The notes beneath the pieces are model-generated. The model worked only from the letters and a program-made list of their open reading frames with translations, ran no database searches and had not been told where the DNA came from. From IMG/VR virus record IMGVR_UViG_3300020397_000572, positions 1 to 48,678 of that record: DNA of 48,678 nucleotides; one strand, 5' to 3'. The stretch is from a virus. Its lineage: Duplodnaviria; Caudoviricetes. Positions within the stretch are counted from its first letter, which is position 1. Every line of letters starts with the position of its first letter. The position numbers and the translations under genes were made by a program. Below are positions 1-48,678 of this stretch, piece by piece.

Positions 1-61
1 AACGGACTTAAAATCCGTTATCGATATCGGTGTGTGGGTTCGAGTCCCTCCGCGGTCACCA
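1..61 (+). tRNA. tRNA-Leu(UAA), 5' part outside the window
   Basis: Anticodon arm ACGGA-CTTAAAA-TCCGT, long variable arm, T-loop GGTTCGAGTCC, ends ACCA. Confidence 0.85.
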
Positions 62-74
62 CCCTTTGAATAAT

Positions 75-151
75 CTGCCCGTAGCTCAGCTGGACAGAGC
101 AATGGCCTTCTAAGCCATGGGTCGAGGGTTCGAATCCTTCCGGGCAGGCCA
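75..151 (+). tRNA. tRNA-Arg(UCU)
   Basis: Acceptor CTGCCCG/CGGGCAG, anticodon arm ATGGC-CTTCTAA-GCCAT, TTCGAAT T-loop, encoded CCA. Confidence 0.95.
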
Positions 152-153
152 AA

Positions 154-247
154 GGTCCTATAGTTTAACGGTAAAACACCCGATTTATATTCGGCATAGT
201 CTCCAGATTAGAGAGCGATCCTGGTTCGAATCCAGGTGGGACCACCA
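154..247 (+). tRNA. Atypical tRNA with UAU anticodon (Ile-like) and 24-nt variable region
   Basis: Acceptor GGTCCTA/TGGGACC, A73, CCA; anticodon arm CCGA-TTTATAT-TCGG; T arm CCTGG-TTCGAAT-CCAGG; extra hairpin TCTC-CAGATTA-GAGA. Confidence 0.75.
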
Positions 248-280
248 ATTTTTTTCCATAAAATATAGACAAATTAGAGG

Positions 281-309
281 TTGACAAATCGAGTCGTTGG
301 CCTTATTAT
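281..309 (+). promoter_or_regulatory. Early sigma70-type promoter
   Basis: ggTTGACA-17 bp-TATTAT. Confidence 0.8.
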
Positions 310-343
310 AATAGTATAAATGAAACAAAAGAAAGAGGGCAAA

Positions 344-739
344 ATGACATTCGTAATTTATAGAACAGATACCACAGAAATAGTAAGTGAGAAAGACTAT
401 TCATATAGTGGTCAAATCCATAAAACAGAAGGCCATGCTAAGGCTTCTTTGACTAGAATCAAGAAGAAGTTCGCAGAAGGTCTTAAAAACAAAAGACCAT
501 ATGGAACTTTCAAATTTGAAGGTTTAGGCATTCATGAGAATGGCAAGACTGGTAGACAAGCCAGAGGTGAGTTGACTGGTGAAATGGTTGAGATGAAGAT
601 CATAGATCAGGAAACTTACAGAAACGAAATTGAAGCCCAAGAAGAAGTCACGAACATGATGACAGGCAAGAAGTTCAAACAGAGTGTGAATACTCCACAT
701 TTCATGTCACCAAGTTCAGAGACATATTGGAGTATGTAA
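344..739 (+). CDS. Hypothetical early protein
   Basis: ORF 320..739; start placed at the ATG after the AAAGAGGGCAAA RBS; C-terminal VNTPHFMSPSSETYWSM motif typical of a phage family. Confidence 0.8.
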   Translation: MTFVIYRTDTTEIVSEKDYSYSGQIHKTEGHAKASLTRIKKKFAEGLKNKRPYGTFKFEGLGIHENGKTGRQARGELTGEMVEMKIIDQETYRNEIEAQEEVTNMMTGKKFKQSVNTPHFMSPSSETYWSM

Positions 740-755
740 ATTGGTAGATCAGGGG

Positions 756-784
756 TTGACAAATGTCGCCCCTGGCTATAAAGT
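756..784 (+). promoter_or_regulatory. Early promoter embedded in an inverted repeat
   Basis: TTGACA-17-TAAAGT; CAGGGG...CCCCTG flanks the -35. Confidence 0.65.
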
Positions 785-824
785 AAAATTATAATATTAA
801 TAAGGCAAACAGAAAGAGGCTAAA

Positions 825-1334
825 ATGGCAACAAGGGCGAGAGTGGCACTTCAACTTAAAGAAGACAAAATCATAGGATCTTATCAGCATTGGGACGGAT
901 ACCCAAGCGGACTAGGATACAATCTCATTGACAATTGGTATAGAGCTGACAAGGTAGAAAAGGCTATCATGTTAGGTGATGCATCTAAATGGGGTCAGTT
1001 CATAGGTGAAAAAATTGGCTTTGATAACAGAGAAGCAGATTCATATGATTACCAGAATGTTTATTATGGCCGTGATAGAGGTGAGAAAGATTGTAATCAT
1101 AAAGTTTATACCAGCGAAGAAGCATATTTGAAGAACGGTTTCAACTCTGGAGAAGATTACATTTACCTGGGCAAGATGATTGGCCAGAAGGATTACTTAG
1201 GTAGAGAACAAGTGACTTGGTTCTATGCGAAGTATGATATGAAGAAGTTTGAGCCGTTAGAGACGGTAGCAATTATGGATCACATTGATGATCTAAAAAG
1301 GCATATGAAAGAGCAGTTGAAGGAGGTGGCATAG
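825..1334 (+). CDS. Conserved phage protein of the MATR...HWDGYP family, function unknown
   Basis: Motif YQHWDGYPSGLG; GAGGCT RBS. Confidence 0.85.
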   Translation: MATRARVALQLKEDKIIGSYQHWDGYPSGLGYNLIDNWYRADKVEKAIMLGDASKWGQFIGEKIGFDNREADSYDYQNVYYGRDRGEKDCNHKVYTSEEAYLKNGFNSGEDYIYLGKMIGQKDYLGREQVTWFYAKYDMKKFEPLETVAIMDHIDDLKRHMKEQLKEVA

Positions 1335-1762
1335 TGTCAGAACATTATGAAATTGATTCCTTAAAACACAAGGACGGAAATTTTGATGTGAAGGTTGGAT
1401 ACTTCTATGAAGATCTTCACCCAGCAGATTTATATGATAATTCACCTAACCCAGATAACGATGGCAAGCCATATTATGACACGGATGAAATGGCAAGAAG
1501 AATTGATTCGAACATGGATGCTTGGTTTGGCTTCTGGGCGAAATATTATTACAAAGGTCACGAAGTAGGTTATGCTAACCTAGGTGGGCTTTATTATGAG
1601 AACGATGATGCAGAAGGCGTTATTGTAAAAGAAGCCAAGACAGGAGATGATTGTTGGTATAAAGATGTTATTGACGAAGCAAAGGATCAAGCGATTAAGG
1701 AAGTCGGCGATCTGCATAGGCAGATGGAGTTAGACTTTGGTCCATTGAAGGAGGTTGCATGA
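1334..1762 (+). CDS. Hypothetical acidic protein
   Basis: GTG start after GGAGGTG; translationally coupled. Confidence 0.8.
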   Translation: MSEHYEIDSLKHKDGNFDVKVGYFYEDLHPADLYDNSPNPDNDGKPYYDTDEMARRIDSNMDAWFGFWAKYYYKGHEVGYANLGGLYYENDDAEGVIVKEAKTGDDCWYKDVIDEAKDQAIKEVGDLHRQMELDFGPLKEVA

Positions 1763-1920
1763 AAATCATAATTGGTCTGACTATGATGCTTTTAGGCGTG
1801 GGCATGATTTTTTATGATGGCATGAGCAGAGAAGTATGGGATATTGATGTAGGTCTTTGGACCTTCTTCGGAATATCAATTGGCTTCTTTGGTTATATGC
1901 TTTGGGATGATAAGTTTTAG
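1759..1920 (+). CDS. Small two-TM membrane protein (53 aa, not in ORF track)
   Basis: ATGA overlap, GGAGG RBS; MKIIIGLTMMLLGVGMIFY...WTFFGISIGFFGYMLW. Confidence 0.7.
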   Translation: MKIIIGLTMMLLGVGMIFYDGMSREVWDIDVGLWTFFGISIGFFGYMLWDDKF

Positions 1921-2036
1921 AGTTTCGATTCAGGCCAGTTGGAAATGGCTTGATGAGATGGTTTTCGTCCGATGCGGACGGTTTACCCCGATCTTAGATC
2001 AAATAAACCATAAAGCGGCGAAGTAGAAGTAGGAGA

Positions 2037-2180
2037 ATGGCATTGAACGAATTGATTCGACCAACAGATGATAGGGGAGATATTGCTAGAGCATTGAATA
2101 AATGGGCGACTTCGAAAACTCAAGATCCTACAAATATATTGGTGATCTTTGACATTGACGAATCAAGGCAAAGGTTATAA
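2037..2180 (+). CDS. Small hypothetical protein (47 aa, not in ORF track)
   Basis: AGGAG upstream; MALNELIRPTDDRGDIARALNKW... Confidence 0.4.
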   Translation: MALNELIRPTDDRGDIARALNKWATSKTQDPTNILVIFDIDESRQRL

Positions 2181-2209
2181 TATAAACTTATAATTAAAAG
2201 GAGGGCAAT

Positions 2210-2869
2210 ATGCCAAATTGGTGTAATAACAATATAACAATAGAAGGTCCCAAAGAGAAGATCAAAGCAATCTGGGACAAAGTTCAAGCAGACCCTGATA
2301 AAGGGTTTTTTCAACATCTTGTTCCGGCTCCAAAAGAACTAGACGGAACCACTTCCCCTACTCCAGAACCAGGTTGGGCTAATTACAAAGGTCCACAGCC
2401 AGTGGTAGACGGTTGTGATAATTGGTATGATTGGAGAGTGAAGTATTGGGGTACCAAGTGGGATATCTCAATTGATGATTCAGGCTTAGATTATTATGAA
2501 GAGGGTGACAAGAGTTATATCAAAGGTTGGTATGACACGGCTTGGGGACCTGCTTTAGAATGTTTCGATACATTCCTAAGAAAACATAACGACATCTATA
2601 TCACGAATCTTTATTACGAACCTGGTTGTGATTTCGCAGGCATTTATACTGACGGACATGACGATGGTATTAATCCAAGTGATTATAAAGCAGATGACTT
2701 CTTAGAAGCGGATAGAGACACCGTAGTAGGTCAATTGGACGAGTGCTTTAGCATTGGTGAAACAATGGCCGAATATGAAGAAGAACAAGAAACAGAAGCA
2801 GAACGAAAGGTAAGAGAACTTGTCGTTGAAAAGAAGGCTCAGAATATGCCGGAAAAGGAGATAGCATGA
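2210..2869 (+). CDS. YubB/Api92-like ferredoxin-fold protein (MPNWCxN family)
   Basis: MPNWCNN start; WYDWRVKYWGTKWD, DTAWGP and YYEPGCDFAG motifs. Confidence 0.75.
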   Translation: MPNWCNNNITIEGPKEKIKAIWDKVQADPDKGFFQHLVPAPKELDGTTSPTPEPGWANYKGPQPVVDGCDNWYDWRVKYWGTKWDISIDDSGLDYYEEGDKSYIKGWYDTAWGPALECFDTFLRKHNDIYITNLYYEPGCDFAGIYTDGHDDGINPSDYKADDFLEADRDTVVGQLDECFSIGETMAEYEEEQETEAERKVRELVVEKKAQNMPEKEIA

Positions 2870-3099
2870 GTAAGAAGTGGAAAATATGTGTTGACCTAGA
2901 TTCAGCTCAAGAAGATGCAGAGTTTTTAGAAGAGCAGACTATCGTGGCTGACACTGAAGAAGAAGCATTGAAAAAAGCTCAGGCTCTGATTAAAGAAGAA
3001 ATGATCAGTGGCCCATACTACAATCTTTCTGAATATGATGGAGAGGACGAAGTCGAAGAGGAATCAGAACCTTTCAGTGAGGAGGAATATGGAGTATAG
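2866..3099 (+). CDS. Small acidic hypothetical protein
   Basis: AGGAG RBS, ATGA overlap. Confidence 0.75.
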   Translation: MSKKWKICVDLDSAQEDAEFLEEQTIVADTEEEALKKAQALIKEEMISGPYYNLSEYDGEDEVEEESEPFSEEEYGV

Positions 3100-3643
3100 C
3101 AAGGTAGACCATAGGCTAGACGATAGGTCAGCAAGGTTTCATGCAAGAGTCATGAAGGCGGATCTAGCCACTCTTGATTATGTTTATAATTCTCCTAGCG
3201 GACACAGAGACATCAATGTGGCAAGAGCCACAAACCATGTGACCTGGGACTACGGCAAGGATATGTGGTGTATGGTTGATCATTTGATGATAAACTTTTA
3301 CATCAAGGCCAAGACAACGGATACCAGAGAACATCTTGAGGATAAGATCAATAGAGATGTGGTTGAGTTGATCAAAGGTCCTAGGTATTATGATTCAGCC
3401 AAGGTATATTGCATGATTGACATGGACTATCCAGAAGATGAATCAATATATGATTTAGTTAAAAAGCCGAAGAAGGATAGAAACCCGTGGTCAGTGGACG
3501 GCAAAGAAGGTGAGATCACTTATCATGTGACACTTCATATCCAAGAATGCAATAATTCTGACTTGGCTATATATGAAGACTATACCGGCGGTGGAAATTA
3601 CTTTGATTTGTCAGGTAATGATTTAGAAAGGAAAGTGGCATGA
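3089..3643 (+). CDS. Hypothetical protein
   Basis: ORF 3008..3643; start moved to MEYSK after GAGGAGG. Confidence 0.75.
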   Translation: MEYSKVDHRLDDRSARFHARVMKADLATLDYVYNSPSGHRDINVARATNHVTWDYGKDMWCMVDHLMINFYIKAKTTDTREHLEDKINRDVVELIKGPRYYDSAKVYCMIDMDYPEDESIYDLVKKPKKDRNPWSVDGKEGEITYHVTLHIQECNNSDLAIYEDYTGGGNYFDLSGNDLERKVA

Positions 3644-3981
3644 CAGAAGATCTAAAGAAGTTTGAAGACGATTCCATTGTGGGAGAAGATAGCAGAGGCT
3701 ATGGTTTGACCCACTATGTTTTATCAGAAAGATTGATGCAGGTTGAACACTCGACCATCAAAGAAGAAATGAACAAGGACGGACACTCCGATACCTTGAT
3801 CTATATGCTGGACGGTGGCTTCAGAGGCTTTCACAAGATGAGCCCGGGTGAGCTATGGTCAGAATGGAAAGATGGTGCAGAAGCCAAGTGGTTTGAAATG
3901 TATGATGATGAATCACTTCCATATAGCATTTACGAAGAAGATCCGTTGGAGCAAGAAGCAGAACAAGGCAGACAGGGCTAA
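3640..3981 (+). CDS. Hypothetical acidic protein
   Basis: ATGA overlap with previous gene. Confidence 0.75.
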   Translation: MTEDLKKFEDDSIVGEDSRGYGLTHYVLSERLMQVEHSTIKEEMNKDGHSDTLIYMLDGGFRGFHKMSPGELWSEWKDGAEAKWFEMYDDESLPYSIYEEDPLEQEAEQGRQG

Positions 3982-4074
3982 TGATTGTCGTTGAAATAAT
4001 CGCAGGCATGATGATAGCCAATCTTATTTTATCTATCGTGATGTAGAATAAATATCTATACAGGAGCGATAGAT

Positions 4075-4509
4075 ATGGCATTCAAGTTATCTCAGCATTG
4101 GAAGGACAAGATCAGAACACGAGCAATGATCAATCGTGGCATCAGTGATCAGGTCAAAGAGAATTACAGAGTAAAATGGGATCACCCAGATTGGGACAAG
4201 GGAGAAAAGGTTGAAGAAAAGACCTTTGCAGATCTCGATGAAGCCAAGAAGTATGGTGCATGGGTGGCTCGTAATTATGATCTCAGAAGAGAGGGCAAGG
4301 ACGAGAATTCAATTGATGTTAGAACAGGATACAATCCGGTGCCAGAGCCAAGTTCAGTGGTGCCCATAGCAATTGAGACTCCATTCGGACTATTGGAGCT
4401 CACGGAGATCGATGTGTTTGGAGAAGATGCAGGTTCATGGAGCCTTGTTGATGCATTGGTCAAGACAGGTGAACGAAACAAGGTAGAAGACGATTTCAGA
4501 TCAGGATAG
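4075..4509 (+). CDS. Hypothetical protein with late-type promoter
   Basis: TAAATA at ~4049, AGGAG RBS. Confidence 0.75.
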   Translation: MAFKLSQHWKDKIRTRAMINRGISDQVKENYRVKWDHPDWDKGEKVEEKTFADLDEAKKYGAWVARNYDLRREGKDENSIDVRTGYNPVPEPSSVVPIAIETPFGLLELTEIDVFGEDAGSWSLVDALVKTGERNKVEDDFRSG

Positions 4510-4715
4510 AGACAACGAGGCGAAAAAGCCATTTAGAGCCTACGGTCGGAAAGCCAAAATTTCAGACAGGGTAAGCCCTAGAGTGCGAAGCACGGACGGT
4601 CGCGATTTTTGTTCCGGAGTCTACGCCTCCTACACCAAAAGTCGCTCCGCTGATCCTAGAACCACCATACAAGCCACCTTCGATGCCTCCGACATTCCTA
4701 GGAGTTTCTTTTACT

Positions 4716-5069
4716 ATGACTGACGATAAAGGACCTATGGTCTACTCTGTGGACGACGAAACAAAGGAGATTCTAACAGAGTTCCTTAACCTTATAGAAG
4801 GCCTAGCAGACCTACAGATGACGGACGAAGCCACCGATGAACTACGACTCCTTAATCGTGATGTAGGAGCACGGTTCGGCATAGAATTCAGAGACATCGT
4901 GCTAGAGAGTGATGAAGATAGTGACGGCAATCCTAGGTTCACGGTTAAGAGTTATAGAGACAAAGTAGAGCTTGCCGATAAACGGCCTTCCTATTTGAAA
5001 CTTGTTTCTGATAATGATGTGAAAGGTGCGCCTGATGGGGCAAGTAATGATGACGACAGGGTTGACTAG
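4716..5069 (+). CDS. Hypothetical acidic protein
   Basis: ORF 4683..5069; start moved to MTDDK after AGGAG. Confidence 0.7.
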   Translation: MTDDKGPMVYSVDDETKEILTEFLNLIEGLADLQMTDEATDELRLLNRDVGARFGIEFRDIVLESDEDSDGNPRFTVKSYRDKVELADKRPSYLKLVSDNDVKGAPDGASNDDDRVD

Positions 5070-5239
5070 AGTGAACCTACGGTGCGTCTATTGGCTCCTA
5101 GTCGCTTAACCACTCCTATCACACGCCAGGAAATTTAGATTTCTGTCTACCATTCCAATAGTAGAGTAAGGCCACTTTCGTAGCCTTACACGGCTATGAA
5201 CACCTAAATAAGTGCGAGGCCCCGCTGTGGAGTTCTAGA

Positions 5240-5410
5240 ATGATGAAGCAAGATGACATAAGATACCGTTGGTACAAGAGTGATGACGCACGGTTTTGGA
5301 TTGTGGATGAAGTCTTAGGCCATAATCTAGGCTTCTGTCGCAGTGAGTCAGTGGCTGAACGATTGTGTGAGAAGCTGAACCTACTTGAAATGGAAATCGT
5401 TTGGAATTGA
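5240..5410 (+). CDS. Small hypothetical protein (56 aa, not in ORF track)
   Basis: TAAATA at ~5205, GGAG RBS; MMKQDDIRYRWYKSDDARFWIVDEVLGHNLGFC... Confidence 0.6.
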   Translation: MMKQDDIRYRWYKSDDARFWIVDEVLGHNLGFCRSESVAERLCEKLNLLEMEIVWN

Positions 5411-5585
5411 TGGCAGAGTATGGCAACTATGCCTGTCGTCACCGTTCTCCCATGTTTGAAAAACATTTTTGAAACCTATTGGAACCGTACAGAATTGGTT
5501 CAAAACCGTGATCCCATGGTGGCCTCGAGAGCTGGGGTCTGGGATGCCTCGGCCCCTACAAACCACATTTAAACGGTGGGGGTAT

Positions 5586-5614
5586 AGTATAGCATCTGGG
5601 CTCTATTGTGTCAA
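5586..5614 (-). promoter_or_regulatory. Minus-strand sigma70-type promoter with no credible downstream ORF
   Basis: ggTTGACA-17-TATACT. Confidence 0.75.
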
Positions 5615-5665
5615 CCAAAATTTGGCCGCTCCGCCGGCCCCTATTACTATGTGGTCTTTGACCTC

Positions 5666-5737
5666 TTCACTGAGTGCTTCACTGTATAATGTTCACTAGG
5701 CTAGATCACTGCCGTGCTTCACTACGAGTGTTTCACT
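5666..5737. repeat. Six (T/A)TCACT direct repeats, 12-14 bp period
   Basis: Copies at 5666, 5678, 5692, 5705, 5718, 5732. Confidence 0.85.
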
Positions 5738-5742
5738 GATGC

Positions 5743-5934
5743 TTATTTCTTCTTTGGATTGGTTGATGTGGATTCGCCCCAGATTCTTCTGAGATTCAAG
5801 ATGATCTCTTTGGTCTCATCAATGCTTCCCGGTTCTGGATTCTTCAGACCTAAGTCCTTGAAATCTTTGGCTTTTTTGGACCTCTTGAGATCATCCTTAA
5901 TGGATTTCTTAAAAGGTGGGTTCTTCAGTCTCAT
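5743..5934 (-). CDS. Lys-rich small protein (63 aa), probably leaderless
   Basis: TTGACT-17-TAAAAT (5970-5942), then 7 nt, then ATG; MRLKNPPFKKSIKDDLKRSKKAK... Confidence 0.65.
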   Translation of the reverse strand: MRLKNPPFKKSIKDDLKRSKKAKDFKDLGLKNPEPGSIDETKEIILNLRRIWGESTSTNPKKK

Positions 5935-6018
5935 AGTGTATATTTTAATCCTAGAAGTCAATAAAGTCAAGAGGTTATGTCGCCAAAATCCTGTTCTTCA
6001 GAGTCTCGTTTGGTATCA

Positions 6019-6066
6019 TCACTATATGTTGTGATCTATACCTGGGGCCGACACTAGATGTTGTGG
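6019..6066. promoter_or_regulatory. Tandem NrdR-box-like operators, 32 bp apart
   Basis: TCACTATATGTTGTGA and ACACTAGATGTTGTGG, each 13/16 to the consensus acaCwAtATaTwGtgt. Confidence 0.65.
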
Positions 6067-6188
6067 CCTGATGCTGAGGTCAGAGTTCGGCCCACCCTTT
6101 GAGTATCGAAGTGTCTGTGCCCTGGTTTGATCTAACCTTACTCTTTTTTTGGTGAGCGGGTCTGGTGTTTGCTCCGGCTTATACTATT

Positions 6189-6217
6189 ATAATATGATCA
6201 GAGGTGAGATTTGTCAA
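6189..6217 (-). promoter_or_regulatory. Minus-strand sigma70-type promoter reading into non-coding DNA
   Basis: ggTTGACA-17-TATTAT followed by AATAGTAT, as in the early promoters. Confidence 0.75.
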
Positions 6218-6248
6218 CCATTATCTGCATTTTGGCCCCATCTTTTTT

Positions 6249-6264
6249 TGACTATATGTTGTGG
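6249..6264. promoter_or_regulatory. Third NrdR-box-like site
   Basis: TGACTATATGTTGTGG, 12/16 to consensus. Confidence 0.5.
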
Positions 6265-6316
6265 TGGGAGGGGTGGTCAGACACAAGAGGAATTTCGCCC
6301 ATCGGGAGCGTAGTTT

Positions 6317-6345
6317 ATTATAACATATTTTGGTGAGGTTGTCAA
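6317..6345 (-). promoter_or_regulatory. Minus-strand consensus promoter reading into non-coding DNA
   Basis: ggTTGACA-17-TATAAT, with TG extension. Confidence 0.8.
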
Positions 6346-6379
6346 CCAAAAAAAGATTGAAAAAAAGATAAAAAAATGG

Positions 6380-6408
6380 TTGACCTTTTGGATAGATGGT
6401 GCTATTAT
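6380..6408 (+). promoter_or_regulatory. Early promoter, divergent from the 6345 promoter
   Basis: A-tract UP element, TTGACC-17-TATTAT. Confidence 0.75.
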
Positions 6409-6445
6409 CAAAGTATAATAAAAAACAACGCCAAAGGAGGGCTAC

Positions 6446-6799
6446 ATGGCAGATCGTAAAATCACACTTAATAAAACATTCACCGTTGACCTAGCTGGTG
6501 ACAGCATATGGGACAAGGAGAGAACCATCAACCCCAAGAGTGTTGAGGTCACAGGGATCACCCTAAGAGAGTCAGATTATGGTGATGGAGACGTCTACTG
6601 GGACGCAACGATCACACATGATGGTCCCTGGGAGATCTACACAGACACAGGGTTCACCAAAGGGATCATGGAATTGCTGGGTCCTGGTTGGGAGGGAGAC
6701 TTCTCAGAACAGGGAATGCAACAGGATGGTCTAGCCCATTTTGACATCCATTCTCACCCATATGAGATAAAAAATCCGCTAGAATTGGAGGCAAATTAG
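6446..6799 (+). CDS. Hypothetical protein (IYTDxGF...SEQGMQ family)
   Basis: GGAGGGCTAC RBS; WEIYTDTGF and FSEQGMQ motifs. Confidence 0.8.
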   Translation: MADRKITLNKTFTVDLAGDSIWDKERTINPKSVEVTGITLRESDYGDGDVYWDATITHDGPWEIYTDTGFTKGIMELLGPGWEGDFSEQGMQQDGLAHFDIHSHPYEIKNPLELEAN

Positions 6800-6802
6800 G
6801 GG

Positions 6803-6831
6803 TTGACAAATCCCTAATTTGGTGATATATT
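6803..6831 (+). promoter_or_regulatory. Early promoter inside an inverted repeat
   Basis: TTGACA-17-TATATT; AAATTAGGG...CCCTAATTT flanks the -35. Confidence 0.75.
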
Positions 6832-6852
6832 AATAGTATGAAAGAGGGCAAA

Positions 6853-7509
6853 ATGAAAAAAACACTATTCGCAACCGTCCTACTCGCAGGTATGGCAAGT
6901 TCAGGGGTGGCCGCAGACAAATTAAAATCATTCGATCACGCCGCGGAGTTGACTTCGCAGGCCAAGACCATATTATTTCAAGAATTAAACACCGCAGACG
7001 TTCCCAACACAGACCACCAGCAGATTGTATGCCTTGCTGAGAACATCTACTTTGAAGCCAGAGCAGAGAGCATGGAAGGCAAGGCCGCAGTCGCGAATGT
7101 CACAAGGAACAGGGTTGAGGACAAGAGATGGCCTGGTACCTACTGTGAAGTGGTACAACAGGGACCAGTGAGGGAGAGTTGGAAGACCAAACAACACGCC
7201 GACCTACCCGATGATCAGAGAGTTTATTATCCTAGGAAACACAGATGCCAGTTCAGTTGGTATTGTGATGGCAAGAAGGACATCATATGGGCCAACAAGG
7301 AGAAATCAGGTCTGACCATAGAAGGTAATGCAAGGGCCTGGAGAGAAGCAGTGAGAATCTCCATATATGTGCATGGCCATGGTGGATTCAGGGTCAACGA
7401 CAACACCAAGGGGGCTGTGTATTATTATGCCCACAATTTGGTATATCCTACATGGGCAGATCAGAAGGATTTAACCGTGATCATTGGAAATCACACTTTT
7501 ATGAAATAA
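6853..7509 (+). CDS. Cell wall hydrolase, SleB/Hydrolase_2 family
   Basis: Signal peptide; CLAENIYFEARAE, VANVTRNRV, CQFSWYCDG and IGNHTF motifs. Confidence 0.9.
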   Translation: MKKTLFATVLLAGMASSGVAADKLKSFDHAAELTSQAKTILFQELNTADVPNTDHQQIVCLAENIYFEARAESMEGKAAVANVTRNRVEDKRWPGTYCEVVQQGPVRESWKTKQHADLPDDQRVYYPRKHRCQFSWYCDGKKDIIWANKEKSGLTIEGNARAWREAVRISIYVHGHGGFRVNDNTKGAVYYYAHNLVYPTWADQKDLTVIIGNHTFMK

Positions 7510-7513
7510 ATGG

Positions 7514-7542
7514 TTGACAAACCGAATAATTGGATATATTAT
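7514..7542 (+). promoter_or_regulatory. Early promoter
   Basis: TTGACA-17-TATTAT. Confidence 0.8.
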
Positions 7543-7577
7543 AATAGTATAATGAAACAACAAACAAGAGAGGGCAA

Positions 7578-7763
7578 ATGAGCAAAACAGGACAATGGGT
7601 TTATTCAATGCAAGAGGACGCATGGGAGATGACCAGAGAAGAATTCATCGCAAAGCATGGTCAACACAATGTTGACATCTGGGATGATGAAAAGGCAAAG
7701 GCTGATGGCGAGCCCACAGCTGATGAGATCAATGAGATGTACATGGAATGGAGGAATGTATAA
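7578..7763 (+). CDS. Small hypothetical protein
   Basis: GAGAGGGCAA RBS. Confidence 0.75.
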   Translation: MSKTGQWVYSMQEDAWEMTREEFIAKHGQHNVDIWDDEKAKADGEPTADEINEMYMEWRNV

Positions 7764-7987
7764 TGAAACTTAATCCAGTAGGTTCAAACATGAACGAAGT
7801 TGAGATCGGAGGCAAGAGCATCCTGTTCTCATACAAGACCCCAGTCGCAGGTTATGATGATCTGGGTGCGTTTAGGTCAGAGGATTACTTCTCGGTGACG
7901 ACCTCAAAACATATCAACAAGTACCTAGGTGGCAAGGATATTGGCCGAAAGGTACCGCAATCATACATCGAAGGGTTGGTTGCGTAA
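7763..7987 (+). CDS. Conserved small phage protein (FSYxTPVA...SxTTSKHIN family)
   Basis: Motifs LFSYKTPVAG and SVTTSKHINKYL; TAATG coupling. Confidence 0.8.
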   Translation: MKLNPVGSNMNEVEIGGKSILFSYKTPVAGYDDLGAFRSEDYFSVTTSKHINKYLGGKDIGRKVPQSYIEGLVA

Positions 7988-8178
7988 TGCAGAAGATTCT
8001 CGCAGTATTGATCATGGTCCCCATGTTGGGGGCCTGTTCGATGACAGGCAAGGATATGATCAAGACAGCGAACTTGATCAAGAATGCTTCTAATCTATCC
8101 AAAGCTGGTGTCCAGGAGGAATTGATTGTCAAGACCAAGGACATTTTGGATCCGAATAGAGGCGGAGGCAAATGGTAA
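7987..8178 (+). CDS. Small lipoprotein
   Basis: Hydrophobic leader with lipobox LGAC. Confidence 0.7.
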   Translation: MQKILAVLIMVPMLGACSMTGKDMIKTANLIKNASNLSKAGVQEELIVKTKDILDPNRGGGKW

Positions 8179-8197
8179 CATTTTGGAAAAGAAATGG

Positions 8198-8226
8198 TTG
8201 ACAGATCCGATCCAATGTGTTATTAT
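8198..8226 (+). promoter_or_regulatory. Early promoter
   Basis: TTGACA-17-TATTAT. Confidence 0.8.
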
Positions 8227-8270
8227 ATACAAACTAATGAATAGGCAATTTCTAAATTTAAGGAGGCAAT

Positions 8271-8612
8271 ATGTCTACAAATAAACTATATACCGTGGCA
8301 GGAACTTCAAGTTTCAACGGTAAAACTAAGGTAAGGTTTGCGAACGATTATGTGAGCAGATTCAAAATCCTAACCAAAAATGGTCACGAGAATATCGAGA
8401 TCATGGAACTTGATTCAGCGATGTCCAAAGGCGATATCTGTAAGTTCCTATCAACGCATGAGAAGTTTCAATCAGAAGCTCAGCAATCAGCGATCGCAGA
8501 GTTCGTGGTAAGAAACGTCAAGGTTGATACAGCACCAACACCAGCAATCAATGACATGGTCAAACAAGAGGCCGAGTCAGCTGAAGTTGAGACTGAGACT
8601 GAATCAGCATAA
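8271..8612 (+). CDS. Conserved hypothetical protein
   Basis: AAGGAGG RBS; YTVAGTS...KVRFAND motif. Confidence 0.8.
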   Translation: MSTNKLYTVAGTSSFNGKTKVRFANDYVSRFKILTKNGHENIEIMELDSAMSKGDICKFLSTHEKFQSEAQQSAIAEFVVRNVKVDTAPTPAINDMVKQEAESAEVETETESA

Positions 8613-8687
8613 ACTAGCACAAGAACCAAAGACGATTAAGACCTGGGGTTGAATTATAGCCCCAGGCATCGTTGCCCCACATCTTCC

Positions 8688-8716
8688 ATTATAACATATT
8701 TGGACAGCCCTGTCAA
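8688..8716 (-). promoter_or_regulatory. Minus-strand consensus promoter for a probable short RNA
   Basis: ggTTGACA-17-TATAAT; hairpin CCTGGGG...CCCCAGG about 20 nt downstream. Confidence 0.7.
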
Positions 8717-8749
8717 CCGTTTTCTTTTTACATTAATTTAATTTTTTGG

Positions 8750-8778
8750 TTGCATTTTGGAAAAAAGTATGCAATAAT
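8750..8778 (+). promoter_or_regulatory. Variant early promoter (TTGCAT -35)
   Basis: ggTTGCAT-17-AATAAT with TG extension, in the same position as the other early promoters. Confidence 0.5.
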
Positions 8779-8812
8779 AAAACATAATAAAAACTTAAAC
8801 AAAAGAGGGCAA

Positions 8813-9100
8813 ATGCAAATAACAGAAAAACAATTACAACACATGGTGTATTTTTTAACACACAAGGCAAACTATAAAGTTGGTTTGTTTGACGATGACA
8901 TTGATTTTAATGTTAACACTACAAGCGAATTGATTGACAATGCAAAATACTTGATTGACACTTTTTACAAAAAGGGCTTGACTTTTACAGAGGCGATGGA
9001 GTGTGTTACAGATTACAGATATGACGACGATTGCATAAATGAAGGCATACAAGAAATGTGGGACGACTATTGCAAGGAGAACAATATTTTTAAAGACTAG
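8813..9100 (+). CDS. Small acidic early protein (95 aa) on a TC/CC-free sense strand
   Basis: ORF 8672..9100; start at MQITEK after AAAAGAGGGCAA. Confidence 0.8.
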   Translation: MQITEKQLQHMVYFLTHKANYKVGLFDDDIDFNVNTTSELIDNAKYLIDTFYKKGLTFTEAMECVTDYRYDDDCINEGIQEMWDDYCKENNIFKD

Positions 9101-9101
9101 G

Positions 9102-9143
9102 GGTGTTGCAAAAATGCAACAGGTGTTGTAAAAATGCAACACC
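9102..9143. repeat. Tandem 20-bp repeat of the palindrome TGTTGYA-AAAA-TGCAACA
   Basis: GGTGTTGCAAAAATGCAACA then GGTGTTGTAAAAATGCAACA. Confidence 0.85.
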
Positions 9144-9163
9144 TATACCTCTAAAAAAAATGG

Positions 9164-9192
9164 TTGACATATAGCAAAAGAGGTGCTATATT
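9164..9192 (+). promoter_or_regulatory. Early promoter
   Basis: A-tract, TTGACA-17-TATATT. Confidence 0.8.
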
Positions 9193-9224
9193 AAGAGTAT
9201 AATAAGAAACAGAAAGAGGGCAAA

Positions 9225-9410
9225 ATGTTATCATTAATAGGTTTATTCGCAATCGCGTTCGTCATCGTCAAGTACTTCCCGGACATACTGATGTTCACAG
9301 TGAAGGCGGCGATCGTTCTAATCGGGCTTTACTTCCTGCTTGGAGCACTCCTTTGGATCTTTGGGGCTTCGATCGCACTAAACATCAATGGAGCATTGTT
9401 AGGAATTTAA
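9225..9410 (+). CDS. Small membrane protein
   Basis: GAGGGCA RBS; almost entirely hydrophobic. Confidence 0.75.
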   Translation: MLSLIGLFAIAFVIVKYFPDILMFTVKAAIVLIGLYFLLGALLWIFGASIALNINGALLGI

Positions 9411-9413
9411 TGG

Positions 9414-9442
9414 TTGACAAACATCTATTTTGGATGTATATT
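9414..9442 (+). promoter_or_regulatory. Early promoter
   Basis: TTGACA-17-TATATT. Confidence 0.8.
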
Positions 9443-9473
9443 AATAATATAAACTAAAAAAGCGAGGGCAAAA

Positions 9474-9740
9474 ATGAGTACAGATTTAAAAAGCAGAAAC
9501 AGAGGCACAGTAGGATTGACAAGATTCTGGGGTGGCGAGAACAGAGGAGCCTGTGTGCAGGTTACTACCGCTAGGGATTGGAGAAAAGAAGGCGACAGAT
9601 CTGCCGCAGACAAGTTCTTCAATCATGTTACATTAAGCAAAAGCGAGGCAGTTGCATTGGCGCAGGACTTGTTGGACTTTGCAGGCGATACCGCTGAACA
9701 AGAGTTCGACGATGCAGTATTGGAGGTACAGGGCAAATGA
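9474..9740 (+). CDS. Hypothetical protein (LTRFWGG...GxCVQVT family)
   Basis: GAGGGCA RBS; conserved-looking motif. Confidence 0.8.
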   Translation: MSTDLKSRNRGTVGLTRFWGGENRGACVQVTTARDWRKEGDRSAADKFFNHVTLSKSEAVALAQDLLDFAGDTAEQEFDDAVLEVQGK

Positions 9741-9928
9741 AGACAGCAATCACGTTCATAGGCTATCTTTTGGTAGCATTGGGTATCATGGCAATGGCCG
9801 GATCAGCAGGAGACTGTGATGGCAAGTGTGTGGAGAATGCCAACACCATGTTGGAGATGTTGACATTCGCAGGGCTTGGATTGGCCATGTTCCTATTTGG
9901 TTTCATGTTAATTTTACAGAAAAACTAA
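9737..9928 (+). CDS. Small two-TM protein with CDGKC loop
   Basis: Two hydrophobic helices; AGGGCA RBS. Confidence 0.75.
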   Translation: MKTAITFIGYLLVALGIMAMAGSAGDCDGKCVENANTMLEMLTFAGLGLAMFLFGFMLILQKN

Positions 9929-9936
9929 ATTAGGGG

Positions 9937-9965
9937 TTGACAGTTACAGTAAAAGATCATATACT
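9937..9965 (+). promoter_or_regulatory. Early promoter
   Basis: TTGACA-17-TATACT. Confidence 0.8.
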
Positions 9966-10017
9966 GTATACATAATAAGAAATTAGGCAATAACAACATT
10001 TTAAAAGAGAGGGCTAA

Positions 10018-11022
10018 ATGACACAACAAATCAAAATCAAATCCGGTAGTTACAAGATCAGAGGCAAGGACGTTGAACTTGCTGGCATGGTATTTCCAAT
10101 GGTGGAGCCATTCAAGGTTGGAGCCGCTGGTGGTTACGTAACTGTTGACGGCAAGGCGATTGCTGGATTCCCAGATCGTAACATCAAGATCAAGATTGAC
10201 TCAGCAGATGACTATGAGTTAACAAGAGCAAAAACTACTGTTAGAGAAGAGACAGATGAAGAGACCATCGACCGTCTCAGAGAAAGATTCCAAATCCTAG
10301 AAGACATGACTCGTGCTTGTAAGAAGGGCGACGTCAGGGCAATGATAGTTACAGGCCCTCCAGGAGTTGGCAAGTCGTTTGGTGTCGAGAAGGTTCTTGG
10401 CAAGCATGAGCTGATCGCTGAGCTGGGTGACAGACCTGCGAAGTACCAAGTTGTGAAGGGTGCTATGTCGGCGATTGGTTTATACTGTAAACTGTACAAC
10501 TATGCCGACAAGGATAACGTACTAGTTTTTGATGACTGTGATAGCATTCTTCAAGAAGACCTTTCACTAAACATATTGAAGGCCGCTCTTGACTCTAAGA
10601 AGACAAGACGTATCCATTGGAACACTGATTCATTCAAGCTAAGGAATGAGGGTGTGCCGGACAGTTTCGAGTTCAAGGGTAGTGCGATATTCATTACCAA
10701 CATCAAGTTTGACAACGTTAAGTCAAAGAAGATGAGAGATCATCTAGAAGCAATTGAGTCCAGATGTCACTACATCGATCTCACTATTGATACTGAGAGG
10801 GAGAAGATGCTACGTATCAAGCAGATAGTGAGCGATGGTATGTTGAAGGACTATCAGTTCTCAGAAGAAACAACTGAGAGAGTGATGGACTTCGTGGACA
10901 TCAACAAGAAGAACTTACGTGAACTGAGTTTACGTACAGTACTTAAAATCGCGGACTTGGCCAAAGCATTTCCAAGCAACTGGGAAGCTATGGCAGAGAA
11001 CACAGTACTACGTAGAGCCTAG
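10018..11022 (+). CDS. AAA+ ATPase
   Basis: Walker A GPPGVGKS, Walker B LVFDDCD, sensor FITN, Arg finger ESRC. Confidence 0.9.
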   Translation: MTQQIKIKSGSYKIRGKDVELAGMVFPMVEPFKVGAAGGYVTVDGKAIAGFPDRNIKIKIDSADDYELTRAKTTVREETDEETIDRLRERFQILEDMTRACKKGDVRAMIVTGPPGVGKSFGVEKVLGKHELIAELGDRPAKYQVVKGAMSAIGLYCKLYNYADKDNVLVFDDCDSILQEDLSLNILKAALDSKKTRRIHWNTDSFKLRNEGVPDSFEFKGSAIFITNIKFDNVKSKKMRDHLEAIESRCHYIDLTIDTEREKMLRIKQIVSDGMLKDYQFSEETTERVMDFVDINKKNLRELSLRTVLKIADLAKAFPSNWEAMAENTVLRRA

Positions 11023-11097
11023 CCCTCACTAACTTGCTCCGAGTACTGTTAGCCCCTGGTAGAGTTGTGCCCTCGACTTTATCAGGGGCACTTTTTT
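11002..11097 (+). ncRNA. Candidate 3'-end two-hairpin RNA / terminator with GCCCUC loops
   Basis: Hairpin 1 ACAGTACT..GAGC-loop-GCTC..AGTACTGT; hairpin 2 is a 15-bp stem with GU pairs, loop GTGCCCTC, then T6. Confidence 0.55.
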
Positions 11098-11099
11098 GG

Positions 11100-11128
11100 T
11101 TGACATATCTGGATTTAGACCATATACT
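11100..11128 (+). promoter_or_regulatory. Early promoter
   Basis: TTGACA-17-TATACT. Confidence 0.8.
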
Positions 11129-11161
11129 CAATATATAATTAGAAAACAAAGAGAGGGCTAA

Positions 11162-11509
11162 ATGAACTACAAACTTTACCAAATACACTTAACAGACGCA
11201 GAAGTAGACCAGGTCAATGCAGAAGGCCACAATAGTGTGCCCAAGCAAAAGCTGAAGCTGGATATGAACTTTAACGAGTCACCAGAAGCCATTGCTAAAG
11301 AAGGTATGGACAAGGGTTACTTCACACACGTTTCAAACATATACACAGAGCAGGGCCTAGAGGGTGTGTTCGAAGTAGGGAACATAGGCCCTGAAGCTAA
11401 CATAGAGAGGTTGGCTCCTATGTACTCTGTGAGTGTAGGGGACGTTGTAGAGACTCCAGAGGGTGTGCGTCACGTTGTAGCGAGTATGGGATTCAAGCAA
11501 CTCGCATAG
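11162..11509 (+). CDS. YodL-like domain protein
   Basis: YKLYQI start; LEGVFEVGN and YSVSVGDVV motifs. Confidence 0.65.
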   Translation: MNYKLYQIHLTDAEVDQVNAEGHNSVPKQKLKLDMNFNESPEAIAKEGMDKGYFTHVSNIYTEQGLEGVFEVGNIGPEANIERLAPMYSVSVGDVVETPEGVRHVVASMGFKQLA

Positions 11510-11530
11510 AATCAAACGATAAACGAAAAG

Positions 11531-11558
11531 GTCCCGGCTTGATGTCGGGATTTTTTTT
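11531..11558 (+). terminator. Intrinsic terminator ending the early region
   Basis: GTCCCGGC-TTGAT-GTCGGGAT then T-run. Confidence 0.8.
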
Positions 11559-11664
11559 GACCGAATGGTCGAGGGGCACGGGGCGTTATAACACAAACTC
11601 TACAAGCTACTAGCAAGTGAGCAGGGGTAAAATCACCACCCAGAAATGAAAAGTACTTCACCTT

Positions 11665-11707
11665 AATTTTTTGTAATCTAATTTTTTTGGATTAAAGACC
11701 CTTTTCG
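11665..11707. repeat. 43-bp T-tract repeat, copy 1
   Basis: 33/43 ungapped identity to 12163-12205. Confidence 0.7.
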
Positions 11708-11877
11708 TGTACTGCCCAAACTATCAATAGCAATAGTATCAACAGTACTGCATAGGGTAACCACACGTAGTACTTGTATGCTAGTGTGTATACGAATGCC
11801 ATTATGTTGTGTATGTTGTCCATTTGTAATATTTAAACTTGACTATTACCCAGTTTTATAGTACTATAAGTATTAAT

Positions 11878-12150
11878 ATGCAACACACACGTTTAATATT
11901 AATTGTCTTGTGTTTGACCTCTTTGATGGGTTGTTCACAGGCTACACTATTAAGCTCTATAGGAGTTGGCATGGGTGTGGCTCAAAAAAGCACTTGGTCA
12001 ACTGTGTATTCGGGTGTGGATTTGGGCGTGAGTGCAACCACAGACAAATCAATACGTGAACACGTACTAGGCGAAAGCACCACTGACACAGAAGGATCAC
12101 ACCTTACTACCACACATAATAACCGCATAGAATGGGTCACCCCCAAGTAA
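11878..12150 (+). CDS. Putative lipoprotein
   Basis: TTGACT-17-TACTAT upstream; lipobox LMGC. Confidence 0.6.
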   Translation: MQHTRLILIVLCLTSLMGCSQATLLSSIGVGMGVAQKSTWSTVYSGVDLGVSATTDKSIREHVLGESTTDTEGSHLTTTHNNRIEWVTPK

Positions 12151-12162
12151 ATTCAAGATCAA

Positions 12163-12205
12163 AATTTTTTGCACACATATTTTTTTGAGTTATATACCCA
12201 TTTCG
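12163..12205. repeat. 43-bp T-tract repeat, copy 2
   Basis: AATTTTTTG-N7-ATTTTTTTG-..TTA.A.ACCC.TTTCG. Confidence 0.7.
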
Positions 12206-12266
12206 GATTATAGACCCACACATAAATACAGTTGTTACACATATTCATTATTACAGGAGACGGCGC

Positions 12267-12632
12267 ATGGAAGAACCTAAATTCAACAACAAGATAGAAG
12301 ATCTTGAAGATCAACTGTGGGACATCAAACAAAGGCTTGAATACGTGGAGTCAGTGTTGGAGATTGAACCAGAAGATGAAGATGATGACTATGATCCCAC
12401 ACTACACCCAAGCATGGAAGATGATCACTCAGGTGATGACGACTATTTTGATCAGGATGATCCACTCAAGCACACACATGATGATGGCACTGAGCATTCA
12501 CATGAAGGTGGTGATCAACCACATGATCATGATGATGACGATGTCAAACCAGAAGACCTGGATCACTCCAATGCGGCCGCATATGACACACTACCCTCAG
12601 ATGTTGAGCCCACCAAGGACGACAACAAGTAA
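12267..12632 (+). CDS. Acidic His-rich protein with N-terminal coiled coil
   Basis: TAAATA promoter, AGGAG RBS; HTHDDGTEHSHEGGDQPHDH. Confidence 0.8.
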   Translation: MEEPKFNNKIEDLEDQLWDIKQRLEYVESVLEIEPEDEDDDYDPTLHPSMEDDHSGDDDYFDQDDPLKHTHDDGTEHSHEGGDQPHDHDDDDVKPEDLDHSNAAAYDTLPSDVEPTKDDNK

Positions 12633-12701
12633 GGTCATTCACAAGGGCCACTTATTGGCCCTTTACACCTTGGTTTACACAACTTGTGGTAAATAATTAT
12701 A

Positions 12702-12755
12702 CGTTGATCCCCGCACACACATGGGGACGGAAGTAGGCTTAACCGAAGCAACGCA
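12702..12755 (+). ncRNA. Glutamine riboswitch (glnA RNA motif)
   Basis: CGTTG-A-TCCCC..GGGGA-CGGAAGTA-GG..CC-GAAG-CAACG matches the glnA three-way-junction consensus; starts just after TAAATA. Confidence 0.8.
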
Positions 12756-12769
12756 CTTTGTAATGGAGT

Positions 12770-13021
12770 GTGTTTGTGATAAAGAAAACCATCAAATATA
12801 AAAGATATCGATACCTTTCAGTGAGAGTGTTGCAAGACACCGTCAAGGAAGACTCATATGATGTCACGTTCACATCATTTGCATGGCCATCATGGAGACT
12901 GTGGCACAAGAACACTGACGAACTGTGCATGAAGGAACTGTTGCAGATATACACCATCAGAGCATGGGTGTTGCAGTGGTTACCTCCTCGTTTAACACAT
13001 TGGTTGGTCACTGGACGTTAA
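12770..13021 (+). CDS. Hypothetical protein downstream of the riboswitch
   Basis: GGAG then GTG starts; exact start uncertain (12770 or 12776). Confidence 0.55.
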   Translation: MFVIKKTIKYKRYRYLSVRVLQDTVKEDSYDVTFTSFAWPSWRLWHKNTDELCMKELLQIYTIRAWVLQWLPPRLTHWLVTGR

Positions 13022-13029
13022 ATACGTGT

Positions 13030-13731
13030 ATGCGTATTTGGATCATGGGTGACAGTTGGGGTGATGAATGGGGCAGTGGTTCCATGCAGGGTGCCAAACC
13101 TTCAGAATCATTATCACACACACTGGCCACTGAATTTGACTGTGCAGTGATCAATCTGTGCAGGGGTGGCATAGGCAACGGCCTGGCATTGGACATACTC
13201 AAACGTGCCATCAGCAAGGGTGAAACTGCACCCACACACGTGATACAGTTTTGGACTGAGCCATTGCGTGATTGGGGAAAATACTATGATGTGCCAGACA
13301 AGCCATCATGGACAGTCACAGATGCAGTTGATCATATTGCCCATGTACAACAACAGCAAACCAAAAGTTTCCGTGAAGACCACGGCCAACCACATTGGGC
13401 CATCATAGGAGGTCAAGCACCCATCACACATGATCATGGTCGCATCATAGGAGCATCATTCAGCATTGAAGATTGGAGATCCCAACTGTTGGAGTGTGAA
13501 CTGGACTACTATGCCAGCCATCTGCTGGGATCATATGGCAGTCTTGATATGTATCCACGCAACAGAAACACATACAAAACCAAAAGAAAACTGTTGGACA
13601 GGGTCAATGAGATCATGGATATGCAGATACGTAGCAAGGCATTTCCGGATAATGCACATCCAGGATGGCCTCAATTTCAACCTTTGATAAAAAATTTAAT
13701 TGCTTGGATACGCAGGACTAATCAAGTATAA
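13030..13731 (+). CDS. SGNH/GDSL-like hydrolase-fold protein
   Basis: MRIWIMGDSW, NLCRGGIGN and C-terminal DNAHP; TAAATA upstream. Confidence 0.65.
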   Translation: MRIWIMGDSWGDEWGSGSMQGAKPSESLSHTLATEFDCAVINLCRGGIGNGLALDILKRAISKGETAPTHVIQFWTEPLRDWGKYYDVPDKPSWTVTDAVDHIAHVQQQQTKSFREDHGQPHWAIIGGQAPITHDHGRIIGASFSIEDWRSQLLECELDYYASHLLGSYGSLDMYPRNRNTYKTKRKLLDRVNEIMDMQIRSKAFPDNAHPGWPQFQPLIKNLIAWIRRTNQV

Positions 13732-13927
13732 GTGCTTTGATTGATTTCTCACCCATGTAGATCTCAACCTCTGCCTTGGACTTGACACATTGGTATTTGA
13801 CTGATTCTGAATATGTTCTTTCTGCGTGGCGTTTGCCTCTTAGACACACAGCCATTGAATCCTGTATTCTATGTTCCTTGATCTCGTTGTTTACGAACAT
13901 CAATAGTGCTACCACAGTTTCAATCAT
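13718..13927 (-). CDS. Small conserved hypothetical protein
   Basis: GGAGG RBS; CLRGKRHAER. Confidence 0.75.
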   Translation of the reverse strand: MIETVVALLMFVNNEIKEHRIQDSMAVCLRGKRHAERTYSESVKYQCVKSKAEVEIYMGEKSIKALILD

Positions 13928-14334
13928 CAGTGACCTCCGTTTGCAAATTCACGTTGCTTGTCTTTGAGCTTTTCAACATCAGCAGATATCTTTTCCATCT
14001 GTTCTTTGAGGAAGTCAATGTTGACCTTGTTGGTCATGTTGTTTTCTAATATGCCTTCCATCTTTTCAACTGACTTGTACAGATCCTCTATCAACATGAA
14101 CTGTTCAAGATCGTTTTGGGATTGTCCTAATTCACCACGTGGGTACTTGATCCTGAATTCTGTGTTCTCGGATAGATCCTTCTGCATCAGTTCAAGTGTG
14201 GTTGAGTGTTTGTTGAGTTGTTCTGTGATGCCAAAGTAGGCCCACACACCCATGGCAACTGCACCAATGATGGCCAGCATATTTCTTACTGGCATCGATA
14301 TGTTTGTTGAGTCGCTTATGTTTAGTTTACTCAT
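13927..14334 (-). CDS. Membrane-anchored coiled-coil protein
   Basis: Start MSKLNIS after TAAATA; one TM then coiled coil. Confidence 0.75.
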   Translation of the reverse strand: MSKLNISDSTNISMPVRNMLAIIGAVAMGVWAYFGITEQLNKHSTTLELMQKDLSENTEFRIKYPRGELGQSQNDLEQFMLIEDLYKSVEKMEGILENNMTNKVNIDFLKEQMEKISADVEKLKDKQREFANGGH

Positions 14335-14353
14335 ATGTGTTTTTAATGAGTAT

Positions 14354-14500
14354 TTACCTATCTTTGTTGTAAAGATCAAATAGTGTACGCACCTTGTCTT
14401 CCAGTGTGTCAATCCTATTGTACATCTTGGCTAGAACTATTACCAGTGAAACAAATGCCAAAGCAATAGGCCATAGCTGAATTAATACCTCAAGATCCAT
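14354..14500 (-). CDS. Small TM/coiled-coil protein (48 aa, not in ORF track)
   Basis: MDLEVLIQLWPIALAFVSLVIVLAKMYNRIDTLEDKV...; TAAATA upstream. Confidence 0.65.
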   Translation of the reverse strand: MDLEVLIQLWPIALAFVSLVIVLAKMYNRIDTLEDKVRTLFDLYNKDR

Positions 14501-14574
14501 TGAAAAGCCCCCAGTCGTGTGATGGACACGAACGCAGATATTTATCTACAAGCCGAGTGTAATTATCAGGTATT

Positions 14575-14778
14575 TTATTTGAGTTTTGCTACTTGCTTGA
14601 TGATCTTTGCTTTGGTTTCACGTCTGTCAACTTCAAACCCAAACTTGCGGCCATATGCTTCTAGTTGCACCTTGGTCATCTTTTCCAGCTTGGCTTTGGA
14701 CAGTTTCTTGACTTCATCCTTGAGTACCAGAGGTTCCTCAGTGATGCCAATAACATTTTTCTTAATCCAATTCCACAT
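14575..14778 (-). CDS. Small protein with Rho-N/HeH-like motif
   Basis: LEKMTKVQLEAYGRKFGFEVDRRETKAKII. Confidence 0.6.
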   Translation of the reverse strand: MWNWIKKNVIGITEEPLVLKDEVKKLSKAKLEKMTKVQLEAYGRKFGFEVDRRETKAKIIKQVAKLK

Positions 14779-14851
14779 AATAATCTCCACAAGTATTTAG
14801 CAAGTTAAGTGTGCAGATTACTCTGCACACCAGTATAGTTTCTAGTGGCTT

Positions 14852-15283
14852 CTATTGTGCGTCAGCTAGTAGTTTGGGAAGGATCTTCTTGGATTTGCCC
14901 AGCACACGGGTCTTGGCCACTGCATCAGCATTTGATACATCGCCACCCACCACGACAAGTGCAATCATGCCCATGCCTTTGTGCGGAGTGCATTGATACA
15001 AGTAAATGCCCGGCACTTCAAAAGTGAATGAGTATTCCTTGTTCATCTTGGATTTCTTGGGCTTGTCAAAGCCATCTGGACCAGCAATGAATTCAACATT
15101 GTGTCCTTTGCTTGTAGGCAACCATGTGATGGTGTCACCCACATCAATCTTGGCAACGTCGACGCTGTAAACCATTTTAGCACCATCGTCACGTTTGTTC
15201 AGCATATCAATAGTCATATCAGCCGCTGACACTGATCCTGATGTGGCAAACAACACAGCCACAGCAATTAAAAAATGTTTCAT
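14852..15283 (-). CDS. Pseudoazurin (blue copper protein)
   Basis: Signal peptide; copper ligands GHNV and YQCTPHKGMGM. Confidence 0.92.
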   Translation of the reverse strand: MKHFLIAVAVLFATSGSVSAADMTIDMLNKRDDGAKMVYSVDVAKIDVGDTITWLPTSKGHNVEFIAGPDGFDKPKKSKMNKEYSFTFEVPGIYLYQCTPHKGMGMIALVVVGGDVSNADAVAKTRVLGKSKKILPKLLADAQ

Positions 15284-15346
15284 GTGAATCCTTTCGTTAG
15301 TGCGAGATTGAAACTCTTCACTGCTATATATCGGCGTGTTGTGTGA

Positions 15347-15553
15347 TTATTCTTGATTGTGAATGGGCAACTTCTGTTGTCTGATCCATTCTGCGTGTTG
15401 CTCGGGAGTCATGCCCTGTTGTTGTTGCATGGCTGATTGTTGTTCACGTGCCAATCTTTCTTTTTTGGCACTTCTGCTTTGTTGCAGACTGATGTTCAAT
15501 ATCTCTTCCTGTTCACGTATGTGAGTGAGCATATCTTTGGGTTCGTTTTCCAT
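15347..15553 (-). CDS. Small Gln-rich hypothetical protein
   Basis: TAAATA just upstream. Confidence 0.6.
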   Translation of the reverse strand: MENEPKDMLTHIREQEEILNISLQQSRSAKKERLAREQQSAMQQQQGMTPEQHAEWIRQQKLPIHNQE

Positions 15554-16065
15554 TGCAAAGTATTTATTATACTAAAGTTGGCCTGGGCGTGTTATGGAAT
15601 GTGTGCAACGGAGTTTACACACGTACAAAGCCAATATAAAGGCGTCTTAAACGCACATAGACGTCTTTGTAGCACGTTTTAGTACTGTGATAGTGTCAAA
15701 GTACTTAAACTGCAAATAAGAGCCATTTAGACGGTAAAAACCATTGTTTAAGGAGTCTGTCGCATAGGGGTATAAAAAGGTAGAAGCTCGTACAGAACAT
15801 CATTTTGTTATGTATGGTGTGCCAAAAATTTACAAAACGAAGGTATAGATTTACAAACTTTACACTCGGCTTATAGAGCCAAAAACCTCGCTACTTTTTT
15901 TGCTACCGCTTGTCGCTTTGCTCTTGGAAAAAATTTCGCTACCGATTGCTCTAAATGGCTTTACCGCGGGGCGGTCGCTTCGCTCTTGTATTGGCAATCT
16001 AACAAATTGACTTATGCAAGTTAACCGTGTATAATATGATAAAAATAAACCAATTAAATATCTAT

Positions 16066-16395
16066 ATGAAAAACACATATACAAAACTAATACAGTGGCA
16101 CAAAGCCCACACAGATAGAATGCGTAAGCTATTGGGTATCAGTCAATACAGTTCATTGTGGATTTCATTTGCTAAAGGTTTATTCATAGGTATAATCATC
16201 ACACTATTATTATCCGGTTGCACAACTGTTAAGAAAACTAATATCATTTCAGAAGAAAGAAAACAAGAACTTGGTGCTATTGGAAATATGTTAGGTTGTA
16301 TGTTTGCACCAAGCTCACCTGAATGTAAACAATTAAGAAAAGACAGTGAAGCATCACAAGACGAACTCAATAAGGAATTTGACGAAATCAAATAA
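16066..16395 (+). CDS. Membrane/lipoprotein-like hypothetical protein
   Basis: TTGACT-17-TATAAT at 16007-16035; LLSGC motif; start uncertain. Confidence 0.6.
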   Translation: MKNTYTKLIQWHKAHTDRMRKLLGISQYSSLWISFAKGLFIGIIITLLLSGCTTVKKTNIISEERKQELGAIGNMLGCMFAPSSPECKQLRKDSEASQDELNKEFDEIK

Positions 16396-16428
16396 ATACT
16401 ATTGTCGGAAACAAGTTAGGAGAGGGCA

Positions 16429-16911
16429 ATAGTAGATCCATTCACGGCCATCGCGGCCGCAACTACGGCATTCAACACAGTCAAGAAGTTTGTCCAAGCC
16501 GGCCAAGACTTTGAAAACACAGTCGGGCAAATGGGCAAGTGGTACACCGCTATATCAGATTTTCGTAAGGGACAGCAGATGCAAAAGAAGCCTCCGTTGT
16601 TCAAAAAATTATTTAATGCAGGTTCAGTTGAAGAAGAAGCATTAAATTTATTAATGCACGAAAAGAAAATCATAGAACAAGAAAAAGAATTACAAGCATT
16701 ACTAAACTTCCGTTATGGTTATGGCACCTGGGATGAACTCAAAGAGATGCGTAGGAAGATTCGAGATAGGCGTGAGAAGGAAGTATACAAACAAGCACAA
16801 ATGAGAAGAGACTTGATTGAAGCCATGCAGATAGGATTTGCAATTCTAATAGTCCTTGGATTTGTTGTAGGCTTGATGTGGTTCGCATTAGACTTTAGAG
16901 GGATTATATGA
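16429..16911 (+). CDS. Conserved phage protein (DP..AIAAA N-terminus, C-terminal TM), probable ATA start
   Basis: Frame is open 34 codons upstream of the ATG at 16531; GGAGAGG RBS precedes ATA GTA GAT CCA. Confidence 0.7.
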   Translation: MVDPFTAIAAATTAFNTVKKFVQAGQDFENTVGQMGKWYTAISDFRKGQQMQKKPPLFKKLFNAGSVEEEALNLLMHEKKIIEQEKELQALLNFRYGYGTWDELKEMRRKIRDRREKEVYKQAQMRRDLIEAMQIGFAILIVLGFVVGLMWFALDFRGII

Positions 16912-17240
16912 TAAATGCACTTATGGTTATTGCTCTATTGGTTACAACTGATGTATTGGCTGGTGCGAAGACCTACGGTGAGAAAAAAGGATATACGTGG
17001 GAACAACAGATACGCAGGGGTGAAAGGGAAAAGCCTAACCTTGTAACAGCACGTAGAGTGTTCATGGGTTGGATAGGAGAGAACCTTGTGTGCATATATG
17101 TAGGTCCTGGAAAAACAAATGAAGTTATTACTACTGGCAGAGATGATACTTGTATGGGCAGTATTCAAATTCAATACAGGCCACACCCAGATTTCAATTG
17201 GCGTGAGACTGTAAAGCAGATGCGAAAAGACGCAGATTAA
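16908..17240 (+). CDS. Exported hypothetical protein
   Basis: Signal-like N-terminus; ATGA overlap. Confidence 0.7.
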   Translation: MINALMVIALLVTTDVLAGAKTYGEKKGYTWEQQIRRGEREKPNLVTARRVFMGWIGENLVCIYVGPGKTNEVITTGRDDTCMGSIQIQYRPHPDFNWRETVKQMRKDAD

Positions 17241-17266
17241 TATTAACCTTAACACTGGAGAAATAA

Positions 17267-17650
17267 ATGGCTTATTCAAAAGAGCTGTTAGATCACTATG
17301 AAAATCCTAGGAACGTTGGTTCGATGGATAAAGAAGACAACTCCGTTGGCACTGGACTAGTTGGTGCACCTGCCTGTGGAGATGTTATGAAACTACAAAT
17401 AAAAGTTAACGAGAAAGGTTGTATACATGACGCCAAGTTCAAGACGTTCGGCTGTGGCTCTGCTATTGCTTCTAGCTCTCTTGTTACTGAGTGGGTTAAA
17501 GGCAAAACATTGGGCGAAGCTGGGAAAATTAAGAATACAGAAATCGCAACAGAGTTGGCTCTTCCACCCGTAAAGATTCATTGTTCTGTTTTGGCAGAAG
17601 ATGCCATTAAGGCCGCTATTGCAGATTACGTTAAAAAGAACACGGTTTGA
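17267..17650 (+). CDS. iscU: Fe-S cluster scaffold protein IscU
   Basis: MAYS..DHYENPRNVG, GAPACGDVM, FGCGSAIASSS, LPPVKIHCSVLAEDAIKAA. Confidence 0.97.
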   Translation: MAYSKELLDHYENPRNVGSMDKEDNSVGTGLVGAPACGDVMKLQIKVNEKGCIHDAKFKTFGCGSAIASSSLVTEWVKGKTLGEAGKIKNTEIATELALPPVKIHCSVLAEDAIKAAIADYVKKNTV

Positions 17651-17683
17651 TACCGTGTTCGAGACGCTGTTCGAACAGTATCT

Positions 17684-19327
17684 TTATCTTCGTTTCGAAT
17701 GGCGCCATTCTTGAAGATTGTGTAGTTTGACATCAGTTGATTGTATGTATTCACTGTGATTTTGGGTACGCACTATACCACGTCCATGAACCACATCACC
17801 ATCTCTATATCCAAATGGTTTTTGTATAGTTACATCTATGTATTGTCCGTAGTCTATTCCTAAAGTAACAAACGTTACATACTTACCATTTTTACCTTTG
17901 AAAACTCTACCGTTAGCAATCACTCCTGCAAACTCTACATGATCCAACCATTTTTGTTCTACAAAGCAATTCTTGATAAAACCATTTTGCCACCAACCTG
18001 GTTTTGTTTCTATGCCTTGTCTGTGTGCTTCTGCTTGATATACCCAACTTCTATATGATCCTTGACAATGCTTTAAGTTGGCTCTCCAAAACTCTTCTGG
18101 GTTGTGTGCTTTTTGATATGCCAATGCCCAAATAAGTCTACCCAAGTTCACTGCATGGGCTCTACACAAACCAAATCCAGATAGTTCTTGTAGTGCCGCC
18201 ATGGCTTCTTTTTTCTTAGGGTGGTTACCTAGCTTCTCAACAAACTCTAATATCTTTTCATCATTCTTTTTTGCAAATGCTCTGCGATACATATCTGCTT
18301 CATACATATCAACTCCTATAAAGTCTGATATGATATCTATGGCATCATCTTCAAACACCACAGAGTCTTGCACAGTTTCCTTTGACCAGTCTTGGAACAT
18401 AGCGGCCTTTTGCCTGCCACTCATTGCAACAGGACGTATCATTGCAGTAGCAAACACACAGTCATAAACTGACTTTGGTTGTATAGCCCTAAACAATCTT
18501 CGCATGGCTGGCGACTCACCTTGTGTTACTCCTAACACATCGCCTCTGCACAACAACGCACTTGTCTTTTCATCTGTCTCTGGATAGTGTTCTAGTTTTG
18601 TAATTGAATCTATTTCTAGCAGTTGACTCAAACCTCTGTTTGCTAATATGTCAACTTTTAAATGTTCTAAGTCTTCAATCTCATATTTGTCTAATAATAT
18701 TTGATTGTCTTGTGATATTAATGATTTAGGTAATTGCCTAGTAAACATAACGATGCCTCCACAATGTTTTGATATTGCTCTCTTCTTGCCTAACAGTTTT
18801 CTTTCAATGCGTTTTGCTTCTTTAACATCAATGCCTAAGTTTTCATACTTAAAGTTACGTGGTAAGTTTCCTGTAACACCTAAACGTTTTGCCGCTTCAC
18901 GTCTTGCACTTTTTTCTTTGAAAGTTACATAGTTGGAAAGTCTTGCAGATTTGCCTGGCCACTTTTTAAATATGCGTTGCATGACATCACCTTGACGCCA
19001 ATGTTCAAAGTCTATGTCAACATCTGGTAAGTCATCACGTAATGGATTCATAAAACGTGCTACTGGTATATTCCATTTGATTGGATCAACATCTGTTATA
19101 CCAAGCAGGTAACATATCAAACTTGATCCAGCTGACCCACGTGTCATGTGTGTTAGGTCATCTGTGAGATCAATGATATCACATATTTGTAAAAAGTAAT
19201 CTGTAAATCTTTGGTTTAGAATTAATTCAAATTCTTCAGCGAGACGTGTTTGATATATTTCTTTGGTCGGTATGGGCCTTTTAAATCTATCCAACAGCCT
19301 TTGTATGTTATCAACATCAGTTTGCAT
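17684..19327 (-). CDS. dnaE: DNA polymerase III alpha-like (C family), no PHP domain
   Basis: RGSAGSSL, PDVDIDF, KHCGG, LKVDILANRGL, GLCRAHA; C-terminal OB-like region. Confidence 0.9.
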   Translation of the reverse strand: MQTDVDNIQRLLDRFKRPIPTKEIYQTRLAEEFELILNQRFTDYFLQICDIIDLTDDLTHMTRGSAGSSLICYLLGITDVDPIKWNIPVARFMNPLRDDLPDVDIDFEHWRQGDVMQRIFKKWPGKSARLSNYVTFKEKSARREAAKRLGVTGNLPRNFKYENLGIDVKEAKRIERKLLGKKRAISKHCGGIVMFTRQLPKSLISQDNQILLDKYEIEDLEHLKVDILANRGLSQLLEIDSITKLEHYPETDEKTSALLCRGDVLGVTQGESPAMRRLFRAIQPKSVYDCVFATAMIRPVAMSGRQKAAMFQDWSKETVQDSVVFEDDAIDIISDFIGVDMYEADMYRRAFAKKNDEKILEFVEKLGNHPKKKEAMAALQELSGFGLCRAHAVNLGRLIWALAYQKAHNPEEFWRANLKHCQGSYRSWVYQAEAHRQGIETKPGWWQNGFIKNCFVEQKWLDHVEFAGVIANGRVFKGKNGKYVTFVTLGIDYGQYIDVTIQKPFGYRDGDVVHGRGIVRTQNHSEYIQSTDVKLHNLQEWRHSKRR

Positions 19328-19424
19328 TATTACTCCCTGTATATGCCTTGAGCCTATTATGTGTATATTTATTATATTGTGTTTTGTTGAATTATAAAAA
19401 CTGGCACATTTTGGATAACAAGAT

Positions 19425-19525
19425 TGGCTCTGGGGGTAGGACTCGAACCTACACGGTAAATATATTGCAGTACATCTACCATACGATTAACAGTCGTACG
19501 TGTCTACCTATTCCACCACCCCAGA
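19425..19525 (-). tRNA. Atypical tRNA(GUU, Asn anticodon) with 11-bp variable arm, 101 nt
   Basis: TCTGGGG/CCCCAGA acceptor, G73, CCA; TACGA-CTGTTAA-TCGTA anticodon arm; GTAGG-TTCGAGT-CCTAC T arm; 29-nt variable region. Confidence 0.85.
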
Positions 19526-19529
19526 TCGT

Positions 19530-19655
19530 TTATACCTTACTTCTAATCTTTTTACGTTTCCTTTTCTTAACAACTTTTGGTGGTTTCTTCTTTTCAGGCA
19601 ATATAGCACCTGTTGTAATATAGTGTAACGTTAAAGGGTTGTTAGGATCGTACAT
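19530..19655 (-). CDS. Basic 41-aa peptide (not in ORF track)
   Basis: MYDPNNPLTLHYITTGAILPEKKKPPKVVKKRKRKKIRSKV; fills the gap between the aaRS-like gene and the tRNA. Confidence 0.6.
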   Translation of the reverse strand: MYDPNNPLTLHYITTGAILPEKKKPPKVVKKRKRKKIRSKV

Positions 19656-19657
19656 TT

Positions 19658-20479
19658 TTACTTCTTATCTAAGGCCGCAATCATACGTGTCATACCTATT
19701 CCGCCGCCAACTCTCGGAAAGAAGTCAAACTCTAGAAACTTTTCTAGCTCTGCTTCAACACGTTCCTGACTGAATAGTTTATAAAGTAGCTTACTGTATT
19801 CTCCGTCTGTTATGCTATGGAATGTATCACGCATCATTTCTACATCGCATGAACGTTCCGCACTTCCTATTGTTTCCATACCACCTAGTATAACATCTAT
19901 CTTCTTTGCAGTTTTGCCATCATCATTTCTGCTCATGTTCCAAAAAGGTGATGTCATTTCAGGGAAGTCTGTTATCATGGTTGTACCAAACTCTTCGTGC
20001 ATCTTGGTTTCTTCTTCCGCAGTCATTTCATAGTCTTCAGCATGACCATAATGCTTTTGCCATTCAGCATAAGTTTTTTCAGTAGGCTTTTTAAAGCCCA
20101 AGTGTTCACATAATTCATACTCCATCTTCTTAAGGTCATCTATATCACCAGGCATCTCAAATTCAAACATTGGAAAGATGATATCATGCCTTCCTGGTAT
20201 TGCATTTGGTTCCTGTCTATAGGATGTGGAGACACAAAAAAACCCCTTCGAAGAGGGGCTACTTAATAATTCGTGTTCAAGCCACATCTGGCCTGTTTGG
20301 GGTAAGGGCCATACCTGGCCTGCGTAATTGTATGTTGCTACGTTGAACGGATCTTCACAAGCGGCTAGTATGCTTAATCTATTTTGTGTATGGACTTCTT
20401 CAAATCCTTTATCCAAAAAAAATGACCTAAGAAGGCCAACTGCGTGTGTAAACTTTGTGGGGGATATTAGTTGCGTCAT
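19658..20479 (-). CDS. Class II (Asp/Asn/Lys-type) aaRS catalytic domain without anticodon-binding domain
   Basis: Motif 1 RSFFLDKGFEEVHT, motif 2 SYRQE..GRH..FPMFEFE, motif 3 GGGIGMTR; only 273 aa. Confidence 0.85.
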   Translation of the reverse strand: MTQLISPTKFTHAVGLLRSFFLDKGFEEVHTQNRLSILAACEDPFNVATYNYAGQVWPLPQTGQMWLEHELLSSPSSKGFFCVSTSYRQEPNAIPGRHDIIFPMFEFEMPGDIDDLKKMEYELCEHLGFKKPTEKTYAEWQKHYGHAEDYEMTAEEETKMHEEFGTTMITDFPEMTSPFWNMSRNDDGKTAKKIDVILGGMETIGSAERSCDVEMMRDTFHSITDGEYSKLLYKLFSQERVEAELEKFLEFDFFPRVGGGIGMTRMIAALDKK

Positions 20480-20557
20480 TTATTTTTTCCTTTGCTGTTT
20501 TAAGGTCAAAAAAAATTTCAGTCAAACAAACTTGACTGTGTTCTTCTGCCTAACTAT

Positions 20558-21349
20558 TTAGCCTTTGAGCCAATGTTTCAGGCCTTTAGGCTGGTCCTTG
20601 TATAACTTGTTACTTGTATCTACAAGTTGTTGACCTATGTGATCAGTAGCAGTAAGTCTTTCATTACCTTTTAGTATGTGCCTATTGAATCCGATTGTAA
20701 GGTCAAGTGTGCTACCTGTCACAATGCTGTTGGTACATTTGTCTGCCATTATCTCGTGATTGCTTTTAATCATGTGATTGTATCTTGTATCAATGCCATC
20801 ACTGTACCATTGTTCGTCATCTTTTTCTGTTACAAATTCTGCGTTGCTTACACTTCCGGTCATGTCGCCCATTACTTTTATGATGTCTGTGTAGTCTATG
20901 TCCACAGTGAATCCTGGTATTAGCAGTAGTGTAAATCCTATATTACGTTTTAATTCTTTTATCCAAGCCACCTGTTGTTCAACTCTAAATGAGTCTAGTT
21001 CGTCTCTTTGCAAGTAATTTACATAACCCATTACTGCATCAACATGACCTTTTTCATTGTCTGAGGCGAAGTTATCCCAGTTTGCTATCTTATAATTGCT
21101 TAATTCAGGCTTGTCTTCAAAGAACCAATACCTATAAGGACTTGTTAATACAACCACAACTATATCATCTTGTGTAATCTTGTGACGCACTTCTTTAACC
21201 TTGTGCATGATCCATTCGTTGCTACAACCAATGATACTGTTATTCATCATAGCATCAACCCTTAACTTGTCAGCTAACTGTCTAGTCCAGGTCCAATCAG
21301 TTTTGTAGTCTACTGTAAATGAATCTCCAAAGATGTATAATGTTCTCAT
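20558..21349 (-). CDS. SGNH-like hypothetical protein
   Basis: LYIFGDSF, GCSN and RYNHM motifs. Confidence 0.65.
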   Translation of the reverse strand: MRTLYIFGDSFTVDYKTDWTWTRQLADKLRVDAMMNNSIIGCSNEWIMHKVKEVRHKITQDDIVVVVLTSPYRYWFFEDKPELSNYKIANWDNFASDNEKGHVDAVMGYVNYLQRDELDSFRVEQQVAWIKELKRNIGFTLLLIPGFTVDIDYTDIIKVMGDMTGSVSNAEFVTEKDDEQWYSDGIDTRYNHMIKSNHEIMADKCTNSIVTGSTLDLTIGFNRHILKGNERLTATDHIGQQLVDTSNKLYKDQPKGLKHWLKG

Positions 21350-21495
21350 TCCTTAGGATCCTTTTTATCCATCCATTGGTACTCGTCTGGATTGTTCTTA
21401 CGCCATTCATTGTCTTTATACTTTGTGTATGCAAGATGATATATTGCACCTAATATAATAGTTCCTATACATAATAAAAATAAATCTATTGCCAT
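21346..21495 (-). CDS. Small TM protein (49 aa, not in ORF track)
   Basis: MAIDLFLLCIGTIILGAIYHLAY...; ATGA overlap with next gene. Confidence 0.55.
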   Translation of the reverse strand: MAIDLFLLCIGTIILGAIYHLAYTKYKDNEWRKNNPDEYQWMDKKDPKE

Positions 21496-21662
21496 AATAT
21501 TATTAACCCCCATCCATGATTTGCGATTGCATTAGTAATAATTGCTAGGCAAGTTACGATATGTAATACTACCCAGCAAGTTCGAATAATTGCAACTTTG
21601 TCCGCTTTATCATTGTCTTGATATGCTTTACTCCCTAGTGCTTTGCACCACACTTCCCACAA

Positions 21663-23099
21663 TTACTCCTCCTCTGAATTTAAGTTTTGTAAAAACGATC
21701 TTAGTTTTGTGCTGTCTGTTTCTGCCTTGATTGGCTTAACACTATCACCTTGATTAGGTTCCTTTGGAGTATCAGGTTCCTTATCAGTTGTTACACTTGT
21801 CCTTTTCAAGTTATCAAATATAGTTGATTTACGTTTATCAAATTCTTTGTATTCATCATCTTCTGCAAGATCTCTGATACGCAAACTGTCTATATCAAAT
21901 TCTAAATCTATCTTTGCACCAACACCACTAGAACTTCTAGTCTTCATAAGTTGTATTTGATATCTACCACGTTCACGCATAGCCCTACTTGTAAAGATAC
22001 CAATTACGTTATCAGCAGTTTGTATCTTACTCAAACCACCTGCAATATGCGAATGATCAAATTCTATTTCTTCAACACTTGCTCTATTCAACTGCGATGC
22101 AGTTACAAATATAATTTGTAGTTCCATTGCCAAGTTTCTAAGTTCTTCAGATACAAATTTATCTTTAACAAACAAATCACTTGGACTTACTTTTCTACTC
22201 AATGGCATCATCAAATCTAAATAATCAACTAGTATTACATCAATCTTCTTACCAGTTTTGATTTCATATTCCTTAATGAAACTTCTTATGTCATTTGCAT
22301 TCTTACCACTTGGCATATACTTAATCTGGAAAGCACCAGACTTCTTACCAACCAGTTTTACTTTCATCTCTACGCCATCTAAATCTCTAAATATTTCTCT
22401 GCTTGGAACATCAGTCATCATACTATCTAATCTCATTGCAACTAAATTTTCACTCAATTCAAATGTTAGATACACAACGTTCATGCCATTCAATGCCCAA
22501 TTGACACCTAAGTTTGCTAGGAATAAACTTTTACCTGCACCACTACCACCTGCAAAAATATTAAGTTCACCTTTGTTGAATCCTCCAAACAGTTTCTTAT
22601 CCAAGCTCTCCCAACCTGTGCTTACTTGGCCATTGTTATCTTTCAATGCAGAAAGTCTGCCCTTAGGATCATCAAAGTAATCAATACCTAAATCTTTTTG
22701 TAATCCTATTTGTACTGCGTCTTTGATCTTAGATTCAACTGGACCATACTCGCCTTTTTCTAGCAAGTCAGCACTTTCAAGTATTGCACGTTCTAATGCT
22801 TTGTGTCTACTAAAAGTTTCAAAGTCACTCAACAACCAATCATAATGTTGTTCATTAAGTCCTGTTGGAATAGCTAGTTTTACTTGTGGACAATTACTGT
22901 TTACTATTTGTTCTGTAGGAAGTGTGTTGTGTTCTGCAACAAAGTTCTTAATAAATTCTGCTGTTGGTTTGAGTCTTCTATCAAAACTTTCAGGATCAAA
23001 TATTGCTTGACAACGCACAAAAGTTTGTGCATCGCTCAACATAATTTCCAAATACGTTTTCTGTATTTCAAATCCGTAATCAGTGTTTTGTTTCATCAT
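21663..23099 (-). CDS. gp41: Replicative DNA helicase, T4 gp41/DnaB family
   Basis: Walker A GGSGAGKS, TFELSE, VDYLDLM, TASQLNR, KTR. Confidence 0.93.
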   Translation of the reverse strand: MMKQNTDYGFEIQKTYLEIMLSDAQTFVRCQAIFDPESFDRRLKPTAEFIKNFVAEHNTLPTEQIVNSNCPQVKLAIPTGLNEQHYDWLLSDFETFSRHKALERAILESADLLEKGEYGPVESKIKDAVQIGLQKDLGIDYFDDPKGRLSALKDNNGQVSTGWESLDKKLFGGFNKGELNIFAGGSGAGKSLFLANLGVNWALNGMNVVYLTFELSENLVAMRLDSMMTDVPSREIFRDLDGVEMKVKLVGKKSGAFQIKYMPSGKNANDIRSFIKEYEIKTGKKIDVILVDYLDLMMPLSRKVSPSDLFVKDKFVSEELRNLAMELQIIFVTASQLNRASVEEIEFDHSHIAGGLSKIQTADNVIGIFTSRAMRERGRYQIQLMKTRSSSGVGAKIDLEFDIDSLRIRDLAEDDEYKEFDKRKSTIFDNLKRTSVTTDKEPDTPKEPNQGDSVKPIKAETDSTKLRSFLQNLNSEEE

Positions 23100-23316
23100 T
23101 TACCTTTTTACAACCAGCTTTTAAACTTTTATAGTCAGCACCTAAGTTAGACATACCTCTCATTGTGATTGCTAATTTTTTCTGTGCTTCTGACATACAT
23201 TGTTCTTCAGTCCTATACAACACATATGGCTTCTCTTTATATTCTGTGCATTCTTGTTTCATTCCCATGTTTCCATCAGACACCATTAAACACATAAGCA
23301 ACCACATCTCAAACAT
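23080..23316 (-). CDS. Small Cys-containing hypothetical protein, probably leaderless
   Basis: TTGACT-17-TATAAT, then 5 nt, then ATG. Confidence 0.65.
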   Translation of the reverse strand: MFEMWLLMCLMVSDGNMGMKQECTEYKEKPYVLYRTEEQCMSEAQKKLAITMRGMSNLGADYKSLKAGCKKVNDETKH

Positions 23317-24314
23317 TACTTATTATACCACACTTGTTGATCAAAGTCAATATGTTTGCTTTCCAATGCCAAAACTGCACCAATACAACTTCCTGGGTCA
23401 CCAGGATTCTTTGGTACATATATGTAGTTCCAATCTTTACGTATTTTTCTCACTGCATCATTATTTAATGCACAACCTCCTGTCAATATTAAGTTCCGAC
23501 TTGACAGGTTATTACGACACCATTTGCTATTACTTTGGACTATCATTTCAAAAACATATTGAGTCGCATCTGCCAATCTCTTCATGTCGTGTTCTGTGGT
23601 AAGTTCAGGCTTGTACCAATTGCAACCTTTGTGTAAGTTGTGTTTGAATTTAACACCAGGCTTGGATCCATTTAAAGGAGGTTCAATAAATGTTTCAACC
23701 ATGTCGGTTATAAGTTCTAAGTTTTCTGAACTTGCAATTTCTGACCCCATGGCACCAACCTTGTATTCATCTCTGTTTGCTTGTAGTCCTAGTCTTTGTG
23801 TCATTGCACTATAAAACAATCCAACACTATGTGGATACTTTCCTGAAAACACTTGCTTGAGCTTTGCACCTTTGCCTTCCCATATTGTAAATGTTTCAAA
23901 CTCTCCTATTGAATCCAAACACATGATGGTTGCGTTGTCAAGTCCACTAGTGTAAAAACCATATGCGGCGTGTGACCTATGATGTTGTACATAACTTATA
24001 GGAGCAGTTAGATTCCATTTGCTTAGATACTGTTTAATATTATTTTCCTTTCCAAGCCAACCTTGACCTGCTTTGAATTGTCTTAAAGTTTTCAAGAAAG
24101 GTTTTTCGTACCAAACAATTTTGTCGGGATTGTTAAAACATTCTTTTTCAAATATGTGTTCCAACATTTTATCATTTAAATGTGGATCATGTTCTATGCC
24201 ACTGAAGTCTTTAGACAATCCTGCCCATAGACATTCTAAGGTGTCATATGTGTTCTTATTAAAGATTGCCACACTGGCATCATGACTGTTTCCAACAATT
24301 CCCCAAATCAACAT
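23316..24314 (-). CDS. Carbamoyltransferase N-terminal (NodU/CmcH, Kae1-like) domain
   Basis: SHDASVA, HHRSHAA, DSIGE, EYKV, GGCALN, PGDPGSCIGA; C-terminal domain absent. Confidence 0.88.
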   Translation of the reverse strand: MLIWGIVGNSHDASVAIFNKNTYDTLECLWAGLSKDFSGIEHDPHLNDKMLEHIFEKECFNNPDKIVWYEKPFLKTLRQFKAGQGWLGKENNIKQYLSKWNLTAPISYVQHHRSHAAYGFYTSGLDNATIMCLDSIGEFETFTIWEGKGAKLKQVFSGKYPHSVGLFYSAMTQRLGLQANRDEYKVGAMGSEIASSENLELITDMVETFIEPPLNGSKPGVKFKHNLHKGCNWYKPELTTEHDMKRLADATQYVFEMIVQSNSKWCRNNLSSRNLILTGGCALNNDAVRKIRKDWNYIYVPKNPGDPGSCIGAVLALESKHIDFDQQVWYNK

Positions 24315-24610
24315 TACTTACGTTTCTCCTCGATCTTTGTTTCATATTTTGTTTTAAAGTAGTCGTGTGTAACATAAGATGCAGTAATGAATCCTGCTAA
24401 GAATACTAACAAATAAATCACAGTGGTGATTAAATTCTTTTTGAAACCACCCTTGCCTTTGTTCTTTTTGTATGCTCTCCACATCCACCAAAAACCTGCA
24501 ATAGTTAAAATAATACCTATTGCAATTACCCAAGGATTATTTGCGATTGCAACTCCTGAGGCACCAAAGATTAAAAACAATAATCCATTTATATAACACA
24601 TTGGACACAT
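24314..24610 (-). CDS. Three-TM membrane protein
   Basis: MCPMC start; hydrophobic helices. Confidence 0.7.
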   Translation of the reverse strand: MCPMCYINGLLFLIFGASGVAIANNPWVIAIGIILTIAGFWWMWRAYKKNKGKGGFKKNLITTVIYLLVFLAGFITASYVTHDYFKTKYETKIEEKRK

Positions 24611-25203
24611 TACTTACGTTTCTCCTCAATCTTATCTGCAAGACCGTATGCTATTGTTTCTTCAGCACTTAAAAAATAATCACGATCCATGTCTTTCATG
24701 AAGTCGTCATAAGTCTTACCTGCTGTGTTGTGTTTCACGTACAGCTCTGTAAGTTTTTCTTTTAGATACTGTATTTCTTTGTAACGTATTTCAATATCAC
24801 TTGCCATACCTTTTGCTCCACCACTTGGTTGATGGATCATTGTTCTTGCATTAGGTAAAAGTATACGTTTGCCTGGTGCTCCTGCTTGAGCAAGGAATGA
24901 ACCCATACTACAAGCCTGTCCTAGCACTATGGTTCTTATATCACACTTGACATATTGCATTGTATCATAAATGCTCATGCCACTTGTAATTATTCCGCCA
25001 GGACTGTTAATGTAAAAATTAATATCCTTTTCTGGATTCTCACTTTCTAAGAAAAGCATCTGTGCAACAACTATGTTTGCACTATGATCTTCAACAGGAC
25101 CATTCAACATCACAATTCTATCTTTCAATAGACGACTGTAAATGTCATATGCTCTTTCTCCTCTATTGGTAGATTCGACTACCATTGGTATTAAGTTACT
25201 CAT
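24610..25203 (-). CDS. clpP: ATP-dependent Clp protease proteolytic subunit
   Basis: [39 protein letters not shown]. Confidence 0.96.
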
Positions 25204-25440
25204 CTATATTCCTTTCATTTTTTTCCAGCCAGTATGTAGTATGTAAAACCATACGCCATTGATTGAAGGTTCAATAAGTGCTACTGCACCTGCCTCCCAT
25301 AAACTTGCACCAGTCAATACTGTAACCACAGTCATAGCAATAACTATGTGACCTGCCGTGTAAATCAATGCCAACATCAGACTAGAACCACTTAATATTT
25401 TTTTAAATGCGTTGTGCATTCCTTCGGTGAATTCAGTCAT
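25204..25440 (-). CDS. DUF2061-like membrane protein
   Basis: IYTAGHIVIAM...ALIEP..NGVWFYILH. Confidence 0.65.
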   Translation of the reverse strand: MTEFTEGMHNAFKKILSGSSLMLALIYTAGHIVIAMTVVTVLTGASLWEAGAVALIEPSINGVWFYILHTGWKKMKGI

Positions 25441-26092
25441 TATGTTTGCCTCCTTTCCCGTATGATACACCCATAACATTGAAACTCATGCTTATACGAG
25501 TTACCTCTGATTTGAATGGATATACCGTGTGTTTTAAACCTGCATGGAACAATAGAAAGTCTCCTGTCTTAGGAACAATTTTGTGCGTTCCATTAGAGCC
25601 TACTACGTCTGGTCCATACATGAATTCTATCTGTCCAGGACAATTCATGTTAGTGTCCTTTGTATATTCTTCTTGTGCAATTTGTTCTGGTACGTCAATG
25701 TACACAACTGAACTTATCATACCTGCGTGACTGTGCATTGGATTAAATTCATTTGCAGTTTGGAAATTTATCCACGGCCCAGTACCTAAAGTAAATTGCA
25801 TATGATCATAATCATTGTCATTGCCAACGTCTTTTATAAAATGACTTCTCACTCTTTCGTCTTCATACTTTACATAATTTTTTATGTGTGGAGTAATAAT
25901 ATAATTAAACCTGTCTAGGTCTTTGACAACAATACCTAATTGGTCTTTGATGTTACCTGCTAAATCATATCCAACATTATTCCTTGCTGTTTGTGTATCT
26001 TTGGCAACACCTTGTAAGTATGTTATCTCATCTTCTGTCAACCTACCGTGATATATTGTAGGCCCATAGGGTCTAATAATCTTATATTCCAT
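25433..26092 (-). CDS. Putative 2OG-Fe(II) oxygenase
   Basis: WINFQ..NEFNPMHSH, LKHTVYPF, RISMSFN. Confidence 0.85.
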   Translation of the reverse strand: MEYKIIRPYGPTIYHGRLTEDEITYLQGVAKDTQTARNNVGYDLAGNIKDQLGIVVKDLDRFNYIITPHIKNYVKYEDERVRSHFIKDVGNDNDYDHMQFTLGTGPWINFQTANEFNPMHSHAGMISSVVYIDVPEQIAQEEYTKDTNMNCPGQIEFMYGPDVVGSNGTHKIVPKTGDFLLFHAGLKHTVYPFKSEVTRISMSFNVMGVSYGKGGKHND

Positions 26093-26093
26093 A

Positions 26094-26327
26094 TTAATGT
26101 TTCGTCGGTCCTTTCATTTGTTCAATGTTTAATCTGGAAACAAATATTGCCTCCATTATGTCATCATAGTCTTGTGGTGTTAAACAAGACTTGTATATTC
26201 TTATTGCCTGGGCACACATTACTCCTGCTATTTCTAAAGGATCATAACCAGCTTTGTCTGTCAACATTTCGTTAACTTTGCTTTCTATTATTCTGTATGC
26301 TTCTTCAGTTCTATCGTTTTTAATCAT
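26094..26327 (-). CDS. Hypothetical protein
   Basis: Start moved to MIKNDR; PLEIAGVMCAQAIRIYK. Confidence 0.7.
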   Translation of the reverse strand: MIKNDRTEEAYRIIESKVNEMLTDKAGYDPLEIAGVMCAQAIRIYKSCLTPQDYDDIMEAIFVSRLNIEQMKGPTKH

Positions 26328-26337
26328 AACGTTCTTT

Positions 26338-26460
26338 CTATTTGTATATGAAAGGATCTTTCTTTTGTAACTCTTTGATTCTCTTTTTGAACTTTCTACG
26401 TTCTTTCCAATTTTCAAAAAAGCCAACGATCCTTTTGTATAGTTTCTTTAACCAAACCAT
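26338..26460 (-). CDS. Small basic protein ending KDPFIYK (40 aa, not in ORF track)
   Basis: AGGAG RBS; MVWLKKLYKRIVGFFENWKERRKFKKRIKELQKKDPFIYK. Confidence 0.65.
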   Translation of the reverse strand: MVWLKKLYKRIVGFFENWKERRKFKKRIKELQKKDPFIYK

Positions 26461-27455
26461 TGTTTGCTCCTTAATTTAATTTTTAATTCGCTGTCTTCTG
26501 TGGAAGATACTATTGTGTGTAAAGTATACATTCTGCCATACTTCATAACAGCATCATTGACATCTTTTACTTCATCTTCCCAATCAGGCATACTAACTGA
26601 CCAACCTAGTTCAATAGCTTGTTCAAGTAATTTTTGACCATTCTCATCTCTATCTGGAACTAGAATTACTTTTTTATTTAATGATTTGATCAGTAGTGCT
26701 TGTTGATCTTTGACTTCACTTCCTAGCAACGCAACACCATCTACACCAAGTGCATCAAAAGGACCTTCAACAACAATAGTAAATATTCTATTGTAATTTT
26801 GTGCATCAAAATTAAAAACGTATCCAGGTTGTTGTTCGCTTAAATATTTTGGATTACCATCTGTAACTTTTCTAGCAGTCCAACCTACAACATCACCTTT
26901 GTAGTAAAAAGGCACGATCAGTCTATCACGATAGCCTAGCTTAGGTGTCCAATGAAAGTTGTAGTCATCAATATTGAGTTGCCTTTTCTTCATATATTCT
27001 GCAACCTTAAATAAGTTTTCATCAATACCAGTTGGCTCTAGTGCCTGCCAGTCATCCCAGTTGTTGATTGGTCTTGCACCTTCTGGCAGTTCTACAGTTT
27101 TAAACTCTGGCAAGGACACAATGTCTTGTGTCAATCCTTTTGTTTCATTGTACTGTAGAACTGCTAGGGCCAATTTAGTAATTGTATCATCTGAGGCGCC
27201 TAGCCATTGAAGTAACCGTTTCATCTTTGAGGAAAGTTTTCGACCCTCATTCCAACTTGCTTTGAAGCCACAGTTGAAGCAGTGATAAGAAACACCACCA
27301 CTTGGATTGGTAATCAAACCGCCACGTTGTCTTGTATCTTGAGTAGTTCCATTATGTGGACAACATGGAGCATTGAAACTGGTCCAACCACTCGGAGTCG
27401 TTTTCCGTTTTGCGGGAAGATGTGCGATTAATGTATCAAAGACTAAACTACTCAT
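26448..27455 (-). CDS. gp61: DNA primase, T4 gp61-like
   Basis: Zn domain CCPH..HCFNCG; TOPRIM VEGPFDA, PDRD, KDVND; leaderless promoter at 27462-27490. Confidence 0.9.
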   Translation of the reverse strand: MSSLVFDTLIAHLPAKRKTTPSGWTSFNAPCCPHNGTTQDTRQRGGLITNPSGGVSYHCFNCGFKASWNEGRKLSSKMKRLLQWLGASDDTITKLALAVLQYNETKGLTQDIVSLPEFKTVELPEGARPINNWDDWQALEPTGIDENLFKVAEYMKKRQLNIDDYNFHWTPKLGYRDRLIVPFYYKGDVVGWTARKVTDGNPKYLSEQQPGYVFNFDAQNYNRIFTIVVEGPFDALGVDGVALLGSEVKDQQALLIKSLNKKVILVPDRDENGQKLLEQAIELGWSVSMPDWEDEVKDVNDAVMKYGRMYTLHTIVSSTEDSELKIKLRSKQWFG

Positions 27456-27490
27456 AATATAATTATAGTATAGTCTTAAAGAAAAGTCAA

Positions 27491-28276
27491 CTAGTTTCTT
27501 ACTAAAACCTTATCAATTGTTCCGGAAGTTTTTACGTATCTAACTCTCAAATGATTGAACACACCATTAAAATTAATATAGTTTGGTTGTGTGGTATTGG
27601 TTAGGTTTACTTTTGCTATGTCACCAAATTTGGTTGATCCAGTTACAGTATTATCTAATGTTCCTTCAATAAAAACTTCACCTACAAAGTCTGTGCTATA
27701 AATGGCCGCAGTATGTAGTGCTTCATTTCCATTTATTGCAGGTTGTCCACTTATTGTTTCACTTGTAAAGATATCAGTGTTGACTCCTGTTTCAGTAAAT
27801 GTTTTAATTGAATATGTATCAGTAGGTCCTGGAAAAGCATCGCCCTTGATCTCAATAGTTCCTTTTGCGTTATAATGTGTGTTAGCATAGGTCAGTGTTT
27901 TTGCACTATCAGATGTAGCAACCAAGTATACATTGTAGGCGGCGAACTGTGACTTCAAGCTGAGAAGGTCATTCTCTGTGATTGTTACAGTAAACTGTCC
28001 TTTAAAAGAAGGCGTTGATGTTTCTTTGATTGTGCCTTCACGTTCAATGATTTGTGTATTGTTTTCGTCAAACATTACAAAATAAGGCTTGTAAGTATTT
28101 AAAATACTAACAGGCTTCTGGTCTGGGTTTTTAATCTCAAAGGTAAGCACATTGTCAATACCTCTGTAGACTGTCATATTTCTTGCGTACACTGGTCTAT
28201 ACTCCGTTATGTTGTTAGTCAGATCTGCTATCAATACTGACTTATTGGTTGCTAAATATCGATATGTTAGTTGCAT
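27491..28276 (-). CDS. Beta-rich, probably structural protein
   Basis: TAAATA upstream; YRGIDNVLTFEIKNPDQKP; Thr-rich. Confidence 0.6.
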   Translation of the reverse strand: MQLTYRYLATNKSVLIADLTNNITEYRPVYARNMTVYRGIDNVLTFEIKNPDQKPVSILNTYKPYFVMFDENNTQIIEREGTIKETSTPSFKGQFTVTITENDLLSLKSQFAAYNVYLVATSDSAKTLTYANTHYNAKGTIEIKGDAFPGPTDTYSIKTFTETGVNTDIFTSETISGQPAINGNEALHTAAIYSTDFVGEVFIEGTLDNTVTGSTKFGDIAKVNLTNTTQPNYINFNGVFNHLRVRYVKTSGTIDKVLVRN

Positions 28277-28295
28277 ACACATATTTATCGAGAAA

Positions 28296-28673
28296 ATGTT
28301 ATTAAAAGATATTGAAAAAAACTTCCCTTATCTAAGCATTGTGCAGTACGGTGGCAATGAATACGTGGGTATCATTAACAACCAGGACAACAATGTTACA
28401 AGTATGTACGTTTATACTTTGCTTAGAAGTGATGAAGAAAAGAAACACTTTGTTGAGATGGGCGAAGTATGGTGGCACGAAAGCAATCGGACTATACCCA
28501 TAGCAATATTTTTACCTAGAGAATTTGCACAATTTAGGCATTGCCTAATTACAATGAATAGTAAAGATGTTAAGGTTACTGCCGGCCCTGTGGTCAACAT
28601 AGGCAATCTTGCAATCAAACGTGTGAAAAGAAAGAGTGTACAACTTGTACGGAAACCTTTTATAAAAAAGTAA
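28296..28673 (+). CDS. Conserved hypothetical protein
   Basis: FPYLS..YGGNEYVGII and WWHESNRTIPI motifs; TAAATA upstream. Confidence 0.75.
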   Translation: MLLKDIEKNFPYLSIVQYGGNEYVGIINNQDNNVTSMYVYTLLRSDEEKKHFVEMGEVWWHESNRTIPIAIFLPREFAQFRHCLITMNSKDVKVTAGPVVNIGNLAIKRVKRKSVQLVRKPFIKK

Positions 28674-28805
28674 GAGGACCTTCTTTTTCTTTTTTAGCTT
28701 CTTCTTCAGCTTTATGATGTTTTGAAGCAACTATGTAAGCAATAAAAAATCCTATTACAGTTACAGTAACACCAAAGAAAAACATTCCTATACCAAATGA
28801 GGCTG

Positions 28806-29210
28806 TCATATAGTTTTTGCTATTGTTATCATTCTTTCTACTAGACTACCAAAGCCCACTTGCCTTTGCATAGTAAGTAAGTTTCTTATACCCAATCCTT
28901 CGAAACTTTCTAATGTGAGATGTGCAATTTCACTTCTGTGTTCACCATTGAGTAAGTCAACCAAAACTTTTGCAGTACCTTTTGTAATCCAGGCATCTGC
29001 ATCATGTTTGTATGACATGGTGCCGTCTTTGTTCATGTGTCCTACCACCCATAAATTACTAGCACAACCTCTAATTTTATTTTCATCTATCTTATCTTTT
29101 TCATCTAATGGCGGAACTTCTCTTGCTATGTCAATCAGATATTGAAGTCTGTCATGCCCTTCTAAGGGAGCCATCTCTTCACCACGTGCTTTAATTTTGT
29201 CTAGTATCAT
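28806..29210 (-). CDS. sufE: SufE sulfur-acceptor protein
   Basis: RLQYLID, IRGCASNLW, DADAWITKG, LTMQRQVG. Confidence 0.9.
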   Translation of the reverse strand: MILDKIKARGEEMAPLEGHDRLQYLIDIAREVPPLDEKDKIDENKIRGCASNLWVVGHMNKDGTMSYKHDADAWITKGTAKVLVDLLNGEHRSEIAHLTLESFEGLGIRNLLTMQRQVGFGSLVERMITIAKTI

Positions 29211-29944
29211 CTATATCGTTTTGGACTTAATTTTTCTCTGTAATGTTGTGCCTTGAATAAACTGTTGTGAATAAATTGTGTAACTTTATTCTTCATGCTT
29301 CTATGGTCACCTACCTCAACTTCCATTTCGTAATCTTCTCGCTTGAATGGAATAACTTGACATATAGGCATACCATATTCAAATGTTATCTCTTCACCCA
29401 TTGGTGCAGTAAAGAAACTATTGATGTGGGCTTCATGATACAAGTCAGTATCAATGACTCCATTCATAATTTCTAAATTATCATGTTTGTTATAGTAAGG
29501 TGCAATTACATAACAACTATATCCTGGAGGAGTTTTTATATACCAAGGATTCATAAATTTAAAACTTCCTTTGAATGTGTTAGGACCAAATGGATATGCA
29601 GATATCTGTTCCATTGGATGTGTACTTGCACCAAACAAACTTTGTTGTCCTCCTGGCATTCTCCATCTTATACCTTGCGGTTGTTCTGGTGTTTCAGGAA
29701 CACGTACTACTTTGTAATCGCTCCACAAAGGAATGATATATCCCATGTTAAGCACATCAAGTATACCTGGACAACTTTTTACTGTCTTTGGTCCACCTCT
29801 GTCTATTGATTCTTGTGTAGGTGCTATCTCTGGAGTCTTCTGTTTCTTAAACCATTCAGGCCAAAATTTACTTGCTGGCACTGGTGGCAAACTTATTTTA
29901 AGTTCTTCAAAGTTTGTAAAGAATGTTACCTTAGTTGTTTTCAT
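29207..29944 (-). CDS. Hypothetical beta-rich protein (PEWFK..CP family), paralog of 34905..35636
   Basis: PEWFKK, KSCPGILD, GYIIPLW, PWYIKTPPGYS, GMPICQVIPF. Confidence 0.75.
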   Translation of the reverse strand: MKTTKVTFFTNFEELKISLPPVPASKFWPEWFKKQKTPEIAPTQESIDRGGPKTVKSCPGILDVLNMGYIIPLWSDYKVVRVPETPEQPQGIRWRMPGGQQSLFGASTHPMEQISAYPFGPNTFKGSFKFMNPWYIKTPPGYSCYVIAPYYNKHDNLEIMNGVIDTDLYHEAHINSFFTAPMGEEITFEYGMPICQVIPFKREDYEMEVEVGDHRSMKNKVTQFIHNSLFKAQHYREKLSPKRYR

Positions 29945-30500
29945 TTTTTAAATTTTCGCATATTAAATTCATTTGTACAACTATGGCATGAGCATAAGCA
30001 ACTGCGTGTGCCTTCTTAAAGTAGTATGAACCATCACTTGGTTTTACCCACACCTCTTTCATTATGTCTGGCCATGACCTGTCTATAAGATGCCTCTTCG
30101 CTGGTCTTATTATCGCCAGTGTTGCCGCTAGTTGTTCTATCGTTGTCGGCTTCAACTTTTGTAGGAGTGAACTGTGTTCTCCTACGTGAAATAATTTGTC
30201 GCTGAATTCTTTGTGAGTAAGTAAATCCCATAATGGCTCCTTATGTAAAAGTCTGTTGAGTTGTTCTTCGCTTGTGATATCTTTATATAGACTTACATTC
30301 AAAAAGTCTAATTTAAAATATCCTCTATCATCTGCCTCTTCATAATCAAGAGTAGACATATTATCCACAGGGTTATGTGGAATCTCAGTTACATAGACAC
30401 CAGTGTTGTGTTTTTTATCTTTGTTTAACCTTGCTACTCGATGATTAATTTTATCAAGTATTATGTCTCTGTCAGCAAAGTCTATATCTATATCTGGCAT
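29931..30500 (-). CDS. Minimal DnaE-like protein (189 aa)
   Basis: MPDIDIDF, KHNTGVY, YFKLDFL, LAIIRP, FKKAHAVAYA. Confidence 0.85.
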   Translation of the reverse strand: MPDIDIDFADRDIILDKINHRVARLNKDKKHNTGVYVTEIPHNPVDNMSTLDYEEADDRGYFKLDFLNVSLYKDITSEEQLNRLLHKEPLWDLLTHKEFSDKLFHVGEHSSLLQKLKPTTIEQLAATLAIIRPAKRHLIDRSWPDIMKEVWVKPSDGSYYFKKAHAVAYAHAIVVQMNLICENLKNENN

Positions 30501-31186
30501 TAGAGTCCTGCTTCTTTCACTATTTCTTTTACTAGCTCTACGTCAGCAACATGACGTTTGAAACGCAAAGCCCAGTGCTGTGGATTCATTACATGATATA
30601 CAATTTGTAGTTGTTCATCATTAAATTTTCCAAGCATATCTTTTCCTGTCTTACAATTTAAAATTAACCAAGGACTTATTTTTCCATCCTTGATGTCTTG
30701 TGTTGCTCTGTTTAAACTTGCATAATTAAAATAATCTTGCCAACGTGCTTCTTTGTCCTCACCCCAATCCATCATTGTTTTTACACTACGTTCTAGTGCA
30801 GTTTCAACACTTTCTTTCAATATTAATTCAAGTGCATATTTCTCATACAGTTCTTCTTTGCACCATTGATCCAATTTTACTCCGCTTGTAACAACATAGT
30901 CTACATATTTTTCTGGATACAGTGGACGCACATTGTTTACAAACGAACCAAACTTTACAAAAGCATTGTAATAAGGACTGTCACAAAACTGTTCATATGT
31001 TTTATCTTCTTTTGCCTTTTGACATAGCTTGTAAAATCTATTGAAAGTTAAGAAGCCTATCTGCACACGTTTCTCATCTTTCTGAAAGTGTCTACGTTTC
31101 TTTTCACACATATGAACTGCAAGAGTCTTTTCTCTTGTAAAACTTGCACCACAGTAAGGACAAACAAATGGCTTAGAGCTTGACAT
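30500..31186 (-). CDS. Conserved protein with N-terminal C2H2-like zinc finger
   Basis: FVCPYCGASFTREKTLAVHMC; start moved to MSSSK. Confidence 0.75.
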   Translation of the reverse strand: MSSSKPFVCPYCGASFTREKTLAVHMCEKKRRHFQKDEKRVQIGFLTFNRFYKLCQKAKEDKTYEQFCDSPYYNAFVKFGSFVNNVRPLYPEKYVDYVVTSGVKLDQWCKEELYEKYALELILKESVETALERSVKTMMDWGEDKEARWQDYFNYASLNRATQDIKDGKISPWLILNCKTGKDMLGKFNDEQLQIVYHVMNPQHWALRFKRHVADVELVKEIVKEAGL

Positions 31187-31640
31187 CTTTTTTATCCAGC
31201 CCGTGGTCTTCTGCGTACTGTTTAAGTTCTTGTTTTGTAGATATTGTAGCAAGTAAATTTACCTCATCTTCTTTCATGTTAGGAAACATTTCTTTTAACC
31301 ATTTAACTACTTTGACATCACCACCTTTTTGTTTCAAACCTTGCCAAACGTGTTGTCTTGATTTGCGTGATGCGTTGTGCGTTGCACATAGCAACTGCCA
31401 TTGTAGTTTAGGATGTCTAGTTCCTAGTATGTTCCAATTTTTGTTGTAGTATTCATTTGTAGAAACCACTGCCCATTCTTTTGCATCTCTTGATCCAGCT
31501 ACCGAACTAGCATATCGATTTAATAACCAAAAGTTAAGTTCTTTTCGTTCTTCATCTGACCATTCATCAAAGGCGCCTTTTGCGTCCATGTCCATGGCCA
31601 TAAATATTTCATTCAGCGGCAGTTTTCTTTTCGGCTTCAT
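31173..31640 (-). CDS. Possible clamp-loader small subunit (gp62-like)
   Basis: FWLLNRYAS...NEYYN...HPKLQWQLL pattern; replication context. Confidence 0.45.
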   Translation of the reverse strand: MKPKRKLPLNEIFMAMDMDAKGAFDEWSDEERKELNFWLLNRYASSVAGSRDAKEWAVVSTNEYYNKNWNILGTRHPKLQWQLLCATHNASRKSRQHVWQGLKQKGGDVKVVKWLKEMFPNMKEDEVNLLATISTKQELKQYAEDHGLDKKDVKL

Positions 31641-31869
31641 CTTTTATAGTATACCATATTGTCTTTAATCTGTCAAGTTGTTTCTTGAGTATCGGATAGT
31701 CTTCTGCATAAGCCTTGCAGTCTTCAAAATCTTGGAATTCAAAAATATCTGGTTGCTTATTGGACTCAACGAGCCATCTTGGTATTTTGTTGTTGTCTCT
31801 GTATTTGGCATACACAGTATCTCCCCCATCTGGTGATTCATAAATTAAAGGTCCGTTTTTTTTGGGCAT
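31609..31869 (-). CDS. Hypothetical protein (IYESPDGGxTVY family)
   Basis: Motif LIYESPDGGDTVYA. Confidence 0.75.
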   Translation of the reverse strand: MPKKNGPLIYESPDGGDTVYAKYRDNNKIPRWLVESNKQPDIFEFQDFEDCKAYAEDYPILKKQLDRLKTIWYTIKDEAEKKTAAE

Positions 31870-31894
31870 AGTATTTCCCTATGTTAAGTTATTA

Positions 31895-32248
31895 TTATTT
31901 TGAAACTTTTGTGCCAACTGTGCGTCTGACAATGTCGTCATGATTGAATTCAGCCCAGTACAATTCAAAAGCAACTCCATCTTCTAAGCCTTCAAATTGA
32001 TGCACCTTGCCAGGTTTGACTTGCGTAAAGTCACCTGCTTCAAGAATTGTTTCATCAACCAAACCTTCCTGATCATCTTGCCAAACTCTAACAATCATCT
32101 TGCCAGACTCAACAAAGAAGCCATTCCATTTGAATTTGTGTTCGTGTTCTGAACACTTGAAACCTTTCTTAAATTCTATTCTATGAAACTCAAGAACTCC
32201 ATTAGCATGAATGAGTTCTGTCTGTCCCCATATCTTACCTGCTTTCAT
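31895..32248 (-). CDS. Cupin-domain protein (sugar isomerase-like)
   Basis: KIWG, CSEHEH..KWNGFFVESG, PGKVHQF. Confidence 0.85.
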   Translation of the reverse strand: MKAGKIWGQTELIHANGVLEFHRIEFKKGFKCSEHEHKFKWNGFFVESGKMIVRVWQDDQEGLVDETILEAGDFTQVKPGKVHQFEGLEDGVAFELYWAEFNHDDIVRRTVGTKVSK

Positions 32249-32462
32249 CTTTATCTCCGAAATACTTTTTTGAATACCATTTGTAGAATGCTTTGTCAGT
32301 GAAAAATTCTGCTATGTCTTGTGCAGGAACTTGATCTGATCTAATACAATCTGCTAATGCTTCATATTCATATGTGTCTACTTTTCGTGTCATTTTTCTA
32401 TCCTTGTTAGTTCTTGCTAATGTTTCAACCATGCGGTCTGTAATCTCCTGTCTATCTATCAC
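32235..32462 (-). CDS. Hypothetical protein
   Basis: YEALADCIRSDQVP; coupled to neighbours. Confidence 0.7.
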   Translation of the reverse strand: MIDRQEITDRMVETLARTNKDRKMTRKVDTYEYEALADCIRSDQVPAQDIAEFFTDKAFYKWYSKKYFGDKDESR

Positions 32463-33226
32463 GTATCAATAAACTTAAATAACTTTTCCACAACGTGACC
32501 GTCTATGTTTACATATCGTCTGTGGTGTGTTGGATTTTCACGTGGCGTAACTCCATGTAAACTATTCACAGAATTTAAAAAACAAGCCATAGTATTTCTC
32601 TTATAAGGAATATGATCTACAACTTCAATGTCTTCTGCTACTGCTTCTCTGCCAGTTACTCTACGCCATTGTTTGCCTGCTGTGTTTCTATAAATGTTAA
32701 GTCCACCATCTTCTTTGGTATCTTGTGGATTCTTAAAATAAAACAAACAAGCAAATAATTCTTTTGATTGATCAACGTGCGGTGTTCTAATCTGTATGTG
32801 ATCCTTTGCGTTTACAACAAATTGCATTTCCATTCTTACTGTTGCACCTACTGGATTTCTTCTTGGGCTTACATCTGATCTTATATATTTTGTGTATAAG
32901 TCTTCTGCAAATCTACCTTTAGGATATAAGTCAGTCATTGGTTTTCTAAATGCTCTTACCACCTCATCTTTGTATTGTTTGCTAGAATGATATGCGGCAA
33001 AGTCTCTCCACAAAGGAGTGACATGGTTGTAATCAAACTCATGTTGGCAATATCTTGCAGTACCAAAGCCGCCTTCTTGCATCTTTGTGATATGTTGTTC
33101 AGGATATTCTGCTTCTAATCTTTCATACAAGTCCCATGGTAAAACTTCAGGTATGTGTATGTAAGGAAATGGATCTGTCTTTAAATGCAGGTCAGGATTA
33201 AAATTTTGTAATACACTTAGGTTCAT
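32459..33226 (-). CDS. 2OG-Fe(II) oxygenase
   Basis: PHVD, GGLNIY, SLHGVTPR, RRYVN. Confidence 0.85.
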   Translation of the reverse strand: MNLSVLQNFNPDLHLKTDPFPYIHIPEVLPWDLYERLEAEYPEQHITKMQEGGFGTARYCQHEFDYNHVTPLWRDFAAYHSSKQYKDEVVRAFRKPMTDLYPKGRFAEDLYTKYIRSDVSPRRNPVGATVRMEMQFVVNAKDHIQIRTPHVDQSKELFACLFYFKNPQDTKEDGGLNIYRNTAGKQWRRVTGREAVAEDIEVVDHIPYKRNTMACFLNSVNSLHGVTPRENPTHHRRYVNIDGHVVEKLFKFIDT

Positions 33227-33945
33227 TTGTACTTCTTTCCGATCTCATCGCTTGTTATATTGTCGCCACTGTACAAATGTTGTTGTGGAATCTCAAATGG
33301 TGCATCAACTTTTTTCTGTATGATAGCACAAACCATAGGGTCACGTTCCCAACTATCAAGTTGAAAATCATTTCTATAACCTTTGTATCTACGCAATTTT
33401 TCCACTGCACATTTCTCCAAGCGGTCACCGTTACTTGTACCTATCCACAAGCCTTTTAGATCATAATTGTTTTGTAATGCTAAACAAGGATACAAGTTAG
33501 GTTGTGTGTTAAAGAAACCATGATCAACCCAACGGTAAAAAGGAAGGACGTGGATCATATATCCACCTACCTTTGTTAAATCGTGTGTGTTTTTGTATAC
33601 TGTATATTGATTGAAAACGTGTTCACCAGTACCATTGTTTGTTACTAAATCAAATTTTTCAGTCCAGTTATATTGCTTACTGATGTCAGTGTTAAGGTCC
33701 ATTGCAACTGCGTCCATGTCTGTGTTGACATCTATTGCAAGATATTTTGTAAAACCTAAATTTAGAAAAAATTCTTTTGTTGATGTAGGAGTTTTGTGTA
33801 TACCTAATCTTTGATACAGTTTTGATCTTGATTTGTTATTTTTTAATCTTTGATTACCTAGTTCGCAGACTGTTGGACTAGGCTTGTTGAGTATGTCATC
33901 AACAACACTATCAATGGCAGTTGTAATTAAATTTGTAAAACTCAT
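33223..33945 (-). CDS. SAM-dependent methyltransferase-like protein
   Basis: VCELGNQ, FDLVTNNGTGEHVFNQ, GGYMIH. Confidence 0.8.
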   Translation of the reverse strand: MSFTNLITTAIDSVVDDILNKPSPTVCELGNQRLKNNKSRSKLYQRLGIHKTPTSTKEFFLNLGFTKYLAIDVNTDMDAVAMDLNTDISKQYNWTEKFDLVTNNGTGEHVFNQYTVYKNTHDLTKVGGYMIHVLPFYRWVDHGFFNTQPNLYPCLALQNNYDLKGLWIGTSNGDRLEKCAVEKLRRYKGYRNDFQLDSWERDPMVCAIIQKKVDAPFEIPQQHLYSGDNITSDEIGKKYK

Positions 33946-34355
33946 TTTACTCTATTCCCTCTCAATGCAAAGAACAATCCTCCGCAGTATAACATTAAAT
34001 GAAAGTGTTCATACAGTATCACATACATTATACTTTCAGGCTCGCTAATAAGTATTACTCCTGTCATTATTCCGCATATTACTATTCCTGAAAAACGTGT
34101 AAGCACATCACCTACGCCAGGACGTAAAGCAATAGTCAACCCGCCCACAAATAATAATATACCTGCAAACAATTCACCCCATGCTACAAAAAACCAAACG
34201 GTCATTGGCAAGCCAAATGCTTCTGCGTCTTCAATATTTAATGGTAGTTTTTGTAATCCTTGTAATATGAAAACTATTGCTAAAGGAGTTCTGATTAACC
34301 AATTTGCTCCTTTGAATTCAGGAATCTTTTTTAGATAACCTTCTAGTTTTTCCAT
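33942..34355 (-). CDS. DoxX-family membrane protein
   Basis: LIRTPLAIVFILQGLQK, AWGELFAG; four TMs. Confidence 0.8.
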   Translation of the reverse strand: MEKLEGYLKKIPEFKGANWLIRTPLAIVFILQGLQKLPLNIEDAEAFGLPMTVWFFVAWGELFAGILLFVGGLTIALRPGVGDVLTRFSGIVICGIMTGVILISEPESIMYVILYEHFHLMLYCGGLFFALRGNRVK

Positions 34356-34918
34356 TACTTACCAAGCACAACGATATATTTGTTATTAGGTTGCACTTTT
34401 CCTTTTTTATCTGTTCTTGTTTTTTCTACAAATTCACTGTGTAAAAATTTAACGCCAGGCATATTTTTTTCTATTTTATCTTTCCACCATCCAGGAGTCT
34501 CAACAATTAAATGTGCATTTCTTCCATCTGGTAAAAACTTTTTAGCAGGACTAGTTGCTATAATTAAAAATGCAATCTTAGAGAATGTTTCGTTAATGTC
34601 TTTCAAAACATTGTCTAAAAAAACAGGTTCAATGTGTTCTAATACGTCTGTGCTTATTAACATATCAAATGGTCCTGGTTGTCTTTCTTTAAAACTTGGA
34701 TGTCCTGGATCCCAACCAACAGCTCTAATGTCTGGATAGTTTTCTTTTACTGCTTGAATTACACCACCTTTGCCACAACCATAGTCAAATACACTTGTAG
34801 GTTTGTGTTCATCTATCCATTTTGCAATTGGTTTAAGTCCTTTAGCATCACCAAATGATGCTTTTTGATCATGTAATTGTTCTAGCTGAATTACATATTC
34901 TTCACTAATTGTCTTCAT
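34355..34918 (-). CDS. Class I SAM-dependent methyltransferase
   Basis: FDYGCGKG, STDVLEHIEP, LPDGRNAH. Confidence 0.88.
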   Translation of the reverse strand: MKTISEEYVIQLEQLHDQKASFGDAKGLKPIAKWIDEHKPTSVFDYGCGKGGVIQAVKENYPDIRAVGWDPGHPSFKERQPGPFDMLISTDVLEHIEPVFLDNVLKDINETFSKIAFLIIATSPAKKFLPDGRNAHLIVETPGWWKDKIEKNMPGVKFLHSEFVEKTRTDKKGKVQPNNKYIVVLGK

Positions 34919-35636
34919 GTTTGTCTCTTTCTTCTTGTCTTTTTCTATTGTGGATAGACTTTGCATAAGATCCTACACTAGAAATATTAGTAGTATTTAA
35001 CCTTGACATTTCTTCTGCACTAACAAGGTGGCATTTGATCTCAATTGGTTTATCACTCAATGGAATGATTTGCAACCAAGGATCTCCAGTGTTAATTTTT
35101 ACCCTTGAATTGAATGGTATCATTATATTGTTTAATAGTGCGTGTTGATATTTGTATTCAATTATTCCTGGTACACCCCAATAGGCTAATGGATCTTTAT
35201 GATGCCATTCTGGTTTTATCCACATAAATTGCACACCAGTTTCTTCTTTCAACAACCAAGGACTTCCTACTTTGACGTGTGCATATCCTGGCTTGTGAAA
35301 GTTCCAATCTTGTTCATCGTGTGGCAGTAATGCTGTGTGTTCTGGAAACACTCTTTGATTTAATTGGCCATTTGGTCCACACTCTAAATGAAGTTCACAC
35401 CAGCTAGGAATAATTACTCCTTGTTTAAGTATTTCATTTATAGCAGGACATTGTTTCATGCTACTTACAGGCACAGGAGATCCTTCTGTGTGTAAGTCTG
35501 TTTCTGTTCTACTTGCAGGTAATTTTTTCCACCATTCAGGTATCCATTTCTTTGCAAGTTGAGGCTTACATTGATCTAAAACGTATTGTTGGTTTGTATA
35601 AAAATTTAATACAATTTTATCAGATGAGTAATCCAT
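34905..35636 (-). CDS. Hypothetical protein, paralog of 29207..29944
   Basis: PEWWKKL, KQCPAI, GVIIPSW, PWLLK, GDPWLQIIP. Confidence 0.75.
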   Translation of the reverse strand: MDYSSDKIVLNFYTNQQYVLDQCKPQLAKKWIPEWWKKLPASRTETDLHTEGSPVPVSSMKQCPAINEILKQGVIIPSWCELHLECGPNGQLNQRVFPEHTALLPHDEQDWNFHKPGYAHVKVGSPWLLKEETGVQFMWIKPEWHHKDPLAYWGVPGIIEYKYQHALLNNIMIPFNSRVKINTGDPWLQIIPLSDKPIEIKCHLVSAEEMSRLNTTNISSVGSYAKSIHNRKRQEERDKHEDN

Positions 35637-36126
35637 AATCTATTGTTTCGCTTTGTCTACTAATATCCTTGATGAACCATGCACACAAAGGATTAGGTCC
35701 GTCAGTGATTGGTGTGCCAATAAGTTGTCCATTTTTTGTTTTAGGAAAATACCATTTCATGTCATTGTAGAAGTTTGTTATTTTTACATTACCCCATTGC
35801 ATTGTATAACCTGTCAATGGATTGTACAGGAATGCTTCAAAGCCTCTGTCATTTAAACTAGTTAACGGAAGTACTTCTATGTCTCCTGCTCCTTCACTAT
35901 CTCCTACTGCTAGATGCCAATCAATAGGCATAGTTATTTCATGTCCGTTTATTTCTATAACCATTGCTGGTGAATTAAAACTTTCTAAAAATATCAAAGG
36001 AATAAAAAAGAAGTCAGGCTCTTTTGGATTACTGTTATCCAGCACACTGAATCTCACATCATCTTTAAGTTCAGATGGCAGGTTATTCAGATGAAACGTT
36101 TTGTTATCTAATGTTAATATTCTCAT
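35620..36126 (-). CDS. Conserved hypothetical protein downstream of UvsW
   Basis: Long ORF; PLIFLESF and LPLTSLNDRGF. Confidence 0.75.
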   Translation of the reverse strand: MRILTLDNKTFHLNNLPSELKDDVRFSVLDNSNPKEPDFFFIPLIFLESFNSPAMVIEINGHEITMPIDWHLAVGDSEGAGDIEVLPLTSLNDRGFEAFLYNPLTGYTMQWGNVKITNFYNDMKWYFPKTKNGQLIGTPITDGPNPLCAWFIKDISRQSETIDYGLLI

Positions 36127-36347
36127 TGTTTTCTCTTTTTCATTATTTCATTAGGAGTAAGTTTACCTGTATCTGGATCTAGTTTATTAATCCTGCAACT
36201 GAATAAGTTTTTACGTCCTTTACTTGTTACTAAGACTGGTTGACCTTTTTCATCAACCTCTATGCTTTTTATTTTTGTAGTCACGTTCCTAAAACGTCCT
36301 ACTAAAATCTCGTCACCGACTTTTATATCGACTGTAAATTTTTTCAT
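36123..36347 (-). CDS. Small basic hypothetical protein
   Basis: IKVGDEILVGRFRN; ATGA overlaps. Confidence 0.7.
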   Translation of the reverse strand: MKKFTVDIKVGDEILVGRFRNVTTKIKSIEVDEKGQPVLVTSKGRKNLFSCRINKLDPDTGKLTPNEIMKKRKQ

Positions 36348-37801
36348 GACCAATCAATTTTCTCCATTGTAAAAGGATACTCTGCTTCTCTATAGAATTT
36401 TTTCCTTTGTGTTAAATGCCTTTTTGCATACTTACAACTTGATGTCAAATCCCATATTTGCACAAAGTCCTTGTCTTCTGCCTTCCTAATACCTCTGCCT
36501 ATTGATTGAATTACCCTAACAAATGATTTGCCAGGTTCAATTAAAACTAAATTAAAAATACGTGGAATGTTAATGCCAACAGCCGCTACTCCATATGTAG
36601 CTATAAGAACTTTATTTGTTGCTTCTTTGATTTCATCATACTGTTCTTTACGGTCTTTGAGTTTGACATCTCCTTTGATAAAAACTGAATCTGGTATTGC
36701 TTCTTGTAGTTGCTCTCCTGCACTAATCCTGTCAACAAGTATAAGTGTGTTGCCACTATCCTTGATGCCATGACACATCTTTGCCAAGTATTTTATTCTA
36801 TCTTTATTTGTAACAAGATACTTCAATTCTTCTTGATAAGAATTGTAAACAGTTGTATCAAGCAGTTGCACAATATTAACATGACACTTGCTCAACACAT
36901 CTTTGTCTTGCAATTCTTTAGCACTAATTTGATTTATAACTGGACCTATACTTGCTAATATGCTTTGAAATTCAAACTGTTCTTTTGGTATAGTACCTGT
37001 TAATCCCCAACGTATTGGAGCATTTTTTAAATTTTGTGTCAATAACTTTTTTAATACTTCTGCTTTTGCTTGGTGTACTTCATCAATAATAATTGTTTCT
37101 ACACCATCTAAAAATTCTGCTAGTGTTAATACTGCTTCACCATCTTTTGTTTTCTTATCTAAAATATTCAAACTTTGCCAAGTACAAATTGTGTGTGTCT
37201 TACCTAGTTCTTTTCTATCTCCAAAGTACACGCCAACATCTAATCCACAGTTTACATAATCTTCTTCTGTCTGTGTTACTAATGATTTGTTAGGAACAAT
37301 TACCACTGTCCTACCCAACTTCTCGCATAAGTGCGATAGTGTTGCAGTGATGATTGTTTTACCTGCTCCTGTGGCAACCTCTTGTAAGCATTGAGGATTT
37401 TGTATAAACTTGTTTACTACTTCTACTTGATAATCTCTTAACACTATTGGCTCACCCTCTGCAGGGTGTCCTTTAGGCCAAGTCTTGCCTTGCCAATAGT
37501 TTTCGTCTATGGTGTTAAAAGTAAGGTCATGTTTAACTCTGTTGTCTTTGATTTCTGCAATCTCTACTCCTGCATCAACAAGTGTGTTTACAATGACATC
37601 CATATGATTAACATAACCACTACCACCAATTCCGAAAAAAGATATATTTCCATCCCATCTCCCTAGTTTGTATTGTGGAAGATAACGTGCATAAGGCACC
37701 TGGAACTTTAGCTTGTTTGCAATCTTACGTCTATATTCTACAGGTAAATTTTCTACCTTGACGTTAACTTCATCTTGTATTACTATTCTACAACTTATCA
37801 T
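36344..37801 (-). CDS. uvsW: UvsW-like SF2 helicase
   Basis: LRDYQ, ATGAGKT, DEVH, GLTGT, QSIGRGIR. Confidence 0.92.
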   Translation of the reverse strand: MISCRIVIQDEVNVKVENLPVEYRRKIANKLKFQVPYARYLPQYKLGRWDGNISFFGIGGSGYVNHMDVIVNTLVDAGVEIAEIKDNRVKHDLTFNTIDENYWQGKTWPKGHPAEGEPIVLRDYQVEVVNKFIQNPQCLQEVATGAGKTIITATLSHLCEKLGRTVVIVPNKSLVTQTEEDYVNCGLDVGVYFGDRKELGKTHTICTWQSLNILDKKTKDGEAVLTLAEFLDGVETIIIDEVHQAKAEVLKKLLTQNLKNAPIRWGLTGTIPKEQFEFQSILASIGPVINQISAKELQDKDVLSKCHVNIVQLLDTTVYNSYQEELKYLVTNKDRIKYLAKMCHGIKDSGNTLILVDRISAGEQLQEAIPDSVFIKGDVKLKDRKEQYDEIKEATNKVLIATYGVAAVGINIPRIFNLVLIEPGKSFVRVIQSIGRGIRKAEDKDFVQIWDLTSSCKYAKRHLTQRKKFYREAEYPFTMEKIDWS

Positions 37802-39096
37802 ATCATATCTGCTTTATAATATCCATACCCATAATGTGGACTCACGTCTTGATCATATTGTATTATAAAATCATGTCCGTGGACGTAATCATTAATAGTG
37901 TGTGGTGTTTTCTTACTGCCTATTTGGAAAATGCCTTTTGGCCTAAAACCTTTTTTCAATAATGGTTTAGGAACTTTATTATTACTAATATACACTATTC
38001 TTGTGTTTTTGTCAACACTATTATTTAAGCCCCAGGTAGTGACATAACGGTTAAATTGTATTGCGTTATTACCCTTCTTTGTGTCCATTCTAAACATAAC
38101 GGACATTTCATTCCTTGGAACGTAATTTGTAAACAGTGAATTAAGCAAACTCAATTCCTCGTAACACTTGTTCTGATCCAAAAGAATTAACAAAGGATAT
38201 CTTTTCAACTCATCAACCATTTCAAGCACTTGCGATACTTGCCAAGTTTTTGAATTAACACAAATTAAATTTCCTTCACGATTCAAAACTTTATTCGTTA
38301 ATGTAGTAAGATTTTTTCTGCTTTTTGATAATGCTGTTTCATCAAAGTGTACTAATCCATAGTAATCTTTTCTATCATAATATTGATACAAGTTTTGATA
38401 GTTTGGTTGTCCTAATTCTAACAAACAAATGTCCTGTGCTTTTTCAGGCAAATGTTTAAAATTAAAATTGTATATGCCTGGAATGTAATCTTGTGGGTTT
38501 TGATTAAATGATTTTAGGACATCATAAACATTTAATACTGCTTCATCTATTTCAAATTTGTTTTCAAATTTGTTTGCTATGTTAACTAATTTCCAAATGT
38601 ACTTTTCTTTATAAGGAAAATAATGTGTGTGTTTGTCATAAGCATATTCTTTATCGTTGTTGTTTTTTAATTCTTCTATATACTTGATAACTTTCTTGTT
38701 AAACGGAAATCTAATCGCAACGGTATCATGTTCAAAATTATATCTGTCTTTTCTTTTGACACGTTTGATCCAATGACTGCTATCAATTTTACGTAAAGGA
38801 CTTCTAAGTTTTTCAACTGCTTCTTTTAGATCAATACCGTGTGCTTCAAATTGATCTTGATAATATTCAAGTAATAATTTTTTTGCAAGTACATATTGTT
38901 TGTCTGTGAGAGCAACACCTCTGAACACTTGTTTTGCAATACTGAACATGATATTAGCATTGTCTTTGTGCAATTTGAATCCTTGCACTACGTTTATGTC
39001 AGGATCTTGATGATATTTAAGGTCAGAAATACCAGCCGCTATTTCTAAACAGTCCTCAGTATTAAGTGCTTTTTTGGATATGGCTCTATTGTGCAT
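37798..39096 (-). CDS. Conserved hypothetical protein, probably leaderless
   Basis: TTGACT-17-TATAAT, then 6 nt, then ATG at 39096; ALTDKQ motif. Confidence 0.75.
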   Translation of the reverse strand: MHNRAISKKALNTEDCLEIAAGISDLKYHQDPDINVVQGFKLHKDNANIMFSIAKQVFRGVALTDKQYVLAKKLLLEYYQDQFEAHGIDLKEAVEKLRSPLRKIDSSHWIKRVKRKDRYNFEHDTVAIRFPFNKKVIKYIEELKNNNDKEYAYDKHTHYFPYKEKYIWKLVNIANKFENKFEIDEAVLNVYDVLKSFNQNPQDYIPGIYNFNFKHLPEKAQDICLLELGQPNYQNLYQYYDRKDYYGLVHFDETALSKSRKNLTTLTNKVLNREGNLICVNSKTWQVSQVLEMVDELKRYPLLILLDQNKCYEELSLLNSLFTNYVPRNEMSVMFRMDTKKGNNAIQFNRYVTTWGLNNSVDKNTRIVYISNNKVPKPLLKKGFRPKGIFQIGSKKTPHTINDYVHGHDFIIQYDQDVSPHYGYGYYKADMI

Positions 39097-39113
39097 TCGT
39101 ATATTATACGATA

Positions 39114-39959
39114 TTATAGCACAGAAGTCAAGTGTTTTAGTGGTTCTCCACCAGCAATTTCCTCCAATGTCCATTCTGTATGTGCTATGTCATTAAGCCA
39201 TTGTGTTCTGTCAGGACGTAAAGGATCATTGATGGTATCATAATTTGGATTGCCTACTTCATAGGCTAGACTTGCTTGGCTAACAAATACAGGCACACCA
39301 TTGATTACTGAATGTGTAGCAGGGTTACTGCTATGATTGATTACTGCATAAGCACCACTACAACTGAAGTCAAAGTCGTCATATGTGTCTTGTACTTGCA
39401 CAGGATTTTGTCGATAAACATTTTTAAAATCTTCTTCCAAGTTGGTAACAGGAAATCTTGGGTGAGGTCTCCAAATTATATCTCTGTCTGTGTGTTCTCT
39501 TATTTTTCTGATTTGTTCACTTACCCAACTCGACATACTTGGATTGTTACGCCATTGATGTGAACGTTCATGTTGTCCTACTATAACTATGCTGTCTCCG
39601 TTGTTGTCCCAAGGTTTCAGTTCAAGTCCTAATTTTTTAGCTCTTGTGTTGTCATTCCCTTTTGGACCAAAGTATGCTTCTCGATTAATTCCGCCAACAC
39701 CAACTTTCCAAGTGGTACCACGTATTAATCCACCAACTTCTAGTACAATTATTTTTTTATTGTGTGCATGGAAATCGTCCCATACTTTTTTGTTAGGAGC
39801 CATTCTACCATTCCAAAGAACGCTCCAAATAACACCAACGTCACAGTCGTAAGTATTATCAACGACCACATGACCATTACTGCTAAGACTATCAGCAAAG
39901 GCGTCAAATACTGGTTTGCTATTTTGTGCACCATAATCTCTAAATAAACTAAACTTCAT
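39114..39959 (-). CDS. Capsule polysaccharide biosynthesis-like GT-B protein
   Basis: IWRPHP, INHSSNPA, GVPVFV, WTLEEI; paralog of the 42660 and 43592 genes. Confidence 0.7.
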   Translation of the reverse strand: MKFSLFRDYGAQNSKPVFDAFADSLSSNGHVVVDNTYDCDVGVIWSVLWNGRMAPNKKVWDDFHAHNKKIIVLEVGGLIRGTTWKVGVGGINREAYFGPKGNDNTRAKKLGLELKPWDNNGDSIVIVGQHERSHQWRNNPSMSSWVSEQIRKIREHTDRDIIWRPHPRFPVTNLEEDFKNVYRQNPVQVQDTYDDFDFSCSGAYAVINHSSNPATHSVINGVPVFVSQASLAYEVGNPNYDTINDPLRPDRTQWLNDIAHTEWTLEEIAGGEPLKHLTSVL

Positions 39960-41095
39960 GATAGAAGGGTTACTATTTTCCCTGCAAGTCCTTCGAACCA
40001 AGCCTCGTCGTGACCTCTTGTTGTTTCAGCGGCTGTGCCTATTCTTATACCACTTGTCTCTACAAATGATCTTGGATCATTAGGTACCCCATTCTTGTTT
40101 ACAGTTATGCCATTTTCTTCTAATAGATCAGCGGCTTCTTTACCTGACCATTTTGTATCACTTAGATCCAATAGTAGTATATGACTATCAGTTCCGTCAG
40201 TTAATAATTTGTATCCACTTTCCTTAAACACTCTTGCCATTGCCTGTGCATTAGCAACTACCTTGGCAGAATAATCCTTGAAATCATCCGTGTTTGCTTC
40301 GATGAATGCCTGTGCCTTTGCGGCAATAATATTCATCAATGGTCCACCTTGTGTGCCTGGAAATATTGCACTATTAATTTTTTTTGTGTAGTCTGGATTG
40401 TTCCATAGTATGATTCCGCCTCTAGGACCTCTCAAAGTTTTATGTGTTGTACTTGTTACAAAGTCTGCATAAGGCACTGGACTTGGATAGGCATTACCGG
40501 CAATCAATCCTGAGTAGTGTGCCATGTCTACCAATAAGTATGCACCTACCTTATCTGCTATGTGTCTAAACATTTTAAAATCAATAGCTCTTGGATATGC
40601 ACTTGCTCCTGCAATAATCATTTTTGGTCTTATCTCTTGTGCTTTTGCCATTACTTCTGGGTAACTTAACCAACCTTTTTCATCAACACCATAATGATGT
40701 GCTTCATATACTTTGCCTGATATGTTGACAGGAGCACCATGGCTTAAATGACCTCCACTTGCAAGATCCATGCCTAGTATTTTATCACCTGGTTTTAAAA
40801 AAGCAAGATAAATTGCTGTGTTGGCATTTGCTCCACAATGTGGTTGCACGTTTGCAAATTCACAGCCATATAATTCTTTCAGTTGATCTATTGCAAGTTG
40901 TTCAATGCTGTCCATGTGTTCACAACCATTATAGTATCTTTTGCCTGGATATCCTTCAGCATACTTGTTTGTAAACACCGAACCCGCTAGTTTCATTACG
41001 TCTTGTGATGCAAAGTTTTCACTTGCAATTAATTCTATAGTAGACGTTTGCCTATCTACTTCTTTATCTAATATTTCAAAAACTCTTTTATCCAT
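39956..41095 (-). CDS. glyA: Serine hydroxymethyltransferase
   Basis: LIASEN, NKYAEGYPGKRYY, GGHLSHG, TTHKTLRGPRGG. Confidence 0.97.
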   Translation of the reverse strand: MDKRVFEILDKEVDRQTSTIELIASENFASQDVMKLAGSVFTNKYAEGYPGKRYYNGCEHMDSIEQLAIDQLKELYGCEFANVQPHCGANANTAIYLAFLKPGDKILGMDLASGGHLSHGAPVNISGKVYEAHHYGVDEKGWLSYPEVMAKAQEIRPKMIIAGASAYPRAIDFKMFRHIADKVGAYLLVDMAHYSGLIAGNAYPSPVPYADFVTSTTHKTLRGPRGGIILWNNPDYTKKINSAIFPGTQGGPLMNIIAAKAQAFIEANTDDFKDYSAKVVANAQAMARVFKESGYKLLTDGTDSHILLLDLSDTKWSGKEAADLLEENGITVNKNGVPNDPRSFVETSGIRIGTAAETTRGHDEAWFEGLAGKIVTLLS

Positions 41096-41098
41096 TTT

Positions 41099-41914
41099 TT
41101 ATCCTTGCCAATATGATTCAGTGCGTGGACTTAACAAATCTCTTTGTCTACTCTTACCTTCTTCTTTTCTTACACCTTTAAGATGATCAAAGTATTTTCC
41201 AAGTTCACAGTTAATAAGTGGATGGCCTTCACCATTAATAAGATGACCACTGAAGTCTTTTATGTTAGGATGTTTGGGTTGTATTTTTTTCAATACTTCC
41301 CAAAACACATAACTATCGTGCCATTCTTCCATGTTGAAGATACCATTGTTTTCTGCTTCGTCATACACACGTTGAAACTCCTGTAAGAAAGCATTTGCTC
41401 CTTCGGTGCGTAATGTAAGTCCATAGAATCCACACTCTGGCCATTTTTTGTTTCTACCTAAGTAGTGCAACCATTGTGATTGTGGAACTAAATTTCTAAA
41501 TTCTGTGTATGTAATAGGACTGTGTACAAACGTGTCTGCGTCCATCCAAACTAAAATATCAATGTTTGGATCTTTTGCAGTTTCAAAAACAGCATACACT
41601 TTGTTTGCAAATCTAACTGCGTCCCATTTAAATTCTTTATGATTATCTCTTGGTCTTCTTGCAGGCCAAGGACATTTGCCATTTGCTTTAGGCACATCTT
41701 TCCAAGTGCGTTTGAATGTTTGCAAATCAGGTAGTGTGTTATCTGCATCTCTGATTTCTATTCTTGGATCATTTGAAATAGGGTGACACTTTTCTGCATA
41801 GACAATAAGTTTTATTTTAGGATCAACCTGTTTGGAAAATGAATCTATAAACCTTTGCCCATACTGTTTGAGCCCAGGTTCATGAAAAGTTGTTACGCAA
41901 GTTACATTTAACAT
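41099..41914 (-). CDS. Putative glycosyltransferase (GT-A)
   Basis: RFANKVYA, WMDAD, EWHDSYVF, DHLKG. Confidence 0.7.
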   Translation of the reverse strand: MLNVTCVTTFHEPGLKQYGQRFIDSFSKQVDPKIKLIVYAEKCHPISNDPRIEIRDADNTLPDLQTFKRTWKDVPKANGKCPWPARRPRDNHKEFKWDAVRFANKVYAVFETAKDPNIDILVWMDADTFVHSPITYTEFRNLVPQSQWLHYLGRNKKWPECGFYGLTLRTEGANAFLQEFQRVYDEAENNGIFNMEEWHDSYVFWEVLKKIQPKHPNIKDFSGHLINGEGHPLINCELGKYFDHLKGVRKEEGKSRQRDLLSPRTESYWQG

Positions 41915-42684
41915 TATTTAAATTTCCCATCTACTCTTACTGTATAACTAAAATAAGGCATAGAATCTACGCCGTGATAGTCTTTAGTATTATATGAATA
42001 TGCTTTGTACTGTAAGTCTCCTTCTGGCACGTAAAACTTCTGTTTATTCAAGCTATCGTACACGTACACGGGTCTATAACCTCCTGGGTGGAAGTTAATA
42101 GTATCAGCTACTTCTTTGTCTAGTAACGTGTCTCTATGGCATGGAACAATACTATTTGCCCATGATCCATATATAACACATCTACCAATTTCTTTGAAAG
42201 GTAAATCATTGTATACACATTCTTTCAGGTAACCTAATCCTAAATCGTCATTCCAATCTGATGTATCATTCATATTATCCGCAAATGAACTTTCTTTTAC
42301 ATCAACTACAAAGAACCAAGGTAAATTTGTTCTGTGTTTGAAATAAAAAAATTTTCTCACTTCATTTTGTGTGAAACCTGCAGGTATATCATGTGTATGT
42401 TCCATTAGTGCTTCGTCTTCAAACTTACCATATTGTTTTAGTTCTGGTGGCATACTGCCTCCTACCTTTGGCCATTTATCCAAAGGATTTTTTGCTAACA
42501 TCAAACATATTTCGTTGTCTAATTTTTTCCAATCCCAGTCTAATGTGTATTTTGTAAAATTCTTAAAAGGCTTTCCTTCAATGCCTAACATCGGACTTTC
42601 CTCGTGTTCGCACTTGTACAGTTTACCTATACCTTCTACTTCTTTTGTATCAACTAGTTTCATTTCAAATATTTTTTCATCCAT
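41914..42684 (-). CDS. Putative 2OG/cupin oxygenase-like protein
   Basis: IGRCVIY, PCHRD, DYHGVD, YTVRVDG. Confidence 0.55.
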   Translation of the reverse strand: MDEKIFEMKLVDTKEVEGIGKLYKCEHEESPMLGIEGKPFKNFTKYTLDWDWKKLDNEICLMLAKNPLDKWPKVGGSMPPELKQYGKFEDEALMEHTHDIPAGFTQNEVRKFFYFKHRTNLPWFFVVDVKESSFADNMNDTSDWNDDLGLGYLKECVYNDLPFKEIGRCVIYGSWANSIVPCHRDTLLDKEVADTINFHPGGYRPVYVYDSLNKQKFYVPEGDLQYKAYSYNTKDYHGVDSMPYFSYTVRVDGKFK

Positions 42685-43595
42685 TGCCAAGCAATCCCAC
42701 TACGTAAGTCTGCAAAACTCCAATGACATTGTGCAATTTTTCTAATCCAAGCTTCTCTATCAAATGTTTGTAAATTATTCATTTGAGATAAATCTGTATG
42801 ACACACTTCTTCAACTTGACTTGACTTTGGATCTTCTACTATAATTGGAACACCTTCTATTACACTCGCTACCAAAGGTGAACTGTTAAATCCTATTGTA
42901 CAAAACGCATGAGCAAGATCATGTTCTATGTGTTCACCAAAACTTACTCTGACATTATCGCCTACAATTTGTTTTACATATTCAGGAGCCTTCTTGTCTC
43001 CAGGATGTGGTCTAACAATTATTGGGCGTGTAGTATATTGTCTAATCTGTGCAATTTTATGATTTGCCCAAGATACAACATCTTTACCTTTCATACTCCA
43101 ACCGCCATTACGTTGTAAACAAAGTAATACAGTATCTCTTTCATTTATAGACCAAGGCTTTAAACTAACTCCTAAATCTCTTTGTATGTTTAACCAATTT
43201 TGATCTGTGTATTCGTTATTACAATAAACACCTGTATCATTGAATACTCCATTTATACTGTATCTTAAATAATGATGTGGTGCATTTTGTTTTGCTTTGT
43301 ATAAAAATAAATTGCTGTCAGCAGTTATAAACCATTTGTTTCTTGTGTTACTTGCTATGTTTCTTCGTAATTGTATATGAGGAACGTGTGCTGACTTATC
43401 ATGAACAAAGCCCTGCATCATTGCTACGTCACAATCTAACATTTCATAACCATCATATACCAATCCATTATCACCAGCTTCTCTAACTCCAGTGATAAAA
43501 TTTTTTATTATATCAAGTTTATGATTTTCTTTTTGGGGCTTATTGTTTGCTTTTGCTCCAGGTGGTATTACTTTTGTGTATCCAACAACTCTCAT
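42660..43595 (-). CDS. Capsule polysaccharide biosynthesis-like GT-B protein
   Basis: IVRPHPGD, FNSSPLVASVIEGVP. Confidence 0.7.
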   Translation of the reverse strand: MRVVGYTKVIPPGAKANNKPQKENHKLDIIKNFITGVREAGDNGLVYDGYEMLDCDVAMMQGFVHDKSAHVPHIQLRRNIASNTRNKWFITADSNLFLYKAKQNAPHHYLRYSINGVFNDTGVYCNNEYTDQNWLNIQRDLGVSLKPWSINERDTVLLCLQRNGGWSMKGKDVVSWANHKIAQIRQYTTRPIIVRPHPGDKKAPEYVKQIVGDNVRVSFGEHIEHDLAHAFCTIGFNSSPLVASVIEGVPIIVEDPKSSQVEEVCHTDLSQMNNLQTFDREAWIRKIAQCHWSFADLRSGIAWQWMKKYLK

Positions 43596-44596
43596 TTACC
43601 TGCTCCTAACTGTTGCCAAGCATATCCACTTAACATCTCATCATATGTAAATTGATTATTGCTTAGATATCTACACAGCCAAGTAAGTTGTTTTCTTCCT
43701 GGATGTTTTACAAATTCTATTCTTTCTAAACGTTTTTCACATAAGTCTTGAGCACAGTTAGGACCTAATACTATTGCAGGTTTGCCATATATCATAGCTT
43801 CAAGTGCCGCAATACTGTTAAAGGTTACCATACAATGTACATCATCATCAAGGGCTTGTTCTATTGTGTTGACAGATACTCTGTCTTCCCTGCTTGGCTT
43901 TTTACGTACTTCAATTGGTCTTGATGTATGTTTCTTTATTTCTAATATAGTTTCATTTATCCATTGATCCAAATCTCTTTCAAAGTATTTCATTACTTTT
44001 TCACTTGGAGGAACAATCAATATTTTCCTTCCAGGAACATTGTCCTTAAATGGTATTGCTAGTCTTTTCCAACGTTCGCCACCATACAAATGCTCGTTGC
44101 CTTCTTTCTCAGGCATATGGAGATTTTGTAATGCGTTCTTTACTATTCTGTGATAAATTTTTTTGCCGTTTGGATTATTTGTGCTTGGATTGTTACCAAC
44201 GTAACCTGTGTCCATGAAATAAAAGTCTTTGCCTCGGGCAATACATTCTTTGATTATTTTTTGTTTGCCTAGCCCTCTCACAAGGAACGGGGCTGGATGA
44301 GCCCAGTAGTCATTTATGTCATCTGCTCTTATGTATTTTCCGCCACTGCCTAATGCCATTGCCATAACAAAAGCATCAACTATACCAAAAGAACCTTTTA
44401 CTTTCTTTTCTACTTTTTTAATACCACTGTCTATGCAAATTAATTTAGGATTTCTTACATCACTAAACATATCCGTAATGGCTCTTATAGCCTTAGAATT
44501 ATCCTGTACGGCTACAGAATAAATTATTTCATCAATTAATTCTTTTAATCTATTTGGTAACACTCTAGGATCCCATTCTCCAAGTCCTTCACTCAC
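43592..44596 (-). CDS. Capsule polysaccharide biosynthesis-like GT-B protein
   Basis: FMDTGY, VRKKP, TFNSIAALEAMIYGKP, QFTYDEM. Confidence 0.7.
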   Translation of the reverse strand: MSEGLGEWDPRVLPNRLKELIDEIIYSVAVQDNSKAIRAITDMFSDVRNPKLICIDSGIKKVEKKVKGSFGIVDAFVMAMALGSGGKYIRADDINDYWAHPAPFLVRGLGKQKIIKECIARGKDFYFMDTGYVGNNPSTNNPNGKKIYHRIVKNALQNLHMPEKEGNEHLYGGERWKRLAIPFKDNVPGRKILIVPPSEKVMKYFERDLDQWINETILEIKKHTSRPIEVRKKPSREDRVSVNTIEQALDDDVHCMVTFNSIAALEAMIYGKPAIVLGPNCAQDLCEKRLERIEFVKHPGRKQLTWLCRYLSNNQFTYDEMLSGYAWQQLGAGK

Positions 44597-45275
44597 CTTT
44601 GTTCTCCATCATTTGGAATAATGCGTCCTTCCATACCTGATGATAATCACAGTTTCTATATTCTTTAAACCAAGGACCACCTTCGGTATAATGCAAGGCT
44701 CTTGGTGTTCCATCATCATACCAACCTACCAGGTAGTTCCAATCCTTTGGTAGTTCTCCTATTTCACTGTCTTTCAACCAACTAAATCTGTGAAAATATT
44801 TTCCATCATAATTAGGATTGTTTACACTATCGATAGTAACTTTCTCATTACTAGGATGTCCACAGTTCCATAAAACCACAGAACTCCAATTCTTTCTTGG
44901 ATAGACAGTTTGCACTTGTCCGTCCATCTTGATGCCTGGCTTTGGCGTGTAATCATGTTGCACACACATCACAGCATACTTGTCATCTGCCAATGCAAAT
45001 AAATTATCTACATTTTCTAAAAACACAACATCACTGTCGCAAAACAAAGCCCAACCTTTGTAATTACATAAATGAGGAATCAAAAATCTTGTAAACGTAA
45101 ATTCTGTACTTGCAAGTTTATCAACTTCACGCCAATACAATTTTTGATCTCTTAAATCTTTTTGGATTAAAGGTATGACTTCTGTTTCTGTGTTGAAACG
45201 TTTTAATGAGTGTTCACATACTTGATAAGCAATATCTTCTCTAGTGTCATAACCAACAAAAACTTTATTTTTCAT
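44589..45275 (-). CDS. Glycosyltransferase (GT8-like)
   Basis: FVGYDTRE, STEFTFTRF, FCDSD, YPRKNWSS, HYTEGGPW. Confidence 0.85.
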   Translation of the reverse strand: MKNKVFVGYDTREDIAYQVCEHSLKRFNTETEVIPLIQKDLRDQKLYWREVDKLASTEFTFTRFLIPHLCNYKGWALFCDSDVVFLENVDNLFALADDKYAVMCVQHDYTPKPGIKMDGQVQTVYPRKNWSSVVLWNCGHPSNEKVTIDSVNNPNYDGKYFHRFSWLKDSEIGELPKDWNYLVGWYDDGTPRALHYTEGGPWFKEYRNCDYHQVWKDALFQMMENKGE

Positions 45276-45549
45276 ACATAACTTTCTGACCAACAACTTG
45301 TGGTCTTGTCTGTGTAGGATCAATGATAACTTCTGCACAGGACAAATATTCGACTCCTACGTCTTTGCCGTAAACCATCTTGCCATGATTCATAACACCA
45401 TTCAATAGTTTGTCTCCGTAGATATCAAAGAACTGTTCGCATTGTTGGTAATCCGAAAATTGTATTTGCCAACTGTATAAGTTTTCTTTAACGTCAGGAG
45501 TGTTTACGTAGAATAATGTTGCTAAAAAAATGACAGTCAAACTATTCAT
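45265..45549 (-). CDS. Exported hypothetical protein
   Basis: AGGA RBS; hydrophobic N-terminus; start moved to MNSLTV. Confidence 0.6.
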   Translation of the reverse strand: MNSLTVIFLATLFYVNTPDVKENLYSWQIQFSDYQQCEQFFDIYGDKLLNGVMNHGKMVYGKDVGVEYLSCAEVIIDPTQTRPQVVGQKVMYEK

Positions 45550-45550
45550 A

Positions 45551-46228
45551 CTATTGGTCCTTCCTAATATAAACCGAAGTTTCGTCAATAATACTTATGT
45601 TAACACTTGGTCCAAGAACCTCATGAAAGGCTTGTTTGCTACCTTGCCAAGAATGATAGTCGTCCAAAACCATGTATCCTCCTGGCACTACTCTTGGCCA
45701 TAATACTTGTAATTCTTTCAATGTAGACTCATACCAATCTGTATCAAGTCTTAAAAATGCAATTTTGTTTGGTATATTAGTTGTATCATTCAGTGTCCTA
45801 CAAACGTCACCTTTAATAAAATTTATTTTAGCAGGTGGCATTGAAAATTTGTATAAGTTTTGTTCCACTTCTTCTATTTCAGCTCTACACCATTGTGCAG
45901 TTCCCCATTTGGCTTTGGGACTGTCTTTTGCATAACCTATTGTGCCATCTTTGTTTATTTTGTAATCTGCATCTGTTGGTTGCGTCATTCCTCCAAATGT
46001 ATCATATAACCAAAAGTTTCTATTGGTGTTTGTGTTGGCTAACCAGGACACAATGATTTGTCCACCTTTCCAAACTCCACATTCTACTATGTCACCTTGT
46101 ATGTTTTGTTCGTCTAGTTCCTTAATAGTATAAAATGTGTGTGCAAGTCTAGTGCCACTTGTCATGCTGAATTCAGATGCCTGATCAACTGCACTTTTAC
46201 AATTTTGATAGGTTTGCCAAGATTTCAT
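45551..46228 (-). CDS. TylF/NovP-family O-methyltransferase
   Basis: GDIVECGVWKGG, YDTFGGM, LRLDTDWYEST, DDY. Confidence 0.92.
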   Translation of the reverse strand: MKSWQTYQNCKSAVDQASEFSMTSGTRLAHTFYTIKELDEQNIQGDIVECGVWKGGQIIVSWLANTNTNRNFWLYDTFGGMTQPTDADYKINKDGTIGYAKDSPKAKWGTAQWCRAEIEEVEQNLYKFSMPPAKINFIKGDVCRTLNDTTNIPNKIAFLRLDTDWYESTLKELQVLWPRVVPGGYMVLDDYHSWQGSKQAFHEVLGPSVNISIIDETSVYIRKDQ

Positions 46229-46986
46229 TATTTTCTTTCTATGTCAGCTTCAGTACATTCTTCTCCATACTGTACTTCAAGTATGTGACAAGGTTCATCA
46301 GTTTCATTTATGCCTTGATGCCAAACTTCTTTGCCTATGTCATAACCATGTGTGAGAGCTTTTAATGTAACAGTTTGTAGTCCAGCTTTGCCATCAGTAA
46401 GTACATCACAACTGCCTTTTAAAACGTACCAATGTTCAGAACGTTTAAAATGACGTTGCATACTTAATTTTGACTTTGGACTTATTACTAATTCTTTTAC
46501 CTTGTAACCAGGCTTGTCATCTAGCACTCTATACCAACCCCAGTTGCGTTTTGTTTTAGGATGTTTGTATTCTTCTAATATCCAACTGCTTGAATTTTGT
46601 TTATGACTGCCTCCAACACCAAATACAAATTCAACTTTGTCCGACCAAAGTTTCATTTCAGGTATGTTGTCTTTTGTTCTGTCGCCACCATTAGCAAACA
46701 CAATATCACAGTTGTATCCAGACGTAGCCATTAGTTTAAAAATTGCACCAGAGGCACTATCGTCATCATCGTCCCAGCATAAGACATCGTCTACCATTTG
46801 TAAATTTTTTACTATTTCAACACGTTCTTGAATTGGCATGAAAGGTTTTCCTTTCTTACGTGCCAGCCATTTGTCACTATTAAGCCCAACGACTAATTTG
46901 TCGCCGAGCTTTTTTGCTTCTTTGAAATAAGAAATGTGTCCTGAATGTAAAGGATCAAATCCACCTGTAACTAATACAACTTTCAT
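46228..46986 (-). CDS. Cytidylyltransferase-like domain fused to a mannose-6-phosphate-isomerase cupin
   Basis: TGGFDPLHSGH, FANGGDR; then WGWY, LSMQRHFKRSEHW, EVQYG. Confidence 0.9.
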   Translation of the reverse strand: MKVVLVTGGFDPLHSGHISYFKEAKKLGDKLVVGLNSDKWLARKKGKPFMPIQERVEIVKNLQMVDDVLCWDDDDDSASGAIFKLMATSGYNCDIVFANGGDRTKDNIPEMKLWSDKVEFVFGVGGSHKQNSSSWILEEYKHPKTKRNWGWYRVLDDKPGYKVKELVISPKSKLSMQRHFKRSEHWYVLKGSCDVLTDGKAGLQTVTLKALTHGYDIGKEVWHQGINETDEPCHILEVQYGEECTEADIERK

Positions 46987-47002
46987 AGTTGTATTTAAGT
47001 GT

Positions 47003-47647
47003 CTATCTATTTTCTGCTTCGATGAATTGAGCTATTGTTTCTGGGTCAGACACTTCGTATGGATCATTGTCTTCGTCTTTGTGATTGAATCCTGGTTCCA
47101 CATAGGCTTCCATTATGATATTATTCTTAATGTAGCAACTGTATCTCCATGATCTCATTGCAAATCCTTTGCCTCTTTTTGAACAAAGCATACCCATAGA
47201 GTCAGTAAAATCTCCATTACCATCTGCTAACATTTTTACTTTTTCAATGCCTAATGATTCTGCCCAAGCATTCATTACGAATCCATCATTTACAGATACG
47301 CAATAAACCTCATCAATGCCAGCATTTTTAAATCTATCATACATTTCTTCATATGCAGGTAGCATCTTTGACGAACACACAGGAGTGAATGCTCCTGGTA
47401 AACTGAAAAGTATTACGTTTTTGTCCTTAAATAAATCTTGTGAATTTTGTTTTACAAACTCACCCGCAATTCTCTGTACAAAGTCAGCTGAAGGAATCAT
47501 ATCCCATTTTTGTAATCTTTGTCTTTCGCCAGGTAATGATGTCCGTTCAAAGTGATCAATAGTAGGTCGAACGTTACCTCCATATTGACGTGTTACATTT
47601 TCACTTGCTTGTTGTTCCCAAGCAGGCTTGGTTTCGCTTAACTTCAT
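47003..47647 (-). CDS. Peroxiredoxin (Prx5/redoxin family)
   Basis: FSLPGAFTPVCS, SVNDGFVMNAW, RSWRY. Confidence 0.92.
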   Translation of the reverse strand: MKLSETKPAWEQQASENVTRQYGGNVRPTIDHFERTSLPGERQRLQKWDMIPSADFVQRIAGEFVKQNSQDLFKDKNVILFSLPGAFTPVCSSKMLPAYEEMYDRFKNAGIDEVYCVSVNDGFVMNAWAESLGIEKVKMLADGNGDFTDSMGMLCSKRGKGFAMRSWRYSCYIKNNIIMEAYVEPGFNHKDEDNDPYEVSDPETIAQFIEAENR

Positions 47648-47672
47648 ATAATTTTTTTTCCTTTAGTTATGT

Positions 47673-48128
47673 TTATAAGCTGGCATCTTCCATGCCTGCA
47701 ACTCTTAACTTGACTATGTTTGTGAGTTGCCATTGTTTTTGATCTAGTGCCTTTGTTACGCCTAACCATTTATTACGCATTAATGCAAATTCATTAATTA
47801 TCTTTTCATAATCAACAACGTCAGCTTCACCGTCAACATACTTTTCAACGTCTCTACTGCTTAATGCTCGTGCATAATTTTCTAAATATTTTTTGAAGAA
47901 TGAACTACGCAGTCTTCTGAGTTCAATGTTCAAGTATTCTAATATTGCTTCAAGCTCTTGCAATTGGTTGAACCTTTGCTCAACTATGCCAGGCATTTCA
48001 GCCGCCGCACGTTCTACATTTCCTTTGATTCTGATTTGTGCCTTTGCGGCATCCAATTCATCTTCAAAGTATTGTATGGCGTCAGGAATCTTGCTGATGT
48101 CTTTTGCTATATCAGAATACCATCCCAT
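47673..48128 (-). CDS. uvsY: UvsY-like recombination mediator
   Basis: Helical 151-aa protein downstream of UvsX; YLENY.RALSSRDVEKYVDGE. Confidence 0.7.
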   Translation of the reverse strand: MGWYSDIAKDISKIPDAIQYFEDELDAAKAQIRIKGNVERAAAEMPGIVEQRFNQLQELEAILEYLNIELRRLRSSFFKKYLENYARALSSRDVEKYVDGEADVVDYEKIINEFALMRNKWLGVTKALDQKQWQLTNIVKLRVAGMEDASL

Positions 48129-48355
48129 TAATAATCCTCTTCTGTGTCTTCATCTAGTTCTACATCTTCTTCCAAGTAATAACCAATTGCCTTATCAAGT
48201 TCATTATCTGAGCCTAGTGCATCTCGAAATGCTTCATCGTCTGTACCAAAGTCTGCACATAAATCTACATATCTTTCAGCAACAGTTTCGATGTGTTTTT
48301 TGTCAATGTATTCTTTAAATACTTGCCAAAACTCGATTATCTGTGAACCATCCAT
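48128..48355 (-). CDS. Small acidic hypothetical protein
   Basis: AGGA RBS; lies between uvsX and uvsY. Confidence 0.75.
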   Translation of the reverse strand: MDGSQIIEFWQVFKEYIDKKHIETVAERYVDLCADFGTDDEAFRDALGSDNELDKAIGYYLEEDVELDEDTEEDY

Positions 48356-48361
48356 TTGTCC

Positions 48362-48678
48362 TTACTCCTCAGGTTGTTTTTCAACTTCTTCTACAGATTC
48401 TTCTGTGGATAACTTTTCGAAGTCACTCATAATTAGCTCTAGTTGTTCACCAGACCAGTCTTTTCGATAATTCAAGTGTTCTTTCCCCATAGAATCTACG
48501 TATTTAAGTCGATTACCCTGTTGAGTAAGTAGGCCTTTTTTCTCAAATAAGTCAACAAGTCCACTGTAAGGATCCATGCCTTGTTCATATGGAATTTTTA
48601 CTTGTACTGATTCAAATGGTTTTGCATATCTTGTTTTCATAACTTTACAAGCGGCTCTGATACCTCTTACGTCAGTTA
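48362..48678 (-). CDS. uvsX: RecA/UvsX recombinase, C-terminal part (runs off the window)
   Basis: VRGIRAACKVMKTRYAKPF...IPYEQGMDPYSGL. Confidence 0.8.
   Translation of the reverse strand, partial: TDVRGIRAACKVMKTRYAKPFESVQVKIPYEQGMDPYSGLVDLFEKKGLLTQQGNRLKYVDSMGKEHLNYRKDWSGEQLELIMSDFEKLSTEESVEEVEKQPEE

Follow-up and report, generated by a model that had tools for sequence, protein, structure and literature searches.

Transcription units without GA or GG on the template strand in a group of marine jumbo phages, and a possible link to guanine modification

The window analysed here, a 48,678-nt (48.7-kb) stretch of phage DNA, contains an early transcription unit whose message strand has neither TC nor CC (together termed YC), which leaves its template strand without the complementary steps, GA and GG. 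This YC-free run, 8724..9142 on the + strand, spans a promoter, a leader, an ORF and 3' palindromes. Similar runs, referred to as islands, recur in relatives of the source phage, where the avoidance of YC is under selection, is absolute and acts site by site, and where the ban follows the direction of transcription.

Direct counting in the 417 nt from 8725 to 9141 gave 51 cytosines and no TC or CC at all, exactly as the original prediction had it from a hand count of about 51. The maximal run measures 419 nt, and it stands out in a scan of the + strand of the 48.7-kb window, where the runner-up reaches 105 nt. The chance of finding no YC in the unit is 2.0e-12 from base composition, in line with the earlier estimate of about 1e-12, and 2.2e-9 when the protein is fixed and codons are drawn from the window's other early genes. 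The codon usage noted from the outset also holds, namely, the ORF has no Pro, its single Ser is AGC, Phe is TTT in 6/6 cases and Ile is ATC in 0/7, whereas the adjacent early genes are rich in TTC (68, against 40 TTT) and ATC (79/167). An assembly artefact is ruled out for this run: two metagenome contigs (L007 and L008) encode a 100% identical protein, each within an identical 419-nt YC-free run, and a contig from DNA run X7, possibly the source sample, agrees over 8801-10514 with one difference.

The unit opens with a predicted sigma-70-type promoter at 8750..8778 (+), recognised as a consensus match with a predicted start (TTGCAT-17-AATAAT, with a TG extension). Its -35 box, 8750-8755, was correctly read as TTGCAT in the original prediction. 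TTGACA itself contains neither TC nor CC in the sense orientation, so the replacement is not in itself part of the YC ban; it removes one GA from the non-template strand, and the box is free of GA and GG on both strands. A ribosome-binding word, GAGGGC, recognised by sequence and repeat analysis and common to the early genes, lies at 8805..8810 (+) and recurs in the early region, for example at 9216-9222 and 9466-9471. The acidic 95-aa ORF follows at 8813..9100 (+), with 20 D+E and 9 K+R, and then two tandem palindromes of the form TGTTGY-N6-RCAACA (9104-9121 and 9124-9141, in an element at 9102..9143 assigned to neither strand; hairpin z -4.75). The ban stops at the closing CC of the second palindrome.

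The surroundings of the unit are YC-normal. Just beyond the 5' boundary, a divergent promoter of perfect consensus (TTGACA-17-TATAAT; 8688..8716, -) contains TC and CC, and on the 3' side the following early promoter (TTGACA; 9164..9192, +) lies outside the ban and drives a YC-normal gene at 9225-9410 (22 YC/40 C). Further upstream, the gene at 6446..6799 (+) is also YC-normal (39 YC/75 C). Within 8641-8716 (-), the leftward promoter leads into a strong hairpin at 8642-8666 (z -3.9); its transcript would then run antisense to the gene at 8271-8612, as a possible small or antisense RNA.

An AAA-like gene at 10018..11022 (+) anchors the window to long relatives and, at 46% identity, to its nearest cultured phages by this gene, the Pseudomonas phages PA5oct and Paride. 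Related contigs imply genomes of about 350 kb (57.6 kb corresponds to 16% completeness, and one complete relative measures 357.6 kb) and carry T4-like capsid, portal and terminase genes, and the sequencing runs containing the region are all marine. The source is an uncultured marine jumbo myovirus, a distant relative of PA5oct and Paride. The window also holds host-like metabolic genes, for an azurin-family copper protein (14852-15283), IscU (17267-17650), ClpP (24610-25203), SufE (28806-29210) and serine hydroxymethyltransferase (39956-41095). Sequencing runs of marine phages were used as assembled contigs. Those from RNA runs cover the flanks and leave the gene body at 8924-9087 uncovered, one of them skips 8730-9102, and others show a different sequence past the promoter; they say nothing either way on expression of the gene.

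The ban is conserved in divergent homologues of the 95-aa protein. We fetched 86 loci (6 viral, and 80 kept of 143 metagenomic), in which 66 distinct gene matches of 40-100% identity contain 7 YC/2,623 C, against about 0.4 YC per C in the flanks. Thus, the avoidance seen in the window is kept down to 40% identity, and only two of the matches have any YC at all. The worse of these, with 6 YC/58 C, lies at 1574-1887 of L058, has no obvious ribosome-binding word and sits in YC-normal surroundings; it has the appearance of a unit on its way out of the island state.

Most relatives have YC-free runs longer than that of the window; these extend to as much as 2,475 nt and cover several genes that have a promoter each. 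Through the AAA gene we reached 80 more loci, which yielded islands holding other genes, and a depleted segment was found in 115 of the 167 sequences examined. The overall count of 135 YC/19,764 C in islands is circular, as islands are defined by low YC; the gene-based counts are not. Island genes form 43 protein clusters, some singletons among which may be spurious ORFs, and their products are mostly small and acidic, with 63% strongly acidic against 24% of flanking ORFs. The gene in the slot occupied here by the 95-aa ORF is swapped or dropped among strains, and homologues of the 6446-6799 product (up to 47% identical), YC-normal in the window, sit in YC-free islands of other phages. The ban therefore belongs to the transcription unit and not to the protein. 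Accordingly, what had been framed as a single gene stands as regards the ban, but is better described as a whole class of transcription units, whose products fall into at least 43 clusters.

The 95-aa protein itself has 101 homologues in marine metagenomes, with a Pro content of 0.05% and an invariant RYDDDCINEG, and no match in cultured phages. It is predicted to fold as a four-helix bundle (pLDDT 79.6), whose best structural matches are unrelated generic helical bundles (Z 5.8, rmsd 3.6, 84 aligned residues). It has no Pfam family (one weak HSDR_N_2 match, E 0.008) and no PHROG; a profile search retrieved nine representatives, all of its own family; and neither it nor the 6446-6799 protein has a match in the atlas. 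Informative PHROGs were likewise lacking for 22 other island or neighbouring proteins. Its position and charge suggest a role in early host take-over or counter-defence; the counter-factor or DNA mimic envisaged in the original prediction would be candidate forms of such a role, to which the family and fold comparisons lend no support.

Composition distinguishes selection from mutation. In island-bearing loci, YC per C is bimodal over 705 distinct short ORFs, with a main mode at 0.3-0.45 and a spike at zero: 161 ORFs have exactly 0 YC and 27 fall between 0 and 0.1. Pro makes up 3.1% of residues in 530 flanking ORFs but 0.1% in 243 island ORFs, which hold Ser at 4.3% by means of AGY codons (42 versus 23 per 1000 codons). 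A mutational sink, in which, without any selection, heavily transcribed genes lose YC to YT on their exposed non-template strand through a deaminase or UV, would agree with islands being C-poor (0.153 versus 0.198) and TT-rich. However, purine-C steps go up in islands (0.153 versus 0.125 per nt), Ser is recoded to AGY, and the ATC, ACC and GCC shares shift to A-ending codons as well; moreover, boundaries are sharp, adjoining strong early genes are normal, and template-strand dipyrimidines are still plentiful, with 72 AA and 28 GA retained on the sense strand of the window unit. The codon redistribution in island ORFs thus largely refutes a C-to-T sink, which we find hardly credible. The avoidance of UV photoproducts was rejected as well.

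The dependence on the direction of transcription is seen in a minus-strand gene of L102, where the + strand is free of GA and GG for 485 nt and which has its own TTGCAT promoter. We compared 33 island-first promoters with 256 control promoters, with predicted start sites and with relatives that are not fully independent. YC/C is 4/48 versus 249/552 at -55..-36 and 7/67 versus 387/891 in the spacer, and is normal in island-first promoters at -75..-56 (63/118; controls 0.47); the ban sets in some 55 bp before the predicted transcript. When one representative per cluster was taken (14 clusters), the figures were 10/67 and 426/966. Island promoters also lose GA and GG from the non-template strand, with 2/66 versus 61/265 at -12..-1 and 3/22 versus 205/342 at 0..+9, and TTGCAW replaces TTGACN in 16/49 of them against 8/227 controls (clustered); in gene bodies, non-template GA and GG barely differ (0.51 in islands versus 0.575). 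This loss on the other strand, upstream DNA included, points to a ban that acts on DNA and not on RNA. The promoter constraint looks looser than the coding one, as ORFs hold the minority of the exceptions inside islands (39/66 lie outside them). The spacers of island-first promoters have TTTGG in 20/33 cases and the reverse, CCAAA, in 0/33 (26 and 11 of 314 in controls); the window promoter has TTTTGG, in this sole orientation.

On the 3' side, the ban usually ends no more than tens of bases away from the last stop codon. The palindrome TGTTGY-N6-RCAACA marks this end in 12 of 23 distinct occurrences, and is also present in the island-free genome G008. It is found in both orientations, with no U tail, just ahead of early promoters and at the 3' limits of islands, for instance at L043 2720-2757, L063 2022-2039 and L190 3391-3408, and is a candidate terminator or operator.

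Relatives of the phage encode a probable 7-deazaguanine pathway for the modification of guanine. FolE, searched with PF01227, is present in G007, G009 and G010 (three of the four marine contigs) and in G006; the island-bearing G007, G009 and G010 have FolE, QueE, a DpdL-like protein, a probable glycosyltransferase, assigned from a weak Pfam hint, and a 508-aa probable DpdA. The same cluster occurs in the closest long relative, G005 (AAA 88%), which was scanned for islands over 60 of its 268 kb, and the G006 contig ends inside it. QueD lies outside the cluster in G005 and G010, and QueD and QueE of G010 were assigned by PHROGs. The DpdL signature, given as LxxxHRHxF (PMC10516641), reads LGIPHRHIFHF in G010 and LATPHRHIFHF in G008. 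QueC (PF06508) was found in none of the five genomes searched, three of them incomplete, and a TGT profile (PF01702) detected nothing in the relatives, where the cluster was located via FolE. The 508-aa protein, whose gene adjoins that of the DpdL-like protein, contains what we take to be TGT motifs (GDSGGFQ, DIP, QG, HFLG and FDC); it has no match in Pfam, PHROGs or PDB sequences, nor in a profile comparison with the DpdA of iggy, and its homologue in Vibrio phage 2.275.O adjoins annotated QueF, queuosine and FolE genes. From these motifs and this context, it is probably a DpdA. A block of probable glycosyltransferase, DpdL-like, 178-aa and probable DpdA genes (L216 1956-6138, equivalent to G010 77956-82138; L200 1515-5533, from G008) is common to Paride and, minus the 178-aa gene, to Phosso, and is a candidate source of a sugar-bearing 7-deazaguanine. 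The cluster is absent from the 48.7-kb window, and five further island-bearing contigs gave no DpdA-like match, which is uninformative as they are only 23-33% complete.

PA5oct and Paride carry the same cluster (DpdA-like protein, 37%). PA5oct DNA is reported to resist five restriction enzymes, which the authors of that work read as modified G in GA and/or GG (PMC12191111), a motif that is the exact complement of the TC and CC banned from island messages. Against this reading, the site of one of the five, ApaLI, presumably has neither GA nor GG, and five Mom-like enzymes are described for this phage as well (PMC7824862). The genome of Paride has no gene-length islands, but contains 11 runs free of GA, GG, TC and CC where at least 10 such steps were expected, compared with none in 20 local shuffles, and none in Vibrio 2.275.O, G006, G008, iggy or the window. 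These patches include the tandem TTGCAA-17-TATAAT promoters of the tRNA cluster, and patches in PA5oct occur at the starts of the highly transcribed ncRNA001 and ncRNA002, the bodies of which are undepleted. Patches of this kind, of 60-220 nt, are dispersed, several of them at promoters, and have words such as TAACGCA in common; they are found in Paride (OR805295.1) at 136250-136409, 110598-110746, 138615-138832, 185405-185509 and 148340-148482, among others (L236-L240), and in PA5oct (L274) at 8186-8271, 21901-21967 and 27594-27698. The promoter patches imply that, in this clade, something acts on GA and GG in double-stranded promoter DNA.

The pathway is at most necessary, and not sufficient, for islands, as the complete G008 (DpdA-like protein 77% to that of G010) and Phosso carry the cluster with no island or promoter patch, and with no island of any other di- or trinucleotide, genome-wide rare words aside. 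Runs with at least 15 expected steps are absent from RaK2, which has no FolE or cluster match, and from Vibrio D479, which has FolE, QueE and a DpdL-like protein but no DpdA-like match. CAjan and iggy, with mapped modification at GA/GGC and GA, respectively, have no islands either, which makes CAjan, the example first put forward, a poor model. In CAjan (NC_028776.1) we observed a TC-free run of 242 nt at 39243-39484, where 17.7 were expected, and at 53678-53737 a run of 60 nt without any of the four steps, where 15.9 were expected. In Vibrio 2.275.O (MG592671.1), which also has the DpdA-like homologue and QueF/FolE genes, a small gene at 96141-96461 (NVP2275O_152) has 3 YC/46 C and may be an independent weak case.

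We propose, with about an even chance of being right, that these units keep their template strand unmodifiable so that host RNA polymerase reads them first. The phage would replace G at GA and GG, on both strands, with a 7-deazaguanine derivative, as suggested by the cluster and by the PA5oct digest; the adduct would be bulky, judging from the probable glycosyltransferase, and may hinder promoter binding when on either strand and elongation when on the template strand. Units needed first from the incoming virion DNA would have lost every template GA and GG, and their small, mostly acidic products may act at the very start of infection, in host take-over or counter-defence. Bulkier 7-substituents on 7-deazaguanine are reported to block the E. 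coli and B. subtilis RNA polymerases in vitro, with plain and methyl 7-deazaguanine tolerated, and the inhibition described there is at initiation, with no elongation stall (PMC4838386). The promoter signal agrees well with this, the gene-body ban less so, and the latter would need some further adduct or lesion. Any block must also be partial or short-lived, because early genes of PA5oct that are YC-normal are reported to be transcribed by 5 min (PMC7318152), and the unit in the window lies between strong promoters that are YC-normal. The most specific version of this scheme, in which a bulky, probably sugar-bearing modification at every GA and GG silences the virion DNA, and a proline-free bootstrap island is read first and makes the proteins that lift or bypass the block, is tentative and on balance doubtful. 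A phage guanine modification at GA and GG was the first candidate of the original prediction, and it has gained support from the FolE, QueD, QueE, DpdL-like and probable DpdA genes of the clade, from the reading of the PA5oct digest, and from a ban that affects both strands of promoter DNA predicted not to be transcribed.

The same modification could matter through a host reader, that is, a defence glycosylase or modification-dependent nuclease that removes the modified G or nicks the DNA there. A target-free strand would then provide an intact template without a double-strand break, and inhibitors of the defence would still be expressed. Such a reader would explain a per-site selection on one strand and the patchy distribution of islands, which are missing from G008 and Phosso. 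Island proteins also turn over fast, with 43 clusters, and are strongly acidic in excess, and the slot gene is swapped or lost among strains; Dag1-type glycosylases are described as excising 7-deazaguanine derivatives and nicking DNA (10.1101/2025.10.29.685425), and END nucleases as targeting PA5oct (PMC12191111). By itself, however, it leaves unexplained the loss of non-template GA and GG around the -35 and -10 boxes, the TTGCAW swap, and the short two-strand patches of Paride before undepleted RNAs. In addition, the known END inhibitor of PA5oct, gp52, is YC-normal, and none of the island proteins could be placed in a known family of inhibitors by Pfam, PHROG or fold comparison. We hold a host reader to be unlikely; the two DNA-level readings, polymerase block and host repair or defence reader, are together probable.

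If the ban concerned RNA instead, transcripts with no 5'-YC might escape premature termination by Rho, each subunit of which binds such a step. The primary-site cleft of Rho binds precisely the pair that is banned from the RNA strand (PMC6144790), Rho avoidance is reported to shape coding-strand composition in some bacteria (PMC13323073), YC-free ORFs are slightly lower in pyrimidine (0.40 versus 0.43) and in excess C (6 versus 8), and the coding region obeys the ban more strictly than the promoter does. Nevertheless, rut sites are described as needing 60-80 nt, several spaced YC and a C>G bias (PMC6144790), so that a lone YC should be tolerable, and yet 161 of the 705 ORFs have none and Pro has been given up. 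The median YC-normal ORF already lacks a (YC-N9-13)x4 motif and has G>C; T content, described as favouring Rho (PMC13323073), is higher in islands (0.25 versus 0.22), with T-rich windows more and not less frequent in YC-free ORFs; and the YC that are tolerated are not preferentially paired (18/66, versus 207/388 for RC). Nor is the depletion confined to the transcribed RNA, as judged by predicted start sites: it extends upstream, at -55..-12, and Rho gives no account of this, of the promoter loss of GA and GG, or of the two-strand patches of Paride. Escape from Rho is, consequently, quite improbable. We give slightly less credit still to a toxin, either a host or phage endoribonuclease or an RNA modifier, that hits single-stranded UC and CC and to which island messages would be immune. 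An absolute, per-site selection on the message strand would suit it, and CmdTAC is described as a defence toxin that modifies mRNA at a dinucleotide target; as with Rho, promoter depletion and two-strand loss tell against it, and no YC-specific enzyme was found. The RNase, deaminase or ADP-ribosyltransferase acting at YC that was initially envisaged is less favoured. The target of CmdT is reportedly GA, and avoidance of this type was rejected, as the sense strand of the window unit keeps its 28 GA.

Phage guanine modifications have been studied as nuclease shields, and a transcription cost is mentioned as a possibility, in that such modifications might block sigma factors, which phages are said to escape via AT-rich promoters (PMC6884629). 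An absolute, strand-specific ban bounded by the transcription unit would be genomic evidence of such a cost, or of hosts striking back at modified bases, and is open to testing in the cultured PA5oct and Paride. The type of DNA modification is thus a known one, and the genomic accommodation to it appears new: in the openly accessible papers that were searched, early transcription units free of a motif are nowhere described. If the bootstrap scheme is true, DNA hypermodification would time the infection programme like a clock. Islands without the motif would then show, from sequence only, which motif an uncultured phage modifies and which of its genes are expressed first. Furthermore, more than 40 clusters of small uncharacterised proteins are flagged as candidates for the earliest steps of host take-over or counter-defence in an abundant group of marine phages.

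Among known systems, Ocr of T7 is a small acidic phage protein that mimics DNA; the window protein is also small, acidic, helical and early, but has no sequence or fold match to it, its best structural matches being the unrelated bundles mentioned above. Phage genomes that avoid restriction sites, and messages that escape MazF by being ACA-less, have been selected to lose the word that a sequence-specific enzyme targets. Islands likewise lose such a word, but here it has two letters, is lost from one strand of single units at the cost of Pro, and its writer is likely the phage's own. Rho sites and Rho-avoiding purine bias (PMC6144790, PMC13323073) share with islands the recognition of YC on RNA, yet Rho avoidance as described there is graded and compositional and powerless on promoter DNA, whereas islands obey an absolute dinucleotide ban. 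With the phage DpdA systems, described for CAjan at GA/GGC (PMC7544227), for iggy at GA (PMC10484667) and as subfamilies (PMC10516641), the marine relatives share FolE, QueD, QueE, a DpdL-like protein and a probable DpdA; they differ in having no QueC in the five genomes searched and a probable glycosyltransferase in the cluster, and CAjan and iggy differ from them in having no motif-free islands. The closest parallel in motif is PA5oct, where the steps proposed to be modified (PMC12191111) are those banned from the template in marine islands. The patches of the Wroclawvirus phages PA5oct and Paride come with the same clade-level cluster, the same four dinucleotides and the same -35 change, TTGCAW for TTGACA. 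They are, however, short (60-220 nt), two-stranded and mostly intergenic, whereas in marine islands a one-strand ban runs through whole genes, and two-strand loss is partial and found at promoters.

Follow-up and report, generated by a model that had tools for sequence, protein, structure and literature searches.

A hairpin array at the 3' end of a phage ATPase gene carries loops complementary to a private tag in early ribosome-binding sites and may damp early translation

The window analysed here is the whole 48.7-kb virus record IMGVR_UViG_3300020397_000572 (48,678 nucleotides; Caudoviricetes). Small plus-strand genes preceded by sigma70-type promoters form a block at its start (1-11.5 kb), and beyond about 13.7 kb it consists mostly of minus-strand replication and metabolic genes; given this layout, the block presumably represents the early region, and we refer to it as such. 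Four strong minus-strand sigma70 consensus promoters (6317-6345, 8688-8716, 6189-6217 and 5586-5614, two of them 12/12) face largely non-coding stretches of the block, where further small RNAs are possible. tRNA features at 75-244 (+) and 19428-19525 (-) comprise a tRNA-Arg(TCT), a tRNA with a TAT anticodon and a third Rfam match not called by ARAGORN, and the Rfam glutamine riboswitch (glnA leader) finds a match in this phage at 12700-12757 (+; 52.1 bits). Host-like genes at 14852-15283, 17267-17650 and 24610-25203 encode a copper-binding azurin/plastocyanin protein, a NifU/IscU protein and ClpP. The first-pass annotation drew an analogy with small RNAs of Alphaproteobacteria, but an alphaproteobacterial host is only a possibility; among the matches listed, the best ClpP hits were 59-64% identical and came almost all from Gammaproteobacteria.

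Within the early block lies the gene of a 334-residue AAA+ ATPase (10018-11022, plus strand; PHROG 1250), which is homologous to proteins annotated as nrdC.10 in T4-like phages (PMC1524935) and whose mRNA bears the hairpins described below. A predicted sigma70-type promoter for this transcript, array included, is located at 9937-9965 (+; TTGACA-17-TATACT). The closest cultured relative of the protein is only 46% identical, and a comparison with PDB sequences returned no match. The structure model (pLDDT 91) has an AAA+ fold across residues 83-334 without a specific family, and fold searches with it yielded generic AAA+ proteins, with ties (best Z 12.6, rmsd 3.9, 213 residues aligned). The N-terminal domain of approximately 70 residues is all-beta in the predicted model; residues 1-75 found no match in the Atlas.

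Two adjacent hairpins close the mRNA of this gene. The 5' arm of hairpin 1 (11002-11049, +) is formed by the last seven ATPase codons, and its loop motif UAGCCCUC (11020-11027) opens with the ATPase stop codon UAG, which is weakly paired in the minimum free energy (MFE) structure. Hairpin 2 together with its U6 tract spans 11052-11097 (+), the hairpin proper (11052-11089) being followed by AC and the six uridines (11092-11097). Its 15-bp stem includes three G-U pairs, to which the MFE structure adds one closing G-C pair, and its loop is GUGCCCUC (11067-11074). The 11002-11097 region folds with an MFE of -42.8 kcal/mol (z -6.18), and none of 200 shuffles was equally good. The two-hairpin structure proposed in the first-pass annotation is therefore real, but its layout needed amending: hairpin 1 draws its 5' arm from the coding region, and hairpin 2 doubles as the predicted intrinsic terminator of the ATPase gene. 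Opening the loops costs 1.4 kcal/mol for loop 1 and 2.8 kcal/mol for loop 2, in model energies that ignore loop geometry. The element has no Rfam match at gathering score, and at E<=10 only three sub-threshold lncRNA models appear.

Both loops present GCCCUC, the exact complement of GAGGGC, a word that occurs 16 times in the window against an expected 7.2 +/- 2.4 (0 of 100 shuffles). Ten of the copies stand directly before start codons, at nine of the 11 genes with a recognisable promoter and at the gene starting at 8813; the tag is found at none of 45 minus-strand genes and none of eight other plus-strand starts examined. A fixed rule defined the gene starts for this count, two of which came out a few bases off. 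The ten sites, all of which had been placed correctly in the first-pass annotation, come in two forms, all on the plus strand. GAGGGCA precedes the genes starting at 344 (tag at 335-341), 2210 (2201-2207), 6853 (6844-6850), 7578 (7570-7576), 8813 (8805-8811), 9225 (9216-9222) and 9474 (9464-9470). GAGGGCUA precedes the gene starting at 6446 (6437-6444), the ATPase gene itself (10009-10016) and the gene at 11162-11509 (11153-11160), for which a separate promoter (11100-11128) lies past the terminator. Across the relatives that share the GCCCUC loops (class A), the tag lies 3-7 nt before the ATG in 250 of 273 tagged leaders, so that its GAGG sits at normal Shine-Dalgarno (SD) spacing; 32 of the 273 contain two AGG(G)C words. 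The canonical anti-SD presumably has no partner for the additional GC. A host with an altered anti-SD is unlikely, because the internal genes at 1334 and 1759 use the canonical AAGGAGGU. On the ten tagged leaders, loop-leader duplexes reach model energies of -13 to -15.6 kcal/mol compared to -6 to -13 kcal/mol for the anti-SD, and the opening cost is 0.5-2.1 for nine of the tags and 5.2 for that of gene 6853. In three large records examined, the tags are grouped in one region, e.g., 11 of 13 in record G001 and 19 of 24 in G004.

Conservation of the loops and their co-variation with the tag had been suggested as checks on the initial proposal, and both are borne out. Among the best 80 of 267 viral loci with the ATPase, 60 carry two or more GCCCUY motifs no further than 330 nt from the ATPase stop. 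The remaining 20 are 18 near-identical loci of one clade, L061 with variant loops and L053, in which an insert has displaced the array. The L053 insertion (approximately 650 nt, at 2192-2840) parts the ATPase stop from an array that resumes with a repeat of the ATPase's last codons, and looks like a mobile element with target duplication. Arrays comprise two to five loop motifs whose stems are unrelated, and at least four of five bases are unpaired in 141 of 150 motif cores across 53 distinct regions. The architecture of hairpin 1 recurs in relatives with matched stem changes (the aligner missed this hairpin, and its pairing was read sequence by sequence); in the terminal hairpin, two-sided changes affect seven of 11 consensus pairs around an invariant loop among ten close sequences. 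All five large records (237-358 kb, one rated complete) contain one array each.

A profile search, of which the best 80 matches were kept, reached ATPases of about 50-70% identity. Clustering at 90% identity reduced 160 loci to 89 representatives. Sixteen of these have no visible loop element in the available sequence, several of the loci being incomplete. Several clades possess the ATPase without the element, and in PA5oct and Vibrio phage D479 the next gene follows the ATPase homologue within 45-70 nt. A sister clade among the 16 (L063, L149 and L153) retains AGGGC or UAGGCA words in the ATPase leader that a protein might read. No loop array emerged from a windowed scan of three array-less loci, and the five array-less records searched for displaced arrays are only 10-17% complete. 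Even where genes intervene (11 loci), the element is found at the end of the ATPase operon. Separately, an upstream (U/A)AGGCA word is retained in ATPase leaders, at 9966-10017 in the window and in L062, L078, L149 and L151-L152; it occurs two or three times in those of array-less clades and is a possible protein-binding site.

Three ATPase clades each have their own loop/tag pair. The distant clades pair GGAGCG with UCGCUCC and GGAGCU with UAGCUCC, the matches outside the GCCCUC clade being GGAGCGA with AUUCGCUCCC and AGGAGCUA with UAGCUCCU. Single lineages show matches of their own: AGUGAGAA with UUCUCACU in L202, CUAGGAGA with UCUCCUAG in L174, GAGGGAA with UUCCCUC in L051, and a 10-nt match in L198. 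We quantified this in a swap test, measuring the share of promoter-led ribosome-binding site (RBS) regions with a perfect complement of at least 7 nt in their own or in foreign arrays. Sixty-two of the 89 representatives have a terminator-ended 3' region, and two of those were dropped for an intervening ORF. With classes set after the loops had been seen, the GCCCUC class scored 0.66 with its own arrays versus 0.04-0.07 with foreign ones (34 loci, 356 leaders), the UCGCUCCC class 0.55 versus 0.09-0.24 (12 loci, 85 leaders), the UAGCUCCU class 0.69 versus 0.07-0.11 (7 loci, 17 leaders), and seven other loci 0.43 versus 0.03-0.11. Loop and tag thus change together across clades. Since the three main pairs occupy separate parts of a quick tree (no bootstrap), this co-variation comes down to some two deep changes and a few confined to single lineages, not 60 independent cases. 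Among the 29 representatives outside the test, L193 has a distal UAGCUCCU, L015 has an array that the rule missed, and 11 end the ATPase operon with a GAUUCGCUCCC motif directly ahead of a terminator located 600-930 nt downstream; local folding leaves the motif unpaired in seven of these 11.

A finer division of labour, in which loop 1 serves GAGGGCUA and loop 2 serves GAGGGCA, had also been proposed. It is only partly kept in relatives: loops with U go with GAGGGCA tags (0.83 versus 0.56, for 24 versus four loci that are not independent), but loops starting with A show no association with GAGGGCU tags (0.15 versus 0.16). Tags are preceded mostly by A (133 of 236), and the facing loop base is U in only two of 97 cases. 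The duplex common to loops and tags amounts to only 6-8 bp, which flanking bases do not lengthen.

To assign the strand of the RNA, we counted mismatches in stems aligned without G-U credit. G-U outnumbers A-C in all stems (43 versus 19), in 70 internal hairpins (26 versus 10; P 0.011) and in 39 terminal hairpins (16 versus 2). This count was used instead of whole-region folding energy, which proved uninformative as a strand test, favouring the plus strand in only 32 of 53 cases; the minus strand of the window also folds (z -3.4). Antisense sigma70 promoters were found in none of 54 arrays and internal sense sigma70 promoters in only two. Taken together, the G-U excess and the promoter counts indicate that the RNA most likely constitutes the 3' end of the ATPase mRNA, on the sense strand, in line with the 3' origin first suggested. 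It shares the intrinsic terminator of that mRNA; a 3'-UTR-derived sRNA would be released from it by processing or an internal promoter. Four of 18 RNA records from metatranscriptome runs were examined and consist of assembled contigs only; two of these extend through the array into the following gene and may contain DNA.

Past the terminator, 83 of 109 class A leaders carry the tag, spread over 29 of 34 loci; upstream of it, tags are just as frequent (190 of 247). Tags in this position would require action in trans, as would the gene at 11162-11509, which its own promoter past the terminator makes reachable in no other way. This supports the idea that the RNA acts on many separate messages, an argument that holds for class A only; in class B, just one of 14 downstream leaders is tagged. 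We also considered that pairing might be mainly in cis, with the tail folding back on the RBS of the ATPase and on upstream read-through messages for autoregulation, the other tags being by-products of leader copying. A 3'-UTR motif that pairs with the SD is described for icaR (PMC3868564), and several observations here fit such an arrangement: the element stays with the end of the ATPase operon, the early region has few predicted terminators, the ATPase RBS fits its own array better than foreign arrays in 48 of 55 loci, and in classes B and C it is better matched than other leaders (7.25 versus 6.2 and 8.3 versus 6.5). However, in class A the ATPase RBS is no better matched than other leaders (6.9 versus 6.8 nt), and this, together with the tagged downstream leaders, means that cis pairing alone cannot explain the data. 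In addition, the ATPases of L052 and L020 have no tag while their neighbours do, and up to five loops seems excessive for one site. We therefore consider an essentially cis-acting element unlikely.

The reading we favour, with a probability of about 0.6, is that the stable tail of the ATPase mRNA, or an RNA derived from its 3' end, masks early SD sites and so provides delayed negative feedback, as an RNA counterpart of T4 RegB. The unpaired loops complementary to target RBSs resemble those of anti-SD trans-acting sRNAs. The interpretation in the first-pass annotation is supported in part; the discrete species of about 95 nt and the early-to-middle switch that it envisaged are putative. The 3' end, as part of the whole mRNA or as a stable 3' fragment, would act in trans on tagged RBSs, and loop pairing would damp early translation class-wide. 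The GAGG of the tag would be the working SD, 5-9 nt from the AUG, and the added GC, dispensable for 16S rRNA, would serve as an address. Capped by a terminator, the structured tail could outlive the mRNA body and accumulate, so that feedback would set in with a delay and include its own gene. Loop 1 would be free only while no ribosome terminates on the ATPase stop. The short seed weighs against this reading, as does the array-less sister clade; because of the former, a chaperone such as Hfq, or several loops jointly, may be needed. Repression is the presumed sign of the effect; as precedent, anti-SD loops repress translation in AbcR/NfeR1 (PMC8844928) and RNAIII (PMC2837412).

Pairing could be real without simple occlusion being its output, if tagged messages decayed because the RNA guided or recruited to them a nuclease or another protein (RNase E/III, Hfq or the ATPase that shares its mRNA). 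The short seed would suit such recruitment, as would the persistent linkage of the element to an AAA+ ATPase with a 70-residue all-beta N-terminal domain, and T4 is described as removing early mRNAs by SD cleavage (PMC3014915). However, nothing ties the ATPase to RNA, several clades keep it without the element, and its homologues in PA5oct and D479 are closely followed by another gene, making guided decay a rather improbable outcome. We give still less credence to the opposite sign, in which the RNA would activate tagged messages, either with the loops as a substitute anti-SD that gives phage mRNAs ribosome priority or by protecting them from decay. The loops do resemble an anti-SD with a private extension, and tag and loop co-vary. 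Against this, the tag already holds a canonical SD core at normal spacing, the RNA's own gene is tagged and must be expressed first, we identified no ribosome-binding element, and tagged leaders are mostly open in predicted folds, so that pairing has little to unmask. Finally, it is very improbable that the tag is a protein-binding site (for a CsrA- or RegA-like repressor) and a minus-strand array its CsrB-like sponge displaying GAGGGC loops: the folding of the minus strand, the indecisive whole-region energies, the leaders with two AGG(G)C words and the repeated UAGGCA in ATPase leaders of array-less relatives would agree with this, but CsrB/RsmZ-type sponges carry the target word in sense in loops of the transcribed strand, and here the U-tract, the G-U bias even in internal hairpins and the lack of antisense sigma70 promoters all indicate the plus strand.

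Several known regulators resemble the array that we propose to mask early RBSs, each in part. Cuckoo RNAs of Alphaproteobacteria (RSs0680/CcsR, alpha-r14 and SmelA075/A099; PMC4615179) share adjacent hairpins (two to four in cuckoo), variable stems and a repeated loop motif. The cuckoo loop CCUCCUCCC, however, resembles the universal anti-SD (PMC4615179), whereas the loops here read GCCCUC, UCGCUCCC or UAGCUCCU and match a phage-private, co-varying tag; the array is also phage-encoded, present in single copy and overlaps a stop codon. AbcR1/2 and NfeR1 of rhizobia use two or three anti-SD motifs to pair at the RBS and repress many mRNAs, but are stand-alone host sRNAs with their own promoters, ordinary SD targets and no dedicated target address (PMC8844928). 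In Staphylococcus aureus RNAIII, several C-rich loops on one RNA mask the SDs of functionally related mRNAs in a timed manner; it is much larger, host-encoded and gains specificity from long duplexes extending past the loop (PMC2837412). The element would work like cuckoo, NfeR1 and RNAIII but, because the cuckoo loop motif and all Rfam models fail, is not a member of the cuckoo or AbcR (alpha-r15) families. T4 RegB likewise inactivates early mRNAs class-wide via the SD region, its own message included, as a protein nuclease that cuts GGAG (PMC3014915), whereas the reader proposed here is an RNA and the word private. In P1/P7 c4, phage antisense loops pair near the RBS and are tied to P1/P7 heteroimmunity (PMC12197685). 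Both c4 and icaR address one message or operon each, compared to a regulon of 10-20 separately promoted genes here.

The closest likeness to the tag is found in the SAS motifs of Cluster K mycobacteriophages and Cluster EF Microbacterium phages, over-conserved SD-containing sequences 3-7 nt before the starts of non-structural genes. Some SAS bases cannot be paired by 16S rRNA, and whether RNA or protein is the reader was left open (PMC3203893, PMC7302621). The tag here has the same orientation and spacing (250 of 273 leaders) and is likewise confined, being present at 0 of 45 minus-strand genes. It differs from the 13-nt SAS consensus of Cluster K, an unrelated sequence in temperate siphoviruses (PMC3203893, PMC7302621), in that it reads GAGGGC. 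According to Pope et al., four K1 phages have one reverse SAS. In Adephagia (JF704105, about 58,660-58,715; L225:30662-30714), this lone reverse SAS forms the 10-nt loop in a hairpin on the plus strand between genes (z -5.7; the minus strand also folds, z -3.7), a single hairpin instead of an ATPase-linked array. The region is conserved in 131 phage records, and five sequences show a two-sided change at one of 18 pairs and one-sided changes at six. The right halves of TM4 and Pixie, the parts examined, yielded no anti-SAS hairpin loop. Adephagia, which is cultured in M. smegmatis, offers a testable model for what reads SAS, a question open since 2011.

These parallels raise the possibility that unrelated phages have repeatedly built an RNA address system, consisting of a private SD extension on a class of genes and a co-evolving, self-encoded loop RNA, which here would time early translation shut-off; the same logic would explain the SAS of Cluster K1. 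We regard the odds of this generalisation as even. A literature search covering few subscription journals yielded no account of a phage RNA acting as reader of a private RBS tag; catalogues of structured RNAs may include the motif in their supplements without a name. The means by which lytic phages end early protein synthesis are understood in few cases, among which T4 relies on a protein nuclease. A regulon-wide switch made of RNA alone, with a private address that co-evolves, would, if true, be a new way of early shut-off; the phages concerned are large, aquatic and widespread (records up to 358 kb). The tag/loop pairs (GAGGGC, GGAGCG and GGAGCU), orthogonal by nature, could find use as modular controls of translation.

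The early block ends with another conserved non-coding element at 11560-11670 (+), made up of a G-rich stretch followed by a AATCACCAC...AAGTACT motif. We rejected an anti-sRNA at 11565-11635, which is partly complementary to the array in the window; relatives keep only the separate motif, without an extended match. Of 71 loci whose downstream DNA extends for 2.5 kb or more, 52 have the AATCACCAC...AAGTACT element, 0.6-6.4 kb past the ATPase stop; it is a candidate replication origin or genome-end signal.
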